Below are positions 1 through 64,000 of a stretch of 64,000 nt of DNA, in pieces. The stretch spans positions 1 through 64,000 of the forward strand of contig CAWHCF010000006.1 of NCBI GenBank assembly GCA_963827655.1, read 5' to 3'. Each line of letters begins with the position of its first letter. Position 1 is the first letter of the stretch. The notes under the pieces are model-generated. The model did not search any database, was not told the origin of the DNA, and saw nothing but the letters and a program-made list of their open reading frames with translations. This DNA comes from an uncultured Acidobacteriota bacterium. Its GTDB lineage: Bacteria > Acidobacteriota > UBA6911. Position numbers and translations under genes: made by a program.

Positions 1-74
1 TTTCAGGCTTCCGATAGGCCGACTGTACGGCCAGGGTTTCAGGCCTTGGTTTTGTGAGCGTCGCTGATGAAGGA

Positions 75-584
75 TTACAGGCCGAAGACCCTCCTGAGCA
101 GACCGATATATTGAGGTCCAGTTGTGATGATGATCGCCGCGAAATAGCCCACGGCCAGCACACCACCCCCAACGAACTGACCCCACTCCGGTCCCCGCGG
201 ACTCCGCTGATAAAGCCAATCGAGCACGCAATGATCAGCAAGAGATGCTCGCCTGCGGCGATCAGAGAAAGCCAGGTCTGGCCTCTTGAGTTGGCCAGTT
301 TGTACCCAGTCGAGCAACTGTTCAACTCCCGCCTTGATAAAGGTGGTCACGAACAGGTTGATATGGTTCCAGAAGGCGGAGATAGATGCAGCCTGCGCCG
401 TAGCCCCAAGCGCTGTTCCTGCGGGTCAGCGCGATTGCCGCGAGTAGATCAAAGCCTGAAGCGAATGCAGGACGCGGATCTTGGGGTCAAATACCGCTGA
501 CACGAACAGGGCGAAAATAAAGAATGCGGCGCCAAGCGTGATTGACCAGCGTATCCAGGCAGGCTCAGCTCTTGTCCTGTCCAT
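75..584 (-). pseudogene. Frameshifted small multi-pass membrane protein
   Basis: Hydrophobic segments continue across frames: MDRTRAEPAWIRWSITLGAAFFIFALFVSAVFDP... (426..584), then ...FVTTFIKAGVEQLL...GGVLAVGYFAAIIITTGPQYIGLLRRVFGL* (75..350). At least two indels are needed to join them. Confidence 0.55.
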
Positions 585-668
585 GCGCTCCACTACGCTC
601 CGGGCATCTGAGAAGTTCCTGCGGAGCGTTCCTGGGATTGGGCCGCTTCGTGCAACTAATAAAGGATT

Positions 669-729
669 CTTGAACAAGGCCATGAAGCTGACCGACTGCG
701 TCGGCGGCTTGTGACCATAGCGTTTAGCT
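669..729 (+). mobile_element. Degenerate integron attC-like recombination site
   Basis: CTTGAAC-AAGGCC-ATGAAGCTG-A-CCGAC-TGC-GTCGG-CGGCTTGT-GACCATAGC-GTTTAGCT. It has an AAC...GTT core pair, an imperfect hairpin with a bulged G, and lies directly before an RBS and ORF. Confidence 0.5.
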
Positions 730-746
730 CAACGGAGGACTGAGCT

Positions 747-1190
747 ATGCAGGTTTACAAACACAGACAGGTTGGGATATTGAGTTTGTTTGCATTGGGC
801 GTCGGCGCTTTGCTGTCCGGCGCGGTCTTAATTTTCGAGCCCGCGCAACCCCTGATGGCTGGTTTGGTCCTGGTGACTCTGTTGTTGTGCATCTTTTTAT
901 TCTGGTCGCTCACTGTTGAGGTGACTGCGGATAAATTGACAGTGTTGTTCGGCCCCGGAGTCATTCGTAAAAGCTTCCGCGTCGAAGACATCCACAATGT
1001 ACGGGTCGTTCGGAATGCGTGGTGGTACGGATGGGGAATCAGGCTAACGCCACACGGTTGGTTGTTCAACGTCTCAGGATTCGACGCCGTGGAGCTGGAA
1101 CTGAAGAACAACCGGAAGTTCCGCATTGGAACTGACGACCCTCAGCAGCTGCTAACAGCAATTCGGCGAGTGTCACAGCCCGACAGCTAA
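747..1190 (+). CDS. Two-TM membrane protein with a bacterial PH-like C-terminal domain; possible gene cassette
   Basis: RBS GGAGG, two TM helices, WYGWGIR...GTDDP motif. The stop codon lies within AGCTAAC. Confidence 0.8.
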   Translation: MQVYKHRQVGILSLFALGVGALLSGAVLIFEPAQPLMAGLVLVTLLLCIFLFWSLTVEVTADKLTVLFGPGVIRKSFRVEDIHNVRVVRNAWWYGWGIRLTPHGWLFNVSGFDAVELELKNNRKFRIGTDDPQQLLTAIRRVSQPDS

Positions 1191-1565
1191 CAACGAATAA
1201 AATTCTCATTCCGGAGACTTACATGGCACGCGAACTTGAGCGTCGATTCGTGGGCCCCGATGGAAGGGTTGTTGTGAACCGTTATGCCGAATGCCGGGTG
1301 CTTCCGCCATCTACTGTTGGTGACCATAGACCACGCGCCGACTGAGGCGGATGTATGGCGGACCTGAGTTCGCTACTCTGATTTGGCCTCCGCAACAATC
1401 GCCTCACCGCATCACTTACCTTGGCGCGTACCTGAACCATCTTCCGGGTGGCTCTCGGCCGAAACCCGGCGGCGTCCGATGTTGGACTTAAGGCGTTCCT
1501 GTGCAATGTGTCTCGACTGCCTCCAGACGGCCAACCAGCGCGGCGGCGTACACCATGACGGCCGG

Positions 1566-2576
1566 TTAGTCGTGCGGCACTGTCATGGCCAGCTTCCGAT
1601 GAATGGCGTCCTGCAACGTGCCCAGATCGGAGCGTGAATAGCCGACGACATCTTGCGTTTGCAAGTCGAAGGGCAACGTGGGCAGGTGCCCGCCGCGATC
1701 GTTCTCGCAAATGAGGAGGGTTGGCTTATAGAGGGCGTGTGCGAGCCCCAGCTCATACATGACGTTCGGATTCTCGCCGGTGATCACGGCCACAGCGCAT
1801 TCGCACGACGCAATGCCTTCACGGATTATCTCTACGACGTTACCAACCAGAGGCAATTCATCGGTTCTGACCGGGATGAGGTTCAGGCTATCGCAGGCGT
1901 TTTTGACAATCCGGTATATCTCTTTGAAGCCCGGAGCGAAAGGCATTGCCACGAAGCAGCGTCTCTTCAGGGCACTGGCTACAAGGTCCTTGACCAGCTG
2001 GGCAGCCGCTCGGACGTTCCCAGCGTCAAGAGGAGTTTCCAGGCGCTGACAGGTCTCCTCGTCGATACGCAGTCTCTTCGCAATGACGTCTTTGTGGTCG
2101 TGCCATTGCTTCTCTGACTTTCCACCCGTAAAGGGGAGAGGCAGCACCGGCTTTTCGAATTCGAGCGCGAGATCGACCATCTCCGGCGTGCCGTGCTCGC
2201 CCTCGATGGTAACGAGGACGTCGGCGTAGCGCACGAGCGCGAACCTCCGAGACTGTCGGGTCACGTTCTTGACCTCATGGATCCTGCCGGCGCGAAAGAG
2301 ACCAGTCGACTCTCCCTTGGGAATCAGCGTCTCGAGCCTCGAGACTTCTGCGATCCCTTTCTCACGGAGGTAGCGCCGCGCGCCCTCGATGATACAGGCG
2401 TCCGCGGCCGGGGCACCCGCTCCCTGCCGACCTCCCGTTACGATGACGAGCCCCTCCTCTCGGGCAAGTTGCTCGCCTAGTAACTCGCAGAAGGTCGCGT
2501 TGAGCGCCGTGATGCGCGACCCACCCACAGCACCAACCCGCCGGGCACGCAAACGATAATCTGCAACGGGCATCAT
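1566..2576 (-). CDS. SLOG domain fused to a nucleoside 2-deoxyribosyltransferase/TIR-like domain; candidate defence or nucleotide-signalling protein
   Basis: N-terminal SLOG motifs IVTGG, RRFALVRYADVLVTIEGEHGT, KPVLPLPFTGG. C-terminal CFVAMPF...NPNVMYELGLAHAL.KP...LPFD. RBS GAGGAGG. Confidence 0.8.
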   Translation of the reverse strand: MMPVADYRLRARRVGAVGGSRITALNATFCELLGEQLAREEGLVIVTGGRQGAGAPAADACIIEGARRYLREKGIAEVSRLETLIPKGESTGLFRAGRIHEVKNVTRQSRRFALVRYADVLVTIEGEHGTPEMVDLALEFEKPVLPLPFTGGKSEKQWHDHKDVIAKRLRIDEETCQRLETPLDAGNVRAAAQLVKDLVASALKRRCFVAMPFAPGFKEIYRIVKNACDSLNLIPVRTDELPLVGNVVEIIREGIASCECAVAVITGENPNVMYELGLAHALYKPTLLICENDRGGHLPTLPFDLQTQDVVGYSRSDLGTLQDAIHRKLAMTVPHD

Positions 2577-2882
2577 AACCTCCTCTAGCCTTGTGGAACC
2601 CGCCCTTTCCCGGGGAGACGCGGTCCACCTCGAGCGGCTAGGTCCCAGGGCAGCGGGAATAGCTGTTCAGGAAATCTACCGAGCTTCTAGCGGGAAATAG
2701 CCAAACCTTTGAATCAACGTCATAATGCTATCCATCCAGCATCTTGATGTCAATTTGGGCGAGATTTCCAGCTTCGACGGGCCATTGCCCCTTTCAAACC
2801 TTTCGCCACGAGAACGAATGTCGCTTAGCGAAACGTTCAAACCAGCATGTTGTCGTTCAGAAGGGGCCCCTGCCCTTCGACC

Positions 2883-3299
2883 TCACCGGGACCCCTGGTC
2901 GAGACCCTTGAGGGCGAGCAGCGCGTGATCGTTATACGAGGTTGAGAACACGATGAGACACTTGTCGTGGCTCGAGAGTGCTGTCGCATACAAATGGTGT
3001 ATGTCGATTCCAGCGGTCTTGAGCTTGTCGGCCAACGCGCGCAGCATCCCAGGTTTGTGCGAGACCTCCGCGATCAGGACATTGCTTTCGCGGGGCTGAA
3101 ACTTCTTCTGGAGGACATCCATGGCCCGCACGTTGTCGTCGGTGACCAGATGGATGACTCCGTCGGCGCCTTCGACCCAGGCGCTGGCCGCCATGATGCC
3201 GATGCCTCGTTCCGAGACGCTCTTGGAAACCTCCGCCATAACCCCGATTTCATTCAGTGTCTTGACAACAATCTCTTTGCCGGTAGTAACTTTTATCAT
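2883..3299 (-). CDS. Tandem ACT-domain protein
   Basis: Two ACT repeats (LNEIGVMAEVSKSV; SHKPGMLRALADKLKTAGIDIHHLY). ATG at 3299 follows GGAGGAG. Confidence 0.85.
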   Translation of the reverse strand: MIKVTTGKEIVVKTLNEIGVMAEVSKSVSERGIGIMAASAWVEGADGVIHLVTDDNVRAMDVLQKKFQPRESNVLIAEVSHKPGMLRALADKLKTAGIDIHHLYATALSSHDKCLIVFSTSYNDHALLALKGLDQGSR

Positions 3300-3612
3300 C
3301 TTGCTCCTCCGTCGTGCGCTGCCTGACTGTAGGGTGGTCCACGGGAGAGTGCCGCAAGAAACGTACGCCCGGACCGCAGGCGACGGCGAGCTGCACGCAC
3401 TGTTGACTGGATATGATTCCAGCGTACCCATCATAGAACACAACGCGGCCTGCACCCGCAAGCAAAGTATGGGTCGCTGCGTCCTGGCGGCAGGCCCTTT
3501 TTGCCCTAACCGCTGACAACACGAAGACGCGGAGAAATAAGATTTGTGACTTGTTCGATGAGGTCGATTACCATCTTCAACACGTGCGGCTCGTCTAGTT
3601 TCAAGGAATGCG

Positions 3613-4095
3613 ATGCGATCAGACGAGAAGTTTGAAGCGTCGTTTCGTAAACCGAATCCTATCGATCGCGCCGTCAACCGGGCCTTTGGATTTCTGGTCG
3701 GGCTCGGTTTTGGCCTGTCCCATAACTACCTGCTTCAGGTCCGCGGCCGTAAGACCGGACGGCTCTATTCCACGCCAATAAATCTGCTGGAGTTCAAAGA
3801 CAAGCGGTTCCTGGTAGCGCCACGAGGCCGGACTCAATGGATCCGCAATGTAGAAGCCGCGAACGAAGTCATCCTCAAGAGGGGAAGGATACGAGCAACT
3901 TTTCGACTCCGGCCAATTCCGGATGTGGAAAAGGCCGAGATATTGATGTCTTATCTGGACCGTTTCAAGCTGACGGTCCAGCGTTACTTCCCCGTGCCCG
4001 CCGGCTCAGGCTCGGAAGCTTTCGTCGAATTGGCCGCGCACTATCCCGTGTTTGAGCTGCTTCCGTCCAACACCAGGGCCTCTCAACGCTCCTAA
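3613..4095 (+). CDS. Deazaflavin (F420)-dependent nitroreductase family protein (Ddn/DUF385-like)
   Basis: LLQVRGRKTGRLYSTP, QWIRNV and YPVFEL motifs. Confidence 0.85.
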   Translation: MRSDEKFEASFRKPNPIDRAVNRAFGFLVGLGFGLSHNYLLQVRGRKTGRLYSTPINLLEFKDKRFLVAPRGRTQWIRNVEAANEVILKRGRIRATFRLRPIPDVEKAEILMSYLDRFKLTVQRYFPVPAGSGSEAFVELAAHYPVFELLPSNTRASQRS

Positions 4096-4127
4096 CCGAT
4101 CCCAAGCGCTCTTTTTGCAAAAAACCG

Positions 4128-4169
4128 TTGACGCGCTGCAATCCTTGCAATACATAGTATGTTGTAATG
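4128..4169 (+). promoter_or_regulatory. Putative promoter with a palindromic (PadR) operator; possibly a leaderless transcript
   Basis: TTGACG at 4128. Near-palindrome ACATAGTATGT flanked by TTGCAA/TTGTAA directly before ATG 4167. No RBS is evident. Confidence 0.4.
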
Positions 4170-4529
4170 TCAAGCATTCATGCCCCTGGTTTTGCGGGAA
4201 AGTGGGAAGTCCAACTCCGAAAGGGTTGTCTCGAGCTCGCCATCCTCGCCAGCCTGTGGCACGGCAAACTCTACGGCCTCGAAATCCTCCGCCGCCTCGC
4301 CGATGGTTCCAATCTTGTGGTCTCCGAAGGAACGGTCTATCCCCTGCTCAACCGCCTCAAGGCGGAAGGACTGATCGATTCGGAGTGGGTCGAGGCGGAG
4401 GCAGGACATCCGCGCAAGTATTACCGACTGACTTTGCGGGGGAGACGCCGCGCGGTCGAGATGGCGCAGATTTGGGAGCGGTTCTCCGGGAGCTTAGGAG
4501 CCCTGGTTGCACCGCTCAGGAAGGAATGA
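4167..4529 (+). CDS. PadR family transcriptional regulator
   Basis: QLRKGCLELAILASL, YGLEI, EGTVYPLLNRL, PRKYYRLT. Confidence 0.95.
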   Translation: MSSIHAPGFAGKWEVQLRKGCLELAILASLWHGKLYGLEILRRLADGSNLVVSEGTVYPLLNRLKAEGLIDSEWVEAEAGHPRKYYRLTLRGRRRAVEMAQIWERFSGSLGALVAPLRKE

Positions 4530-5145
4530 CGCCAATGGCGAACCCAAATGCCGCGCAGGAGAGGATTGATAAATATCTTCGAGAAGTTCGCGCGGGACTC
4601 CGCGGTCTTTCGGACGCTCAGGCGTCCGAAATTGTCGAAGAGCTTCGCAGCCACATCCGCGATCGCACGGAGATGGAAGCGGAACCAACAGACGCCGGAG
4701 TGATCACCGCGCCGGCAAATTAGGGCGCCCCGCAGAACTGGCCGCGATGTACGTTGCAGAAACCATTGTGGCGCGCGCCGAGAGGAGCTTCTCGCCGTGG
4801 CTCATTCTAGGCGGTATTTTCCGCTGGGCTGCTTTGAGTTCAGCGGGCTTGTTGATGCTCCTTGGCTCGCTTGTGGGCTATGCCTTGGCCGCTTCATTCA
4901 GTATCTCCGCGTTGATGAAGCCCTTCGCACCAGACAGCGTCGGGTTGTGGAGGCTAACCGAGAGTGCGGATAGTTTTTCACTGAAACTTGGCCCTGGCAG
5001 TCCTCCCTCTGGGGACGAACTCCTGGGGTGGTGGATTGTACCGCTGGGGTTGCTGATTGGAGCCGGATTATTCCTGCTGACAACGCGGTTCGGGTTGTGG
5101 GGCCTGCGCAGGCTTCGGGGAATGTCGCCGGTGCGCTTGCGTTGA
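4526..5145 (+). pseudogene. HAAS/DUF1700-type membrane partner of PadR, frameshifted near 4712
   Basis: IDKYLREVRAGLRGL...EIVEELRSHI, then a 1-nt shift to GKLGRPAELAAMY and TM helices (4747..5145). The start overlaps the padR stop (ATGA). Confidence 0.75.
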
Positions 5146-5165
5146 ACGGCAAGGAGTGGGATCTG

Positions 5166-5903
5166 ATGGATCCGGGGCCAGGAAAATCGGGCTCAGACGC
5201 GCTTGGCGAAAGCAAGAAACTCATGCCCGCGTCTGCCGTAGCCGGGTGGCGCGGCAGCCGGCTACTCGCCCTGGGAGAGATTGCGGCAGTTCTTTTAATC
5301 TTCGCCGCCGACTGGAACCACCTGGTACCGTACAGCAAGACCCCTTTTCTGTTTCTGCTTGGGTGGGTCTCCTTGCGATTGCGCGGCATGCGCTGGAAAG
5401 ACGTAGGGCTATCCCGGTTTCGCAATTGGCGAGCAACCGTGATTTATGGGATCGTCGGCGGGCTCTTCACGGAACCACTCGAATGGCTTGTAACCCAGCC
5501 TTTGTTGGTGAGGCTCACAGGGCAACAACCAGACCTGGAAGACTTTCGAGTGTTAACGGGAAACCTGGGTCTGACCCTGATCGTCGTGGTTCTTGCATGG
5601 GTGCAAGCCGGTTTCGGAGAGGAGATGGTCTTTCGGGGCTACGTGATGAACCGCGTCGCCGACCTGGGCAATCGCACCCGCCGGTCGTGGATCGCCAGCC
5701 TCATTCTGGTCAGCATACTCTTTGCTTTCGCGCATACCTACCAGGGAATCACGGGCGTGCTCGAAAATGGGATCGCCGGCCTGATCCTGGGCGGGATGTA
5801 CCTGATTTGCGGCCGGAATCTGTCCGTGCCCATCATCGCACACAGCCTCGGCGACACCGTGAGTGTGATCCTGATCTACCTCGGAAAGTATCCCGGCATG
5901 TGA
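5166..5903 (+). CDS. CPBP (CAAX/Abi) family intramembrane metalloprotease
   Basis: GEEMVFRGY, FAFAH and PIIAHS motifs. AAGGAG precedes ATG 5166. Confidence 0.92.
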   Translation: MDPGPGKSGSDALGESKKLMPASAVAGWRGSRLLALGEIAAVLLIFAADWNHLVPYSKTPFLFLLGWVSLRLRGMRWKDVGLSRFRNWRATVIYGIVGGLFTEPLEWLVTQPLLVRLTGQQPDLEDFRVLTGNLGLTLIVVVLAWVQAGFGEEMVFRGYVMNRVADLGNRTRRSWIASLILVSILFAFAHTYQGITGVLENGIAGLILGGMYLICGRNLSVPIIAHSLGDTVSVILIYLGKYPGM

Positions 5904-5950
5904 AGAAAAGATGCCCCGGTCCCCTGCCTGTGCCGCCTGTGAAACAGGTT

Positions 5951-6011
5951 CTTCGTCTTCGCGTCCTGGTGGTATTTGTTCTGAAGCGCTAACCAAAAGA
6001 CGCTAAGAAAC
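5951..6011. repeat. Octamer-based REP-like palindrome, degenerate copy
   Basis: CTTCGTCTTCGCGTCCTGGTGGTATTTGTT...CTAACC...GACGCTAAGAAAC; same core as 40934 and 63083. Confidence 0.65.
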
Positions 6012-6165
6012 TACTGGTTGTTTCCCTCTACGTTGCCCAAGCCCGCATACAATAGCTTGGGATTGGATCGTGTCGAGGCGTATCTTATTCTTGTCGGTCG
6101 TTCGCGAGGAATGAGGGTCGACTCACGACGGCTCATCAAAGAAGACCCACATCGGAGGATGAATC

Positions 6166-6930
6166 ATGGCAGCCCATGCCCCGGGAACGTTCTGCTGGTT
6201 CGAGTGCGGCTCGACCGACGCCGCGAGGGACAAGTCCTTCTACACCGAGCTCTTCGGTTGGAACTCCGCTGAGGCCTCGATGCCGGGTGACATGGGGACC
6301 TACACGTTACTGAAGAAGGGCCAGGAGGACGTCGCCGGCCTCTATCAGCTCTCGGGGCCGCAGTTCGAAGGAGTCCCCTCCCATTGGATGACCTACGTCG
6401 CGGTGGAGGACGTGGACGAGACGGCGAAGCGCGCGACGTCGCTCCATGGAAAAATCCTTCGCGAACCCTTGGACATTCCAGGCGTGGGGCGCATCGCGAT
6501 TCTCCAGGATCCGACCGGCGCGTGGATCGCCATCGCCAGGTTCGACCAGCACCCCGGCACATCATCCCTCGGTCCGCTTGGTTGGAGCGAGCTCGCCACA
6601 ACCGACACGGCCAAGGCGCAGGCCTTCTATACCAAGCTGTTCGACTGGAAGGCCAAGCCGGATCCTAAGAACCAGTACACCGAGTTCCAGGTCGGGGGTC
6701 GATCCATCGGCGGCATGATGGCGTTGGAACCACATGGGACCGACACACCGCCGCACTGGCTTCCCTACGTGATGGTAGAGGACTGCGACCGCATGGCGCG
6801 GAAGGCGGCGGATCTCGGCGCCCGCGTGCTGGTGCCCGCGACCGACATCGCCGGCGTTGGACGATTCGCGGTGTTTGCGGACCCGACTGGAGCGACGCTC
6901 GCCATCATCAAGCTTACTGGCCACGTCTGA
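6166..6930 (+). CDS. Two-domain VOC (glyoxalase/bleomycin-resistance) family protein
   Basis: PGTFCWFE, FYTELFGW, WMTYVAVEDVD and DIPGVGR...DPTGA motifs occur twice. Confidence 0.95.
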   Translation: MAAHAPGTFCWFECGSTDAARDKSFYTELFGWNSAEASMPGDMGTYTLLKKGQEDVAGLYQLSGPQFEGVPSHWMTYVAVEDVDETAKRATSLHGKILREPLDIPGVGRIAILQDPTGAWIAIARFDQHPGTSSLGPLGWSELATTDTAKAQAFYTKLFDWKAKPDPKNQYTEFQVGGRSIGGMMALEPHGTDTPPHWLPYVMVEDCDRMARKAADLGARVLVPATDIAGVGRFAVFADPTGATLAIIKLTGHV

Positions 6931-6934
6931 GGGT

Positions 6935-7004
6935 CAGGATCCAGGATTCAGGCACAACCCGTCCCGATTCAATCCTGAATCCTGAATCCTGAATCCTGAA
7001 TCCT
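6935..7004. repeat. Inverted heptamer array (CAGGATT)n...(AATCCTG) x about 5
   Basis: AATCCTG tandem at 6971-7004, with complementary units at 6935-6952, between convergent genes. Confidence 0.85.
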
Positions 7005-8323
7005 TTACTTCAGACGCACTCGAATACCGTGAGCATCGGCGCGCTCCACGCGATTCGCGTCCCGGTTGCTGATGCGGACGACCGTCTTCATGAAACCTGT
7101 GCGTCCGCCTTGCTCGAGCTGAACTACGCCGACTCCCGGCGTGACGCCGGTAGACGAGTGAGGATCCCCACTCAAAGGATTCGGCCCACGAAGCGATACA
7201 AAAACGAAGTTGCCCGAAGGAGAAAGATCCGCAAGATCCAAGCTGGGATCGTCGCTCATGCCCGACAGGAGGTTCACTGTATTCACTCGTTCCCCTGAAG
7301 CCACATCGAAGACCTCGGCATTGTTCATTCTTCGATCGAGAACCCAGAGATAGCGGCCGAGTTTCGTCGTGAAGGATCCATGGGAATCCCGGTCCCGCTC
7401 ATCATCCGTGAACAGCACTGTCGGCGCCGGAGTATTGGGTGGATTCGTTGAACTATATCCTTCGAGCGGGAAGCGGTACACATCGAATTCACTCAGATTC
7501 GTGGCGGTTCCCCCGCCCGAGTTAATGTACATCCCCCCGGCCACCTCGATCCCACCGCAACCATTCCCGTGGATCGTATTCCTGTCATATTCGGCGAGGA
7601 TCGTGATCGGATTAGTCCTGGGGTCAACCACCACAAGGCCACCGCCCCGGAGTGTTACAAAAGCCAACGAGCCGGAAGAATCTACCATGGGGCAAATCGG
7701 AGCATTGTCCGGGCGGATTCCCGCGATCTCGCAGGCGTTGCCGTTCGGGGTCCTGCAGGTAGCGAGGCTCAGAGTCGCCGCTCTGTTGTGGGTAAAGGTC
7801 CTGGTCTGATAGTTCGTGTCAATGCGCTCGAGCAGCTTGCCGTTTTGATTGGCAACCAGGATGTACGTGTCATCCGGCGAGGGAAAAGCGGCATGGGCTT
7901 GACGGGCGAACCCGGCCCCCACCGAAGTTCGCATGGCGAATATGGGCAGCCGGCTGGCCCCATCAAAAATCACGACATGCCCGCTGGCAACGAACGAAAG
8001 AATTGCAAACCTGTGATCCGAGTTGAAAAAGATCATGTGAGGTCGAACGGGTAAGGCGCCTGTCGTCTGCAGACAAAGGGCGGCCGTGTTTCCGCCGAGG
8101 TCTATGGTCTGATCGGAGTGACCGAGTCTGCGCCAGCGCCTTCGAGTTCTGAACCGTCATAGATGTGAATTTTTCCGCCGAAGGTTGCCCGGCCGTGTCG
8201 GACATGGTCAACCACCCAGACTTCAAAGCTGACTGCAAAGCATGCCGGAGTCAGGGTGAAACACGCCGCCGCCGCCAACAACCTCATCAAGCTCTTGAAC
8301 CCGATCTGTCGTAACTTGCACAT
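7005..8323 (-). pseudogene. Secreted beta-propeller-like (YncE-like) protein with several indels
   Basis: Signal peptide and FEVWVVD (8102..8323) join ...DLGGNTAALCLQTTGALPVRPHMIFFN (7005..8036 frame) after a shift near 8110. An apparent compensating +1/-1 pair lies near 8185-8205. Confidence 0.7.
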
Positions 8324-8338
8324 ATCTCCTCCCTGGAA

Positions 8339-9340
8339 TTGAGAGTGCAATTCGCTCCCAGGGAAGGCGTGGTGATGTTCAAGCCACCCACTGAAAATGT
8401 CGAGGCTTACAACCTGGTGCTCAAGGCCCGCTACCTTGCGCCCATTGCGGAAAATGCGGACACCATCCTCGGCTACTTTAACGAGGCTTTGACTTACGAT
8501 CCTGACTATGCTGCCGCCCACGTCGGACTGGCTAACAGTGGATCGGTGGCAATCGCACCGCCGTGCCCCAAGCAGGTAATGGAAAAAGCCAGACAAGCCG
8601 CCGATAGAGCATTACGGCTCGACAGTAGTCTGCCCGAGGCCCACTCTGTTTCGGCCATGATCAAGTGGAACTATGAGTGGGACTGGACGGGAGCCGACGG
8701 TGAGTTCAGGATGGCTCTGGACCTGCATCCGAGCTCGACGGGCACGCGCCTTAATTATGCGCTTTACCTGGCCCACCTGGGCCGGCCCACGGAAGCGCTC
8801 GCTGAACTGGAGCGGATCCGCGCGCTGGAACCACAATCGCTTGGGATTAAAAGCATTGAAGCTTCGGTCTATTACCTGACTCGCGACTACGATCGAACCA
8901 TCCAGTACTGCCAATCAGTTCTGGGGGGCGATCCCTGGGCATGGCCGCTCCATTACTGGATGGGCCGAGCCTACGCGAGCAAGGGACTGCTTCCCGAGGC
9001 CCTGGCTCACTTGGAGAAATGGCACAATATTCCCGAGCGCAGCCGGCCGCGGGGATTCGGCATGCTCGCGTCAACCTATGCCCGTGCCGGCAGAAGAGCC
9101 GATGCACTCAAGCTGCTCGATCAGGTGACCGAGAGATCGAAGCGAGCCTACGTGTCCCCGCTGAGCGTGGCGCAGATTCATATCGGGTTGGGCGACTCTG
9201 AACGCGCGCTTGAGTGGCTCGAGAAGGCTTTCCAGGAGCGCGACACAGCCATCGCCACGCTCAAAACCGAGCCGGCATACGATTCTCTCCGTTCCACTGC
9301 GAAATTCCGCGATCTGCTCCGCCGGTTGAAGCTGGAGTAG
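8339..9340 (+). pseudogene. TPR region of a TolB-like/TPR sensor protein, apparently 5'-truncated
   Basis: Begins mid-domain (PTENVEAYNLVLKARY). Typical WDWTGADGEFRMALDL and ALEWLEKA...PAYDSLRS..KFRDLLRRL tail. No room for an upstream domain. Confidence 0.65.
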
Positions 9341-9390
9341 CGCGGCGAAACAAATACCACCAAGGCGCGAAGACGCGAGGAAACACTCAG
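9338..9390. repeat. Octamer-based REP-like element, one arm
   Basis: AACAAATACCACCAAGGCGCGAAGACGCGAGGAAACAC. Confidence 0.65.
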
Positions 9391-9397
9391 AATTAGT

Positions 9398-12300
9398 TCA
9401 GAAGGTCAGGCGCAGCCCGGCCTGCATGATGCGCGGATCGCTCGTCGCGTCGATCTGGCCGGGCCGCGCGGCTGTAATATTGCGGCGCGGATTCGCCAGG
9501 TTGGCATGATTCAGCGCATTGAACATCTCCCACCGGAACTGCAAGCCCACAGACTCCCGTACCCGGAAGCTTTTAAAAAGAGCGAAGTCGAGGTTCCAGC
9601 GTCCAGGACCGATCAGGCAGTTTCGGCCCGCGTTTCCGTAGCTGCCCAAGGCCGGGAGAGCGAATGCGCTCGCGTCAAAATACTGTTCGATAAGTTCCTG
9701 CCGCGAGCGCCCCGGGTCGAGATGCGGGTCGCCGACCAGGTCAGGCCGCTGCGTGCCGGTCCCGGAGAGCGCTCGGTCCTGACCACTTACAACGGTGAAG
9801 GGCGAGCCCGACTGGATGGTCAGAATGCCGTTGGTCTGCCAACCGCCGAGAATCCATCTCGCCGCGCCCGCCGTTGGCCCCGGTAGCTCCCAGAGAAACG
9901 AGCTCACCCACCGATGGCGCACGTCGAAGTCGGCAAGACCCTTGTCAGCCCGGAGGTTCAGAGGGTCCTGGCCGTTGAAGCCGTCCACCTCAAGCGACAT
10001 GCCATCGATAGCCCGGCCCAGCGTGTAGCTCGCCAGCAAGTGTGAAGCCGCTGCTGAACCGCTTGTTGAGCGAAAGCTGCAACGCGTGGTAGGTCGAGTT
10101 GATTATGTTCTCGTAGCTGATAATGCTCGCGTGCGCGGGAGCGTAGATCCGGCGGGTGTCTATGTTGGCGAGCGTGGCCCCGGCGCGAAAGAGCGCCGGA
10201 TTGAGTTCGCGGCGAATGGGCAGCCGCGCTGCCTTGGAGCCCACGTATGCGGCAGTGAAAAGATAGTCGGGGGCAAGTTCTCTTTGCAGGTTGAAGTTCC
10301 ATTGCTGGTTGTAGGGAGCCCCGTTGAACGGATCCACCGAGAGCCCGATCGTAACCGGCAACAAGAACTGGTATGCGGCGCGCTCCTGCTCGGTGGCCGG
10401 GGGAGAGTATGGGAAAGGATCCGCCCGTCCGGCATATGGATCAGAAAAGCTGCGCGGCTGGTTCACGGTGATCTGAAGCGAGTAGGGTGGCGAGTTGACG
10501 AAGTGGCTCACTTCATGGAATCGAGGGATGTCGAAGAAGATGCCGTAGGCGCCGCGGACACTGGTCCTGGAATCACCGAACGGGCTCCAGGCAAAGCTGA
10601 AACGCGGAGCGACGTTGTTCCAGTCGTTGCGCGAGCCGCCGCGGGGCACACCGGAGTCATTGGCATAGAGCAGCCCGGACGGCGCGGAGGGGAATATTTC
10701 AGACTGCTGGCCGGGACGGAAGACGGTGAGCTCGTCGTCGGCGGAATAGAGGGGAAAGAACGGCTCCCAGCGGGCTCCGAACGAGAGACTCAGGTGCGGA
10801 TGAATCTTCCAATCGTCCTGGAAGTAGAACGAGTAGGTCTGGGCGCGTATCCGGTTGACCCGCACCGAGCCCTGGGTGAAGCGGACCGGGAGGCCGATGA
10901 GGAAGTCGGCGAACGCGTTCCCGGCGAATTGACCGCTGAAGGTGAACTGCGGGTCTACTCCGTTGGCAGTCACGCGATCGCTCTTTGACCAGCGGTATTC
11001 GCCGCCGAACTTGATCATGTGGGCGCCCTGCGTGTAGTTGATCAAGTATGCGGCCTGCTGGGTACGGCGGTCGATCAGGACGAGATTGTCCTGGGCGAGG
11101 TCCCAGTAGCCGGTAACGCCGCCGCGAAATTGTGGAACCAGTTCCTTGCCGAGCGCATCGGCGCCGCCGCGATTGGCGCGCACGCCCATGCTCTGGTAAG
11201 AAACGCCCTCGCCCTCGCCCACCGGCAGCGGACCGCGGTCGATCTGAGACTGATTGAACGTGTACTGGCCGACGGCGAGCAGGCGCGGCGAGAGAATCCA
11301 GCTGTGCTGGCCGCTGACGTTCCAGGTATCAAACTTCACGTCCGAGTGCAGCGAGGGGAGACCGGCCGTCAGAAAATCACTGGCGCTGGTCTCAAAAATC
11401 CGGCCGGTGAGACGCTGGTTCTTGTTAAGACTGTAGTCGACGCGACCCAGGAACTGATCGCTGTCCTGGCTCTCGGGCGGGTTGTAGATGTAGCGACCAC
11501 CGGGAGAGTTCGGCAGTGGAACCTCGAGTTGTTTGAGAAAGTTGACCGCGGCCGGATCAAAACGGGTGGAAGGAATGAGCGCGCCGGGAAAAGGCTGGCC
11601 TGTGGCCGGATCGCGGGGAATCTGGGCGGAAGCCGAGAAATCACCGTTGCGCTCGGCTTCCGTCGGCACGAACAGATTCGAGACGGTGCCGCCCCGGCGC
11701 TCGCGGACGCCTTCGTAAGAGCCAAAAACGAAGGCGCGATTCCGCACCACGGGCCCGCCGAATGTCCCTCCAAACTGGTTGCGTCGCAGCTTGCTCTTTG
11801 AGATGCCGAAAAAGCTGCGGGCGTCAAGAGCGTCGTTGCGCAGGAACTCGAACGCTGAGCCGTGAAACTGGTTGGTGCCGGATTTGGTCACGGCGTTGAC
11901 GACGGCTCCGGAATTGCGGCCGTACTCCGCGCTGAAATTATTGGTCAGGACGCTGAACTCCTCCAGCGCGTCAGGATTGGGGGTCACGGCCGACACGCCT
12001 TCCTGCGGATCGTTGTTGTCGCCGCCATCGAGCAGGTAATTAGTGCCGGTGGCGCGAGCTCCGTTGACAGCGACTCCATTATTCCGGCTGAGACTGCCCG
12101 AAGCCGGTCCCGGAACCACGCCTGGAACCAGCAGGAGCAGTTGAACCGGATTGCGGCCATTCAGCGGCAGCTCGGTGATGCGCCTTTCATCCACGACTTC
12201 GCGGATCGTGCCGGTCACGGTCTCGACCTGCGCCACCGTGCCGGTTACCGTAAGCGACTCGGCCGTGCTGCCGACATCGAGAACGGCCCCGATCTGCCGG

Positions 12301-12644
12301 CTCTGGTCGGCGTCGAGCCGGAACGACTCGGAGACGAACTGGCGGAAGCCTTCCTTGGTGATCCGGACGCGGTAATTCCCGACCGGAAGGCGCGGAAGAC
12401 TGAAGCGCCCCGCCTCATCGCTGAGGGTCGTCCATTCCAGGCCCGTGAGTTCGTTGGTAGCGCGGATCTCGGCGCCGGGCACGAGCGCGCGCGAGCGATC
12501 CTCGACAACGCCTACGATGAGGCCAGTCGATTGAGCGAACAACAGGGCAGGCAATGCGGCCAGAAGAAAGAGAGACGCGAACGGCTTGTCCACGTTAACC
12601 TCCGCAGGATCACGGCCCCCCGATTCGTAGCCGGGATCCGTCAC
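9398..12644 (-). CDS. TonB-dependent receptor with carboxypeptidase-regulatory-like N-domain (Oar-like), frameshift near 10040
   Basis: ELPLNGRN, EEFSVLTNNFSAEYGR, TKSGTNQFHGS, APRFSFAW. C-terminus PRIMQAGLRLTF is in the second frame (9398..10039). Confidence 0.9.
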
Positions 12645-12720
12645 ACGGTTGGATTACGCAATATCTGCTGATCCGTGTGGCGATTATCGGGCATTCCGTA
12701 ACGGAAGTCCACCGGAGCAG

Positions 12721-12791
12721 CTTCGTGTCTTCGTGGTTAGCGCCTCGAAACAAATACCACGAGGACACAAAGACACGAAGAAACTCGAAGC
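12721..12791. repeat. Octamer-based REP-like palindrome
   Basis: CTTCGTGTCTTCGTGGTTAG...AACAAATACCACGAGGACACAAAGACACGAAG. Confidence 0.8.
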
Positions 12792-12825
12792 GCCTTAACG
12801 GAAACCTTGCAAGATATCGCCAGAT

Positions 12826-13827
12826 TTACGGGGTGCGTACAAAGAGGGCTTGAGTCAGCGCCGCGACGCCCCAGGACACCAGGCCGCACACAGGGAATGT
12901 AAGAATCCAGGCCGTGACAATATCACGGGTCACTCCCCACCGAACCGCCGACAACCGACGCGTCGCGCCAACTCCCATGATCGCCGTATTGATCGTATGG
13001 GTGGTGCTCAAAGGAATCCCTAATCGCGTGGCAAGCTCAATCGTCAAAGCCGCGCCCGTTTCCGCCGCGAAGCCGTGAACCGGTTCGAGCTTGGTGAGGC
13101 GCAAGCCCATGGTCCTCACGATGCGCCAGCCTCCAACGGCGGTCCCTGATCCCATCATGACCGCGCACAGCAATATCACCCAAAGCGGAACCTGGAAGGC
13201 GGGCAAGATCCCGCTCAAAAGCAGCACGAGGGTAAAAACGCCTATGAACTTCTGGCCATCGTTCGAACCATGGCTGAACGCCATGAACGCCGCCGACAGA
13301 ATCTGGAGCCTGCCGAACAGCCGCCGTATCGTCGATGGTCGTTGCTTGGCAAATATGCGATAGATAGCAGCCATCAGAAAGAGACCGCCGCCAAAACCCA
13401 GAAAGGTGGAAAAAACCAGGCCGATGAGTACCTTGCGCCAGCCTTCCCAAAGAAGCGCTTCCGGACCCGCAGTCGCCAGCGCCGCGCCGGTCAGACCTGA
13501 TATCAACGCATGCGACTCGCTGGTCGGCAGACCGTAGAACCACGCGATCGTGCTCCAGAAGACGATTCCCACCATGGCCGCTCCCACGGTGTAAATATTG
13601 ATCGCCTGGGAGCTCACGATGTCTTCCGCGATGGTCTCGGCCACGGCGGTGCCTGACATGGTTCCCAACACATTGAGCACGGTAGCCATCGCCAGAGCCC
13701 GGGCGGGTGACAGGACCCGCGTGGAGACCACCGTTGCTATGGCATTGGGAGCGTCCGTCCAGCCGTTGACAAACTCCGCCGCCAGAATCAATCCGAGAAC
13801 AAGCAGGGTCCCCAGAGATAATTCCAT
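12826..13827 (-). CDS. pit: PiT family inorganic phosphate transporter
   Basis: NGWTDAPNAIATVVSTR, GLPTSESHAL, HGSNDGQK, GIPLSTTH. Confidence 0.95.
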   Translation of the reverse strand: MELSLGTLLVLGLILAAEFVNGWTDAPNAIATVVSTRVLSPARALAMATVLNVLGTMSGTAVAETIAEDIVSSQAINIYTVGAAMVGIVFWSTIAWFYGLPTSESHALISGLTGAALATAGPEALLWEGWRKVLIGLVFSTFLGFGGGLFLMAAIYRIFAKQRPSTIRRLFGRLQILSAAFMAFSHGSNDGQKFIGVFTLVLLLSGILPAFQVPLWVILLCAVMMGSGTAVGGWRIVRTMGLRLTKLEPVHGFAAETGAALTIELATRLGIPLSTTHTINTAIMGVGATRRLSAVRWGVTRDIVTAWILTFPVCGLVSWGVAALTQALFVRTP

Positions 13828-13879
13828 GAATGAATCTCCACTCTAGCGCGACTGGAGCGAGCGCCTGAGAAGTACGCGT

Positions 13880-14503
13880 CTATTCGTTCTTGAGCACTAT
13901 AGCTTCAATCACATCGGCCACGTCCTCACTCTTGTCCGTGGCCGTTTCCATCAGGTCGTAAATCTCGCGCCACTTTATCACCTCGAGCAGGTCGTCCCGA
14001 GAAGTAAACAGTTCTGCCACCGCTACCCTCAAAATCCTGTCACCCTCGTTTTCGAGTCGATTGATCTCGATGCAGTGCTGCAGAATATTATCTTCGCGCA
14101 GCCGGCGCAACTGAGGCATGATCTGATGGATCTCCTCCACCTGCTTCAAAATCACTTGAGCCAGCGCCTTCGCGTGAGAGTTCGGTTGGCTGACGCTGCA
14201 CATCACAAACCGTTCCGTGGTAGCCTCGATGAAATCCATCACATCGTCAAGGGCCGAAGCCAGCATGTGTATGTCCTCGCGATCGATCGGAGTGATGAAA
14301 CTGCGGTGAAGCCGCGCCAGGATATCATGAGTGATCTGATCCCCTTCGTGCTCCAGTCGCTTCATGCGCTCGGCGTTCTCGGCCAGCGCGTCGAATTTGT
14401 CCACGGTCTCGACCAGCAGCCGGGCCGCTACCATCAAGTTGTTTGATGCTCGCTCGAACAGGTCGAAGAAGCCGGTTTCCTGCGGAATGAGGCGTAGTTG
14501 CAT
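13880..14503 (-). CDS. DUF47 (PhoU-like) Pit accessory protein
   Basis: LEHEGDQITH, FITPIDREDI, LENEGD, IYDLMETATDKSEDVAD. GGAGG precedes ATG 14503; it lies upstream of pit. Confidence 0.95.
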   Translation of the reverse strand: MQLRLIPQETGFFDLFERASNNLMVAARLLVETVDKFDALAENAERMKRLEHEGDQITHDILARLHRSFITPIDREDIHMLASALDDVMDFIEATTERFVMCSVSQPNSHAKALAQVILKQVEEIHQIMPQLRRLREDNILQHCIEINRLENEGDRILRVAVAELFTSRDDLLEVIKWREIYDLMETATDKSEDVADVIEAIVLKNE

Positions 14504-14544
14504 GATTCCTCCGTAGCCTTCCTGGTTGTCACGATGAGCCCTTA

Positions 14545-14600
14545 GTATCGTGATCGAACTTGAGCACGTCAATAAGCGGATTGTTACAATTTAGTTACAG
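14545..14600 (-). promoter_or_regulatory. Sigma70-like promoter with an upstream Pho-box-like direct repeat
   Basis: Minus strand: CTGTAACTAAA-TTGTAACAATC (11-bp period), then TTGACG-N17-GATACT ahead of DUF47-pit. Confidence 0.6.
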
Positions 14601-14740
14601 CCAGCGAGCCACTTCGCGTTGTCAGCGAAGTTTTTGAACCCGAAGCTATCAAACCTGATCGGAAAAGGACTCCTAATTTTGTCATCGGGGTGAACTAATA
14701 TTCCAAATATATATTTATGTTAACACTTGGAAGGTACGGA

Positions 14741-14998
14741 ATGGCAAAGCTCATTGTCGAGTTGCCTGATGAGATCCACCGGGAACTGAAGAAGACCGCC
14801 ACGCTTCGTAACCTGACGCTAAAGGAAGTGGTAACGGATCTGGTCAAGGAGTATCTGGCGCGCGCAGAAAAATCGGTCGCTTCAGCAGGGACAGGTCTGT
14901 GCGGAAGTTGGGAAGATACGAGAACTGCTGCTGCCATCATCGCGGACATCAGGAAACACAGAAGCTGGTTAAAGCAGCCACGAAAGAAGGTCGCCTAG
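14741..14998 (+). CDS. Ribbon-helix-helix antitoxin (VapB-like)
   Basis: MAKLIVELPDEIHRELK RHH pattern and GLCGSWED tail. The stop overlaps the PIN toxin start. Confidence 0.8.
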   Translation: MAKLIVELPDEIHRELKKTATLRNLTLKEVVTDLVKEYLARAEKSVASAGTGLCGSWEDTRTAAAIIADIRKHRSWLKQPRKKVA

Positions 14999-15396
14999 TG
15001 CCCAAATATGTTCTGGACACCGATACCTGCATCTATTGGCTCAATGGGGACCGGAACATTGAGAAGAAGATTCTGGCTGCGGGCCTTGAAAATGTTTTTA
15101 TCACCGCCATCACGGAGTGCGAACTCTATTACGGAGCTTTTAAATCCTCAAGAGTTGAGAAAAACGTCGAGGTTCTGAAGGAACTGCGCCGAAAAGTCAA
15201 AACACTCCACACCTCAGCGGAAGTTGCTCCCCTCTACGGACGTATCAAGACAAACCTCGAGCGTGCAGGCCGAGTTCTGGATGACGCTGATCTTCTGATT
15301 GCCGCCATAGTTGTCGTTTCCAAGGGGATTTTGATCACAAATAACACGAGTCACTTCCAGCGCATCCCAGATGTAGAGCTAGAAAACTGGAAATGA
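14998..15396 (+). CDS. vapC: VapC PIN-domain toxin
   Basis: GTG start; YVLDTDTCIY, ITECELYYGA, DLLIAA, LITNN.SHFQRI..VELENW. Confidence 0.93.
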   Translation: MPKYVLDTDTCIYWLNGDRNIEKKILAAGLENVFITAITECELYYGAFKSSRVEKNVEVLKELRRKVKTLHTSAEVAPLYGRIKTNLERAGRVLDDADLLIAAIVVVSKGILITNNTSHFQRIPDVELENWK

Positions 15397-15459
15397 CGGC
15401 CGCGAGCCGCCACAAAGACTGCTGGGACTCGCCGAGCCGCGAATGCTGATAACCGCGGC

Positions 15460-18400
15460 TCAGAACAGGAATCTCAGCCCGAACTGCATGACCCTGGGTC
15501 CGCCCACCGTGTTCAGCACCTTGCCGAAGTCCGTGGTGTCCTGCAGATCGTTTGCGGGAATGGCAAAATTGACGTTGTTGAAGACGTTGAAGATCTCCCA
15601 GCGAAACTGAAGGCCCAGCCTCTCGCTGAAGTTCGTGGTTTTGGAGAAGCTGACGTCAAAGCGTTTCTGACTGTCGGCGCGCAACACATTTCTCCCAAGA
15701 TTTCCGAATCCGCCTAATGGGGAGACCAGCAGATCCGAGTTGAAGAACCGCTCGGTGGGGTCCTCACCCTTCTGGGCCAACTGATCGATCGTGCCATTGA
15801 GACTCGGCCTCCCGAACCCCAGCCGGTAGAGACCGCCCGATCCGCGCACCAGAGTGCTCAAGTGCGCCGGCGCCTGTGCTTCCGGTTCCGCGCTGAAAAT
15901 TGAGAATGGACTTCCGGTCTGGACCTGCGCGAAACCGGCGATTTGCCACCCCTTCAGCAACCTCGAATTAGAACCGGCTGTCGGCAGGTCATACACGAAG
16001 CTCGCGCTGAATCTGTGAGCGCGATCGAAGTCAGAAACTGCCCGATTGGTGCCGAGGTTCCTCTGATCTCCCTGGACCACAAAGCCAACGTTAGGAACAT
16101 CAGGCTTCCCGCCGCCCGACGTACTGCCGGGATCGGCCGAGCTGTTGTCGAGCGATCTGGACCAGGTGTAAGACGTGTTGAATTGAAACCCTCGGGACAT
16201 GCGCTTGGTCAGGTTAAGCTGCAGCGCGTGGTAGATCGAGTTCGCCGAAGACTGCAGCAAAACTGCCTCAGGTATATTAAAGCCCAGTATCGGTCCGCGC
16301 GATTCGAATGGAATGATCACGGTATCATTCACGTTTGCCGGCAGGCGGCTCAAGTTATAATCCACGGCCGCGCCGGTCACCGAATTGGGAAATCCGAATG
16401 CCACACCCTGGCCTCTGGCTCGCTCAGTCGAGCCTGATTTGAGAGGACCTGCAAGAACGTTCGGGTTTCCTGTCCGCGCAAATTCTGCCTGATAAGCGGC
16501 CTCGTAGGCCCGATTGAAGCGTCCGAATATGGAGTCGGGCGTGCCGGGATCGTTGAGATCGTAGCCCTGATTGAAAGCGGTCGCCTGCAAGAGTTTCGTC
16601 CCCTTGGTCCCGAGATATCTTGCCTCGATCAGAAGATCCTTCGAAACCTCGGCCTGAAAACCAAAATTCCACTGCTGAATGTAGGGCGTTTTGAGATTGC
16701 GGTCGATGGAGCGAAACTCGAAAGTTTCGGCCACGTTCCCCAGCGCGGGAAGACCCGTCACCAGATCGACGGCATTCAACGAACCGTCCGCCCCGCGCGT
16801 AACCCGCGTTCCATCGCGAATCACGTAAGTTCCATTGCTCTGGTAGACCAACCGGTTGGGTAGATACTGGTTGAAAGGGAAATTAGGATCCTGCTGCGAA
16901 AATGCGGTGGATAGAGGCACCGCCCTCGACGGAGCCGTCACTTCAACTTCGCGCAAGAAGGGGTAGTTGCTGAAAACTGTATTCATGAATGCCGCAGAAG
17001 GACGGTCGTAGAAAATACCGTAGCCGCCCCGAATAACCAGGCGGTTGCTGCCAAGCGGAGAATAGGCGAATCCAAACCGGGGCTGTAGATTGTTCAGATC
17101 CTGCCCGTTCAGCGTGTGCTTGTTGCTCGACTTGATCGACGCCGCGATCGCGCTGTCGATCGCGCTGAATCCGGTGTTGGTGACATTGCTCGGGACGATA
17201 AAACCAGGACCCGGATTTTCCGGATTGGTCATGGCGGCAAAATCAAAGTTGCCGATGCGCCCGTCCTGCTTCTGTGGGCCAGCCAAACCAGTCCCAGCGG
17301 ACGCCGATATTCAGTGTCAAGTTGGGCTTGATCTTCCAGTCGTCGGCGATGAACCAGCCCACGTCAGCCATTCGGAAGCGCTTGTCTGTGATTCCAAACT
17401 GAGTGTCGGCCTCGGTCGCGAGACCGGCGAGAAACTGGGTAAAATTTTCCCACTTTTCAAATTCCGTCGCCTGTTCTTCAGGAAGGTTCGTATCATAAGC
17501 GTGCCGCTTGTACTCGACGCCCATGCGAAGGGTGTGGGATCCGCGCAGCCACGAAACCTGATCCGAAAAACTGAAGGTCTTCTGATCTCTCAGATTGAAA
17601 GAATCATTGGGGCCGCCCCAGGAAAGGTTCGAGAGGTTGTTTCTGAAAACATAATGGCCCAGGCGTGTGGCCGCCTGACTCTGGTCGTAGAAATTAGCCG
17701 GATTGGGTATGCCGACGGACTCGTTGGTAAGGGCAAGAAACGGATCGTCGAGCCGGCGAGTATTATTCAGGAAGAAAAATCCAACCCTGGCCTCGTTGAT
17801 GACGCTCGGGCTGAAAGTATGAACGTCGGATACGGCCAGAGTCCGGGCGCGATCGTTCCGGCGCAAAGTGACGGGAGAGGCCAGGCTCGAAGGATCCGGA
17901 AAGGAATCGAGTCCCGGGAAATTGCTGAAGAAGAAAGTGCCCGCAAGCTGGTTCTTGGAACTCACCTGGCCATCGAGCCTGGCGGTAAACTGATCCTGCT
18001 CGAATTCGGAAGGAAAGACATTGCGCTGGCGAATGAGAGGATTTCCGCCAATGATTCCACTGATGGTCTGGTCTCTTCCTACGGGGAAGCCGCCGGCTGC
18101 CGTGGGCGCGGGAATCAAGAAGTCTCCGGTCACAGGATTCTGTACATTCAGCAGGCGAATCGCAACCGGCGAGATCTGGGCTTCAGTGAGGGGAAACTCC
18201 GGATTGAGCGACCTGAAGGCAGCCGCGACATTGGCTGCGGTGCGGCTGCCGCTGATAAGTCTCAAGGCCTCGGGCAGGACCGTGATACTCTGCGCGGTCG
18301 GCACAAAAGCCGTATGGGCTTGGGTTCGTTGATAGCCGCCGAAGAAGAACACCTTGTCCTTGATCACCGGCCCGCCTACGGAGAACCCTCCTTCATTACG

Positions 18401-19270
18401 GCGAGCCCGGGGCCGGTCGATTCGATCCTTGTTGTAAAAGAAATCGTTGGCATTAAAGACCTCATTCTGCACGTACCAGTAAGCAGATCCGTGCAGACTG
18501 TTGGTTCCATTCTTGGTGATCAGCTGGAAGTTGCCGCCGCCGGAGCGGCCGGTTGAAGCGTCGTAGAGACTGGTCTGAAGTTTTACTTCCTGTAAGGTCT
18601 CGGGGGCCGGGGCAATATTATCAGTCAACGAACCCTCGTTAGAGGAAAGGTTGGTCGCATCTATTCCATTGAATTGAAGACTCGTGCTGGTTGTGCGCGT
18701 CCCGTTTACCGACGGAGATATGTTGCCGTTGCCGTTGGTCAGCACCGGGGGAAGATCCGCGCTGATTCCGGCTTCGGCTGACAGGAGGTGAGTGAAACTT
18801 CGTGTCGACGTTGGGACCTGTAGAAGCTCCTGAGCATTGATCTGGCGGAAAGTTGATGCGGTATTGGGAGTGACCAGAAGCGCATCCGATGTAACGTTAA
18901 CGGTTTCACTGCCGCCGGATACTTCGAGACGGGCCTCGGCGGTTCGAGGCACGGCCGCTTCGACCGCCACGCCGCTGTGGACCAATTTCTTGAATCCAGT
19001 GAGTTCGTAAGTTATCTCGTAGTTACCAACCGGCAGAGCGGGAATGGCCCAACGCCCTGCGTCATCCGTGGCGGTCGAACGGTTCAGGCCTGTATCGACA
19101 TTCCTCAAAGTGATGCTGACACCGGGCAGCATCGCGCCGGTCGTATCTCGAACAACGCCGTTCAAGGTCCCTGTGGTGCCGGACTGGGCCGAAGCCGTCA
19201 GCGCCGACACAAGAAACGCCAGACAAAAGAATGAGAGCAGCAACGTATTGGTTCGAATACCGGCACGCAT
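15460..19270 (-). CDS. TonB-dependent receptor (Oar-like), frameshift near 17270
   Basis: Signal peptide, carboxypeptidase-regulatory domain, QEVKLQTSLYDASTGR. Second frame carries LQPRFGFAY and PRVMQFGLRFLF. Confidence 0.9.
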
Positions 19271-19403
19271 GGGGGTTCCTCCTGGGAAATGTTCGAACGG
19301 ACTCGGGCGAAGCGCACGAGTCCTGAACAGCTTTGCAGGATAGGCCTTTGTTGTGTGGCGATCATAAACGAGATGTTAAAAATATGTGAACGAGCGCGCC
19401 GTC

Positions 19404-19499
19404 AAGATGCTTGGCGTTTCTTCGAGTCTTGGTGTGCTTTAGTGGTTGGTTTTGTTCCGCCGCACAAACACCCAGACTCGAAGAAACGCCAAGCATCAA
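19404..19499. repeat. Octamer-family long palindrome
   Basis: GATGCTTGGCGTTTCTTCGAGTCT ... AGACTCGAAGAAACGCCAAGCATC, perfect 24-bp arms. Confidence 0.85.
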
Positions 19500-19596
19500 G
19501 AAAAAGAATGTGGGGCAGAAGAAGACTTCGAGTAAGGTGATATCTTGAGCCGCGCAGGAATGGTCGCGGCCAGGGTACAGGAGGAAATGGTCTTCG

Positions 19597-20835
19597 ATGA
19601 TGCACGGATTCCTGAAAAGAAACCAGGTCAATCGAGTCAACAGAACGCTGGTGTTGAAGCTGATCCGTGAGCAACAGTCCGTATCGAGAATAGATATTGC
19701 CAGGAAGACTGGCCTGCACAAAAGCAGCGTTACGACTATCGTAAAGAGCTTGCTGGAGCAGGATCTGATTCTGGAAAGCGGAAACCGGGAGGCGGCTCGA
19801 GCCGGAGGCCGAAGGCCGACTCTACTCACGTTGAACGCAGCGGCCAAAGACGTTATCGGAGTGGAGATCCAGCCTTCTCTTACAAGAATTGCCCTCGCCG
19901 ATTTCAATGGAAGCATTCGCCGTCAGTGGAACCTGAAGCGACCGCGCGATCCGCAGCAATGCATCCGCCACATCGGCAACACAGTGCGCGGCATCGTTGC
20001 CGAGCACGGCGGACCGGATAGATTCGAAGGTCTTGGAATCAGCTGTCCCGGCATTATCGATTCCGACGAGGGAGTGCTCATCTACTCGTCGAATCTGGAG
20101 TGGCGCAACGTTCCAATCGTCGCTCTCTTGACATCTCTGATCCGAATTCCGGCCGCCATGGATAATGACACTTTCTTGTGCGCCCTGGCCGAACGCTGGT
20201 ACGGACCTGCGGAGACGACCTCAAGATTGCAGGAATTTGCCTTCGTGAACGTCACCGAGGGTCTGGGAGTTGGACTGATCATTAACGGCGAATTGCATCG
20301 AGGGTGCCACTCGGGGAGTCACAACTTCGGGCATATGACCATCGACGTCAACGGCCCTGCGTGTCGTTGCGGTAATCGAGGTTGTTGGGAAGCTTTCGCT
20401 TCGAATTACGCAACGATCGAGCGTTACAGAAGATTGACCGGGCGGCGTTCGAAGCTTCCGGCCAGAGGCGCTATTTCAATCGATGATATTCTCGATCGGG
20501 CCCATGCCGGGGAAAAAGACGCCACCCGTGCCCTCAAGATCACGGCAACGTATCTGGGAATCGGGATTGCCAACATGGTAAACGGTTTGAATCTGCCGGT
20601 TTTTGTGATCGGCGGCGAGATCAGCTCTGCCTGGGGTCTGATCGAGGACGACCTCAGGGCGAGCCTGGGAAAATGGGCATTCAAAGAGTATCTTGAGAAT
20701 GTTTCCATACGTCCTACCGCTCTTGGGCAGCAGTCGGCGCTGATGGGGAGCATCGCAAAGGCCCTGAGTTCCCGTTTTGCCATTCCGATTCGTAGCGGAA
20801 ACTACCTCGGCGGGCGCGTGATCGTCTCACGCTGA
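19597..20835 (+). CDS. ROK family transcriptional regulator (XylR/NagC-like)
   Basis: N-terminal HTH (SRIDIARKTGL), GGRRP, GHMTID..GPACRCGNRGCWE zinc motif. Confidence 0.95.
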   Translation: MMHGFLKRNQVNRVNRTLVLKLIREQQSVSRIDIARKTGLHKSSVTTIVKSLLEQDLILESGNREAARAGGRRPTLLTLNAAAKDVIGVEIQPSLTRIALADFNGSIRRQWNLKRPRDPQQCIRHIGNTVRGIVAEHGGPDRFEGLGISCPGIIDSDEGVLIYSSNLEWRNVPIVALLTSLIRIPAAMDNDTFLCALAERWYGPAETTSRLQEFAFVNVTEGLGVGLIINGELHRGCHSGSHNFGHMTIDVNGPACRCGNRGCWEAFASNYATIERYRRLTGRRSKLPARGAISIDDILDRAHAGEKDATRALKITATYLGIGIANMVNGLNLPVFVIGGEISSAWGLIEDDLRASLGKWAFKEYLENVSIRPTALGQQSALMGSIAKALSSRFAIPIRSGNYLGGRVIVSR

Positions 20836-21181
20836 AGGTTGACATTCGCCGCCTGGGATTGTCCGGCGGTACTGGTTGGGAATCCGCCGCCATGAAGTTC
20901 TGGATTGTTCTCCTTGCCGCAACCGCCAGTCCGTTTGCCATACGCGCTTGCCTGCTCAGCCCGATCATAGCCCCGGCGCCGCTGGTTCAGCCGAGCGAGT
21001 CGCAGCCTGGGGAAATCCGATCTGGATGACCTGCAAGCCATAGCGTTGATCCACTCCCCTCGGCTCGGTCCCTCTGGGCTCAATTCCGATTGACAGGCCA
21101 CGACACGGAGAATATCGTTTTTCCATTCATTGAACTAACTGTCGACGGGCGCCCAGGGTGGCCAAGTATGAATGAACGATG

Positions 21182-21205
21182 AGCTATCAGCCGTCAGCTG
21201 TCAGC
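21182..21205 (+). repeat. Short heptamer array (AGCTATC/AGCCGTC type)
   Basis: AGCTATC AGCCGTC AGCTGTC AGC; a related array is at 39463-39494. Confidence 0.55.
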
Positions 21206-21261
21206 CTGTCACCTTCACGAAATACGGCAAAAGACAGAGAATTGCGAGGAGGTACGGATCC

Positions 21262-22548
21262 ATGACTCTCGGGCGTTTGGCCGCGTTTGCCGCCGCTCTC
21301 CTGGTGTTCGCCTCACAGGGAGCAGTTGCGGAATTCCGCGCGTCAGTTGTCAAGGTCGACATCACGCCGGAAACACCGCAATGGCTGCTGGGCTATGAGC
21401 CCAGGCAATCGAAGAGTGTGCACGACAAGATCTATCACAGGGTCGTCGCGATGCACGACGGCACAACGGAGTTCTTTCTGGTGTCCTCGGAGCTGGGCGC
21501 GATCTCCCCGGCGTTCTATGACGAATTCTGCACCGAGCTGGAAAAGCAGACCAGGATTACGCGGCAGCAGCTCTGGTGGACCGTGACCCACACACACTCT
21601 GCGCCGGAGGTCGGTCCCCCCGGCCTGGCCAAGGTCTTTCTCGGCAACCGCTATCAGCACAGCTGGGATCAGATCTATACCGGGCAGGTCACGACCGCCC
21701 TGGCAGACGCAATCAAAACCGCCAGAACGCGATTGGAACCGGCGCGGATGGGAACAGGCTCGACTATTTCGATGGCAAACATCAACCGCAGGGCGCGCGA
21801 CGTCGATGGTAAGGTGTCGCTGGGGATGAATCCCGACGGCCCGGTCGACCGCCGTATAGGGCTGGTTCGTTTGGAGAAGCTCGACGGATCCCTGATCGCG
21901 TTGATCGCGAACTACGCGATGCACGGCACCGTTCTCGGCGCCGTGCCTCAGGTTAGCGGTGATGCTCCCGGTGCCGTCGCTTCCTACGTTGAGGAGAAGC
22001 TGGGGGCGCCCATGCTCTACATCAATGGCGCCGCCGGCAACATTGCCCCGATCTATACCTTCAACCCAAACTTCCGGAACATCACGCAATTCAACGTGCT
22101 CATCGGAGACCGGATCCTTGCCGCAAACGCCTCGATCCGGACGCAAGACGGAGAGAGCCCCCTCCTCCGTCTGGACGAAAAGGTGGTCGAGACGCCGCGC
22201 AAGCCTGAAATAACCTGGCCCGAGGACCTTGGGCAATACCACAGAGTCGATAGTTCGGGCACAGGCGTCGTGCGTGTTCCTGTTCGATTCCTGCGTCTTC
22301 GCCGCGACACTGTCATTTGGGCGTCGCCGCTGGAGCTATTCTGCGAGATTGCGATACGAGTGAGGGACCAATCGCCGTTTCAGAACACATTCTATTTCGG
22401 CTACACCAACGGATGGATGGGATACCTCCCGGTGAGCGAAGCGTTTCAATCAGGCGGCTACGAACCGCGCGTCTCGCCCTTTACCGAACGGGCAGAGCGG
22501 GATTTCGGTGACGCCGTAATCGAGCATCTACAAGGGATGGGACGCTAG
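21262..22548 (+). CDS. Secreted neutral/alkaline ceramidase-like hydrolase
   Basis: Signal peptide; VDITP, THTHSAP, NINRR, NYAMHGT, GAAGN, GYTNG..GYLP, GGYE. Confidence 0.85.
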   Translation: MTLGRLAAFAAALLVFASQGAVAEFRASVVKVDITPETPQWLLGYEPRQSKSVHDKIYHRVVAMHDGTTEFFLVSSELGAISPAFYDEFCTELEKQTRITRQQLWWTVTHTHSAPEVGPPGLAKVFLGNRYQHSWDQIYTGQVTTALADAIKTARTRLEPARMGTGSTISMANINRRARDVDGKVSLGMNPDGPVDRRIGLVRLEKLDGSLIALIANYAMHGTVLGAVPQVSGDAPGAVASYVEEKLGAPMLYINGAAGNIAPIYTFNPNFRNITQFNVLIGDRILAANASIRTQDGESPLLRLDEKVVETPRKPEITWPEDLGQYHRVDSSGTGVVRVPVRFLRLRRDTVIWASPLELFCEIAIRVRDQSPFQNTFYFGYTNGWMGYLPVSEAFQSGGYEPRVSPFTERAERDFGDAVIEHLQGMGR

Positions 22549-22555
22549 GGCCTTA

Positions 22556-22788
22556 GGGCTCGCGCAGAAATAACTTCACATTCTGGCGCGAAAATCAGTC
22601 ATTAATCATGAACCGGTTTCTGTTCGCTAAGCGCGCTGAGGATTGCGCCCCTTCGGGCTGCGGCCCGCAGGCCCGCTGGCTTTGTTGCTCGCTCCTCACG
22701 TACCGCACCGGGTACGCATCGTCGCTCGCGCCTCGCCAGCAGGCCTGGGGGCCTGCAGCAGAATGCGAACTTATTTCTGCGCGAACCC
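22556..22788 (+). mobile_element. MITE copy 1 (233 bp, about 30-bp TIRs, TTA target duplication)
   Basis: TTA|GGGCTCGCGCAGAAATAACTTCACATTCTG...CAGAATGCGAACTTATTTCTGCGCGAACCC|TTA; homologous to 37402 and 38515. Confidence 0.92.
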
Positions 22789-22815
22789 TTAGCGGGTCAG
22801 CTCAGGAGTGACAAC

Positions 22816-25695
22816 ATGAATCACTGGAGAAAGCTGCTGCCCTTCGGACTCCTGCTCCTCGTCCTACTGGCGCCCGGTTCGACGTCGCCGACGGTCGGCT
22901 TCTATCAAGGCCCACAGCCTGTTCCCAACCAGCCGCGCTTTGCGATCCGATTGATATTCGCGTCCGCCGACGCGAGCAAAGAAAAGTGGACCGGAAACAT
23001 CGCCACGGAAAACACGCACGTTGCCGAAGCGCTGGGATGGCGCTTCGATGCTCGAGACCGGTTGTCGCTGAATAATTTCGAAATCCACGCGCTCCACGCG
23101 AGGACCAAAAAGCCGATTGAAAAGGGTCTGGTCTTGCGAGGGACGGCGGCACCCGACGGACAGATCTCGATTACCACCGACCGGGGGAATTTCGCGTTTC
23201 GCATACATGAACTCGGGATCGGAGAAACGCGGGAATTCCTCGGCGGGTCCGCGCGCCTGCTGCGACTGCTGGACGTGACCAAAATAACCGACGCCTCTCG
23301 CGACGACGACTATCCGTCGATTTCGGTGCTCGACGATGCGAGCGCCTGGATGGTATGGCAATCCTACGGCGGGCAGTCGGACGATATCCGGCTGTGCAAG
23401 CACGACAACGGATGGCGCACCTTCACACCGGTTCCCGGCGTCTCAGGAGACGTCTGGCGGCCTCAGGTGGCCCCGGACAGACAGCAGCGTCCGTGGGTGG
23501 TATGGGCACAGCAGGTGGACGGGAATTTCGACATCTATGCCCGAGCTTTGGATGAAAAAACCGTCAAGTGGCAAGAACCGATCCGCCTTAGTTCGCATCC
23601 CAATCCCGACATCCAGCACCACCTGGCTGCTGACCGCCAGGGAAACCTCTGGGTCGTCTGGCAGGGCTTTCATGGAGACGACTCGGATGTTTTTCTCCGG
23701 CGTTACGATGGTGCGGCCTGGTCGGAAGAAATTCGCGTGACCGATGACGATGCGAATGATTGGGAGCCACGGATCGCCGTGGACGACCAAGGCAAAGCTG
23801 TCATTGTCTGGGATACGTATCGCAACGGTAACTTCGACGTCTATATGCGGACGTTCCATAATGGCCAGCTCGGCCCCGAGACTCCTGTGGCCGACACCCC
23901 GAACTTCGAAGCTCACGCCACCGTCGCGATCGACAAGGCGGGGCGCGTCTGGGTAGCCTGGGACGAGGGAGGAGTTAACTGGGGAAAAGACACCGGCCTC
24001 ACCGAGAATCCGAAATGGGCCGACAACGCCCGCCAGAGCTTTGACGAGTGGATCCTCAAACCCGGCTTTCCAGGAACTCGTCTGTACGACGATAGAGAAT
24101 TGAACCTCGTAGTATTCGAGGGCGGCCAGCGCAAAGTACCGGTCCAGGGTTTGCGGGAAGCGCTCGCACAAGCAGGCGTTCGGCAGCACGACTACCCGCA
24201 GCTCGTTTCGGATAGCCGGTCGGGGCGTATGGCCCTGCTGTTTCACCGCTGGAACCCGCAGGGTGAATTCACCAGCGGCCTCGAAACGCGCCGCACCGCT
24301 TTCTGGGAGCAAGCGGTGATCTTTTACGACCGGGACCACTGGTCCCCCGTACTCACGATTCCGGAGAGCGCGGGGCGCCCCTCTATGCTGTCGAGCGGCG
24401 CCTTCGCTCCTGACGGGAGCCTGTGGATGGCCTGGCCCACGGACGGGCGTGTTCCGCAGTTCCCCTATCAGCCGGTATCCGGCGACATCTACACGGCCCG
24501 TGTGCCGCCCGGAGGCGGCTCAGACACCCCGGTTGTGAAATCTTTTGAAGCGGGCCCGGCACCCGCCGTTTCTCCCGTTCATTCGACCGAGGCTAGCGAG
24601 ATCAAAGCAATTCGCGCCTACAGAACGCTTATCCGGGGCGCGGAGAATCGCATCGTCCGTGGTGACTTTCACCGGCATACCGAGTTTTCATGGGACAACG
24701 GAGGACTGCGCGACGGTTCGCTGCTTGACTTCTATCGGTACATGCTCGACGCGGCCGACATGGATTTCGGAGCCGTTACCGACCACAACTCCGGCGGCGA
24801 CTACGGCTACTGGTGGTGGCTCATCGAAAAAAGCTGCGACATGTTTCATCTCCCGAAAACCTTTACCACCTTCTATGCCTATGAACGGAGTGTCCAGTAC
24901 CCGGGCGGCCATCGCAACGTAATTCACACGCGGCGCGGCGTCCCGGTGGTTTCTTTCTTCACGGAGACGGGTTTCACCGGTCCCCGGCCCGGAGTAGCCG
25001 CCAATCCGAACCGATTGGTTAGAAACGATACCCAGCTGCTCTACGATTCGCTCCGGCAGTCGGGCGGCATTTCGATCCCGCACACAACGGGCTCATTCGC
25101 AGGCACGGACTGGCGGGATAATGATCCGGACGTGGAGCCCCTGGTGGAACTCTACCAGGGGGCGCGGCTTTCTTACGAAACACCGGGCGCCCCGCGCGCA
25201 GCCCGGAGCCCCGACGAAATCCGTGACTTCCGAGAGCCGGGTTTCGTCTGGAACGCCTACCGCAAGGGATATCGACTGGGAACCATCGCCAGCTCGGACC
25301 ATTGGTCGACCCACATCTCTTACGCCATGGTGTTCACCGAGCAGCCCAACCGCGAGGCGATTTTCGACGCCATCAAAAAGCGACGGACCTACGGCGCGAC
25401 CGACAACATCATCCTCGACTGCAGAATGGGCGAGCATTTCATGGGGGAGGAATTCGCAGACTCGAGCGTGCCGCCGTTCAGTGTCAGGATTTCCGGAACC
25501 GCTCCCGTGTCCCGGGTTGACGTCATCAAGAACGAAGCGGTCGTATATTCCACGAGTCCGAACACGAAAGAGGTCACCTTTACTTATCGGGACGAGAATC
25601 CCACCGCAGGAACCAGCTACTACTACGTGAGGCTCATCCAGTCGAACTGGGAGATGGCCTGGGGGAGCCCAATCTGGGTTACGTTGAAACCCTGA
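22816..25695 (+). CDS. Large secreted protein with beta-propeller repeats and a C-terminal PHP-like (DUF3604/CehA-McbA) metallohydrolase domain
   Basis: Signal peptide; repeated P.IA.D..G..WVVW...GNFDIY; RGDFHRHT, VTDHN, GHRNV, SIPHT, ASSDH, RRTYGAT. Confidence 0.85.
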   Translation: MNHWRKLLPFGLLLLVLLAPGSTSPTVGFYQGPQPVPNQPRFAIRLIFASADASKEKWTGNIATENTHVAEALGWRFDARDRLSLNNFEIHALHARTKKPIEKGLVLRGTAAPDGQISITTDRGNFAFRIHELGIGETREFLGGSARLLRLLDVTKITDASRDDDYPSISVLDDASAWMVWQSYGGQSDDIRLCKHDNGWRTFTPVPGVSGDVWRPQVAPDRQQRPWVVWAQQVDGNFDIYARALDEKTVKWQEPIRLSSHPNPDIQHHLAADRQGNLWVVWQGFHGDDSDVFLRRYDGAAWSEEIRVTDDDANDWEPRIAVDDQGKAVIVWDTYRNGNFDVYMRTFHNGQLGPETPVADTPNFEAHATVAIDKAGRVWVAWDEGGVNWGKDTGLTENPKWADNARQSFDEWILKPGFPGTRLYDDRELNLVVFEGGQRKVPVQGLREALAQAGVRQHDYPQLVSDSRSGRMALLFHRWNPQGEFTSGLETRRTAFWEQAVIFYDRDHWSPVLTIPESAGRPSMLSSGAFAPDGSLWMAWPTDGRVPQFPYQPVSGDIYTARVPPGGGSDTPVVKSFEAGPAPAVSPVHSTEASEIKAIRAYRTLIRGAENRIVRGDFHRHTEFSWDNGGLRDGSLLDFYRYMLDAADMDFGAVTDHNSGGDYGYWWWLIEKSCDMFHLPKTFTTFYAYERSVQYPGGHRNVIHTRRGVPVVSFFTETGFTGPRPGVAANPNRLVRNDTQLLYDSLRQSGGISIPHTTGSFAGTDWRDNDPDVEPLVELYQGARLSYETPGAPRAARSPDEIRDFREPGFVWNAYRKGYRLGTIASSDHWSTHISYAMVFTEQPNREAIFDAIKKRRTYGATDNIILDCRMGEHFMGEEFADSSVPPFSVRISGTAPVSRVDVIKNEAVVYSTSPNTKEVTFTYRDENPTAGTSYYYVRLIQSNWEMAWGSPIWVTLKP

Positions 25696-25729
25696 CCGTA
25701 TCTTCGCGCCGCTGGCCGAGTGCCTTAAT

Positions 25730-25806
25730 GTCTTCATGTCTTAGTGGTTGAGATGTCTAACCAATACCACCAAGACTCAAAGACACGAAGAAACACCAAG
25801 AATCTT
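25730..25806. repeat. Octamer-based REP-like palindrome
   Basis: GTCTTAGTGGTTGAGATGTCTAACCAATACCACCAAGACTCAAAGACACGAAGAAACACCAAGAATCTT; near-identical to the 63083 copy. Confidence 0.8.
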
Positions 25807-25860
25807 CATCCGTGCTATGATCACACCGCGCGTGGATCCGTCCGCGCGTAGACCACGATC

Positions 25861-27249
25861 ATGAGCCACGAGACGACACTACGGCCGAAAGTTCCCCTTT
25901 CAGAATCGCCGATCCTGCGCCGCTACTGTGAGAAGACACCGGGCTCGGCGCGGCTGCATGCGCGCGCAGTGGGGTTGATCCCCGACGGCATTACCCACGT
26001 CAGTCGCTACCTCGAGCCTCATCCGCCGTTCGTGACGCGCGCGGCTGGGTCCCGCAAGTGGGACGTCGACGGAAACGAGTACGTCGACTACGTCGGGGGT
26101 CACGGCTCGCTGCTGCTCGGCCACAACCATCCGGCGGTCGTCGAGGCGGTCGTGGCGCAGCTCGCGCGCGGCACACACTACGGCGCCTCGCACGAGCTCG
26201 AGCTGGAGTGGGCGGAATGGATCCGGCGCCTGGTCCCGTCGGCCGAGCGCATCCGATTCACCAACTCCGGCACCGAGGCGACCCACCTGGCCTTGCGCGT
26301 CGCACGCGCTGCCACGGGCAAGCCGATGGTGCTGCGCTTCGCCGGCCACTTCCACGGCTGGCACGACCACGTCGCCTTCTCGGATGAGTCGGCGCCGGGG
26401 ATCGTCAAGGCCCTGACCGAACACATACTGATCTCCCCGCCGGGGGATAGCTCCGCCTTCCAGGCCCTCTGTAACCAGCGCGACGACATCGCTGCCGTAC
26501 TGATCGAGCCGACCGGCGCGACCTTCGGCCAGGTGCCCGTGCGGAGCGAGTTCCTGGCAGAGCTGCGCCGCGAAACCAGCCGGCGCGGGATCGTGCTTAT
26601 CTTCGACGAGGTGATCTCAGGGTTCCGCTGCTCTCCCGGTGGCGCGCAGGGGTTCTACGGGGTCACGCCGGATCTCACGACTCTGGCCAAGATCCTGGCC
26701 GGCGGCTTCCCGGGCGGCGCGCTGGTCGGCCGGGCCGACCTCCTGAGCGTGCTCCAGCACCGGCGCACCTCCGCCGGCTTGAAGCTTCCCGACGTGCCGC
26801 ATCCGGGGACCTTCAACGCCAACCCTGTCTCGGCTACGGCAGGCATCGCGACTCTCCGGCTCGTGGAGCAAGGCGATTTCATCGATCGTGCCAACCGCGC
26901 AGCGGCGGCGATCCGCGACGGGTTCAACGCGGTCATCCACCGGCTAGGCGGGTCCTGGTGTGCCTACGGCGAGTTCTCGGCGTTTCACGTCTACCCGAAC
27001 CCGAGACCCGAGCCGGTCTCGCCCGGCGACATCTACGCGGGCAAGGTCCACTGGAGCGGATTGAAGGGAGCGACACCGATCGAGCTCCAGCAGAAGGTCC
27101 GGGCCGGTTTTCTCTCCGAAGGGGTTGACGCCTTTTACTGGCCGGGCGGTCTCGTGTCGGGAGTGCATGGTGCGGAGGACGTCGACCGCACCGTGAGCGC
27201 TTTTGAGCGCGTTCTACGCATGCTCGCCGATGAGGGCGAGCTGGCCTGA
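25861..27249 (+). CDS. Class III PLP aminotransferase, glutamate-1-semialdehyde aminomutase-like
   Basis: WDVDGNEYVDY, RFTNSGTEAT, FHGWHD, LIFDEVISGFR, PDLTTLAKILAGG, GTFNANP. Confidence 0.9.
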   Translation: MSHETTLRPKVPLSESPILRRYCEKTPGSARLHARAVGLIPDGITHVSRYLEPHPPFVTRAAGSRKWDVDGNEYVDYVGGHGSLLLGHNHPAVVEAVVAQLARGTHYGASHELELEWAEWIRRLVPSAERIRFTNSGTEATHLALRVARAATGKPMVLRFAGHFHGWHDHVAFSDESAPGIVKALTEHILISPPGDSSAFQALCNQRDDIAAVLIEPTGATFGQVPVRSEFLAELRRETSRRGIVLIFDEVISGFRCSPGGAQGFYGVTPDLTTLAKILAGGFPGGALVGRADLLSVLQHRRTSAGLKLPDVPHPGTFNANPVSATAGIATLRLVEQGDFIDRANRAAAAIRDGFNAVIHRLGGSWCAYGEFSAFHVYPNPRPEPVSPGDIYAGKVHWSGLKGATPIELQQKVRAGFLSEGVDAFYWPGGLVSGVHGAEDVDRTVSAFERVLRMLADEGELA

Positions 27250-27307
27250 GCCTCAGAGTGTGTGAAACCGAGATCCTCGAACAACCGCAACAGCCCGCGG
27301 TAGCGTC

Positions 27308-27519
27308 TGTCCCGGAGGGACACGGACATTAGCCGGTGGTGAAACCACCGGGGAGGGGCGACACCAACCAATGCGCCCTGGCGGGGCGCAGGAGCCGCGA
27401 TCCAGAAGATCGACCGCATGGATGCACGACTCTCCCGCGCCCTGCCAGGGCGCGAATACCACGGTCATCGGCTCCCGTTGATTTCATCACCGGCTAATAT
27501 CCCTTGTCCCTCCGGGACA
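27308..27519. repeat. Long nested REP-like palindrome of the type seen beside IS200/RAYT Y1 transposases
   Basis: TGTCCCGGAGGGACA...ATTAGCCGGTGGTGAAA pairs with TTTCATCACCGGCTAAT...TGTCCCTCCGGGACA; inner GCGCCCTGGCGGGGCGC / GCGCCCTGCCAGGGCGC. Confidence 0.8.
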
Positions 27520-27691
27520 AAGCAGCGACGGGGTCAATGACCCTTCGCCACGGAACTCTGGAAAATATCTGAGCCATGTCATTGAGGAGCTTACTTTTGC
27601 AGAGTCTCCGATGATCGCCAATCGGACACGACTCGCAAGCTGGGGCTTGAGGCCCTGGCGGCCTTATGCTAGATTTCTCGGCGAGGTAACA

Positions 27692-28087
27692 ATGGCTGGT
27701 CGCCTGGGATTGGTCGCATGGTTAATGGCTTGGATGCTTGTCGCGCCGCTGTGTCCCCTGGTGTGCGCCCAGCTGCAAATGCGGCCTGCCCACGACATCC
27801 CGTCCGCCCCGCCAGGTTCGTGCCACGAAAAACCGGTTCCGGCTAGCGATCATCTGCCCGGTTCAGATCCTGATGGGAGTCCTTTCCATTCCTGTGAACG
27901 CTGCGCGAACTTGCAGCAGGCGGTAAAGAGCGGCCAGTGGACACCCGCGCTGAACTCGGTGTTTCCAGTATCCGGATTCCTCGATTATGCGACATCGGGA
28001 TTATCCGGGCATCAGCCCACCGGAATCGAAAATCAGACCAACCCGCCCGCCTCTCCACCCATTATCAAATCCATCTTACGAATCTAG
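27692..28087 (+). CDS. Small Cys/His/Pro-rich membrane-targeted protein upstream of copper genes (DUF2946-like leader)
   Basis: Hydrophobic N-terminus, CPLVC, SCH, HSCERC, C-terminal PPASPPIIKSILRI. GAGGT RBS. Confidence 0.7.
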   Translation: MAGRLGLVAWLMAWMLVAPLCPLVCAQLQMRPAHDIPSAPPGSCHEKPVPASDHLPGSDPDGSPFHSCERCANLQQAVKSGQWTPALNSVFPVSGFLDYATSGLSGHQPTGIENQTNPPASPPIIKSILRI

Positions 28088-28242
28088 CCCCTCCAGGTTC
28101 GCACGACTGACTTTCCGGGTAGCAGGGGAACAGCTCTGTCCTCTGGCTGATCACTGAGCTTTTTCCCACATCCGATCCACAAAACCGGGGATATCTACCA
28201 ACTCCGTCACAGGTTTTTTTCCCGAACTGGAGAACCAGGATC

Positions 28243-29736
28243 ATGAACAAATCACGAAGAAAGTTCTTAATCAGTGGCGCCCTGGCAGGCGCGGGCACGA
28301 CTTCTCTTGCAGCCCAGCATGAACATCACCAGCATCCACGGCCTACCGCTGAAAAAGAATCAAAGCTTCCGGTCAAGCCCGCAGTCGAAAGAACGTCGAG
28401 GCCTTCGCCGCCCGCAAGCAAGCCTGCTGCCCGTGGACCGCTGGTCGAAGTGCCCGATCTGGCCAAGATGCCCTGGACGCTGGAGGACGGTTTCAAGGTC
28501 TTTCACATTACTGGCGAGGTCGTGAAACGCGAGTTTCTTCCAGGCAAGGTTGTCGACGTGTGGGGTTTCAATGGTTCGATGCCGGGGCCGCTGATTGAAG
28601 TCAATCAGGGGGATCGTCTGCGATTCATCGTCGAGAACCGTCTGCCCGAAGAATTCACCATGCACTGGCATGGCCTGGAAGTGCCTTTCGAAATGGACGG
28701 AGTGCCTGGCCTGACCCAGGATCTCATCAAGCCCGGAGACAAGTTCGTCTACGAGTTCACCGTCCATCAACACGGGACCTTCTTCTACCACACCCATATG
28801 CCCATGCAGCAGATGATGGGGATGATCGGCATGTTCGTGATTCACCCCGAGGAACCGTATCAGCCGCCTGTAGACCGCGACTTCGGCTTGGTTATTCAAG
28901 GCTGGGCCATTCTCCCCAACAACACAATCCCCAACTCGCTCTCGATGGAGTTCAACTGGCTGACTATGAATGGCAAGGCGGGTCCGGCCACAACCCCAAT
29001 GCTGGTGAAGCAAGGCGAGCGGGTGCGCGTGCGAGTCGTGAACCTCGGAATGGACCACCATCCGATACACCTGCACGGAAACACCTTTTACGTAACCGGG
29101 ACAGAGGGCGGCCGGGTGCCGGAGGCGGCCTGGACTCCTCAGAACACGGTGCTGGTCGGGGTCGCGCAGGCGCGCGACTTCGAATTCAAGGCAGAGTTCC
29201 TCGGCGATTGGATGCTTCACTGCCATCTCCCGCACCACATGATGAACCAGATGGCCTCGATGGTCGGGCCCATGGCTCACGGCAACGGTGTTCCTGCCGG
29301 AATAGGGATGGAAGAGGGTATGGGGATGATCCGGGAAGGGCATGCCCTCTCGGAAAACAACGGCCCGAGCCTCGGGCGTGCCCTCGGAGTCGGAAGCACG
29401 TTCTCGGAACGAGTGCCACACCTGCCGGTAACGCCGGAGGGCGCGCAGGCGACCCAACAGCCCTCAACCGGTCAGCACCAGCACGCGCAGCATTCCATGC
29501 CCGCGGAAGGAACGCTGGTTCCTGGTTTCCCGCAGGATATGAAAATGGTCATGGATGAAATGGTCGCCAAGCCGGAAACGCATGGCCTGCGTCCAACCTG
29601 GACCATGGGAATGATGGGCATGATGACGCTGATCAGGGTGCTGACTCCTGAAAAATACGACTACATCGAGAGGCTCAAGAAAGACTGGAAGCCTGAGGAG
29701 AAGAAACCTGAAACGCACAAGCACATTCACAAGTGA
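28243..29736 (+). CDS. Tat-exported multicopper oxidase with a Met/His-rich C-terminal extension
   Basis: SRRKFL; HWHG, FFYHTH, HHPIHLHG, WMLHCHLPHHM. Confidence 0.93.
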   Translation: MNKSRRKFLISGALAGAGTTSLAAQHEHHQHPRPTAEKESKLPVKPAVERTSRPSPPASKPAARGPLVEVPDLAKMPWTLEDGFKVFHITGEVVKREFLPGKVVDVWGFNGSMPGPLIEVNQGDRLRFIVENRLPEEFTMHWHGLEVPFEMDGVPGLTQDLIKPGDKFVYEFTVHQHGTFFYHTHMPMQQMMGMIGMFVIHPEEPYQPPVDRDFGLVIQGWAILPNNTIPNSLSMEFNWLTMNGKAGPATTPMLVKQGERVRVRVVNLGMDHHPIHLHGNTFYVTGTEGGRVPEAAWTPQNTVLVGVAQARDFEFKAEFLGDWMLHCHLPHHMMNQMASMVGPMAHGNGVPAGIGMEEGMGMIREGHALSENNGPSLGRALGVGSTFSERVPHLPVTPEGAQATQQPSTGQHQHAQHSMPAEGTLVPGFPQDMKMVMDEMVAKPETHGLRPTWTMGMMGMMTLIRVLTPEKYDYIERLKKDWKPEEKKPETHKHIHK

Positions 29737-31166
29737 GGACAGTCATGAAGATCCTGACGGCAAGGTTGATTGTGGAAGCAGCTTTCCTGATTTTCCCTCT
29801 TTCTCTAATCGGGCAGACAGCGCCTCACCCACATGGTCCGCAGACTGAGACGCGCGAACAGTCAATGCCGGCAAAAGTCCTTCGCCTGGAAGACCTCGAG
29901 CGAATGGCGCTCGATAACAATCCGACTCTGAAGCAGGCCGAAGCAAGAACCGGAGCCGCGCAGGGAAGGCTTCAGCAAGCCGGACTCTATCCAAATCCCA
30001 TCATCGGCTACGCCGGCGACGAGATTTCCCCGGGCCCGGTCATTCGCGGCGGGGAACATGGCTTCTTCGTCGACCAGACCATCGTGCTCGGCGGGAAATT
30101 GGGAAAGAATCGCGAAGTGTTCGCCCAGGCGCTTACCCAGACTGAAGCCGAAGTGGAAGCGCAGCGCATTCGAGTCCTGAACAACGTTCGCCTGCTCTAC
30201 TACGCGGCTCTCGGCGCCCAGCGACGCGTGGAGATGCGGCAGAAGCTGGCCGGTCTGGCCGACGAGGCGGTGAAGACTTCGCTCGGACTGTTCAACGTCG
30301 GCGCCGCGGATAAACCCGATGTTCTTGAGATCGAAGTCGAAGCGCAGCAGGCGCGCCTGGCGGTGACAACGGCTGAGAACGAGCAGCTGCGGATCTGGCA
30401 ACAGCTGGCCGCGCTGCTCGGGGTTTTGGACTTGCTCCCTGCTGCGCTGGCAGGAGACTTCGACGAATCCATCCCGGTTCTCGAGCCCGACGCGACGCTG
30501 CAGGAAATCCTGCGCGCCAGCCCCCTGCTGAAGGCCGCCCGTGCCGGAGTGCAGCGGGCGCAGGCGGCCGTGAATTTCGAAAAGAGTCTTCGAATTCCGG
30601 ATCTCCAGGCCCGAGGAGGTCTCCGCTACAATCGTGAACTATTAGAAAGGGGGGGAGTGCCCGTTGGTTGGGAAGGATTTGCCGACGTCGGTGTTCAAAT
30701 CCCTCTTTTCAATCGTAATCAAGGAAACATTCTTGCAGCGAAGAACGAGGCTTTATTCGCCGAGCAGGAGGTGCGGCGTCTTGAAATGGTGATTCGGAGC
30801 CGTTTCAGCTCTTTCTTCAATGCCTATCAGACCTCGCGACGCATTGTGGAGACCTACAAGAATGAAGTCATCCCTCGGGCCGACCAGGCCTACCGGCTAT
30901 ACCTGGCGAAATTCAAGGAGATGGCCGCCGCGTACCCGCAGGCGCTGATCGCACAGCGAACGTTGTTTCAGGCCAGCGTCGAGTATGTTGCGGCCGTCGA
31001 GAATCTCTGGAGAGCCGTCGTGCCGCTGCAGGGCTATCTTCTGACCGAAGGACTTGATGCGCCGCGCGCGTTCGAAGAACGCGTCTCGGCCGACGAGAGG
31101 CTTCGGCCCGACGATATTTTTCCTGCCGGCGAGTTGGACGAATCTGGGCGGGACGACAGGAGATAG
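29733..31166 (+). CDS. TolC family outer-membrane efflux protein (CzcC/CusC-like)
   Basis: ALDNNPTL, QAGLYPNP, QIPLFNRNQGNI. Overlaps the oxidase stop (GTGA). Confidence 0.92.
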   Translation: MRTVMKILTARLIVEAAFLIFPLSLIGQTAPHPHGPQTETREQSMPAKVLRLEDLERMALDNNPTLKQAEARTGAAQGRLQQAGLYPNPIIGYAGDEISPGPVIRGGEHGFFVDQTIVLGGKLGKNREVFAQALTQTEAEVEAQRIRVLNNVRLLYYAALGAQRRVEMRQKLAGLADEAVKTSLGLFNVGAADKPDVLEIEVEAQQARLAVTTAENEQLRIWQQLAALLGVLDLLPAALAGDFDESIPVLEPDATLQEILRASPLLKAARAGVQRAQAAVNFEKSLRIPDLQARGGLRYNRELLERGGVPVGWEGFADVGVQIPLFNRNQGNILAAKNEALFAEQEVRRLEMVIRSRFSSFFNAYQTSRRIVETYKNEVIPRADQAYRLYLAKFKEMAAAYPQALIAQRTLFQASVEYVAAVENLWRAVVPLQGYLLTEGLDAPRAFEERVSADERLRPDDIFPAGELDESGRDDRR

Positions 31167-31177
31167 GCGCTTGGTTT

Positions 31178-31229
31178 GGAGGGATACCGGCACGTCCGGT
31201 CCCTCCTTGCCGAGAACCCTGCTCGGCAA
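31178..31229 (+). terminator. Tandem hairpins after tolC, possible terminator
   Basis: GGAGGGA-T-ACCGG...CCGGT-CCCTCC followed by TTGCCGAG...CTCGGCAA. No clear U-tract. Confidence 0.4.
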
Positions 31230-31556
31230 CCCCCCTCACCGCGACCGGACGCACCAGTATTCCCAGAGAACGAGCTCGCCAGCGAGTTCTGACTTTGTGG
31301 CAAGCGCATCAGCGTCAAGGTACCGAACGTCGATGAAGTTGGAAATGACTTAAAGGTGAAATCTCTGTTACTGAAGTCCACGTGAGACGCCATAAATTTG
31401 GTGTCGTATTGCTGACAGGCTCTTTGGAGTGCGCAAGCTTGCTTCCAATTCGGCCAACCGAGAATTGACCATCCTTCACCGACGGTCAGCCAGCTCGATT
31501 CACTCCATGACGAGAATCATAGGAGCGACACGACGATCCGGCGAAGCAAGCCTCGC

Positions 31557-31588
31557 CAATCCGCAATCCGCAATCTGCAATCCGCAAT
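31557..31588. repeat. Heptamer array (CAATCCG)n
   Basis: CAATCCG CAATCCG CAATCTG CAATCCG CAAT; same unit order as the right arm of the 50717-50830 element. Confidence 0.85.
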
Positions 31589-31599
31589 TTGAATCGGTG

Positions 31600-33372
31600 T
31601 CACCCCGCTTCAGCGCGCACCTTGTCAGCGGACGTTAATTCATAGCCGAGACGGATGGTAAAAGTTGAGCCCACGCCTACCCGGCTGGTGACCGAGACCC
31701 GGCCCCCCTGACTTTCAATCGCATGCTTCGCGATGGCCAGGCCCAACCCGGTCGAACCGGAGCTGCGCGACCGCGCCTTGTCGACTCGATAGAAGCGCTC
31801 GAAAATCCGAGGAAGCTCCTCCGCAGGAATTCCAATCCCGGTGTCCGTAATGTCGAGTACAAATGCGCGGCCGTTATCCAGATACCCTGCAATCTCGATC
31901 TTGCCTCCCGGCCGGTTATAGTTGATCGCGTTATCGAGCAGGTTGGAAATTGCGGTGACGAGCAGAGCGCGATCGGCCTGCACGTAAAATGTCGGACAAT
32001 CCAACGATACACCGATGCCACGCTGCGCAAGCGCCGCCTGCCGCCCGGCAAGTTCCTCTCCAATGATAGAGCGCAGCTCGACCTGTTCCTTCTTCGCCAC
32101 CAGCTCGGACTCGATCTTGGCAAGAGTGAGCAAGTCTTTCACCAGCGTCTCCAGCTGGCGCGCATTACGCTCGATGACGTTCAAGAATTCTTTTCTCAAG
32201 GCCCGGTCTTCCCCGGCGCGAGTAAGCAGCGTCTCGGCGTAGCCGCGAATCGAGGTCAGGGGGGTCTTGAACTCATGGGATACATTGGCAACGAAATCCC
32301 TTCGCATTTTTTCGATCCGGCGAATGTCGGTCAGATCGTGAAACACGATCACGGCGCCTTCAAGTCCGCCTGCCTCATTGGAGACCGGAGTGATGTGAGC
32401 TCTCAGGACGCGTCCCGATTCGGAAGTCAGTTCAACCACGCTTCCTTGAGAGTTATCCAGCACCTTGCGCACGGCACGATCAAAAGCCTCATTGCGGAAA
32501 ACCCGCTGAGGCGACCTGCCGATAAGATCATCTTCGCTGCGCAGAATCTCGAGCATCGACCTGTTCGTCAAGCCGATGCGGCCGGTGCGATCCAAAACCA
32601 TGATTCCTTCCCCCATCGCACCGAGAATCAACTCGAGCCTCTGCTTCCCCTCGGATAACTCGTGAATCTTTGAACTCAGATTTTCCGCCATGGTATTCAG
32701 AGCCGCGCGCAACGCCGCAATTTCATCGTCGCCTCCCGAGGGCAGACGATGCGTCAAATCTCCGGTAGCCATCCGTTTGGCAGCGCGCGCAATCTCGCGA
32801 ATCGGGCGAGAGAGCTTCAAGGAGACTGCATAGCCGAACAGCAGCATCAAGACCAGGGAAGCAACAGTCGCGATTATCAGCCGGAAGCGCAGCTCCCCAA
32901 TCAAGACGGCTACGTCGGTCAACGGCATAGCCAGCCGAAGCACGCCCGCGTCCAGGCGCTTCGCGACGTACATGAAGTTTTTCCGGACCGTTGCGCTCTG
33001 ACGCACCGATTTCCCTATGCCGACTCTTTTCGCTTCGAGGACTTCCGGCCGGTCGGCGTGATTTTCGACATTCTCCAGCGCAATGCCGTCCAGCTCGGAG
33101 TCTCCCAGCACACGGCCGTCCGTTGCTATCAGGGTGACCCGGACGTTGAGCATCTCCGCGAGCTCGTCGACCACATCGTCGGACCTCCCGGGCGCTGTTT
33201 CCCGGGCCAGGTAAGCTCCGGCAACCGTACAGTCGCGCCGAAGCTGCTGCTCGATCTGGTTTTCCAGATACCACGTGAGGGAAGAATTCAGGATCAGGTC
33301 GAGAACGCCCAGCGTGATGACGATGAGAAGCAGGTTCCAAAGAAGCAGTCGAACATGAAGACGAGGCTTCAC
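31600..33372 (-). CDS. phoR: PhoR-like sensor histidine kinase (HAMP-PAS-HisKA-HATPase)
   Basis: ENHADRPEV extracytoplasmic motif, RRDFVANVSHEFKTPLTSIRG, RIFERFYRVDKARSR, GSTGLGLAI. Confidence 0.9.
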   Translation of the reverse strand: MKPRLHVRLLLWNLLLIVITLGVLDLILNSSLTWYLENQIEQQLRRDCTVAGAYLARETAPGRSDDVVDELAEMLNVRVTLIATDGRVLGDSELDGIALENVENHADRPEVLEAKRVGIGKSVRQSATVRKNFMYVAKRLDAGVLRLAMPLTDVAVLIGELRFRLIIATVASLVLMLLFGYAVSLKLSRPIREIARAAKRMATGDLTHRLPSGGDDEIAALRAALNTMAENLSSKIHELSEGKQRLELILGAMGEGIMVLDRTGRIGLTNRSMLEILRSEDDLIGRSPQRVFRNEAFDRAVRKVLDNSQGSVVELTSESGRVLRAHITPVSNEAGGLEGAVIVFHDLTDIRRIEKMRRDFVANVSHEFKTPLTSIRGYAETLLTRAGEDRALRKEFLNVIERNARQLETLVKDLLTLAKIESELVAKKEQVELRSIIGEELAGRQAALAQRGIGVSLDCPTFYVQADRALLVTAISNLLDNAINYNRPGGKIEIAGYLDNGRAFVLDITDTGIGIPAEELPRIFERFYRVDKARSRSSGSTGLGLAIAKHAIESQGGRVSVTSRVGVGSTFTIRLGYELTSADKVRAEAG

Positions 33373-33376
33373 CGTT

Positions 33377-34063
33377 TTACCCTTTTTCGAACATAACCAT
33401 CCTGAATCCTATTCCGCGGACCGTTTCGAGCCTGAATGCCTCGAAGCCCAGCTTCTCCCGAAGCCGGCCTATATGAGTGTCAAGAGTCCTGGACGTGTGC
33501 TCGTTCCTATGGCCCCAAAAACGGTCCAAAAGGTTATCGCGGGTAACAACGTCTCCTCCGGCCTCGATCAGCGCCGCGAGCAAATCGAATTCCTTGTTGG
33601 TAAGCTCGACCGGTTGACCTTCAACGATACACTCATGCCTTCCGAAAGAAATGCGGATCCCCCCGATTCTCAGGCATTCCTTTTCCTCTTCCTCTTTCTT
33701 GCGCCGCAGGATGGATCTTACCCGAAGAACAAGTTCTTTGGGGCTGAAAGGTTTGGTGACGTAGTCGTCCGCGCCCGTCTCGAGTCCCATCACGCGATCG
33801 GCCTCCTCGGTGCGCGCCGTCAGCATTATGACGGGAATGTTGCGTGAGTTCTCGCCTCGACGCAAGTTTCGACAAACCTCGATCCCATCCAGATCCGGCA
33901 GCATGAGATCGAGGATGATCAGGTCCGGGTTTTCCTGTGAGACGATCTCGAGAGCCTGACGCCCGGTTCCCGCACGCAGTGGCTCATAACCCTCCTGTTG
34001 CATGTGGTAACTTACCAGCACCAGAATATCGGGATCGTCATCTACGATCAGAACACGGTTCAT
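33377..34063 (-). CDS. phoB: PhoB-like OmpR-family response regulator
   Basis: DLIILDLMLP, IMLTAR.EE.DRV.GLE.GADDYVTKPFSPKEL, RTLDTHIGRLREKL; directly upstream of phoR. Confidence 0.85.
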   Translation of the reverse strand: MNRVLIVDDDPDILVLVSYHMQQEGYEPLRAGTGRQALEIVSQENPDLIILDLMLPDLDGIEVCRNLRRGENSRNIPVIMLTARTEEADRVMGLETGADDYVTKPFSPKELVLRVRSILRRKKEEEEKECLRIGGIRISFGRHECIVEGQPVELTNKEFDLLAALIEAGGDVVTRDNLLDRFWGHRNEHTSRTLDTHIGRLREKLGFEAFRLETVRGIGFRMVMFEKG

Positions 34064-34109
34064 AGCAGATTCGCCCTGGGGGAGTGCCAATCACCACTAA
34101 AAAGCACAA

Positions 34110-34137
34110 GTTACAACGTTGTAAAGAGATGGTAAAG
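34110..34137 (-). promoter_or_regulatory. Three 11-bp-period direct repeats (Pho-box-like) upstream of phoBR
   Basis: Plus strand GTTACA (34110), GTAAAG (34121), GTAAAG (34132); same core and period as at 14583 and 14594. Confidence 0.6.
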
Positions 34138-34432
34138 ATAGTGAGTCGACCAGGCAGTGTCTCTACCGTGCTCTTTCCGTTCGTAGATTGGATTTCGAAA
34201 ATAACGCCGCTGAGCACGTGCAAGCCACGTTGCGTCCTGTTACGTGCACGTGATCGTGGACGCGGCGATCTAATCAAGCGAAGCACGCGCAATGACGACG
34301 ACCTCCAGAAACACTCAGTAGGCCAAACTTCATGGAATCTTCACATGCAACGGCAGCTGACTTGTGGCATACATCACCGCGATCGGAGAACAAGGCTGAT
34401 TACTAAGAGCTAACCACTGCTCAGGGGTGACT

Positions 34433-35131
34433 ATGCCGAAAAAGATTCTCGTGGTCGAAGACGATCAAGATCTGGTCGGGCTGCTCAAATACAACCTCGA
34501 ACAGGAGGGCTTCAGGGTGAACTATGCCACCGATGGAAGCGTGGCACTCCCTTCGATACGGAAGTATCTGCCGGATCTGCTCATTCTCGATCTGATGCTT
34601 CCGGGCATGGACGGTCTGGAGGTCTGCCGGCAGATCCGTCAATCCAACAAATACATGGCTCTTCCGGTGCTCATGCTGACGGCGCGGGGCGAAGAGGCCG
34701 ACCGCGTGGTGGGCCTGGAACTTGGGGCCGACGACTATGTCACTAAACCGTTCAGCCTGCGTGAACTCATTGCCCGGGTTCGCGCCCTTCTGCGCCGGCG
34801 CGAGATCTTCAATCTACACACCCGTGTGCTTCAGCGGAAGGATCTGTTCATCGACCCGCAATCCCACATGGTGCGGGTCAACAACAGGGCGATCGATTTG
34901 ACCGCTCTCGAATTCAGACTGCTCTACTTCCTGGCGTCAAATCCCGGGACAGTGTTCTCGCGCGATCGCCTGCTTGATCTTGTTTGGGGAAATGAGCGCA
35001 ACGTGACGCCGCGCAGCGTCGATGTCTATGTTCGCCGGCTGCGCGAGAAACTCGAGACTCACGGCGAAGTTCCGGTGTACGTCCAGACCGTGCATGGAGT
35101 CGGTTACAGATTCACCGCCGCTGAGGACTGA
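34433..35131 (+). CDS. Second PhoB-like OmpR-family response regulator
   Basis: DLLILDLMLP, GADDYVTKPFS, RSVDVYVRRLREKL, QTVHGVGYRF. Confidence 0.92.
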   Translation: MPKKILVVEDDQDLVGLLKYNLEQEGFRVNYATDGSVALPSIRKYLPDLLILDLMLPGMDGLEVCRQIRQSNKYMALPVLMLTARGEEADRVVGLELGADDYVTKPFSLRELIARVRALLRRREIFNLHTRVLQRKDLFIDPQSHMVRVNNRAIDLTALEFRLLYFLASNPGTVFSRDRLLDLVWGNERNVTPRSVDVYVRRLREKLETHGEVPVYVQTVHGVGYRFTAAED

Positions 35132-35156
35132 CCCGCGAAAGTCCCGGGCGCGAAGT

Positions 35157-36242
35157 TCAATCGGCTTTCCCCTGAAGCGACGACGCGTCGATCCCGAGTT
35201 CATCCGCAGTCTGGCTGATCCCGTCCAGCGTGTCGGAGCTCAGAGGGATCCCTTCCTGGCGGTAGTGCCGCTCCGTTTCGGCCTCGAGTTCGCCCGGAGC
35301 ATAAATCCGGTCGCAACCAGGAGCTTTCTTGCTGCCGCGAATCTGACGAACAATCTGATCCACCCGTCGCTTGAAGAGGCCGGGATCTTCAAAGGCCGAG
35401 ACGTTCAGGGCCAGAAAGAAATGGCCATCGAGTCCCGACTTCGGACCTTCAATCATGTTTCCGGTCTCCGTCCCATAACCCGCTCCTGAAAGAAGAGCCG
35501 AGAGCAAGCCCATCACCAAAGCCAATCCAGTACCCTTGTATCCTCCGATCGGCTGGAGAAGTCCCTCCAGCGCAACCGCAGTGTCAGTGGTGGGATCTCC
35601 GTGGTTGTCGAACGCCCAGTTGCCTGGGATCGCCAGTCCCTTCTGGTGGTAGACGCGGATCTTTCCATGGGAGGATGCGCTGAAAGCGATATCGAGAACG
35701 ACAGGTGGCTCGTCCCCTGCTGGAATCGCCACCGAAAGCGGGTTAATGCCCAGGATTTTTTCAACCCCTCCCCAGGGCGCCATGGTCGGCAAGGAATGGG
35801 TCGTGGCGATACCGATCATGTCGCCGCTCAGAGCCAGCATGGCGTAAAAGGCCATGGCGCCGCAATGATTGCTCCGTCTCACGGCGGCTGCCGCCAGGTT
35901 TGTGGTTCGAGCTCTCTCGATGGCCTGGCGCATGGCGAAGGTAGCCCCGATCTGCCCCATGCTGTTGCCGCCATCCACAACCAGCGCGGCGATGGAATCC
36001 TTGATCACTCGAGGCTCTCCGGCGGGATTGACTCCTCCCTCCTTGAGCTTGCGCACGTATTCCGGAACGCGCAAGACACCATGCGAGTGACACCCTCTCA
36101 GGTCGGCCACCACCAGAGTCTCAGTCAACAAGGAGGCATCGCGCGAGGACATACCGCAGTTCTGGAAGATCGCGGCTACGATCGCCTGCAGATTTGAGGC
36201 TGAAATCAGAACGTCTCTTTTACCTCTGGGATATCCGGCCAT
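35157..36242 (-). CDS. Ldh_2 family oxidoreductase (malate/L-lactate/ureidoglycolate dehydrogenase-like)
   Basis: ADLRGCHSHG, RRSNHCG, LGINP, GGYKGTGL, PGELE. Confidence 0.93.
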   Translation of the reverse strand: MAGYPRGKRDVLISASNLQAIVAAIFQNCGMSSRDASLLTETLVVADLRGCHSHGVLRVPEYVRKLKEGGVNPAGEPRVIKDSIAALVVDGGNSMGQIGATFAMRQAIERARTTNLAAAAVRRSNHCGAMAFYAMLALSGDMIGIATTHSLPTMAPWGGVEKILGINPLSVAIPAGDEPPVVLDIAFSASSHGKIRVYHQKGLAIPGNWAFDNHGDPTTDTAVALEGLLQPIGGYKGTGLALVMGLLSALLSGAGYGTETGNMIEGPKSGLDGHFFLALNVSAFEDPGLFKRRVDQIVRQIRGSKKAPGCDRIYAPGELEAETERHYRQEGIPLSSDTLDGISQTADELGIDASSLQGKAD

Positions 36243-36267
36243 GCCCATCCTTTCGTGCGAGATTGAG

Positions 36268-36305
36268 CTAACCACGAAGACACGAAGACACCAAGAAACG
36301 CGAAG
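36268..36305 (+). repeat. Octamer (CACGAAGA)n array, one arm
   Basis: CTAAC CACGAAGA CACGAAGA CACCAAGA AACGCGAAG. Confidence 0.75.
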
Positions 36306-36494
36306 TATCATCAAGCCTGCATGGGCTGGAAGAACAGAGTCATCGCGTACGTCGAATTCCATGTCGCATATTACCCAAAGAAATGCGCAGGGGTCACTGA
36401 ATTTCACCGGATTCTCGGCAGCACTTGATGCCGATCCGATGAACCTGTATCTTTCGTCAATCGTCCCCTTTTTTTTACAGGTCAGGAGATTCAT

Positions 36495-37373
36495 ATGTCG
36501 ATCCGAACAGCGTCGAGCATTACCAATGACGCGGGAGACACTAATCTTGTCTTCGACAAGAAGGCTTCATGGGACCAGATCCGACTCAGACACTGCAGGG
36601 TTCGCCGGGGAGAAGCGCTTCACCACGGGCATGCCGAAGACCATATTTTTATTCCTCTTGAAGGATCTTTCTATTCCGAGGTCCCATCGGCGGCGGGCGG
36701 ACAGAGAACCGTGCGCGGCGTCGCCGGCAATACCTGCATCATTCCGGCAGGTCTGGGTTATTCGGCACACTGGGAGGATGACCTGGAGCATCTCTCTATC
36801 TTCCTGGATCCGCTACTGCTGACGCGCGTCGCGAGGGAGATGTTCATGAGCGAGCGCGTCGAGCTGGTTGATACTTGCGCCGGGGAGGATCCTTTGATCC
36901 GCCACATCGGGCTCGCGCTCCTGGCGGAGATCGGATCCGAAGGCTCGCCGGCGCGTTTGTACGTCGACTCGCTGGTAAACACTCTGGCGATTCACCTTCT
37001 CAGAAACCACGCCACCCTTGATTTGAAGTGGAAATCTTTCTCCGGCGGCCTGGCCGGATACAGGCTGCGACGTGCCACCGAGTTTATCGAAGAGAGTCTC
37101 GCAGATGACCTGAGCCTCGCCGAAATCGCCCGGGCAGCCGATTTGAGTCCGTATCATTTTGCGCGCTCCTTCAAACAATCGACAGGTCTGACGCCGCTGC
37201 GTTATCTGATGGAGCGACGCATCGAGCGAGCCAAGCATCTGCTGGCCGATACCGAATTACCCATCGTGCAAGTGAGTTATCAGGTCGGTTTCAAGAGCCA
37301 GAGTCACTTCACGACGATCTTCCGCAGGCTTACTGCAACGACACCCAGGGCATACCGCAAGGCGGTGCTGTAG
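36495..37373 (+). CDS. AraC family transcriptional regulator
   Basis: DLSLAEIA...LSPYHFARSFKQSTGLTP, VGFKSQSHFT. AGGAG RBS. Confidence 0.95.
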   Translation: MSIRTASSITNDAGDTNLVFDKKASWDQIRLRHCRVRRGEALHHGHAEDHIFIPLEGSFYSEVPSAAGGQRTVRGVAGNTCIIPAGLGYSAHWEDDLEHLSIFLDPLLLTRVAREMFMSERVELVDTCAGEDPLIRHIGLALLAEIGSEGSPARLYVDSLVNTLAIHLLRNHATLDLKWKSFSGGLAGYRLRRATEFIEESLADDLSLAEIARAADLSPYHFARSFKQSTGLTPLRYLMERRIERAKHLLADTELPIVQVSYQVGFKSQSHFTTIFRRLTATTPRAYRKAVL

Positions 37374-37401
37374 ATTCTTGCGCGTCTTCGTGTCCTGGTT
37401 A

Positions 37402-37634
37402 GGGTTCGCGCAGAAATAAGTTCGCATTCTGCTGCAGGCCCCCAGGCCCGCTGGCAAGGCGCGAGCGACGATGCGTACCCGGTGCGGTACGTGAGGAGCG
37501 AGCAACAAAGCCAGCGGGCCTGCGGGCCGCAGCCCGAAGGGGCGCGATCCTCAGCGTGCTTAGCAAAAGAAAACCCGTTCATGATTGACCACCGACTCTC
37601 GCGCCAGAATGTGAAGTTATTTCTGCGCGAGCCC
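37402..37634 (-). mobile_element. MITE copy 2 (233 bp, TTA target duplication), inserted in an octamer palindrome
   Basis: TTA|GGGTTCGCGCAGAAATAAG...TTATTTCTGCGCGAGCCC|TTA. Flanks CGCGTCTTCGTGTCC / GGATACGAAGGCGCG are complementary. Confidence 0.92.
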
Positions 37635-37797
37635 TTAGTGCCTGGATACGAAGGCGCGAAGCTCTCGCAAAGGCAGCATTCCAGCAAGATCATGAAATAA
37701 TCGGCAACCGCAGAAAAGACAGCCCAACGCGTCAATCGCTAGACTCCTGTGTGACGAGCACCTCACGTCGTCTTCCGGTTCAACCTGGGAGGGAGTC

Positions 37798-38514
37798 ATG
37801 CAAGGCAAGAATTTCTTGAATGCAATCTGGGCCATGCCGCTGCTGTTCACCACGGCGATCTTCGCCGACGGTGGTGCCGGTGAGGCAATTCAGCGCGGCA
37901 ATGAGGCTTTTGGCCGCGGCCACTACCAGCTGGCAATTTTCGAATACCAGGCGGCGCTGGCGGTGGATTCCCGCCGGCACTATGTCATGGCGCGCTACAA
38001 CATCGGCGTCTGTTACTTCAAACTGGGCCGTTTGAGCGACGCCGTGCGCGAGTATCGAGCCGCGATCGCGGCCGGCGACGGGCAGTACTCGAAGGCGCTT
38101 TATGCGCTCGGCGTCGCACTGGAAGATCTGGGGCAATGGGACGAGGCCAGGTCCGCCTTGACCCGAGCGGTTGAACTCTCCGGAGGACGGCATGTAGAAG
38201 CGCTGTTTGAGCTGGGCCTCATACGCCACCGCGAAGGCGATTTTGAAGCTGCCTCCAACCATTTTCGGCGGGCGGTCGCGCAAGTGACCGGAATCTTCCC
38301 GGCCGGGCTCAACAACCTGGGCGTAACCCTGGCGGCACTCGGTCGTCTGTCCGAGGCCGAGCAAGCCTTCGAAAAGGCGCTCGCTCAATCCAGGGGCCGT
38401 CTAGTAGAGGCGCGTCGGAATCTCAGACTCTGCCGCGCCGCGCGCTCGTCTCCCTTTCGAGAACGGCTGGCAAGTCTGACGATAGCCGGAAGAAACGACG
38501 CGGCGGGTAATTAA
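37798..38514 (+). CDS. Secreted TPR protein
   Basis: Signal peptide; repeats ARYNIGVCY, ALYALGVAL, ALFELGLI, LNNLGVTL. Confidence 0.88.
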   Translation: MQGKNFLNAIWAMPLLFTTAIFADGGAGEAIQRGNEAFGRGHYQLAIFEYQAALAVDSRRHYVMARYNIGVCYFKLGRLSDAVREYRAAIAAGDGQYSKALYALGVALEDLGQWDEARSALTRAVELSGGRHVEALFELGLIRHREGDFEAASNHFRRAVAQVTGIFPAGLNNLGVTLAALGRLSEAEQAFEKALAQSRGRLVEARRNLRLCRAARSSPFRERLASLTIAGRNDAAGN

Positions 38515-38733
38515 GGGTTCGCGCAGAAATAAGTTCGCATTCTGCTGCAGGCCCCCAGGCCCGCTGGCGAGGCGCGAGCGACGATGCGTACCCGGCGCGG
38601 TACGTGAGAGAGCAAAAAAGCGGGCCTGCGGCCGCGAAGGCGCGCGATTCCGAGCGTGCGCAGCTAAGGGAAACCGGTTCATGATTGACCACCAGTCTCG
38701 CGCCAGAATGTGAAGTTATTTCTGCGCGAGCCC
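38515..38733 (-). mobile_element. MITE copy 3 (219 bp, TAA target duplication equal to the TPR gene stop codon)
   Basis: TAA|GGGTTCGCGCAGAAATAAG...TTATTTCTGCGCGAGCCC|TAA; internal deletions relative to copies 1 and 2. Confidence 0.9.
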
Positions 38734-38820
38734 TAAGATATAATCCTGGCTTTGCGTCTCAGCGGTCGGTTCTTGTTCGATCAGGATCAACCGAGATGAC
38801 GCAAGGACACCGCCAGGATC

Positions 38821-39381
38821 ATGAAAAAAGATCGCTCGGTCTCAGCCGCCCTCGCCCCGATCGTGCTGCCCGATGTGGATGGAAACGAGATTCTCCTGGG
38901 CTCGCTATGGGCTGACCATCCGGCAGTGGTGGTCTTTCTACGGCACTATGGATGAATCTTCTGCTGGGAACACGTCGCGCAGTTGCGCGACTGCGAAGAG
39001 GGTTTTCGCTCTGCCGGCGCCGGTCTCGTCGCGGTGGGGCTGGGCGATGCCCGTCACGCCCGCGCTTTTCGCGATGGTACCGGCATTCGCTTCACCCTGC
39101 TGGTTGATGAGCACAGGAAGGCCTATCACGCCGCCGAACTGAGGGTCGCGTCCTTGCTTCACATCTTCCGTGGCGACAATGCCAGGGCCCGAGCCCGGGC
39201 CCGGCAGGCCGGACACCGGCAGCGTCGCCACGGGCGGCATCCCTTTCAACTTGGCGGAAGCTTCGTCTTCGCCCCCGGGCACGTCGATCTCTTCTCCCAT
39301 ATTTCTGAGACCTTCGGTGACAACGCCTCGCCCGATACTTTGCTCGCGGTGGTGCGGGAATCTTCGCGTCTTCGTGGTTAG
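38821..39381 (+). CDS. Peroxiredoxin-like (AhpC/TSA_2, PRXL2-type) selenoprotein with a UxxC motif, 186 aa
   Basis: ATG 38821 reads LPDVDG...LGSLW..HPAVVVFLRHYG-TGA(38953)-IFC and continues in frame to QLGGSFVF. TGA sits at the first Cys of the family CxxC motif. Confidence 0.88.
38957..38999 (+). promoter_or_regulatory. Putative bacterial SECIS element
   Basis: Upper stem GTCGCGC/GCGCGAC with loop AGTT (G at position 2), starting 25 nt after TGA. Lower pairing TCTTC/GAAGA. Confidence 0.72.
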
Positions 39382-39412
39382 TGCGGCGGCACAATAAGCC
39401 AACCACCAAGGC
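39360..39412. repeat. Octamer-based REP-like element overlapping the selenoprotein stop
   Basis: TCTTCGCGTCTTCGTGGTTAG...AACCACCAAGGC. Confidence 0.65.
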
Positions 39413-39653
39413 GAACGCAGCCGTGAGGCGGCAAAAATGATCAAGAATGCCTGGCCGCGCTGAGCTATCAGCCGTCAGCGGTCAGCTATCAGCTTTGGCC
39501 AACGGCGTTGCTAGTTTCTGAATGAGAGACGTAAGCATTCGTTTTACTTCGATTACTTGGGCTTCTAATCAACGTGCTGCAACTCGCGGCATAAAAATGT
39601 TGCTCGAAAAACAAGATTTCACAGTCGTGTAATACGAAGATTCGAAGAAAACG

Positions 39654-40082
39654 CTAAGGCAGCCGCAAACGATCTTCTGCCCGCCTGGGTGCCGGACTTG
39701 ATTCGGCTTCGCGAGCTAGACGCGGAGAAGCCAGGGATTCGACCGCTTTTGCCTGAGCAAGACTCCTGGTCAATGAATCCGGCGCGCGGGCGTATGAAAC
39801 CTTTTTGTCGATGGCTCGACCTGCGAAATAGCCGCCAATGGCGCCGGCGATGGCTCCTATCGCTACGTTCCTGGTCATTTTCTGGGTCGCGTTTATGGCA
39901 TCGTCATCGGATAAACTGTAACCAAGGAAAAATCCACCGACCGCTCCGGCGCTTACCCCGATGATTCGGCCAAGATGGCGTTCGTCGGATCTTGAACCCG
40001 CCGGGCTCTGGGGAAAGACTGGCGAGGAGCTGAATAGCACAGTCGAGAGTAAGGATAAAACCAGGCCTGATCTGAGTCTCAT
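39654..40082 (-). CDS. Hypothetical secreted glycine-zipper protein
   Basis: Signal peptide; GVSAGAVGG and GAIAGAIGGYFAGRAID. AAGGAG RBS. Confidence 0.7.
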   Translation of the reverse strand: MRLRSGLVLSLLSTVLFSSSPVFPQSPAGSRSDERHLGRIIGVSAGAVGGFFLGYSLSDDDAINATQKMTRNVAIGAIAGAIGGYFAGRAIDKKVSYARAPDSLTRSLAQAKAVESLASPRLAREAESSPAPRRAEDRLRLP

Positions 40083-40357
40083 AACCAAGTCTCCTTTCTT
40101 GTCAGACTCTGGCAACGCAATGCGGATGCCAGCCCAAAAGCCCGATAAACAGGCATTTCCAGACTGCGACGCCGCAAGAACTCACGGCATTTGACGCGTT
40201 TCTTGCCAGGCGGGACGTCTTCGGGTTTGATTTCCTCGTAAACCGTTCATCCGAAAAAAGACGCGCAAACACAGGACCGGAAGTATTCGCGACGGGCGCG
40301 GAGCAAGGCTGGCATACGGCTTGCGACGTTCGGGAGATGACAGATCAGGAGGATGGG

Positions 40358-40890
40358 ATGAAAAGACATCGGTTCGCTGGCTTGCTGGCCGTGATTGGCT
40401 GTATGACCATGCCCCTGGCGGCATCAGTGATTCCAGGGCGCTGGGAAAAAGTAGATGCTCTGACATCAGGATTCCAGATCGTCGTGACCTTGAAATCCGG
40501 GGACCGTCTCGAAGGCGCCTTCAAAAGCTCCGGACCGGATTTTCTGGAGCTGGTCACTCCAACGGGATCCGATTTGAGGACTGCGAAGCGGGATGTGCTC
40601 AAGATCGTCGCCAAAGAAAAATATCAGGATGGTCATCGCGACGGTCTTCTGGCCGGCTTGCTGTTGGGCCTGGGGGGTGGTATCGCGGCGGGCGCATATA
40701 TCTACTACACCGCATCCGGCGAGGCTCCCGAATCTCCGGCCGGTGTCATGGCTGGCAGCGGAATGTTTGGAGCCGGAATCGGCGCCCTGACGGGCTATCT
40801 AGCCGATCGATCGCATAAGGGAACCGAGGTGCTCTACCAGGCTCCCAGGCCGGACGCATCGCCTGTCGAAGAGCTCGATCTCCCGTTAAG
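40358..40890 (+). CDS. Hypothetical secreted glycine-zipper protein; true 3' end uncertain
   Basis: Signal peptide, VTLKSGDRLEG, GAGIGALTGYLADRSHKGTEVLY. The ORF formally runs to 41257 through a repeat and antisense to the next gene. Confidence 0.6.
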
Positions 40891-40933
40891 TTGCTTCGCG
40901 TTTTCTAAGGCTGTCTTGCTTTTCTTGGCACGA

Positions 40934-41010
40934 TTCTTAGTGTTTCTTCGTGCCTTTGAGTCTTCGTGGTATTTGTTTGACAGCTCTAACTACGAAGACG
41001 CGAAGACGCG
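40934..41010. repeat. Octamer-based REP-like palindrome
   Basis: GTGTTTCTTCGTGCCTTTGAGTCTTCGTGGTATTTGTTTGACAGCTCTAACTACGAAGACGCGAAG; reverse orientation of 63083. Confidence 0.8.
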
Positions 41011-41017
41011 CCGTGCC

Positions 41018-42247
41018 CTAGACGTTGGTTTTTGTCAAAATCTGTTTGATCCGATCGGCAATAATAGTTTCCTCACCCGAGAGGAGATTGTACGGAAAGA
41101 TCCCAAGTCCCTTCCACGGCGGACGAAACTTTGTCATGTCACTTGCCTCAATCGGGGGTTCTCCGTCTCGCAGGAGCTTGACCATTTCTGCCAGAGTCAC
41201 ACCCAGTTTTCCCTCGTCCCACTGCACGGACAGCCGGGGAGAGTGGCTATAGTCTGAATTGGTGATGTATTCGGTGAACACCGTGGGAACGCCCTTGAGC
41301 CGCGCGGCGATGCGGTCGAGCATGGCGTGCCACTCCCGGCGCTCGGCAGCATGATCTTTCTTCAGATTCCACTCGACTGCAGCCAGCAGTCCGACGATCT
41401 CTTCCTTGCCCACCTTGGCGATACGCGCGAAACGATTGTGGGGAGAACTGTTGGCATAGGCCGCCTCGACCAGGTCCTTCCGGCCGAGCAACAAACCGCT
41501 GCACTGCGGTCCGCGCAGGTTTTTCCCCCCGCTGAAGGCTACCAGATCAGCTCCCATTTTGACGAACTTGCTGAGATTTTCCGCCGGTGGAATCTCGGCT
41601 GCAGCATCGAGGATCACGGGAATTTTAGCGCGGCGCGCGATCTCGATCAGTTCTTCGAGTTCCACCTTGTGGCCCATTGAGTTATGGCTAAGGACCATTG
41701 CCAGCGCCGCCGTTTTTTCGCCAATCGCGCGACGAATCTCCTCGGCCGTTTCGGCTTCGATCAACTTGACTCCGACCATTCGAAAAGCATGGTCGTACGA
41801 ATTCCGGTGAACCTTCTGAATGATGATTTCGCTTTTCATTCCGGTCAGGTCCGGCAGCCGGTCAATCCTGGCCGGGTCTTTTCCTGCAGTGACCGCGCAT
41901 GTCGCCAGGCAAAGGCTCGCCGAGGCCCCGGCCGTAACGAACGCCGCCTCGGCTCCGGTCAATTCGGCGAGTCGCTGCCCCACTTTCTCCTGAAGTTCGT
42001 GAATGCGGACGAATCGACGCGAAGCTTCTTCCATCGCGTGCCGGACTTCGGGGGGCATCACGCTGCCGCTCAAGGTGGTCAGGGTACCGACGGCGTTTAT
42101 GAAAGGCCGCACGCCCAGCCGGGAGTAGACTCCGGACGGGGCGTGCGAGGCTGTCTGAGCGCCGGCAAACACGCGGCTTCCCGCCGCCGGCAAGGCCCAT
42201 CCTGCGTGAAAGAACCTTCGGCGAGAGAGCTTATCGATCAATTTCAT
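41018..42247 (-). CDS. SelA-related PLP enzyme (DgaE-like) with a Tat signal
   Basis: SRRRFF; LGVRPFINAVGTLT.LSGS, ILDAAAE, GADLVAFSGGKNLRGPQCSG, KVGKEEIVG. Confidence 0.85.
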   Translation of the reverse strand: MKLIDKLSRRRFFHAGWALPAAGSRVFAGAQTASHAPSGVYSRLGVRPFINAVGTLTTLSGSVMPPEVRHAMEEASRRFVRIHELQEKVGQRLAELTGAEAAFVTAGASASLCLATCAVTAGKDPARIDRLPDLTGMKSEIIIQKVHRNSYDHAFRMVGVKLIEAETAEEIRRAIGEKTAALAMVLSHNSMGHKVELEELIEIARRAKIPVILDAAAEIPPAENLSKFVKMGADLVAFSGGKNLRGPQCSGLLLGRKDLVEAAYANSSPHNRFARIAKVGKEEIVGLLAAVEWNLKKDHAAERREWHAMLDRIAARLKGVPTVFTEYITNSDYSHSPRLSVQWDEGKLGVTLAEMVKLLRDGEPPIEASDMTKFRPPWKGLGIFPYNLLSGEETIIADRIKQILTKTNV

Positions 42248-42389
42248 GGGGCACCTCCTGAGAGCGAGAATATATCAGATTCCTTTGCGTCCCCCCGTCG
42301 AGTTTCTTACGCGCTTGATGAAACGTGCAAACCAACATGTAGTCGTTCACAAGGGGCCCTTTCGTTCGGGGCGAAGTCCCCGAACGAAC

Positions 42390-42459
42390 CTTAGAGTCTT
42401 CGTGTCTTCGTGGTCAGCGCTGCGGAACAAACCCAACCACCAAGACACCAAGAAACGCT
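42390..42459. repeat. Octamer-based REP-like palindrome
   Basis: GTCTTCGTGTCTTCGTGGT...AACCACCAAGACACCAAGAAAC. Confidence 0.75.
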
Positions 42460-42563
42460 AGGCTCTTGTCGATGCGGGCGGCCTTGCACTATATTTCTAA
42501 GACCAAAATCCAGTTCTGGAGCGGTTTATGCACGGAGCGCTTGGATTCGTGAGGGTATAGCTT

Positions 42564-45342
42564 TTGGAGCAGATCGGAAAATACAGGATCTTGTCCAAGA
42601 TCGGCCAGGGAGGAATGGGTGTTGTCTACAAAGCCCAGGATCCAAAGATTGAGCGTGTCCTGGCCGTGAAGATCATCTCTGCCCGCCTCGATACGGAACC
42701 TGAGCTGCGCAGCCGTTTTCGTCAGGAGGCCCGTTCGGCGGCCCAACTCTCCCACAAGAACATCATAACAATCTTCGAGTACGACGAAGAGGATGGGCTC
42801 GCCTATCTGGCGATGGAGTTTCTTGACGGAGAAGATCTCAAGACCAAGATATCCGACCGGCAATGGATGCCTCTTGAACTGAAGCTTCGCATCATGAAAG
42901 AGGTGGCCGAGGGCCTCTCCCACGCTCACAAAATGGGGGTCATTCACCGCGATGTTAAACCGGGCAACATCTTCATCACGCGGTCGGGCGAGGTAAAGAT
43001 ACTCGACTTCGGGCTGGCCCGGCTCACGACATCGGAACTCACCCGGACGGGAGTTTCTATGGGAACTCCCGCCTACATGTCGCCTGAGCAACTCCGCTAC
43101 GACAGGGTCGATCACAAGTCTGACATATTCTCGGCCGGCGTCGTTTTCTATGAGCTGCTCACTTACCACAAGCCCTTCCATGGCGATTCGAATTTCTCTA
43201 TTTCTCTCAAGATCGTCGACAGCGACCCAGCCCCGGTGGAGGACCTGGAGAAGTCAATTCCGCCGGCGCTCTCGTCGATAATCCGCAGAGCGCTGGAAAA
43301 AGATCCCGCCAGACGGTACCAGACGATGGATGAGCTGCTCGAAGATCTGGATGAGGTCCGCCGCAACCTCGAAGAGCGCACTCTCCAGCTCCAGAGAGAG
43401 ATCGCCGAGGACAGCGGCAAACTAGAGCAATTATTGAGGGATCACAGGCAGTTTTTCCAAACCGAGTCGCCTGCAACATCACAAACTGGCGTTATAGTCA
43501 CTTCACCGCCCGCGGAATCGGCAGGCGATAAAGCGGATTCCGGCCGGAGATCGGGGTCACAGCTCGACTATCTCCGAACTCTGGAGATGCGAAACCAGAC
43601 GCGCATCGAGCTCGACCGGCTCAGCAACTCGCTGATAAAACGGAGGGAAGCGAGCAGGGTTCTCGCCCAGGCTGAGGAACTTGTTGACAAGGGAGACTTC
43701 GGATCGGCTCAGGAGAGCATTGAGAAGGTTCTCAGCCAGGATCCCGAGAGCACAGAGGCGCTGTTTTTGAAAGAGCGCATCGCCGAAAAAACCGCCGCGC
43801 GGGCCAGGCCACTCACGGACTCTTACCCCGGGGAAGGCGACGCCACACAAAGTCCGGTAGTTCCCGTTTTTGAAGAGACTGTAGAAATCGGAAAGCTCGA
43901 CCGGGCCGCCGGAACGATCCCAGCTGAACCCTCTGTCCTCAGAGTCTCTAAAGGATCTGACCCTAAGCCTCCGGCACCCCTCGAGACTGATTCCCTGACC
44001 CATAAGGCCGGCCAGGAGCAGTGATGACTTCGCGTTGCTTGAAGACAGTCCCGTGACCCCGGTCGAACCGCCGCAAGCGCGACGACCCAGTTCACGCGTT
44101 TTGCTCTGGGCGGGTGGAGCAATCATCCTATCGGTACTGATCGTGGCGCTCCTCATTCTTCGGCAGAATTTCACGCCGACGCCCGACGTCGACGCGCAAC
44201 TGGCTTCCGCAAGGTCGCTGATCGAACAGAAACAGTACGACAGCGCAATCGACCTGCTGCGCCAGATTAGCGCCGCGCAACCGGCGAACACCGAGGCCCA
44301 GACTCTGCTGGGCGACGCTCAACGTCAGAAGGAAATTGCCGGACTGTTCGATCAGGCTCGGGACCTGACGGGCCAGAACCGTTTCGATGAGGCAAAGGTC
44401 GTTTACGACAGGCTGCTTCAGCTCGACCCTGCGAATAGTCAAGCGGCCGAGCTCAGGAGAGGTCTCGAGAGCACGATTGCGCCACCGCCGGTGACCGACG
44501 CCGACCCTCAGATCGACTCGCAAGCGTCTCTTGCCGAAATCCAGACTCTGATTGCAGCCAACAAGCTCGCGGAAGCGCAAGCGCGTCTGGACAAGGTGCT
44601 GGCCGCCAACCCGAGGGATCCGAAGGGCCTGGCTCTGCGCAAGGATATTCTCGCCCGCATGGAGGCGGCTCGCCGGCAAGCGCTCAAGCAGAAAGAATCG
44701 TTGGAAGCCAGTGAGAGACTGGCCGGACTCGAGCGTCAGGCCGAAACGTTGTTCCGAGAGGGGAAATACGCTCAACTCCCGACGGCGCTTGACGAATGGC
44801 TGATCGCCGATCCTCAGAGCGCGCGAGCCCTTCAGTTGAGGGAGCAACTAAAAGAACTCCAGGTGCAACAGCAGCGGTTCGAATCGGCTGCGAAGATCAA
44901 GAATCCGGACGAGGGCTTGAAGGCTCTTCAACAAATCGAAAGAATGAATCCAAGCGACCCCCGTCTTGCAGAACTCCGCCAGCGCCTTGCCGGCGAAGAA
45001 TTCAAGCCTGCGCCCGCACCCGCTCCGCTACCGCAGACCGCTGCGCCGGCGCGACGCCCCCCGGAACCCTTCTCGATACCCGTGGAACATGGCCACGTTC
45101 TGGGAAAATGCTCCGGCGACTTGCGCATGGATGGGACGACGTTGAGCTACAAGACCAGTCACAAGGACCACGGGTTCACGCTGCCGCTTGAAAAACTCAG
45201 GTTCACCACAGAGAACAACAAGGTAACCGTGATCGATTCGGCTACAAATTATCAGGTGAGAACCTTCAAGGCTCGCGATGCGGAGCAGGCAAAGAGCTTC
45301 ATGCAGGCCTGGGAACGATTGAAGGGAAACAAACCAGTGTAG
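42564..45342 (+). CDS. Hanks-type Ser/Thr protein kinase with TM helix and TPR ectodomain, split by a frameshift at 43999-44022
   Basis: IGQGGMGVVY, AVK, HRDVKPGN, DFGLA, GTPAYMSPE. The second frame (44035..45342) supplies the TM helix and TPRs and is open from 43999. Confidence 0.85.
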
Positions 45343-45364
45343 TTTTCTCAGGAAAAGCTTAGTC

Positions 45365-45404
45365 GGTGTTTCTTCGCGTCTTCGTGTCTCAGCGGTATTT
45401 GTTC
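45365..45404. repeat. Octamer REP-like arm overlapping a gene end
   Basis: GGTGTTTCTTCGCGTCTTCGTGTCTCAGCGGTATTTGTTC. Confidence 0.65.
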
Positions 45405-48400
45405 TGGGTTACCGCCGGCCTGGGCGCCGGAACGGGAAAAACCCGGGTGTTATACCTCCGCCGATAGCTTCGATGCTCTTCGTCATCAGGATACTTCTCC
45501 GACGACGAGTACGGGAATTTTGACATTCCGTGAAAAGGGAGCGGGCCCATCACCTCGGGATAGAGCGAGTTGATGTCCATGTCTTTTCCGTAACCATCCG
45601 CGTACAACAGGTAGTCGCGCGCCCAGCCGGCCGGCAGCTGCGGGACTGAGCCGGCGTCGAAGCGCAGCGAGACTTCATCTCCGTGCCGGGTTATGACGAA
45701 CATGTCGTCTTTCTCGAGCAGAAGCTCCCGCACATCGCCAAAGCGCGTATAAGCCCCGGCATGCACGCCCCAGAGCTCAAACGGAAGAATTCGGCTGTAG
45801 TCGTATATCCACGGCAGCTTGCCATCGGGAGTGTAGTAGACAGGATAACCGCGGAAGTGCAGGTCGGCTGCTTCCGGTTCCAGGCGCGTCACCCGAATCT
45901 CGGCATGGTCCGAAGTGTCCACGCGTATGCGGTCCCAGTAGATTTTCATGCTGGTTACGATCCGAACCCGATAGTCATCCGACGGAAATTTTCCCGTCAA
46001 ATCGACCGTCATCGTTTTTGGCAGTCCGGCAGGAAACCCCAGGGACGGAATGACCGTCTTCCATTCGCCGGTTTTATCCTTCGTCTGGAGCAAGGGAGGG
46101 ATGAGCGCAACCCCGGCCTGGCTCGCCGCCAGATTAGAAGACGAATCGGCATAGTCGATCCATGCATCCATCAGCAACACAACTTTCTTTGAGCCGCTCA
46201 GGTTGCCAAGATCGAGCGTGATCGAGTGAGCCTCCGCGTAGCCCTTGAAAGGCAAAGAGCGAAACCTGTCAGGGTAAACGCGATCCTTCGAGGCAATCAG
46301 CGGCAAGATGTCTTCTCCCTGCTGATCCACGGCGGATCGAGGCGGTCGAGCATTACTCGCTGTGATTATCTTGAACTCAGGGAATGGAGGCCCGGGCATC
46401 AGGCGTTCGTCGGGATATACCTCGGTCGCCGCGGGGTGGTCTACCACGAGCAGTCGGGCCTGATCGAACATGATGATTTCTTCCAGCTGATTATTGAGGT
46501 TCAGCAGGTACTTCCCGTCACGAGGAATCAGCTGGCTTCCCTCGATGCGGATATATTCATCGGTATCCGGTGTGCTGTACCGGCCGGGAGCTTGCAGATA
46601 ACCGATGGCGCAGCCTCCCAGAAAATCAGTGACAAACTCAAACTGTTTGCCGTTCCATGCATAAAGGAGCGGGCAGGAGGTTCCTTTACGATCCAGCTCT
46701 TTCACTCGCACGACCCGGTCGGCTGCCACATTGATTTCACTCTGCAAAACGCCGCTGGGCCAGCGCACCGTGATGGAATCTACCTTGGTCGAGTCGAGCC
46801 CCAACCACACCATCTGGCTGTCCTGAGAAAGGTGGCGGCCGTGTCCCTGGACTTCGAACTTCTGGTACAGAGCGCCGGCCCGAATCTCCACCTTTGCTCC
46901 GAGCCCCAGCTTGTTGCTGCGCAACCCTTCCAGTTGAACCGCAACCCAATGGCTGGAATTTCCGGTTTCGTTCTGCCAGACCTGCGGATTTCCGAAAGAA
47001 TCGAGGCAGAGGATGTCAACGCGCCCGTCGCCGTTCAGGTCGGCTGACGGCAGAGCCGCCCCCGGCCGCGAAACCGGTGAGACGGCCGGCGAAAGCGAAG
47101 CTTCCGTCCCCGGCGTTCTCCCACAGGCTGCCACCGTCTTTTTCCCCCAGCAGATAGAGGTCAAGATCCCCATCGCGGTCATAGTCCAGCACGCCTGAAC
47201 CCCAGCGTGACACTCGCGCCAGCAAAGCGGCGGAACGGGAATCAGCCTGCAACGAGCCGTCACCTTTATTCAGAAGCAGAAAATTTCGTCCCTGCTCTCC
47301 ACCTGAGAGAAAGAAATCCATCGCTCCGTCCCGGTTGAAGTCGGCCACCGTCAGGGCGCGGGAAGCTGTCTCAATGCCCGGGCCTGCTTTCCGAAAAATC
47401 TCCGTGAAACGGTCGTTACGATCGTTGGTAAAAAGTTGCGGCGGCGCGTCGTCGTTTAAAACGACCATGTCGATATCACGATCGTTGTCCAGATCTGTAG
47501 CGATCATCCCCAGGCTGCGATGGTTCCCTCCACCCACTCCCAGGGCGCTCGTGTAATCGGCAAAGGTCCCGTCACCGTTGTTGCGATACACGCGGTTGGA
47601 AGAGCCCGCAAGAGAAGAAGGGAACTTCAGCTGTCCCCCCGCGGGAACCTGGGAGGCATCGACGTAATGGCATACATAAAGATCAAGATCCCCATCGTGA
47701 TCGTAGTCGACGAATGCGCCGGAGAGTGCAACTCCGTCGTCGCCTACTTTGGCGGTGGCGGTGACATCCTGAAAGCGCCACTGACCGAGATTGCGAAACA
47801 GACGGTTCCCGCCCAGGCCGGCCAGATAGATGTCGGGCAGCATGTCGTTGTCATAATCTCCAATGGCGGCGCTTATCTGGCCGCCGCTGTTTTTGATGCC
47901 CGAGGACGACGAGCTGTCGGTGAACCTCCCCTTCCCGTCGTTACGCAAGAGGTAAGTCTCCCAGGCGCGCCGCTGCTGTTGAAACCGCGTAATGACGGCA
48001 TCCACGTCGCCGTCATTGTCCAGGTCCGATAGAGCGACGCCACCCCCGAGCTCGGGAAGCAAGCGCGACTTCAGGTACTCGAGGCTCCATTCCGCAGACG
48101 AGAACTCCGAAACGGACTGGAATGGGGATGTATTCACACCGAGTTCGCCCAGTCCCGCTTCGCGCGTTGTGGCCTTGAAAGGGGCGGAAGCATCCAGGGG
48201 CTTGGGGGCCAACGTAACCGGACTGACGACGGGCTTATACTCCATAGCCATGGCATAAGCGCCCATTTCACCGTATTGATTCCCCATGCCGGTGCCGCCG
48301 CCCGCCTCCCCTTTCTGCTGCAAGGTTCGGAACTGTTCCAGGATTCGATTCCCTTCTTCTGCGCGACCGGTCTTGAGAAGCAAGGAACCGAGGTTGTACA

Positions 48401-48920
48401 TCGCGGATGTATTCAAGGGATCCAATTCCAGCGAGCGTCTCAGCGCCGACTCGGCTTGCTCGTTCGAACGCAATCTGGCTCTCAGAACTCCCAGATTATA
48501 GAAGCTGGCTGAGTCTTTCGGATCCAGTTGGGTGACCCGGAGGAAGTGCTCAACGGATTGTTCGTATTCCCCCCTGTTTTTGTGAATAAGGCCAAGCGAG
48601 TAATGGATGTGAGGGCTCGCGGGCTCGCGGGTCAAAGCATCCTGAAGCGTGGACTGTGCCTCATCATAATCCTGTTTGTACAGGAGAGCCAACCCCAGGT
48701 TGATCCGGGCTTGATTAAATGTGGCGTCGGCGTCCACTGCCTTGCGAAATGCCGCCGCAGCTTCGGTGTAAGAGTACTGGTTCATATAGGCGACGCCGAT
48801 GTTGTTCTGCTCGATCGCAGTACGCGAATCGCTCCACGCCGCTGAGGCAATCAGCGCCAGGGGAAGGCAGCAGGCAATGGTTCGAAGGGAACAGGACCCG
48901 TTGCGGAGAATTGAAAACAT
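45389..48920 (-). CDS. TPR + FG-GAP + ASPIC/UnbV (CRTAC1-like) secreted protein, frameshift near 47045
   Basis: N-terminal TPRs; DLDNDGDVD, GDYDND, DYDHDGDLDLY; SNKLGLGAKVEI, VRWPSGVLQ, SCPLLYAWNG, DGYGKDMD. Confidence 0.88.
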
Positions 48921-49051
48921 AGGTGTGTTCCTTTTCTTTTAAGTTGGCTGCGAAAGATTATAGCAACTTTCCGTGTGTCATTACGCCTTCGTGGCAAGTT
49001 GACACCACGGAAAGGCTCTGTTATCAATCTGTCAAAAAACCGGAGCAAGAA

Positions 49052-49867
49052 ATGACCTCCGCCTCGCAAGCGGTACGTGTTGCCGACGATCAGAAGGTCT
49101 ACGAACGGCTCCAGATCATCGCGCATGAACGAACCCACCGTAAAGTATTAGAAATTTTTGCCGATTTTCCCGATCGCGGCACGCTCCTGGAAATTCCTGC
49201 CGGAGAGGGAGCTCTAGCCTGGCAACTGAAGAAACTGGGCTATACCGTGACCGCAGGCGATATCGACCCTCGCTTTTTCAAGGTGACGCCCATACCCTGC
49301 ATCTATCTTGATTTGAACCAGGAATTCCCGGTCAAGAATGAAGAATTCGATTTCATAAGTTGTATTGAAGGAATCGAGCACCTTCAAGACCAGTTCCGAT
49401 TCGTGCGCGAGTGCCATCGGGTGCTGCGCCCGAATGGCCGTCTGGTGATCTCGACACCCAACGTCCTGAACCTCGCGTCGCGGCTCAAGTTTCTCTTTTC
49501 GGGTTTCTACTCGCTCTTTCCCCGGCCCGTGAACGAGTTCAGCCTGGTACCCGTTTTCGATCACATCAGTCCGGTCACTTACTACCAGCTCCGCTACATG
49601 CTCCATACTCAAGGGTTCCGAATTACCCACGTCACTTCTGATCTCCAGCGGCGGGGCGCGTCGGCCCTGTATTTCCTGAAACCCCTTATCCACCTCTATA
49701 CCATCCGCACAATGAGGAAAGAGCCGGATCCGCGTCAGCGCAAAACTAATCGAGAAATACGGCAGGTACTGACCTCCCCATCGATTCTGTTGGGAAGGAC
49801 GCTGATTCTGGTCGCCCGGAAATCAACCCATCAGGCGATTCCAACCGTCCAGGCATCGCAGGTCTGA
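49052..49867 (+). CDS. Class I SAM-dependent methyltransferase
   Basis: LLEIPAGEG, FDFISCIEGIEHL, RVLRPNGRLVISTPN. Confidence 0.92.
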   Translation: MTSASQAVRVADDQKVYERLQIIAHERTHRKVLEIFADFPDRGTLLEIPAGEGALAWQLKKLGYTVTAGDIDPRFFKVTPIPCIYLDLNQEFPVKNEEFDFISCIEGIEHLQDQFRFVRECHRVLRPNGRLVISTPNVLNLASRLKFLFSGFYSLFPRPVNEFSLVPVFDHISPVTYYQLRYMLHTQGFRITHVTSDLQRRGASALYFLKPLIHLYTIRTMRKEPDPRQRKTNREIRQVLTSPSILLGRTLILVARKSTHQAIPTVQASQV

Positions 49868-49874
49868 CCACTGT

Positions 49875-49925
49875 CTTTCTTCGCGTTTCTTCGAGTCTTC
49901 GTGTCTTAGAGGTTGGTTTTTGTTG
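49875..49925. repeat. Octamer REP-like arm
   Basis: TTTCTTCGCGTTTCTTCGAGTCTTCGTGTCTTAGAGGTTGG. Confidence 0.7.
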
Positions 49926-49945
49926 CAATCGAATATAATCGGACC

Positions 49946-50716
49946 ATGACCGAAGAAGCGGGCGTCGTCTTCATCACGGGAGCCGGCAAAGGGCTCGGCA
50001 GGCGCATGGCGCTCGCGTTCGGCGCTCGCGGTTTCGGAGTGGCCGTCACAGGAATAGAAGGTACGCGTGAAACCGGCGAAGAGCTGCGCGCCAAGGGAAC
50101 CCACGCGCTCGATATTCACCTGGATCTAACCCGGCCCGAGCAAATCGAAGAGGGCGTGGCGCGCGCGTTAACCGAATTCGGTTCTATCGATGTGCTCGTC
50201 AACAATGCGGGCGTCGAAGGCCCAACTGCGCCAGTGGCGCAGGTCTCGCTTCGAGACTGGGAAACAACCCTGGCTGTCAACCTCACGGGCGCCTTCCTCT
50301 GTGATCGCGCCCTTATCCCACACATGATGGCGCGCCGATCGGGTTGCATTATCCATATTTCCTCCGTGGCCGGAACCCACGCCTATCCGATGAGAGCGCC
50401 CTACGCCGTCTCCAAGTGGGCTCTGATCGGGCTGACAGAAACGCTGGCCGCCGAGCTCGGGCCTTACAACCTTCGGGTAAATACCATTTGCCCGGGGCCG
50501 GTGCAAGGCGATCGCATGGGCCGCGTCATCGCCGAGCGGGCGCGCGCACAGGGCCGCAGTCCTGGCGAGATCGAAGAGGAGTATCGAGCCAAATCGGCCC
50601 TCCATCGAATGGTTGAGCCTGAAGACGTGGTCGCGCTGGTCTTGTTCCTCGCCTCCGACGCCGCTCGGAGTATTACAGGGCAGGCGATCAGTGTATGCGG
50701 CGGATACGGACTCTGA
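49946..50716 (+). CDS. SDR family oxidoreductase
   Basis: ITGAGKGLG, VNNAG, YAVSK, VNTICPG. Confidence 0.95.
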   Translation: MTEEAGVVFITGAGKGLGRRMALAFGARGFGVAVTGIEGTRETGEELRAKGTHALDIHLDLTRPEQIEEGVARALTEFGSIDVLVNNAGVEGPTAPVAQVSLRDWETTLAVNLTGAFLCDRALIPHMMARRSGCIIHISSVAGTHAYPMRAPYAVSKWALIGLTETLAAELGPYNLRVNTICPGPVQGDRMGRVIAERARAQGRSPGEIEEEYRAKSALHRMVEPEDVVALVLFLASDAARSITGQAISVCGGYGL

Positions 50717-50830
50717 CGATTGCGGATTGCGGATTGCAGATTGCGGATTGTAGGGATTGCCATCAATAGATCTGCAGAACTCCTGAATCGGGATCCTAAT
50801 CCGCAATCCGCAATCTGCAATCCGCAATCG
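50717..50830. repeat. Inverted heptamer arrays (GATTGCG)n-spacer-(CGCAATC)n
   Basis: Arms mirror each other, including the single variant unit GATTGCA/TGCAATC. Confidence 0.9.
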
Positions 50831-50844
50831 AAAGGGGGTCAGAT

Positions 50845-51243
50845 ATGAACAGGAATCGTGGGCTGAAGGTGCTGGACGAAATGCTGGGAGCGGAGGCCGC
50901 GCGAGATGTGCGCCAGAACTGGCAAAAGATCTGCCCTGATTTCGAGAAATACGTGGTTGAATTCCTTTCGGGCGAGGTCTGGGCTCGTCCAAGGCTCAGC
51001 CGCAAAATCAAAAGTCTGTGCACGATTGCAGCTTTGGCGGCGCTGGGACGCAACCGCGGGCTTGAACTCAATATTCGGATGGCTCGCAACAACGGCGCGT
51101 CACGAGAGGAGATTCAGGAAACCCTGCTCCAGATTGCGCCGTATGCCGGCTTCCCCGCAGCATGGGAAGCCCTGGTGTTGACCAACCAGGTATTGGGGAC
51201 GGAGAAGGGAAACGGAAGAAAACCAACCAAGCGCAGACGCTAA
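50845..51243 (+). CDS. Carboxymuconolactone decarboxylase family protein
   Basis: GEVWARPRL...SLCTIAALAALG, NGASREEI, YAGFPAA. Confidence 0.92.
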   Translation: MNRNRGLKVLDEMLGAEAARDVRQNWQKICPDFEKYVVEFLSGEVWARPRLSRKIKSLCTIAALAALGRNRGLELNIRMARNNGASREEIQETLLQIAPYAGFPAAWEALVLTNQVLGTEKGNGRKPTKRRR

Positions 51244-51257
51244 GCAACGGCGAAGAC

Positions 51258-51707
51258 TCAGGTGCTGGCACTCGACCGGACCTCGCGATTGAGAGACTCG
51301 AAGAACTGATGCAGCAGCGTCGTCGCCATGCCCTGCAGCATGCGTTGACCCACGGACGCAATCAGCCCGCCTACCTGGACATCGGCCGAGTATCGAAAAT
51401 CGGTGGATCCTGCTTCTTGAGTCAGAGTGACGGATGCCACGCCGCGAACGAATCCGGGAGTTCCCTTCCCTTCCACCGTCAGCTTGTAAGACTTTGGTGG
51501 GTTCAAATCCGACATCGTAACGGTCCCGTTGTAGGATCCCCTGATGGCGCCAATCCCGATCTTGAGAACCGCCTTGTAGATATTCTCACCCATCGGTTCC
51601 AGGCGTTCGCAGCCGGGAATGCAACGGGTGAGGACCGCCGGGTCCATGAGCAGGCTCCAGACCCGCTGCCGGTCGGCGGGAAGCTCTCGAACGCCCTCAA
51701 CCTTCAT
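51258..51707 (-). CDS. coxG: CoxG (SRPBCC) accessory protein
   Basis: VWSLLMDPAVL..CIPGCE, VGGLIASVGQR. Confidence 0.9.
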   Translation of the reverse strand: MKVEGVRELPADRQRVWSLLMDPAVLTRCIPGCERLEPMGENIYKAVLKIGIGAIRGSYNGTVTMSDLNPPKSYKLTVEGKGTPGFVRGVASVTLTQEAGSTDFRYSADVQVGGLIASVGQRMLQGMATTLLHQFFESLNREVRSSAST

Positions 51708-51786
51708 TGATGAACCCCAACTCTTTTTGCGTCTCAGGGATGGCCTTGATCATTGCGCGCCAGCAGAGCGGCCAGGAAAACAAAGG

Positions 51787-52653
51787 CTAGCCGCGGGCAC
51801 GGGCTGCGGCTGCTTCGATCGAGCGGCGCGTATAGACAGCCGCCAGCGCCTTGCGGTACTCGCCCGAGGCGTGTATATCCGATAATGCTTCGATTCCTTG
51901 AGTTGCGGCCTCAGAAGCGGAGCGAAGCGCCTCCGGATCGAGAGATTTTCCTCGAAGCCTGGATTCCACCGCGCCGGCGCGAAATGGCATAGACGCCACG
52001 CCGGTGACCCCGATGCGAATATCCGAGCACTTCCCGTCCTCCAGCGCCAGACTGGTGGCGATGCCGACGAGAGCGAAACCGGAGGCCGGTTGCGCGACTT
52101 TGAAATAGGCAGAGCCTGCTCGAGCCCCGGCTTTCTTTACCCGAATCTCGGACAGTATCTCGCCGGCATTCACGGCCGATTGAAGCATTCCGACAAAGAA
52201 GCTGCCTGCCGGAACTTCGCGCGGCCCGCCGGCTCCCACCAGTTTCATTCGGGCATCGAGCGCCAGGATCGCCGCCGGAATATCGGACGCGGGGTCTGCG
52301 TGCACGAGGCTCCCTCCAATGGTGCCCCGGTTCCGGACCTGAACGTCTCCCACATGCGCGGAACACATCGCCAGAAGCGGCGCCTTCTCGATGATGAGAG
52401 CCGAAGTCTCCAGCATGTAGTACGTGGTCGCGCCGCCAACGACGATGTCGTCTCCTTCCTCGCGGATGAATCGGAGCTCGGGAATTCTTCCGATGTCGAC
52501 GAGTACCGAAGGCGCGGCAAGGCGAAGCTTCATTAGCGGAATCAGACTATGGCCTCCGGCGAGGACCTTGGCCTCCGCTCCATGCTGGCCCAGAAGCTTC
52601 ACGGCCTCGGCCACCGACTTGGCAACCACATAGTCAAAGCTCGACGGAATCAT
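51787..52653 (-). CDS. coxM: Molybdenum hydroxylase FAD subunit (CoxM/CutM-like)
   Basis: KVLAGGHSLIP.MKLRLA.P, QVRNRGTIGGS, SDIHASGEYR. Confidence 0.92.
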   Translation of the reverse strand: MIPSSFDYVVAKSVAEAVKLLGQHGAEAKVLAGGHSLIPLMKLRLAAPSVLVDIGRIPELRFIREEGDDIVVGGATTYYMLETSALIIEKAPLLAMCSAHVGDVQVRNRGTIGGSLVHADPASDIPAAILALDARMKLVGAGGPREVPAGSFFVGMLQSAVNAGEILSEIRVKKAGARAGSAYFKVAQPASGFALVGIATSLALEDGKCSDIRIGVTGVASMPFRAGAVESRLRGKSLDPEALRSASEAATQGIEALSDIHASGEYRKALAAVYTRRSIEAAAARARG

Positions 52654-55010
52654 TGAGTGGCCCTCCCTTGCTTGATGATGCGCCAAATCTTTTCGGGTCT
52701 AAGGGGCATGTCGATATGCTTGACGCCGAAGGGCGCCAGCGCATCGACAACGGCATTGACAATCGCGGGCGTGGAGCCGATCGTGCCGGCTTCTCCCACC
52801 CCCTTGACTCCCATCGGATTCACATTCGTGGGAGTCTCGGTCCGATCCGTCTCGAATCGAGGCAGGAAGGTTGCTTTAGGAATGGCGTAGTCCATGAGCG
52901 TTCCGGTGATCAGCTGCCCGTTTTCGTCATAGACCACTTCTTCCCAGAGCGCCTGTCCCATTCCTTGAGCTATGCCGCCGTGTACCTGGCCATCCACGAG
53001 CAGCGGGTTGATCGCCTTGCCGCAGTCATCGATGGCAACATAGCGCTGCCACTTGATCTCTCCCGTCTCGCCGTCGATCTCCACGACGGCGACGTGGGTG
53101 CCGAAGGGAAATGTGAAGTTGCTCGGTTCGAAGAACTGCGTGGACTCGAGCCCCGGCGTTTCTCCCTTGGGAAGCGCCTTGGCGGTGTAGGCGGCCAGCG
53201 CGATGTCCTGCAGACTCGTGGAAAGCTCCCGCTTCCCCTTCACGTAGTAAGTCGGTCCGCTGATGACGATCTGATCGGGCTCGGTCTTGAGCATCATGGC
53301 TGCGAACTGCCTGGCCTTCTCCTTGATCTTCTCGATGCACATGTAGACCGCCGTGCCTCCCACGGCTGTGCCCCGGCTTCCGAAAGTGCCGATTCCATAC
53401 TGCACGATAGCGGTGTCGCCGTGGCTGACGACGACGTCTTCGGGGTTGACGCCCAGCATGTCGCAGGCGATCTGAGTAAAGCTGGTCTCCTGTCCCTGCC
53501 CGTGAGGCGAGACGCCCGTGAGAATCGTGACTTTACCTGTCGGAGCAACCCGGACCGTGGCCGACTCCCAACCCCCGGCGGGCATCGCCGACGACGGGCC
53601 CAGGGCGCAGATCTCGACGTAGCTTGATAATCCGATGCCAAGGTACCGCCCATCCTTCCGCAGCCTCGACTGCTCTTCACGCAGCTTGTCGTAGCCTGCT
53701 TTTTCAAGAGCGATCTTCAGCGCGTTCTGGTAATTCCCGCTGTCGTAAACCAGTCCGGTCGACGTGGAATAAGGAAAATCTTCAGGTTCCACCAGGTTCT
53801 TCGTCCGGATCTCGACCGGATCCTTGTTAAGGTCTTGCGCGATGCGGTCCATCATGCGTTCGAGCAGGTAAGTGGCTTCCGGCCTCCCCGCTCCGCGATA
53901 GGCGTCGGTCGCTACTTTGTTCGTGAACACGCCGATCAGATCCATCTGAATCGCTGGAATCTTATAAGGGCCCGATAGCATCAGGCCGGTGAGCGTGGGA
54001 ATTGCCGGGGTCAAGAGCTGATGGTACGCGCCAAGGTCCGCCAGGACGCGGCAACGAAGCCCGAGGATAGTTCCGTCATTCTTGACCGCTACCTCAACTT
54101 CGTTGATTTGAGCCCGGCCCTGGATCGTGCCCGCGATATTCTCCCGCCGCGTCTCGGACCACTTGACCGGTGTGTTCAGCATCCTGGTCAGATAAGCCAG
54201 AAGGCCTTCTTCCCGGTAGACATTCAGCTTGCAGCCAAAACCGCCGCCGACTTCCGGCGCGATCACGCGAACCCGGTTCTCCGGCGCCCCCACCATCACC
54301 GCGACCTGAGTGCGCAGCAGGTGCGGAATCTGCGTTGACGACCAGAGATTGATGGTTTCTTCGCCCAGATTGTACTGTGCCACGACGGCACGGCACTCGA
54401 TCGAAATAGGAGCGAGGCGTTGATTTACCAGCCGCTGGGTCACGATCTTGTCCGCGCTCGCGAACGCCTTCTCGATATCGCCTCCCCCTTTTTGAACAAA
54501 AGTAAAAGCGATATTGTTCTCAAACTCCGGATGGACCTTGGGAGAATCCGGCTTTGCCGCCGCCTCTGAATCGACTACGGCCGGAAGCGGGTCGTATTCG
54601 ATCTGAACCAGGTCAGCGGCATCCCTGGCGGTATAGCGATGCGTGGCAATGATCGCGACGACCGGTTCGCCTACATACCGGACGGCATCCACCGCCAGGA
54701 CGGGATGGAAGGGAGCCTTCAGCCCCGGCATCCCGGCAGCGCAAGGGACCGAACCAATGAGGTGGGAGATATCCTTGCCGGTCAGAACCAGGATGACTCC
54801 CGGCGCGCGCTTGGCCGCCTCGGTATCGATGGAAATGATATTGGCATTCGCATGGATGCTGCGCACGAAGCCCACATAGAGCATGTGAGGGAACTTGAGA
54901 TCATCCACATACGTGGATGATCCGGTGATGAGGCGCGGATCCTCCTTGCGCTTCATCGAGGAACCCATTGCGCCAGGAAGCGTTTCTTCCATCGGTTTAG
55001 CGGTAGCCAT
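52650..55010 (-). CDS. coxL: Molybdenum hydroxylase large subunit (form II CoxL-like)
   Basis: RKEDPRLITG, VGGGFGCK, AYRGAGRPEA, PHGQGQET, GTFGSRG, KGVGEAG. Confidence 0.92.
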   Translation of the reverse strand: MATAKPMEETLPGAMGSSMKRKEDPRLITGSSTYVDDLKFPHMLYVGFVRSIHANANIISIDTEAAKRAPGVILVLTGKDISHLIGSVPCAAGMPGLKAPFHPVLAVDAVRYVGEPVVAIIATHRYTARDAADLVQIEYDPLPAVVDSEAAAKPDSPKVHPEFENNIAFTFVQKGGGDIEKAFASADKIVTQRLVNQRLAPISIECRAVVAQYNLGEETINLWSSTQIPHLLRTQVAVMVGAPENRVRVIAPEVGGGFGCKLNVYREEGLLAYLTRMLNTPVKWSETRRENIAGTIQGRAQINEVEVAVKNDGTILGLRCRVLADLGAYHQLLTPAIPTLTGLMLSGPYKIPAIQMDLIGVFTNKVATDAYRGAGRPEATYLLERMMDRIAQDLNKDPVEIRTKNLVEPEDFPYSTSTGLVYDSGNYQNALKIALEKAGYDKLREEQSRLRKDGRYLGIGLSSYVEICALGPSSAMPAGGWESATVRVAPTGKVTILTGVSPHGQGQETSFTQIACDMLGVNPEDVVVSHGDTAIVQYGIGTFGSRGTAVGGTAVYMCIEKIKEKARQFAAMMLKTEPDQIVISGPTYYVKGKRELSTSLQDIALAAYTAKALPKGETPGLESTQFFEPSNFTFPFGTHVAVVEIDGETGEIKWQRYVAIDDCGKAINPLLVDGQVHGGIAQGMGQALWEEVVYDENGQLITGTLMDYAIPKATFLPRFETDRTETPTNVNPMGVKGVGEAGTIGSTPAIVNAVVDALAPFGVKHIDMPLRPEKIWRIIKQGRATQ

Positions 55011-55018
55011 GGTTCCTC

Positions 55019-55513
55019 CTAACCGGATGCCGAAGCAACCTTCGATTCCCGAAGCTTGCGCGCGGCGTGTTCGACGGCGTTAACAATATGTTGATACCCG
55101 GTGCAGCGGCAGAGATTGCCATCCAGGCCATGCCGGATCTGCTCTTCCGACGGATTGGCATTTCTCTTCAGCAGCTGGCAGGCGGCCAGGATCATTCCAG
55201 GCGTGCAAAAGCCGCATTGCAAGCCGTGCTCTTCCCAGAATCCTTCTTGCATGGTATGCAGCGTGCCATCCGGCGCTAACCCCTCGATGGTGGTCACCTC
55301 GGATCCCGCAGCTTGAACCGCCAGCAGCGTGCACGATTTCACCGCCTCTCCATCCAGCAGTACCGTGCACGCCCCGCAGATGCTGGTTTCGCAACCGATA
55401 TGCGTCCCTGTGAGACCCAGTATTTCGCGCAGATAGTAGACCAGGAGCAGCCTTGGTTCGACATTGTTTTCGTAATCTCTTCCGTTGACTTTGACGCGAA
55501 TCGCATATCCCAC
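55019..55513 (-). CDS. coxS: Molybdenum hydroxylase 2Fe-2S subunit
   Basis: [27 protein letters not shown]. Confidence 0.95.
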
Positions 55514-55761
55514 GTCCGTTACCTCCCCGGGGATTTACCTGAAGAATTGAGAGAAAAAATCGCTTCGGGAATTTCTTCGAAACGACCTTCGGACTAGGCC
55601 TAAATGGGGTTTCACGCTATCACAGGGCAAGAACAAAAGCCACCGCTAAGACGCGAGACGCAGAGTGCAATCGGGCGTTCGAACATGGGTGGAGTGGGGG
55701 GGCGCCCGGTAGCTTACACCTGGCTTGAAATTCTTGTCCACGATGTTCAATAATCGTCGCG

Positions 55762-56169
55762 ATGAAGGACCCTTACTCGGTGCTTGGGATAACACCCCAG
55801 GCGAGCGAAAGAGAGATCCGCTCTGCTTATCGCGCGCTGGCCAAGAAGCTTCATCCCGATACCGGCGCAGGCTCCTCGGAGGAGAAGTTTCGCGCGATTC
55901 AGGATGCCTATGAAGTGGTGAGCGACCCCGAAAAACGCCGGTCCTACGACAGAGCACGCCAACGCGCTGCCGCGGCGCGCTATGGGCCCGTGATTCCGGA
56001 GACGCGCCTGAATCCAAGATCGTCCCACATCGATCTGCGCAACCTCTCCGGCGAGAGAAGAGGCGAGCCCATCCGCTTCACAGCCGGTGCGGACCGCCGC
56101 GTCCGCTCAGTCGATCCCTTCTCGGAAGTTCAGGCCCTCTTCCGATTATTCGACGATTTCTTCTTCTAG
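55762..56169 (+). CDS. Small DnaJ-domain protein
   Basis: DPYSVLG...AYRALAKKLHPD...AYEVVSDPEKRRSYD. Confidence 0.92.
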   Translation: MKDPYSVLGITPQASEREIRSAYRALAKKLHPDTGAGSSEEKFRAIQDAYEVVSDPEKRRSYDRARQRAAAARYGPVIPETRLNPRSSHIDLRNLSGERRGEPIRFTAGADRRVRSVDPFSEVQALFRLFDDFFF

Positions 56170-56174
56170 AACCG

Positions 56175-57080
56175 ATGGCGCAAGACTACATTGAAGTGCG
56201 CCTGAAAACCACGGTGGATCCGGGGGAACTCCTCGGATTCCTCAACCAGGAAGAAATCAGCGGGGCATGGGAAAACGACGGCGTGGTGTATCTATACTGG
56301 CCGGTCGACCACTGGACTGCGGAAATCCTGAACGCGATCGAGGAGGCGCTGCGCCGGCTGGGCGATCAAACCGCAACCACTCTCGGCGTGGATCGAATCC
56401 ATGATCAGAACTGGAATGAAGTCTGGGCGCAATCCATCCAGCCCGTCCGGGTCGGCCGTCGCATGCTGATCCGGCAAAGCTGGAATTGGCAACCACGCCG
56501 AACCGGAGAAATCGAACTCGTGATTGATCCCAAGCGGGCATTCGGAAGCGGCCATCACGCTACAACCCAGCTGCTGATGGAATGGCTGGAAGACCGGATA
56601 CAGGGCAACGAGCGCGTGCTCGACATCGGAACCGGAAGCGGGATTCTGGGAATGATAGCTCTGCGTCTGGGCGCCGTCTCGGCACTGGGAATCGACCATG
56701 ATCCAATCGCAATCGAGTGTGCCCGGGAGTGTGCTGCAATCAATGGATTTGGCCCCGAGCTGGATCTCCGGACCGCGGCGATCGGCGAGTTGAGCGCCCG
56801 GACGTTTGACCTGGTGCTGGCCAATTTGGATCTCAACACTCTGCTTGCTTATGCCGATCGCGTCGTGAGATGTGCCCGTCCCGGAGGGACCATTCTCATC
56901 TCGGGGATTGCTCCTCAGGACTACCAGGAGATCTCCACGGCGTACGCGGCCGCCGGCGGGCTCGTGGTGAGCCGGCGCGATCGCGACGAGTGGATGGCGC
57001 TCGAAATAGGTGACAGGCTACCTTTCCAATTTCGCAAGGGTTCCAGTTTTCTCACGAAATTGGAAGGAGCCTGTCACTAA
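56175..57080 (+). CDS. prmA: Ribosomal protein L11 methyltransferase
   Basis: IDPKRAFGSGHHATT, VLDIGTGSGIL, FDLVLANL, ISGI. Confidence 0.88.
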   Translation: MAQDYIEVRLKTTVDPGELLGFLNQEEISGAWENDGVVYLYWPVDHWTAEILNAIEEALRRLGDQTATTLGVDRIHDQNWNEVWAQSIQPVRVGRRMLIRQSWNWQPRRTGEIELVIDPKRAFGSGHHATTQLLMEWLEDRIQGNERVLDIGTGSGILGMIALRLGAVSALGIDHDPIAIECARECAAINGFGPELDLRTAAIGELSARTFDLVLANLDLNTLLAYADRVVRCARPGGTILISGIAPQDYQEISTAYAAAGGLVVSRRDRDEWMALEIGDRLPFQFRKGSSFLTKLEGACH

Positions 57081-58690
57081 AATCCGGGTGGGGGCTCGAA
57101 CCCTCCGATGACCTCCGTTACGCGACCGGCAATATCAATCGCGGTCGCGTCCTCAAGATACGGACCCATGATCTGGAGCCCTACCGGCAAGTTTGCTTTC
57201 GTTCTTCCTACTGGAGCCACCGTGGCGGGGCATCCGGAGAGTGTGGCCGGCGAAATCCACTTCAACATATCCGCGTACAATCTCTCACCCTGAGGAGTGG
57301 CGACCTTCCTCTCAAAAAACGTCAATTTCTGATCGTGGGGAAAGGCCGGCACGATGTTTTCCGGCATCAGAAAAGCATCGCAGGTCTTGAAGTATTCTTC
57401 CCAGACAGCTCGGACTTTGAGGCGCCCTTCGGTCAGGCCCATCCACTGTCTGTGGGTAAGGTTCATCCCGTCGAGCCAGCCCTGAGCGTAGTGCCCCCAG
57501 GCACTTTGGGTAGACTGCTGGATTACCCTGATTTGTTCTTCTCCCAACCCGGCGCCTATGACGGCCGCCAGCAGACGCAGGTAAGTCTCGAAGCTGTCTT
57601 GAGGGTGGAATCCCTTGGGCCAACCTTGAACAAGTTCCAGACCTGCCTTTCGCAAGGCCTCGATCGCGATCGAGAGAACCTCGAGCACATCGGACCCCAA
57701 GGGGCAGAACGGGTCGTCCAGCACGTAACCGATCCGATAATCTTTGAGCCTGGAACCGCGCGCGGAGGGGAGATGCCACCGGTAGGCGATGGAGTCCTTC
57801 GAGAAGGGACCCGCCATGACCTCGAGTTGCAAGGCCAGGTCGCGGGCGCTCCGCGCCATCGGACCAGCGACAGGCAGATCTGGCGTCGTCGGCATCGTTC
57901 CGGGCGGAGGAGGTATATGGCCCTCCATGGGAACAACATTGAGAGTGGGTTTGTGGCCGTAGATGCCACAGAAGTGGCTCGGGGTGCGAATGGAGCCTCC
58001 GATATCGCTTCCAAGCTCGAGGAAGCCGATTCCGGCCGCAATACACGCGGCCCCTCCTCCGGTAGAACCTCCCGGTGTTCGTTTGGTATCCCACGGGTTG
58101 TTCGACGTGCCGACGATTTCGTTGAACGACTGCAGATCACCGGCAAACTCGGGCATGTTGGTCTTGCCTATGACGATCGCGCCCGCCTTTTTCAGGCGCG
58201 CCACCGCCGCGGCATCCTCTTTGGGAACATGCTTCTCCAGCATCTTCGAGCCGGAAGTCGTTCTCACGCCCGCAGTTTCGAAAGCATCTTTGATGACAAT
58301 GGGTAGTCCGTGAAGCGGTCCCCAGAGATTGCCCGCCGCCCGGTCCTGATCGGCCAGTCGACCCCGCTCTGTCGCCTGCTCCTCCATCAGGGTCACAAAC
58401 GCATTAAGTCTTGGATTATGTTTCTTGATGCGGTTGAACGTCGTTTCCAGCAGTTCGCGCGATGAGATCACCCCCTCGCGCAGCGCGCGCAAGGCTTCAT
58501 GCGCAGGACCGAAATTGGGATCAAAGCGGCGGGCGGCTGCCGACGGGCGTGGCATGCGACTGAGGTATGGAGCTGCCATCGGAACAGCGGCGACGGTTTT
58601 CAAAAAGGACCGGCGATTCGATTTACGATTGACGATTGACGATTGACGATTGACGCCAGGCGGCTGACGCGTGACCTGCGGTTTATTCAT
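57077..58690 (-). CDS. Amidase-signature family enzyme with a Tat-like signal
   Basis: GPLHGLPIVIKD, GKTN, TPGGSTGG, GSDIGGSIRTP; NRRSFLK. Confidence 0.93.
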   Translation of the reverse strand: MNKPQVTRQPPGVNRQSSIVNRKSNRRSFLKTVAAVPMAAPYLSRMPRPSAAARRFDPNFGPAHEALRALREGVISSRELLETTFNRIKKHNPRLNAFVTLMEEQATERGRLADQDRAAGNLWGPLHGLPIVIKDAFETAGVRTTSGSKMLEKHVPKEDAAAVARLKKAGAIVIGKTNMPEFAGDLQSFNEIVGTSNNPWDTKRTPGGSTGGGAACIAAGIGFLELGSDIGGSIRTPSHFCGIYGHKPTLNVVPMEGHIPPPPGTMPTTPDLPVAGPMARSARDLALQLEVMAGPFSKDSIAYRWHLPSARGSRLKDYRIGYVLDDPFCPLGSDVLEVLSIAIEALRKAGLELVQGWPKGFHPQDSFETYLRLLAAVIGAGLGEEQIRVIQQSTQSAWGHYAQGWLDGMNLTHRQWMGLTEGRLKVRAVWEEYFKTCDAFLMPENIVPAFPHDQKLTFFERKVATPQGERLYADMLKWISPATLSGCPATVAPVGRTKANLPVGLQIMGPYLEDATAIDIAGRVTEVIGGFEPPPGF

Positions 58691-58838
58691 CGAGGACGCT
58701 CCTTCGATTTACGATTGACGATTGACGATTTACGATTGCAGCAGCGCCTCATGCGTGCCATGCGGTTCATTCCCATCGAGAGACGCTTCTTCGATTGTCT
58801 TTAAATCGTAAATCGTCAATCGTCAATCGTCAATCGTC
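58617..58838. repeat. Heptamer (GATTGAC)n arrays in a tandem-duplicated unit of about 90 bp, plus an inverted (GTCAATC)n arm
   Basis: Units 58617-58705 and 58703-58796 share TTCGATTTACGATTGACGATTGACGATT...TGCGGTT...CATCGAG..GACGCT.CTTCGATT. Inverse arm at 58803-58838. Confidence 0.85.
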
Positions 58839-60093
58839 TGACCGGCGCTCCGCGGTAATAGTGCCGCAAGGCGGGAGTCTTGAGCGCAATCCACAGGGTG
58901 GCAATCAGACTTCCGATACCTCCGGTGACCACTGAGAAGGGAGCGCCATACCAATTTGCCACCAGTCCGGCCTCCAGTTCTCCCAGCTGCGGACCACCCA
59001 TGAAGAACACCATGTTTACGCCGGTCATCCGCCCCCGCAGATGATCCGGAGTTTCGATCTGGCGGATGATGTTTCGAAGCACCATGCTCACGGTGTCGGT
59101 CACGCCTGTCAGCGCCAGACAAAAGAACGTGAGCCAGAAACTGCGCGAAATGCCAAAGATCAAGGTTGCCAGGCCATAACCCGCGACGGCCCAAAGCAAG
59201 ACCGATCCGCGCCTCTGGATGTGGTCGACCACCCGCACCATGACCGCGCTTGCGAGTACGGCACCCACGGAGGGGGCCGCATACAGCCAGCCGTATCCTT
59301 TCGCTCCCACCCGGAGGATGTCCTGCGCAAAGATCGGCAGCAGCGCCGTAGCCGATGAGAAGAACGTCGCAAAAAAATCGAGCAACATGGTTGAGCGGAT
59401 CATGGGCGACGAGAAAACGAACCGCAGCCCTTCACCGGCGGCATGGCGGCTGATTTTTCCCCTGTCGCTGTCCAACGGCCTGGCAACGTCGCGCATGAGG
59501 AGTAGTGCCACAATTACCACGACAAACGAGAATGCGTTGACTACATACACCCACTTCACGCCGGCCGTGGCAACCACTACTCCCGCCAGCGAGGGGCCGG
59601 CAACCGAGGCGATCTGAAACATGATGGTGTTGAGGCTGATGGCATTGGCCAGGTGTTCGCGCGGAACCAGGTTGGGAATCAATGACTGCCGAGCCGGGCC
59701 ATCAAAGGAACCCGCCGCCGAGCTCAGCGCCGTCAGCAGGTAGACCGGCCACGCTGCCGAAAGGCCGCGGAATGTCAGAAAGGCGAGCAAGCCGGCGAGA
59801 AGCGCCATGGCGGTTTGTGTAGCCGTCATCAGTTTACGACGATCGAGCGCATCCGCAACCACTCCACTGATCACCGAAAATACGACGATCGGGATCACCC
59901 GCACCAATCCCACCAGGCCGAGGGCTAACCCCTTTTGATCGGCCGGCACAAGAAGGGAGACGTGCCACAGAATCGCCGCATTCTGCATCATGGAACCGGA
60001 AAACGAAATGAGCTGGCCCCACCAAAGCAGCCGGAAATTACGGTGTTGGAGGGCTACGAGAGAAGAGGCTATGAGGCGCGAGGAACTAGGGAT
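58816..60093 (-). CDS. MFS transporter (DHA3/EntS-like); start codon uncertain
   Basis: ALQHRNFRLLWWGQLISFSGSMMQ, GVVADALDRRKL, TPDHLRGR, GGPQLGELEAG. The frame is open upstream of ATG 59991, and AGGAG precedes ATC at 60093. Confidence 0.88.
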   Translation of the reverse strand: MPSSSRLIASSLVALQHRNFRLLWWGQLISFSGSMMQNAAILWHVSLLVPADQKGLALGLVGLVRVIPIVVFSVISGVVADALDRRKLMTATQTAMALLAGLLAFLTFRGLSAAWPVYLLTALSSAAGSFDGPARQSLIPNLVPREHLANAISLNTIMFQIASVAGPSLAGVVVATAGVKWVYVVNAFSFVVVIVALLLMRDVARPLDSDRGKISRHAAGEGLRFVFSSPMIRSTMLLDFFATFFSSATALLPIFAQDILRVGAKGYGWLYAAPSVGAVLASAVMVRVVDHIQRRGSVLLWAVAGYGLATLIFGISRSFWLTFFCLALTGVTDTVSMVLRNIIRQIETPDHLRGRMTGVNMVFFMGGPQLGELEAGLVANWYGAPFSVVTGGIGSLIATLWIALKTPALRHYYRGAPVRRLTIDD

Positions 60094-60133
60094 GACTGCT
60101 CCTGGGAGTTCGTCTTATACGTTTGCCTGCTGC

Positions 60134-61408
60134 CTACTGCTTTTGTGTCACCAAATACGGGATCGTCATCGGTCCCTCGGGAAGCACCGCGATCGCAGAG
60201 TCTCGACCGATGCGTTTCAGCTCTTCGCCGACCTCGTCACCGATATCCAGGACGGGGTCGAGATGGGCGCGCCTCACCTCGGACGAATCAATCTCGCTGT
60301 AAAGCCCGACGCGGGCCTTCCGGCGGATCATCGCCAGCATTTGGGCCTCCCACTGATCGTACATCGAAAACCCCGGAGCGAGGATGGTATCGAGAATGTC
60401 CTTGGGCGAGGCGTGGTCGAAGAGAAGCTTGCGGAAATTTCCATGCGCTGGAAAGCCGTCATTGCACCTGGATGCAGCCAGGATCAACCCGCCCTCTGCC
60501 ACGATCTGCGCCCCGGCAGACATCCCCTTGACTGCCTGATAGAGGTTCTGGTCGAGCGGATAACCCCCGTTGGTGGTGACTACAATCGGGTAAGCCTGTT
60601 CGCACGCCACCATGGCGGTCGACTTGGCGAAAATGCAACCCTGCTCGTGCGCGGTCAGGGTATCCCCGCAGAAAAACCCCGTGATCTGCCGGTTCCGGTT
60701 CTGGGTGACATTAATGCAGAAATCGACCGGAAGAAGAGACCCGTTAGCCCGGATTTGGTCCTGTGTCGGATTCCGTTCCAGCACTCCCCAGGTGCTTCGC
60801 GGATCTCCGATCACCGAAGCGCGATGGTAATGCATGATCGAGTCGATATCCGCCAGGGCTGGGAAGATCCCTTTGTATCCGCCGGAAAACCCGGCCATGA
60901 AATGCGGCTCGATAAACCCGAGCACGATACGCCGGTCGGCCTGCACGTATTCCTTGTTCATGAACACGATTCGCCCATCCGGCGATTTCCCTGCCGGCAG
61001 CAGAGTGGCGGGGTCGTGAGATGAGTGGTTGACGATTCGATACTTTGAGGCGATCTCGGCTCCCACCATCGCGGCCAGTTCCGGCTCGGTATTGGGACGA
61101 TGCGAGCCGGTGCCGACGATAATGGTGAAATTCTTCTCCGGCACTTGCGTCAGCTCTTCGAACGTCCAGCGCAGGAGGCGATCAGTCACCAGCGGCCGCG
61201 TGATATCAGGTATCACCACGGCCACGCGCTCCTCCGGCCCTATAGTCTCCCGGAGCGGCCGCGTGTTGATCGGGTTGCGCACCGAAGCGCGGAAAGCGGT
61301 CTCTTCGTCTTGAAGCCCTTCCAGGAATTTCGGGGCTATCACGCTCACGTTCAACGACGGGATTTGCACATCGAGTCCGTCTCTTCCGTACTCCAGGCGC
61401 ACATTCAT
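60134..61408 (-). CDS. larA: Nickel-pincer-dependent lactate racemase family protein (LarA homolog)
   Basis: PDITRP, GTGSHR, VNH, IEPHFMAGFSGGYK, GGYPLDQNLYQAVKG, VLPEGP. Confidence 0.9.
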   Translation of the reverse strand: MNVRLEYGRDGLDVQIPSLNVSVIAPKFLEGLQDEETAFRASVRNPINTRPLRETIGPEERVAVVIPDITRPLVTDRLLRWTFEELTQVPEKNFTIIVGTGSHRPNTEPELAAMVGAEIASKYRIVNHSSHDPATLLPAGKSPDGRIVFMNKEYVQADRRIVLGFIEPHFMAGFSGGYKGIFPALADIDSIMHYHRASVIGDPRSTWGVLERNPTQDQIRANGSLLPVDFCINVTQNRNRQITGFFCGDTLTAHEQGCIFAKSTAMVACEQAYPIVVTTNGGYPLDQNLYQAVKGMSAGAQIVAEGGLILAASRCNDGFPAHGNFRKLLFDHASPKDILDTILAPGFSMYDQWEAQMLAMIRRKARVGLYSEIDSSEVRRAHLDPVLDIGDEVGEELKRIGRDSAIAVLPEGPMTIPYLVTQKQ

Positions 61409-61423
61409 CGGTTTCTCTCCGTA

Positions 61424-61588
61424 TTTACGATTTGACGATTGACGATTGACGATTGAAAAGCCTCACCTAGCATCTACCAAACACCGCCGAGTCTATTGCC
61501 AAGATCTCTTTCGAACTTAGTTCGGGGAATCGCCTCCCTACTATTCAAGATACCAATCGTCAATCGTCAATCGTAAATCGTCAATCGT
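61424..61588. repeat. Inverted heptamer arrays (GATTGAC)n-about 100 bp-(GTCAATC)n
   Basis: TTTACGATTTGACGATTGACGATTGACGATTG ... CAATCGTCAATCGTCAATCGTAAATCGTCAATCG. Confidence 0.88.
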
Positions 61589-63021
61589 TAGACTTTCCGT
61601 TCTTTCCAGCGGCCGCGCCGGAACATTAGAGTGCCCACTACCGCCAGGGTCGAGAACGCGACCGTGATCGCCACGAAGACTCCGCGCGGCCCCATGCCTG
61701 CAGGCTTTGCCAGAGTGTACGCAAGCGGAATCTCCCATAGCCAGAAGCAAAAAAGATTGATCATGGTCGGGGTGAAAGTGTCGCCCGCTCCGTTGAACGC
61801 CGCCACCATCACCATGCCGTAGGCGTAGAAAATAAAACCGTAGCTGATAAAGCGCAGGCAGTCCACCCCCAGAGGTACTACGGCTGGATCGTGAGTAAAA
61901 ATCCGGATCAGAGAATCCGCGAACACGACAAACAGCAACCCTACCGTTCCAAGAAAAACCATGTTGTAAAATCCGGCCAGCCACACGGCACGCGCGGCGC
62001 GTTCGGGTTTTCTCGCGCCCAGGCTTTGACCGACCATAGTCGCGGCGGCATTGCTCATGCCCAATGAGGGCAGGATCCCAAATATTACAATACGAATTCC
62101 AATCGTGTAGCCCGCGACGGCCGCGCTTCCGAAAGTCGTCAGGATTCGGATCAAGCCAACCCAGCTCGACGTTCCCACCAGAGCCTGGAAAATACCGCTA
62201 GAGGAAAGCCTCAGCAGACGCATCATCACCGCCGGATCCAGACGAAGATGTGAGCGCCGTAAGGCGATCCGCCCCCGGCCACGCGCAAGCACCATGAACT
62301 GAGAAATGACGCCGATGCCGCGGCCCAGATTCGTGGCCACCGCCGATCCGGCAACTCCCAGCTGCGGAAAAGGCCCCAGTCCGAAGATGAGGCATGGATT
62401 GAGCGCTATGTTGATTCCGTTGGCAAACCAAAGGACCCGCATCGCGATTGCCGCGTCGCCCGCCCCACGGAAGATAGCGTTGATCAGAAAGAGCAGCACA
62501 ACGGTGGCGTTCCCGCCCAGCATGATGGTAGTGAATTTCGATCCCTTTTGGACGACGGCTGCGGGCGCGCCCATTACTTCGAGCAGCGTTCGAGCGAGCA
62601 ACCCACCGGCGATTCCAAGAACGGCGGCCACAATAATCCCCACCGCGATGGCCTGGACCGCCGTAGAAGCGGCGCGTTCGCGGTTCTTCTCCCCGATCCG
62701 GCGGGCGACCATTGCTGTCGCACCCATGCTCAGTCCGATCGCCACGGCATAGATTATGGCCATCATCGACTCGGTGATTCCGACCGCTGCCACGGCATCG
62801 GGACCTAACTTCGAGACGAAGAAGACGTCGACCACGGCGAAGAGCGACTCCATCGCCATTTCCATGACCATCGGGACGGCAAGCAGGACGATGGCGCGCG
62901 GGATCGAGCCTTCGGTGAAATCGTGCCGCGATCCTCGTATGGCTTCGCGCACGATTGCCCAGACTCGGGCCGCGCGCCTGGCTTCGGGTGCTGTCCGGGC
63001 TTCCCAAAGGGAGTCACCCAT
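61588..63021 (-). CDS. MATE family efflux transporter
   Basis: LLAVPMVMEM, VDVFFVSKLG, FRGAGDA, LGVAGSAVAT, AFNGAGDT. Confidence 0.95.
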   Translation of the reverse strand: MGDSLWEARTAPEARRAARVWAIVREAIRGSRHDFTEGSIPRAIVLLAVPMVMEMAMESLFAVVDVFFVSKLGPDAVAAVGITESMMAIIYAVAIGLSMGATAMVARRIGEKNRERAASTAVQAIAVGIIVAAVLGIAGGLLARTLLEVMGAPAAVVQKGSKFTTIMLGGNATVVLLFLINAIFRGAGDAAIAMRVLWFANGINIALNPCLIFGLGPFPQLGVAGSAVATNLGRGIGVISQFMVLARGRGRIALRRSHLRLDPAVMMRLLRLSSSGIFQALVGTSSWVGLIRILTTFGSAAVAGYTIGIRIVIFGILPSLGMSNAAATMVGQSLGARKPERAARAVWLAGFYNMVFLGTVGLLFVVFADSLIRIFTHDPAVVPLGVDCLRFISYGFIFYAYGMVMVAAFNGAGDTFTPTMINLFCFWLWEIPLAYTLAKPAGMGPRGVFVAITVAFSTLAVVGTLMFRRGRWKERKV

Positions 63022-63082
63022 CGACAATCCATTTACCGCTGAGACGCAAAGCAGCCGTGAAGCCGCAACCGAAGTGCTGTTA

Positions 63083-63160
63083 GTGTTTCTTCGTGTCTTT
63101 GTGTCTTGTGGTTAGAGCTGTCTAACAAATACCACAAGACTCAAAGACACGAAGAAACAC
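63083..63160. repeat. Octamer-based REP-like palindrome, best-preserved copy
   Basis: 30-bp arms GTGTTTCTTCGTGTCTTTGTGTCTTGTGGT / ACCACAAGACTCAAAGACACGAAGAAACAC (1 mismatch) around an 18-nt loop. Confidence 0.9.
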
Positions 63161-63232
63161 CAAGAATCTTGCCAAAAACCCAAGAAGTTACGACTAGAAT
63201 ACAAAGACGCGAAGAAGCAGAATCCGGAGAGC

Positions 63233-63994
63233 TCAACCGCCGGTGATCGTCAGGCCGCCATCCACCATAATCTCGGCGCCCGTTATGTACGAAGACTCGT
63301 CCGAGGCAAGAAACAAAGCACAGTAGGCAATGTCTTCCGGCTGGGCTAAACGACCGAGCGGCACTCCCTGTGCGATTGCCTTCTTGCTTTCTTCGCCCAA
63401 TTCCCTCTGCATGGGCGTATCGACGAAACCCGGGTGAATGATGTTGGCCCGAATCTTCCTGTCGCCGTAGACCACCGCGATCGACCGGTTCAATGAAATC
63501 AGCGCCCCTTTACTGGCCGTGTACGCGTCCTGCGCTCGCCGGTAACCTCGAAGGGCTGAAACAGAACTGGTTGTGATGACCGAGCCGCCGCCCTGCTTGA
63601 TGAGTTCCGGTATCCCGTGCTTGCAGACGAACACGGGGCCCTTCAAGTTGATAGCCATAACCCGATCCCAGGTTTCCTCGACGGTCCGGGTAACCTCAAA
63701 GTCTCGGTCTCGCCACAGCACTCCGGCATTATTAAAAAGGATGTTCAGCTTGCCAAAAAAGGAGACGCCCTCCGTGACCGCCCGTTTCACCTGGTCTTCG
63801 AAACCGACATCACATTGAATGAAAACCGCATCCCCTCCCTGCTCGCGAACGCGGGATACCGTCTCCTCGCCGGCTTCTCGATTGACGTCCAGAGCCACTA
63901 TTTTCGCCCCCTCGCGGGCGAACAGCAGCCCGGCCGCTCTCCCCATCCCCATACCGGCGCCGGTAATCAATGCGACTTTATCTTTCAGTCTCAC
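63233..63994 (-). CDS. SDR family oxidoreductase
   Basis: LKDKVALITGAGMGMG, FNNAG, YTASKG, IHPGFVDTP, VDGG. Confidence 0.95.
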   Translation of the reverse strand: MRLKDKVALITGAGMGMGRAAGLLFAREGAKIVALDVNREAGEETVSRVREQGGDAVFIQCDVGFEDQVKRAVTEGVSFFGKLNILFNNAGVLWRDRDFEVTRTVEETWDRVMAINLKGPVFVCKHGIPELIKQGGGSVITTSSVSALRGYRRAQDAYTASKGALISLNRSIAVVYGDRKIRANIIHPGFVDTPMQRELGEESKKAIAQGVPLGRLAQPEDIAYCALFLASDESSYITGAEIMVDGGLTITGG

Positions 63995-64000
63995 TCCTCT

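Follow-up and report, generated by a model that had tools for sequence, protein, structure and literature searches.

A candidate Thoeris-type effector joining a SLOG and an NDT-like domain in an uncultured Acidobacteriota bacterium

The gene at 1566..2576 on the minus strand of the window (the whole 64,000-nucleotide stretch of DNA that was analysed) raises the question of whether a single protein can serve as a complete nucleotide-signalling defence system, as a first-pass annotation proposed when it described the product as a SLOG domain fused to an NDT/TIR-like domain. In the ORF list this region is a single ORF of 336 aa with an ATG start, and the following features were assigned to it and to its upstream region.

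1566..2576, minus strand: coding sequence of the SLOG–NDT-like protein, 336 aa, stop codon included (ORF list; Pfam, PADLOC and NCBIfam scans; AF2 model; homologues)
2579..2584, minus strand: ribosome-binding site AGGAGG, ending 2 bases upstream of the ATG (read from the sequence)
2725..2753, minus strand: sigma-70-like promoter site TTGACA-17-TAGCAT, 10/12 (consensus scan)

The promoter site was taken as a weak indication only, because the consensus scan returned 4 sigma-70-like sites in positions 1-4500, where shuffled sequences gave 1.9 on average. In the scan for terminators, the sequence had fewer sites than its shuffles, and a 91-nt stretch around a short repeat folded no better than shuffled sequences (z 0.61). 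Two RNA libraries from a single study yielded contigs that covered positions 1721-2015, 2288-2438 and 2513-2662 at 97-99% identity; such contigs may reflect DNA carry-over or derive from a close relative, and the uncovered parts carry no meaning. Public sequencing runs recovered small shares of the window stretch.

Only 1.5 kb separates the gene from the contig end, so one of its flanks is only partly visible. Among the 18 ORFs scanned in positions 1-20 kb of the window, no TIR, Sir2 or cyclase gene was found, nor were SLATT, restriction-modification or other defence genes or any retron parts; the neighbours encode an ACT-domain protein, an F420H2 quinone reductase-like protein, a PadR protein, a CPBP protease and a glyoxalase. 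The isolation noted in the first-pass annotation is thus real at this locus, with one flank cut by the contig end.

The AlphaFold2 model of the 336-aa protein (mean pLDDT 95.0, pTM 0.89) contains two alpha/beta domains, the first of which is the following.

1965..2549, minus strand: N-terminal SLOG domain, residues 10-204, predicted ligand sensor (PF18306; VIA-align; Foldseek; conserved residues)

In the Pfam scan, this domain scored 34.2 bits with PF18306 (SLOG cluster 4), above the cut-off of 26.3, although the label alone says little, because the model is broad and also matches 13 of 14 control genomes. In the structural comparison of residues 10-204 with VIA-align, the closest match was the SLOG domain of BcThsA with 3'cADPR (7uxs_A; Z 19.0, rmsd 3.1, 175 residues aligned), followed by TM1055 (1rcu_A, Z 18.9), a Moco carrier protein (2iz5_A, Z 18.2), SeThsA (7uxt_A, Z 17.5), DprA (Z 16.0) and LOG (Z 14). 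Foldseek matches for the same domain ranged from 1e-6 to 1e-5, with E values of 1.4e-6 for 1rcu and 1.9e-6 for 7uxs, so that the domain-by-domain AlphaFold-Foldseek comparison suggested at the outset does match the N-terminal half to SLOG folds, ThsA included. In the alignment of the family (A1), residues G48 G49, R110 R111, G126, G129 and P146 are conserved. The LOG motif is PGGxGTxxE, and in our own reading of the alignment the column matching its Glu is not conserved. Cap17-like_N (PF18178) gave a weak match (E 0.0048; 16.7 bits, below the cut-off of 26.6). STALD matches were found in three homologues, all below the cut-off, the window protein scoring as cluster 4. A word-indexed search with the N-terminal domain alone returned 6 close relatives and no new architectures. 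The same SLOG domain is fused to a true TIR_2 domain (80.5 bits) in the protein P0243.

The second domain carries two short conserved segments.

1569..1964, minus strand: C-terminal NDT/DNPH1-like domain (DrHyd, TIR-like fold), residues 205-336, predicted N-glycosidase effector (A2 profile; VIA-align; PF05014 below threshold; PADLOC)
1938..1958, minus strand: CFVAMPF, first strand of the C-terminal domain, residues 207-213 (conservation; model strand)
1746..1772, minus strand: NPNVMYELG motif, residues 269-277, with the codon of E275, the predicted catalytic nucleophile, at 1752-1754 (invariance in A1; alignment to DNPH1/Rcl)

The best structural match of residues 203-336 was MilB (Z 14.2), followed by NDTs (Z 13.9 and 13.4), and the TIR domains, at Z 12-13.5, were on par with the NDTs. 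A profile of the domain (A2) searched against the PDB found DNPH1/Rcl (E 1.5e-7) and NDT (E 2.4e-5). In the Pfam scan, the window protein reached 22.4 bits with PF05014 (Nuc_deoxyrib_tr) over residues 252-295, below the cut-off of 28.8, which several homologues passed (34.6, 34.7 and 32.4 bits, for example). The PADLOC 'TIR effector' model matched residues 256-310 (E 2.5e-7) and the precomputed Pfam label for the C-terminal domain of the homologue P0056 is TIR_2; the TIR models of Pfam (PF13676 / PF01582) had no match to the window protein at E<=10.

The segment NVMYELG was aligned on GVGYELG of DNPH1/Rcl, with E275 opposite the Glu of that motif, which we take to be catalytic. N271, V272, Y274, E275 and G277 were invariant in all 48 rows of A1, although this invariance is partly circular, because the rows of A1 were obtained by a word-indexed search and those of A2 by a scan with the motif itself. 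C207 and M211 were nearly invariant in A1, and the model places a strand at 205-210. The first reading of the protein as a SLOG domain joined to an NDT/TIR-like domain that retains the putative catalytic Glu was therefore correct for both halves. The same NDT-like domain is fused elsewhere to GAF, TPR and S1 domains, so it works with many input modules.

Homologues of the window protein were found at 98%, 74% and 59% identity, and at least 102 representative clusters matched it at E<=1e-30. None of 40 related genomes carried the gene at E<=1e-20, and in a sample of 401 genomes of the phylum the full-length gene was present in two, the window's own genome (G000) and G380, a number too small for statistics on co-occurrence. 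One homologue lies on a conjugative plasmid among IS elements, and the copy in G380 is surrounded by ordinary genes. The gene is thus accessory and patchily distributed, in line with the accessory setting given in the first-pass annotation; the cassette-like nature of the region is putative.

With a self-built TIR profile, a TIR gene was detected within 4 kb at 13 of 47 SLOG–NDT loci (11 of them exceeding the Pfam cut-off), whereas for other NDT-like proteins the same profile found a TIR neighbour at 2 of 110 loci, plus two fusions. Pfam TIR_2 alone was found within 4 kb at 6 of 23 genome loci (10 of 123 ORFs) and at 5 of 18 metagenome loci, that is, at 11/41. These counts overstate the number of independent events, since the carrier loci are mutually related and the TIR-linked rows cluster in two clades. 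The other 34 of the 47 loci have no TIR neighbour, and they include the window's own clade (the window and L001) and an entire clade of 13 rows. TIR genes were also present at 4-10 kb (4 of 139 ORFs, in L005, L006 and L024), so that strict operons do not account for all of the adjacency, part of which stems from TIR-rich islands.

Where they adjoin, the TIR and SLOG–NDT genes often share a strand and are separated by 11-200 bases, which is the two-gene layout of Thoeris. The gap is 11 bases in L104, a 2.8-kb contig that holds this pair alone, 17 bases in L020, where the TIR gene follows the SLOG–NDT gene, 50 bases in L005 and 84 bases in L100, and at least two TIR genes are present at L005, L017, L020, L024, L098 and L100. 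When 271 neighbour ORFs were clustered, the TIR clusters were the only ones common to loci not otherwise syntenic; no cyclase, CD-NTase or other signal generator recurred beside the family, and no CD-NTase was found near any homologue locus examined. The first-pass annotation had named a setting in conserved nucleotide-salvage operons as evidence against a defence role, and no such operon recurred among these 271 ORFs. Restriction-modification genes were found near homologues at 3 of 23 loci (PADLOC, E<=1e-10, uncontrolled scan), and PADLOC detected few specific defence genes besides these and TIR among 123 neighbour ORFs, so that the association with defence genes, TIR apart, is modest. Proteins of the RelA/SpoT-like and RyR-domain types recur near homologues (L003, L017, L020, L024, L097 and L101). 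Neighbour clusters in the Atlas, reached through the homologue P0004, carry PF18178 and provide leads only.

The carrier genomes are also unusually rich in TIR genes. The window's genome had 31 TIR_2 matches, compared to 0-4 in 40 relatives without the SLOG–NDT gene, and G380 had 13; both were among the 10 of 401 phylum genomes with at least 10 scored TIR matches, counts in this sample being lower bounds where ten were scored. Ten carriers without an adjacent TIR gene had 8, 4, 11, 6, 6, 18, 0, 2, 14 and 4 matches, a series to be read with the matched control covering the relatives of the window's genome and the phylum only. The carrier G047 (2.3 Mb, completeness not given) had no TIR_2 match.

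Two loci with very similar gene orders illustrate how effectors may be exchanged. L100 carries, in order, QueF, TGT-like, Ogg, QueC, ThsB_TIR, SLATT, SLOG–NDT and TIR genes, and mirrors an operon of a Rhizobium plasmid with the order TIR, QueC, HhH-GPD, TIR, kinase, NDT-like+TPR-S, DUF4231 and TIR, the SLOG–NDT protein standing in place of the NDT-like–TPR-S protein. The NDT-like domain of the latter is 35% identical to the C-terminal domain of the window protein over 103 aa (pairwise E 9e-15). Eight other NDT-like+TPR loci (L028, L035, L039, L060, L061, L072, L078 and L079) had no TIR neighbour by the self-built profile, which may miss divergent ThsB-type TIRs. Thoeris operons with cap9/10/11 have been reported (10.64898/2025.12.03.692087).

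The architecture had at first not been recognised as any characterised system, but it proved to lie near three of them: ThsA, the SIR2-SLOG effector of type I Thoeris, the SLOG-containing effector of type III Thoeris and ThsI of type VIII, which joins a 'CMP hydrolase' domain of the NDT superfamily to TPR (10.64898/2025.12.03.692087). In ThsA, as in the window protein, a SLOG domain that presumably receives the signal is fused to a catalytic effector domain; its SLOG domain is among the top structural matches, and SLOG–NDT homologues adjoin TIR genes. The domain order is reversed, however, with SLOG at the N-terminus in the window protein, and the effector is NDT/DNPH1-like instead of SIR2, the Pfam scan including no SIR2 family. 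In addition, the window SLOG domain scores as Pfam cluster 4 and not as STALD, the sequence match to ThsA is weak (E 0.3), and an adjacent ThsB (TIR) gene is lacking among the 18 ORFs of the window locus and at most family loci, being present at 11-13 of 47.

The likeness to ThsI lies in the enzymatic domain, which belongs to the same superfamily: the best match of the window domain, MilB, is a CMP N-glycosidase, and the related Rhizobium protein is ThsI-like and lies among TIR and DUF4231/SLATT genes. In contrast, the window protein has SLOG instead of TPR/TPR-S as its sensor (the Pfam scan included no TPR family), and the domain order is not the same. The signal of ThsI is cADPR, and the comparison covered architecture and context. 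The effector of type III Thoeris, ThsD (van den Berg et al. 2024), was compared by description only: it is described as a SLOG-containing effector with several TIR partners, a review assigns its SLOG to the SMF/DprA type, and several SLOG–NDT loci have two or more TIR genes, so the SLOG–NDT family may or may not be ThsD. PADLOC-DB 2.0.0, of 2023, predates the type III Thoeris paper. The family may also be among the 29 putative effector types of the preprint by Yirmiya et al.; PMC13069673 contains nothing on SLOG.

Among more distant systems, Cap17 of CBASS also has an N-terminal domain of SLOG type followed by an effector of the nucleotide N-glycosidase type, in its case a PNP ATP nucleosidase, whereas the effector of the window protein is NDT-like, its match to PF18178 is below the cut-off, and the Pfam scan included no PNP family. 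DNPH1/Rcl, the nucleoside 2-deoxyribosyltransferases and MilB share the fold and the YELG Glu motif with the window protein, but they are stand-alone metabolic enzymes of about 150 aa, and the window protein falls below the PF05014 cut-off. In NDT/DNPH1, a Tyr of the first strand is described as hydrogen-bonding the catalytic Glu and conferring 2'-deoxy specificity (PMC11204291). In the window protein, the conserved Cys207 before the first-strand Phe would occupy this place, a positional match drawn from the pattern, as the HMMER alignments of A2 to DNPH1/NDT stop short of that strand. NDT-like effectors are also known from defence, as in the retron protein RcaT, and NAD+ hydrolysis has been linked to Retron-Eco1, with an inactive E107Q control (10.64898/2026.10.13.758329). 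The type II retron effectors, with an NDT-like and a DNA-binding domain, are thus similar as NDT-like defence effectors acting on NAD+, but it is a reverse transcriptase–msDNA complex, and not a fused SLOG domain, that controls them.

From these comparisons, we lean towards reading the SLOG–NDT protein as a Thoeris-like effector, an N-glycosidase that a signal activates and that would serve in cell suicide or growth arrest. The N-terminal SLOG domain would be the receptor for an alarm signal, a small molecule derived from a nucleotide; the likeliest candidate is a derivative of ADP-ribose that TIR-domain proteins produce upon detection of a phage. Once bound, the signal would switch on the NDT/DNPH1-like domain, probably by altering the oligomeric state, and Glu275 would cut the N-glycosidic bond of NAD+ or of a nucleotide, draining an essential metabolite until the growth of the infected cell stops. 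The window gene is an orphan with its own promoter-like site and no TIR gene beside it and, if used, would be driven in trans by at least one of the approximately 30 TIR proteins encoded elsewhere in the genome. The part of the original proposal that joined a sensor to an effector fits the contexts of the homologues, whereas no supporting evidence was found for a polypeptide that both makes and senses the signal. A self-contained one-gene system cannot be upheld as a trait of the family either, given the TIR genes within 4 kb at 11/41 loci by Pfam and at 13/47 by the self-built profile.

The one-gene idea could still apply in another form, which we consider unlikely, as a sensor-effector independent of TIR, whose SLOG domain would sense a different nucleotide (a CBASS- or Pycsar-type signal, an alarmone or a metabolite made by the phage or under stress) and switch on the N-glycosidase. 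It would accommodate the 34 loci without a TIR gene within 4 kb and the TIR-less carrier G047, as well as the promoter-like site and the RBS that the window gene has to itself, and it agrees with the recurrence of RelA/SpoT-like and RyR-domain proteins and with the fusion of the NDT-like domain to GAF, TPR and S1 elsewhere. SLOG domains also serve other kinds of signalling, to which PF18178 points both in the window protein and in the Atlas neighbour clusters, although the score of the former is below the cut-off. However, the TIR clusters alone recur among otherwise non-syntenic loci and no signal generator does so, the TIR adjacency exceeds that of other NDT-like proteins (13/47 against 2/110), and the carrier genomes are TIR-rich. 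The last feature would also suit a regulator, in which SLOG would bind a TIR-made signal and the N-glycosidic cut would destroy it. TIR signalling would thereby be dampened or reset, much as type III CRISPR signals are by ring nucleases, and a TIR-rich genome would be shielded from self-activation. We regard this as improbable. The TIR clusters of L100 and L017 already include a SLATT-type effector of their own, so SLOG–NDT is not needed there as the killing module, and a role in degrading cADPR-type signals has been proposed for the SLOG domains of viruses (PMC9503650). On the other hand, no other effector was recognised in L104, whose contig is too short to exclude one, or in L020, rare operons with two effectors that answer one signal have been reported, and ThsI, the related NDT-like+TPR protein, is activated by cADPR and toxic when this is supplied (10.64898/2025.12.03.692087).

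Just as little weight is given to an ordinary enzyme of nucleotide metabolism, with LOG-like or DNPH1-like hydrolysis in salvage or in the clearing of modified nucleotides and no role in conflict. The superfamilies of both domains include housekeeping proteins (LOG, PpnN, DNPH1, NDT and MilB), PF18306 is present in 13/14 control genomes, the neighbours are ordinary in the window and in G380, and contigs of RNA libraries cover parts of the gene at 97-99% identity. Such an enzyme is hard to reconcile with a very patchy spread (0/40 relatives, 2/401 in the phylum sample), with the lack of a recurring salvage operon, with the enrichment of TIR genes beside the family, with a plasmid-borne homologue among IS elements or with the sister architecture P0243, which has a true TIR domain.

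If the Thoeris-type reading holds, SLOG–NDT would be the NDT/'CMP hydrolase' effector in a version with a SLOG sensor, a further module showing how freely sensor and killer domains are swapped, and as a compact and confidently modelled protein of 336 aa it could be used for studying how SLOG gates an N-glycosidase. Of greater interest, roughly three in four of the family genes, including that of the window, lie away from TIR genes yet in TIR-rich genomes. A speculative extension, to which we attach a low probability, is that SLOG–NDT acts as a shared hub effector, with many dispersed TIR sensors making one diffusible ADPR-type signal for a single unlinked executioner, by analogy with the many plant TIR receptors that converge on EDS1 and helper NLRs. 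The location of most family members away from TIR genes would follow from such a hub, which would constitute a bacterial many-sensors-to-one-effector TIR network and not a one-operon Thoeris unit. If the orphans are indeed driven in trans, bacterial TIR signalling could be organised genome-wide, beyond self-contained operons, and this would affect the prediction of defence systems from gene neighbourhoods.

The SLOG–NDT gene is a single long ORF in the ORF listing, and reading of the surrounding sequence revealed the following signals:

1566..2576, minus strand: SLOG–NDT ORF, 336 aa
2 bases upstream of the SLOG–NDT ATG, minus strand: ribosome-binding site AGGAGG
2753-2725, minus strand: promoter-like site TTGACA-17-TAGCAT, within the 306 bases that separate the SLOG–NDT gene from the ACT-domain gene upstream

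The contig end lies 1.5 kb from the gene (the window being G000:C6:1-64000). RNA-library contigs from two soil libraries of one study matched window positions 1721-2015, 2288-2438 and 2513-2662 with 97-99% identity. Since DNA carry-over is possible in these contigs, they weakly support transcription of the gene or of a close relative. A dispersed 47-bp repeat (2822-2868) was also detected just past the stop codon of the ACT gene, upstream of the SLOG–NDT promoter-like site. It has at least 41 matches within its own genome, G000, this copy included (89-100% identity; 40 of 77 candidates scored). In soil metagenome contigs its depth is very high, and both of its sides have loose ends. The 91 nt around the repeat folded no better than shuffled sequences.

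When the 336-aa protein was scanned with Pfam, SLOG cluster 4 passed its cut-off (34.2 vs 26.3), Nuc_deoxyrib_tr stayed below threshold (22.4 vs 28.8) and Cap17-like_N gave a faint match. The PADLOC 'TIR effector' model also matched (E 2.5e-7), and the NCBIfam scan returned TIGR00725 weakly and nothing else. An AlphaFold2 model built from a 48-row alignment of full-length homologues (A1) reached a pLDDT of 95.0 and a pTM of 0.89, and split cleanly into two domains, which were assigned by exhaustive structural comparison. Residues 10-204 resembled the 3'cADPR-bound SLOG domain of BcThsA (Z 19.0, rmsd 3.1, 175 aligned), with further matches to TM1055 (Z 18.9), Moco carrier protein (18.2) and SeThsA (17.5). 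For residues 203-336, MilB (Z 14.2), NDTs (13.9 and 13.4) and TIR domains (13.5 to 12) were tied within about 1 Z; Foldseek results were concordant. A profile of the C-terminal domain (A2) matched DNPH1/Rcl at E 1.5e-7, NDT at 2.4e-5 and Cap12 TIR at 0.12, with NVMYELG aligned on the GVGYELG of DNPH1/Rcl, and judged by its sequence the domain belongs with DNPH1/Rcl and NDT. Therefore, from the Pfam SLOG match, the structure, the profile and this motif alignment, the first-pass annotation was correct in reading a SLOG domain joined to an NDT/TIR-like domain that retains the putative catalytic Glu.

A word-indexed search recovered 309 proteins at E<=1e-3; among the 120 matches listed, about 70 align over most of the length. 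The number of 50%-identity representatives matched by exhaustive HMMER was 10,824 at E<=0.001, 1,318 at <=1e-10 and 102 at <=1e-30. Named carriers include Planctomycetota, Acidobacteriota, Bacteroidota, Myxococcota, Chloroflexota, Actinomycetota and one Nitrososphaerales archaeon, and a conjugative Rhizobium plasmid carries one homologue amid IS66 and IS6 elements. The SLOG–NDT gene is accessory; it was found in none of 40 related genomes at E<=1e-20, and among 401 phylum-sample genomes only G000 and G380 had a full-length match, the other 14 matching genomes having the C domain only.

No defence-like gene was found near the SLOG–NDT gene in the window. Its neighbours encode a small membrane protein, an ACT-domain protein, an F420H2 quinone reductase-like protein, PadR, a CPBP protease and a glyoxalase, none of which recurs beside homologues (271 neighbour ORFs clustered). 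A 584-bp stretch (491-1074) is duplicated with 94% identity at G000:C33:47908-48499, near the end of that contig; in the window it includes the beginning of the 147-aa membrane-protein ORF (747-1190) together with the region upstream of this ORF. Elsewhere in the window, two TonB-dependent-type outer-membrane receptor genes (9398-12644 and 15460-19270) each seem to consist of two overlapping ORFs, matching successive parts of OMP_b-brl_4 (1-622 and 622-838; 1-400 and 395-838); the splits could stem from frameshifts or sequencing errors, or the genes could be pseudogenes. Phosphate-transport genes on one side and an outer-membrane receptor gene on the other enclose a PIN-domain ORF (14899-15396), which may encode the toxin of a toxin-antitoxin pair.

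The flanks of homologues, up to 4 kb from the gene, were analysed with crude ORF calls that kept the longest non-overlapping ORFs of 90 aa or more. TIR_2 proteins were detected at 6 of 23 genome loci (L005, L014, L017, L019, L020 and L024; 10/123 ORFs) and at 5 of 18 metagenome loci (L098, L100, L101, L104 and L137), and when the 271 neighbour ORFs were compared all against all, TIR proteins were the only clusters common to otherwise non-syntenic loci. With our own TIR profile, built from 22 neighbour TIR domains and applied to all ORFs of L001-L173, a TIR was found within 4 kb at 13 of 47 SLOG–NDT loci, L006 and L007 being the weak ones and L007 falling under the Pfam cut-off. With the same profile, other NDT-like proteins had a TIR neighbour at 2 of 110 loci, plus two fusions, the flanks scanned amounting to 242 kb for SLOG–NDT loci vs 612 kb for the others. 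The pairs are often on the same strand, separated by 11 bases at L104, 17 at L020, 50 at L005 and 84 at L100, or by larger gaps at L098 (about 140) and L024 (about 160), and the partners range from small TIR proteins to TIR–NB-ARC–WD40 and FHA–kinase–TIR proteins. TIR genes were also present 4-10 kb from the homologue at L005, L006 and L024 (4/139 ORFs); therefore, some loci are TIR-rich islands. In the homologue tree, computed without L015, L017, L018 and L109, most TIR-linked rows belong to two clades, and no TIR link was found in one 13-row clade nor in the pair formed by the window and L001 (support 98/97).

Other defence genes near homologues were modest: restriction-modification at L002, L008 and L014, SLATT at L017 and L100, CHAT plus caspase at L106 and NB-ARC at L111. 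At L017, L020, L024, L097 and L101, large proteins that end in a RyR domain are encoded about 10 kb or less from the SLOG–NDT gene, several of these proteins also having a RelA/SpoT or TrkA_N domain; the L003 flank encodes a RelA/SpoT protein without RyR match. Two metagenome loci that are related to each other have a histidine-phosphatase-superfamily gene (L114:3215-3850 and L115:1474-2133) directly at the SLOG–NDT 3' end or overlapping it. Large phosphofructokinase-domain proteins near two homologues (L006:5164-8037 and L007:14954-17131) each gave a weak match to our TIR profile, that of L007 having a sub-threshold N-terminal TIR_2 in Pfam (20.7 bits).

At the genome scale, G000 has 31 TIR_2 matches, 30 over the cut-off, in 8.2 Mb, and its 40 relatives have 0-4 each, with any in 17 of them. 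Ten carriers whose gene has no adjacent TIR have 8, 4, 11, 6, 6, 18, 0, 2, 14 and 4, and G380 has 13, none near its SLOG–NDT gene. TIR_2 matches were present in 123 of the 401 phylum-sample genomes, a tally that takes in two unpublished genomes (G195 and G073), and only 10 of the 401 attained 10 matches, the maximum that was scored per genome, G000 and G380 both among them. TIR-rich carriers are consistent with trans-acting TIR partners, as a correlation across few and related genomes. The TIR expansion in G000 is striking, with long TIR-bearing ORFs of up to 1231 aa. This genome also has a 292-aa NDT-like–TIR_2 fusion (G000:C48:821-1699, L082; NDT-like 24.7 bits, below cut-off; TIR_2 64.8 bits), and an NDT-like match about 1 kb from a TIR_2 gene (G000:C49:387022-388746; L083, L090).

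Thoeris systems offer several parallels. As described in a preprint that counts 29 putative effector types (10.64898/2025.12.03.692087), type III combines several TIR proteins with a SLOG-containing effector, type VII has a SLATT effector, the type VIII effector ThsI joins a 'CMP hydrolase' domain to TPR and is activated by canonical cADPR, and some operons contain cap9, cap10 and cap11. Relatives of the window's C domain are in many cases fused to TPR, TPR-S/MAP3K_TRAF_bd, GAF, S1 or TIR_2. A Rhizobium-plasmid NDT-like+TPR-S protein (L175, NZ_CP013502.1), 35% identical to the C domain over 103 aa, neighbours a DUF4231 (SLATT-type) gene, three TIR genes, QueC and an HhH-GPD glycosylase. The order at L100 is QueF, TGT-like, Ogg, QueC, ThsB_TIR, SLATT, the SLOG–NDT gene and TIR, the same layout, and thus the SLOG–NDT protein occupies the place of the ThsI-like protein. 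These TIR/SLATT operons with QueC, TGT-like, QueF and Ogg/HhH-GPD genes (L100:1781-8211 and L175) resemble the cap9/10/11-containing operons of that preprint. Retron RcaT effectors are a precedent for NDT-like domains acting on NAD+ in defence (10.64898/2026.10.13.758329), and Aravind and colleagues described the kinship of TIR, DrHyd and SLOG domains and put forward DrHyd domains as NADase effectors (PMC9503650, PMC7159879). In another protein, P0243, the SLOG domain of this family is joined to a true TIR_2 domain (80.5 bits), and Atlas neighbours, taken as leads only, include STALD–TIR and LDcluster4–TIR clusters.

In A1, no conserved residue corresponds to the Glu of the LOG motif (PGGxGTxxE), which speaks for a sensor role of the SLOG domain over an enzymatic one. 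This domain would bind a TIR-made ADPR derivative, the most likely ligand, and binding would switch on the predicted C-terminal N-glycosidase, in which Glu275 would be the nucleophile and NAD+ or a nucleotide would be cleaved. A conserved Cys207 appears to take the position of the NDT and DNPH1 Tyr, which has been linked to 2'-deoxy specificity (PMC11204291). The first-pass observation is confirmed and its interpretation partly supported: the sensor-effector idea holds, but not that of a new one-gene system. The family resembles Thoeris-type effectors, with genes that are in many cases encoded apart from the TIR partners, and it may already be among the predicted Thoeris effectors.
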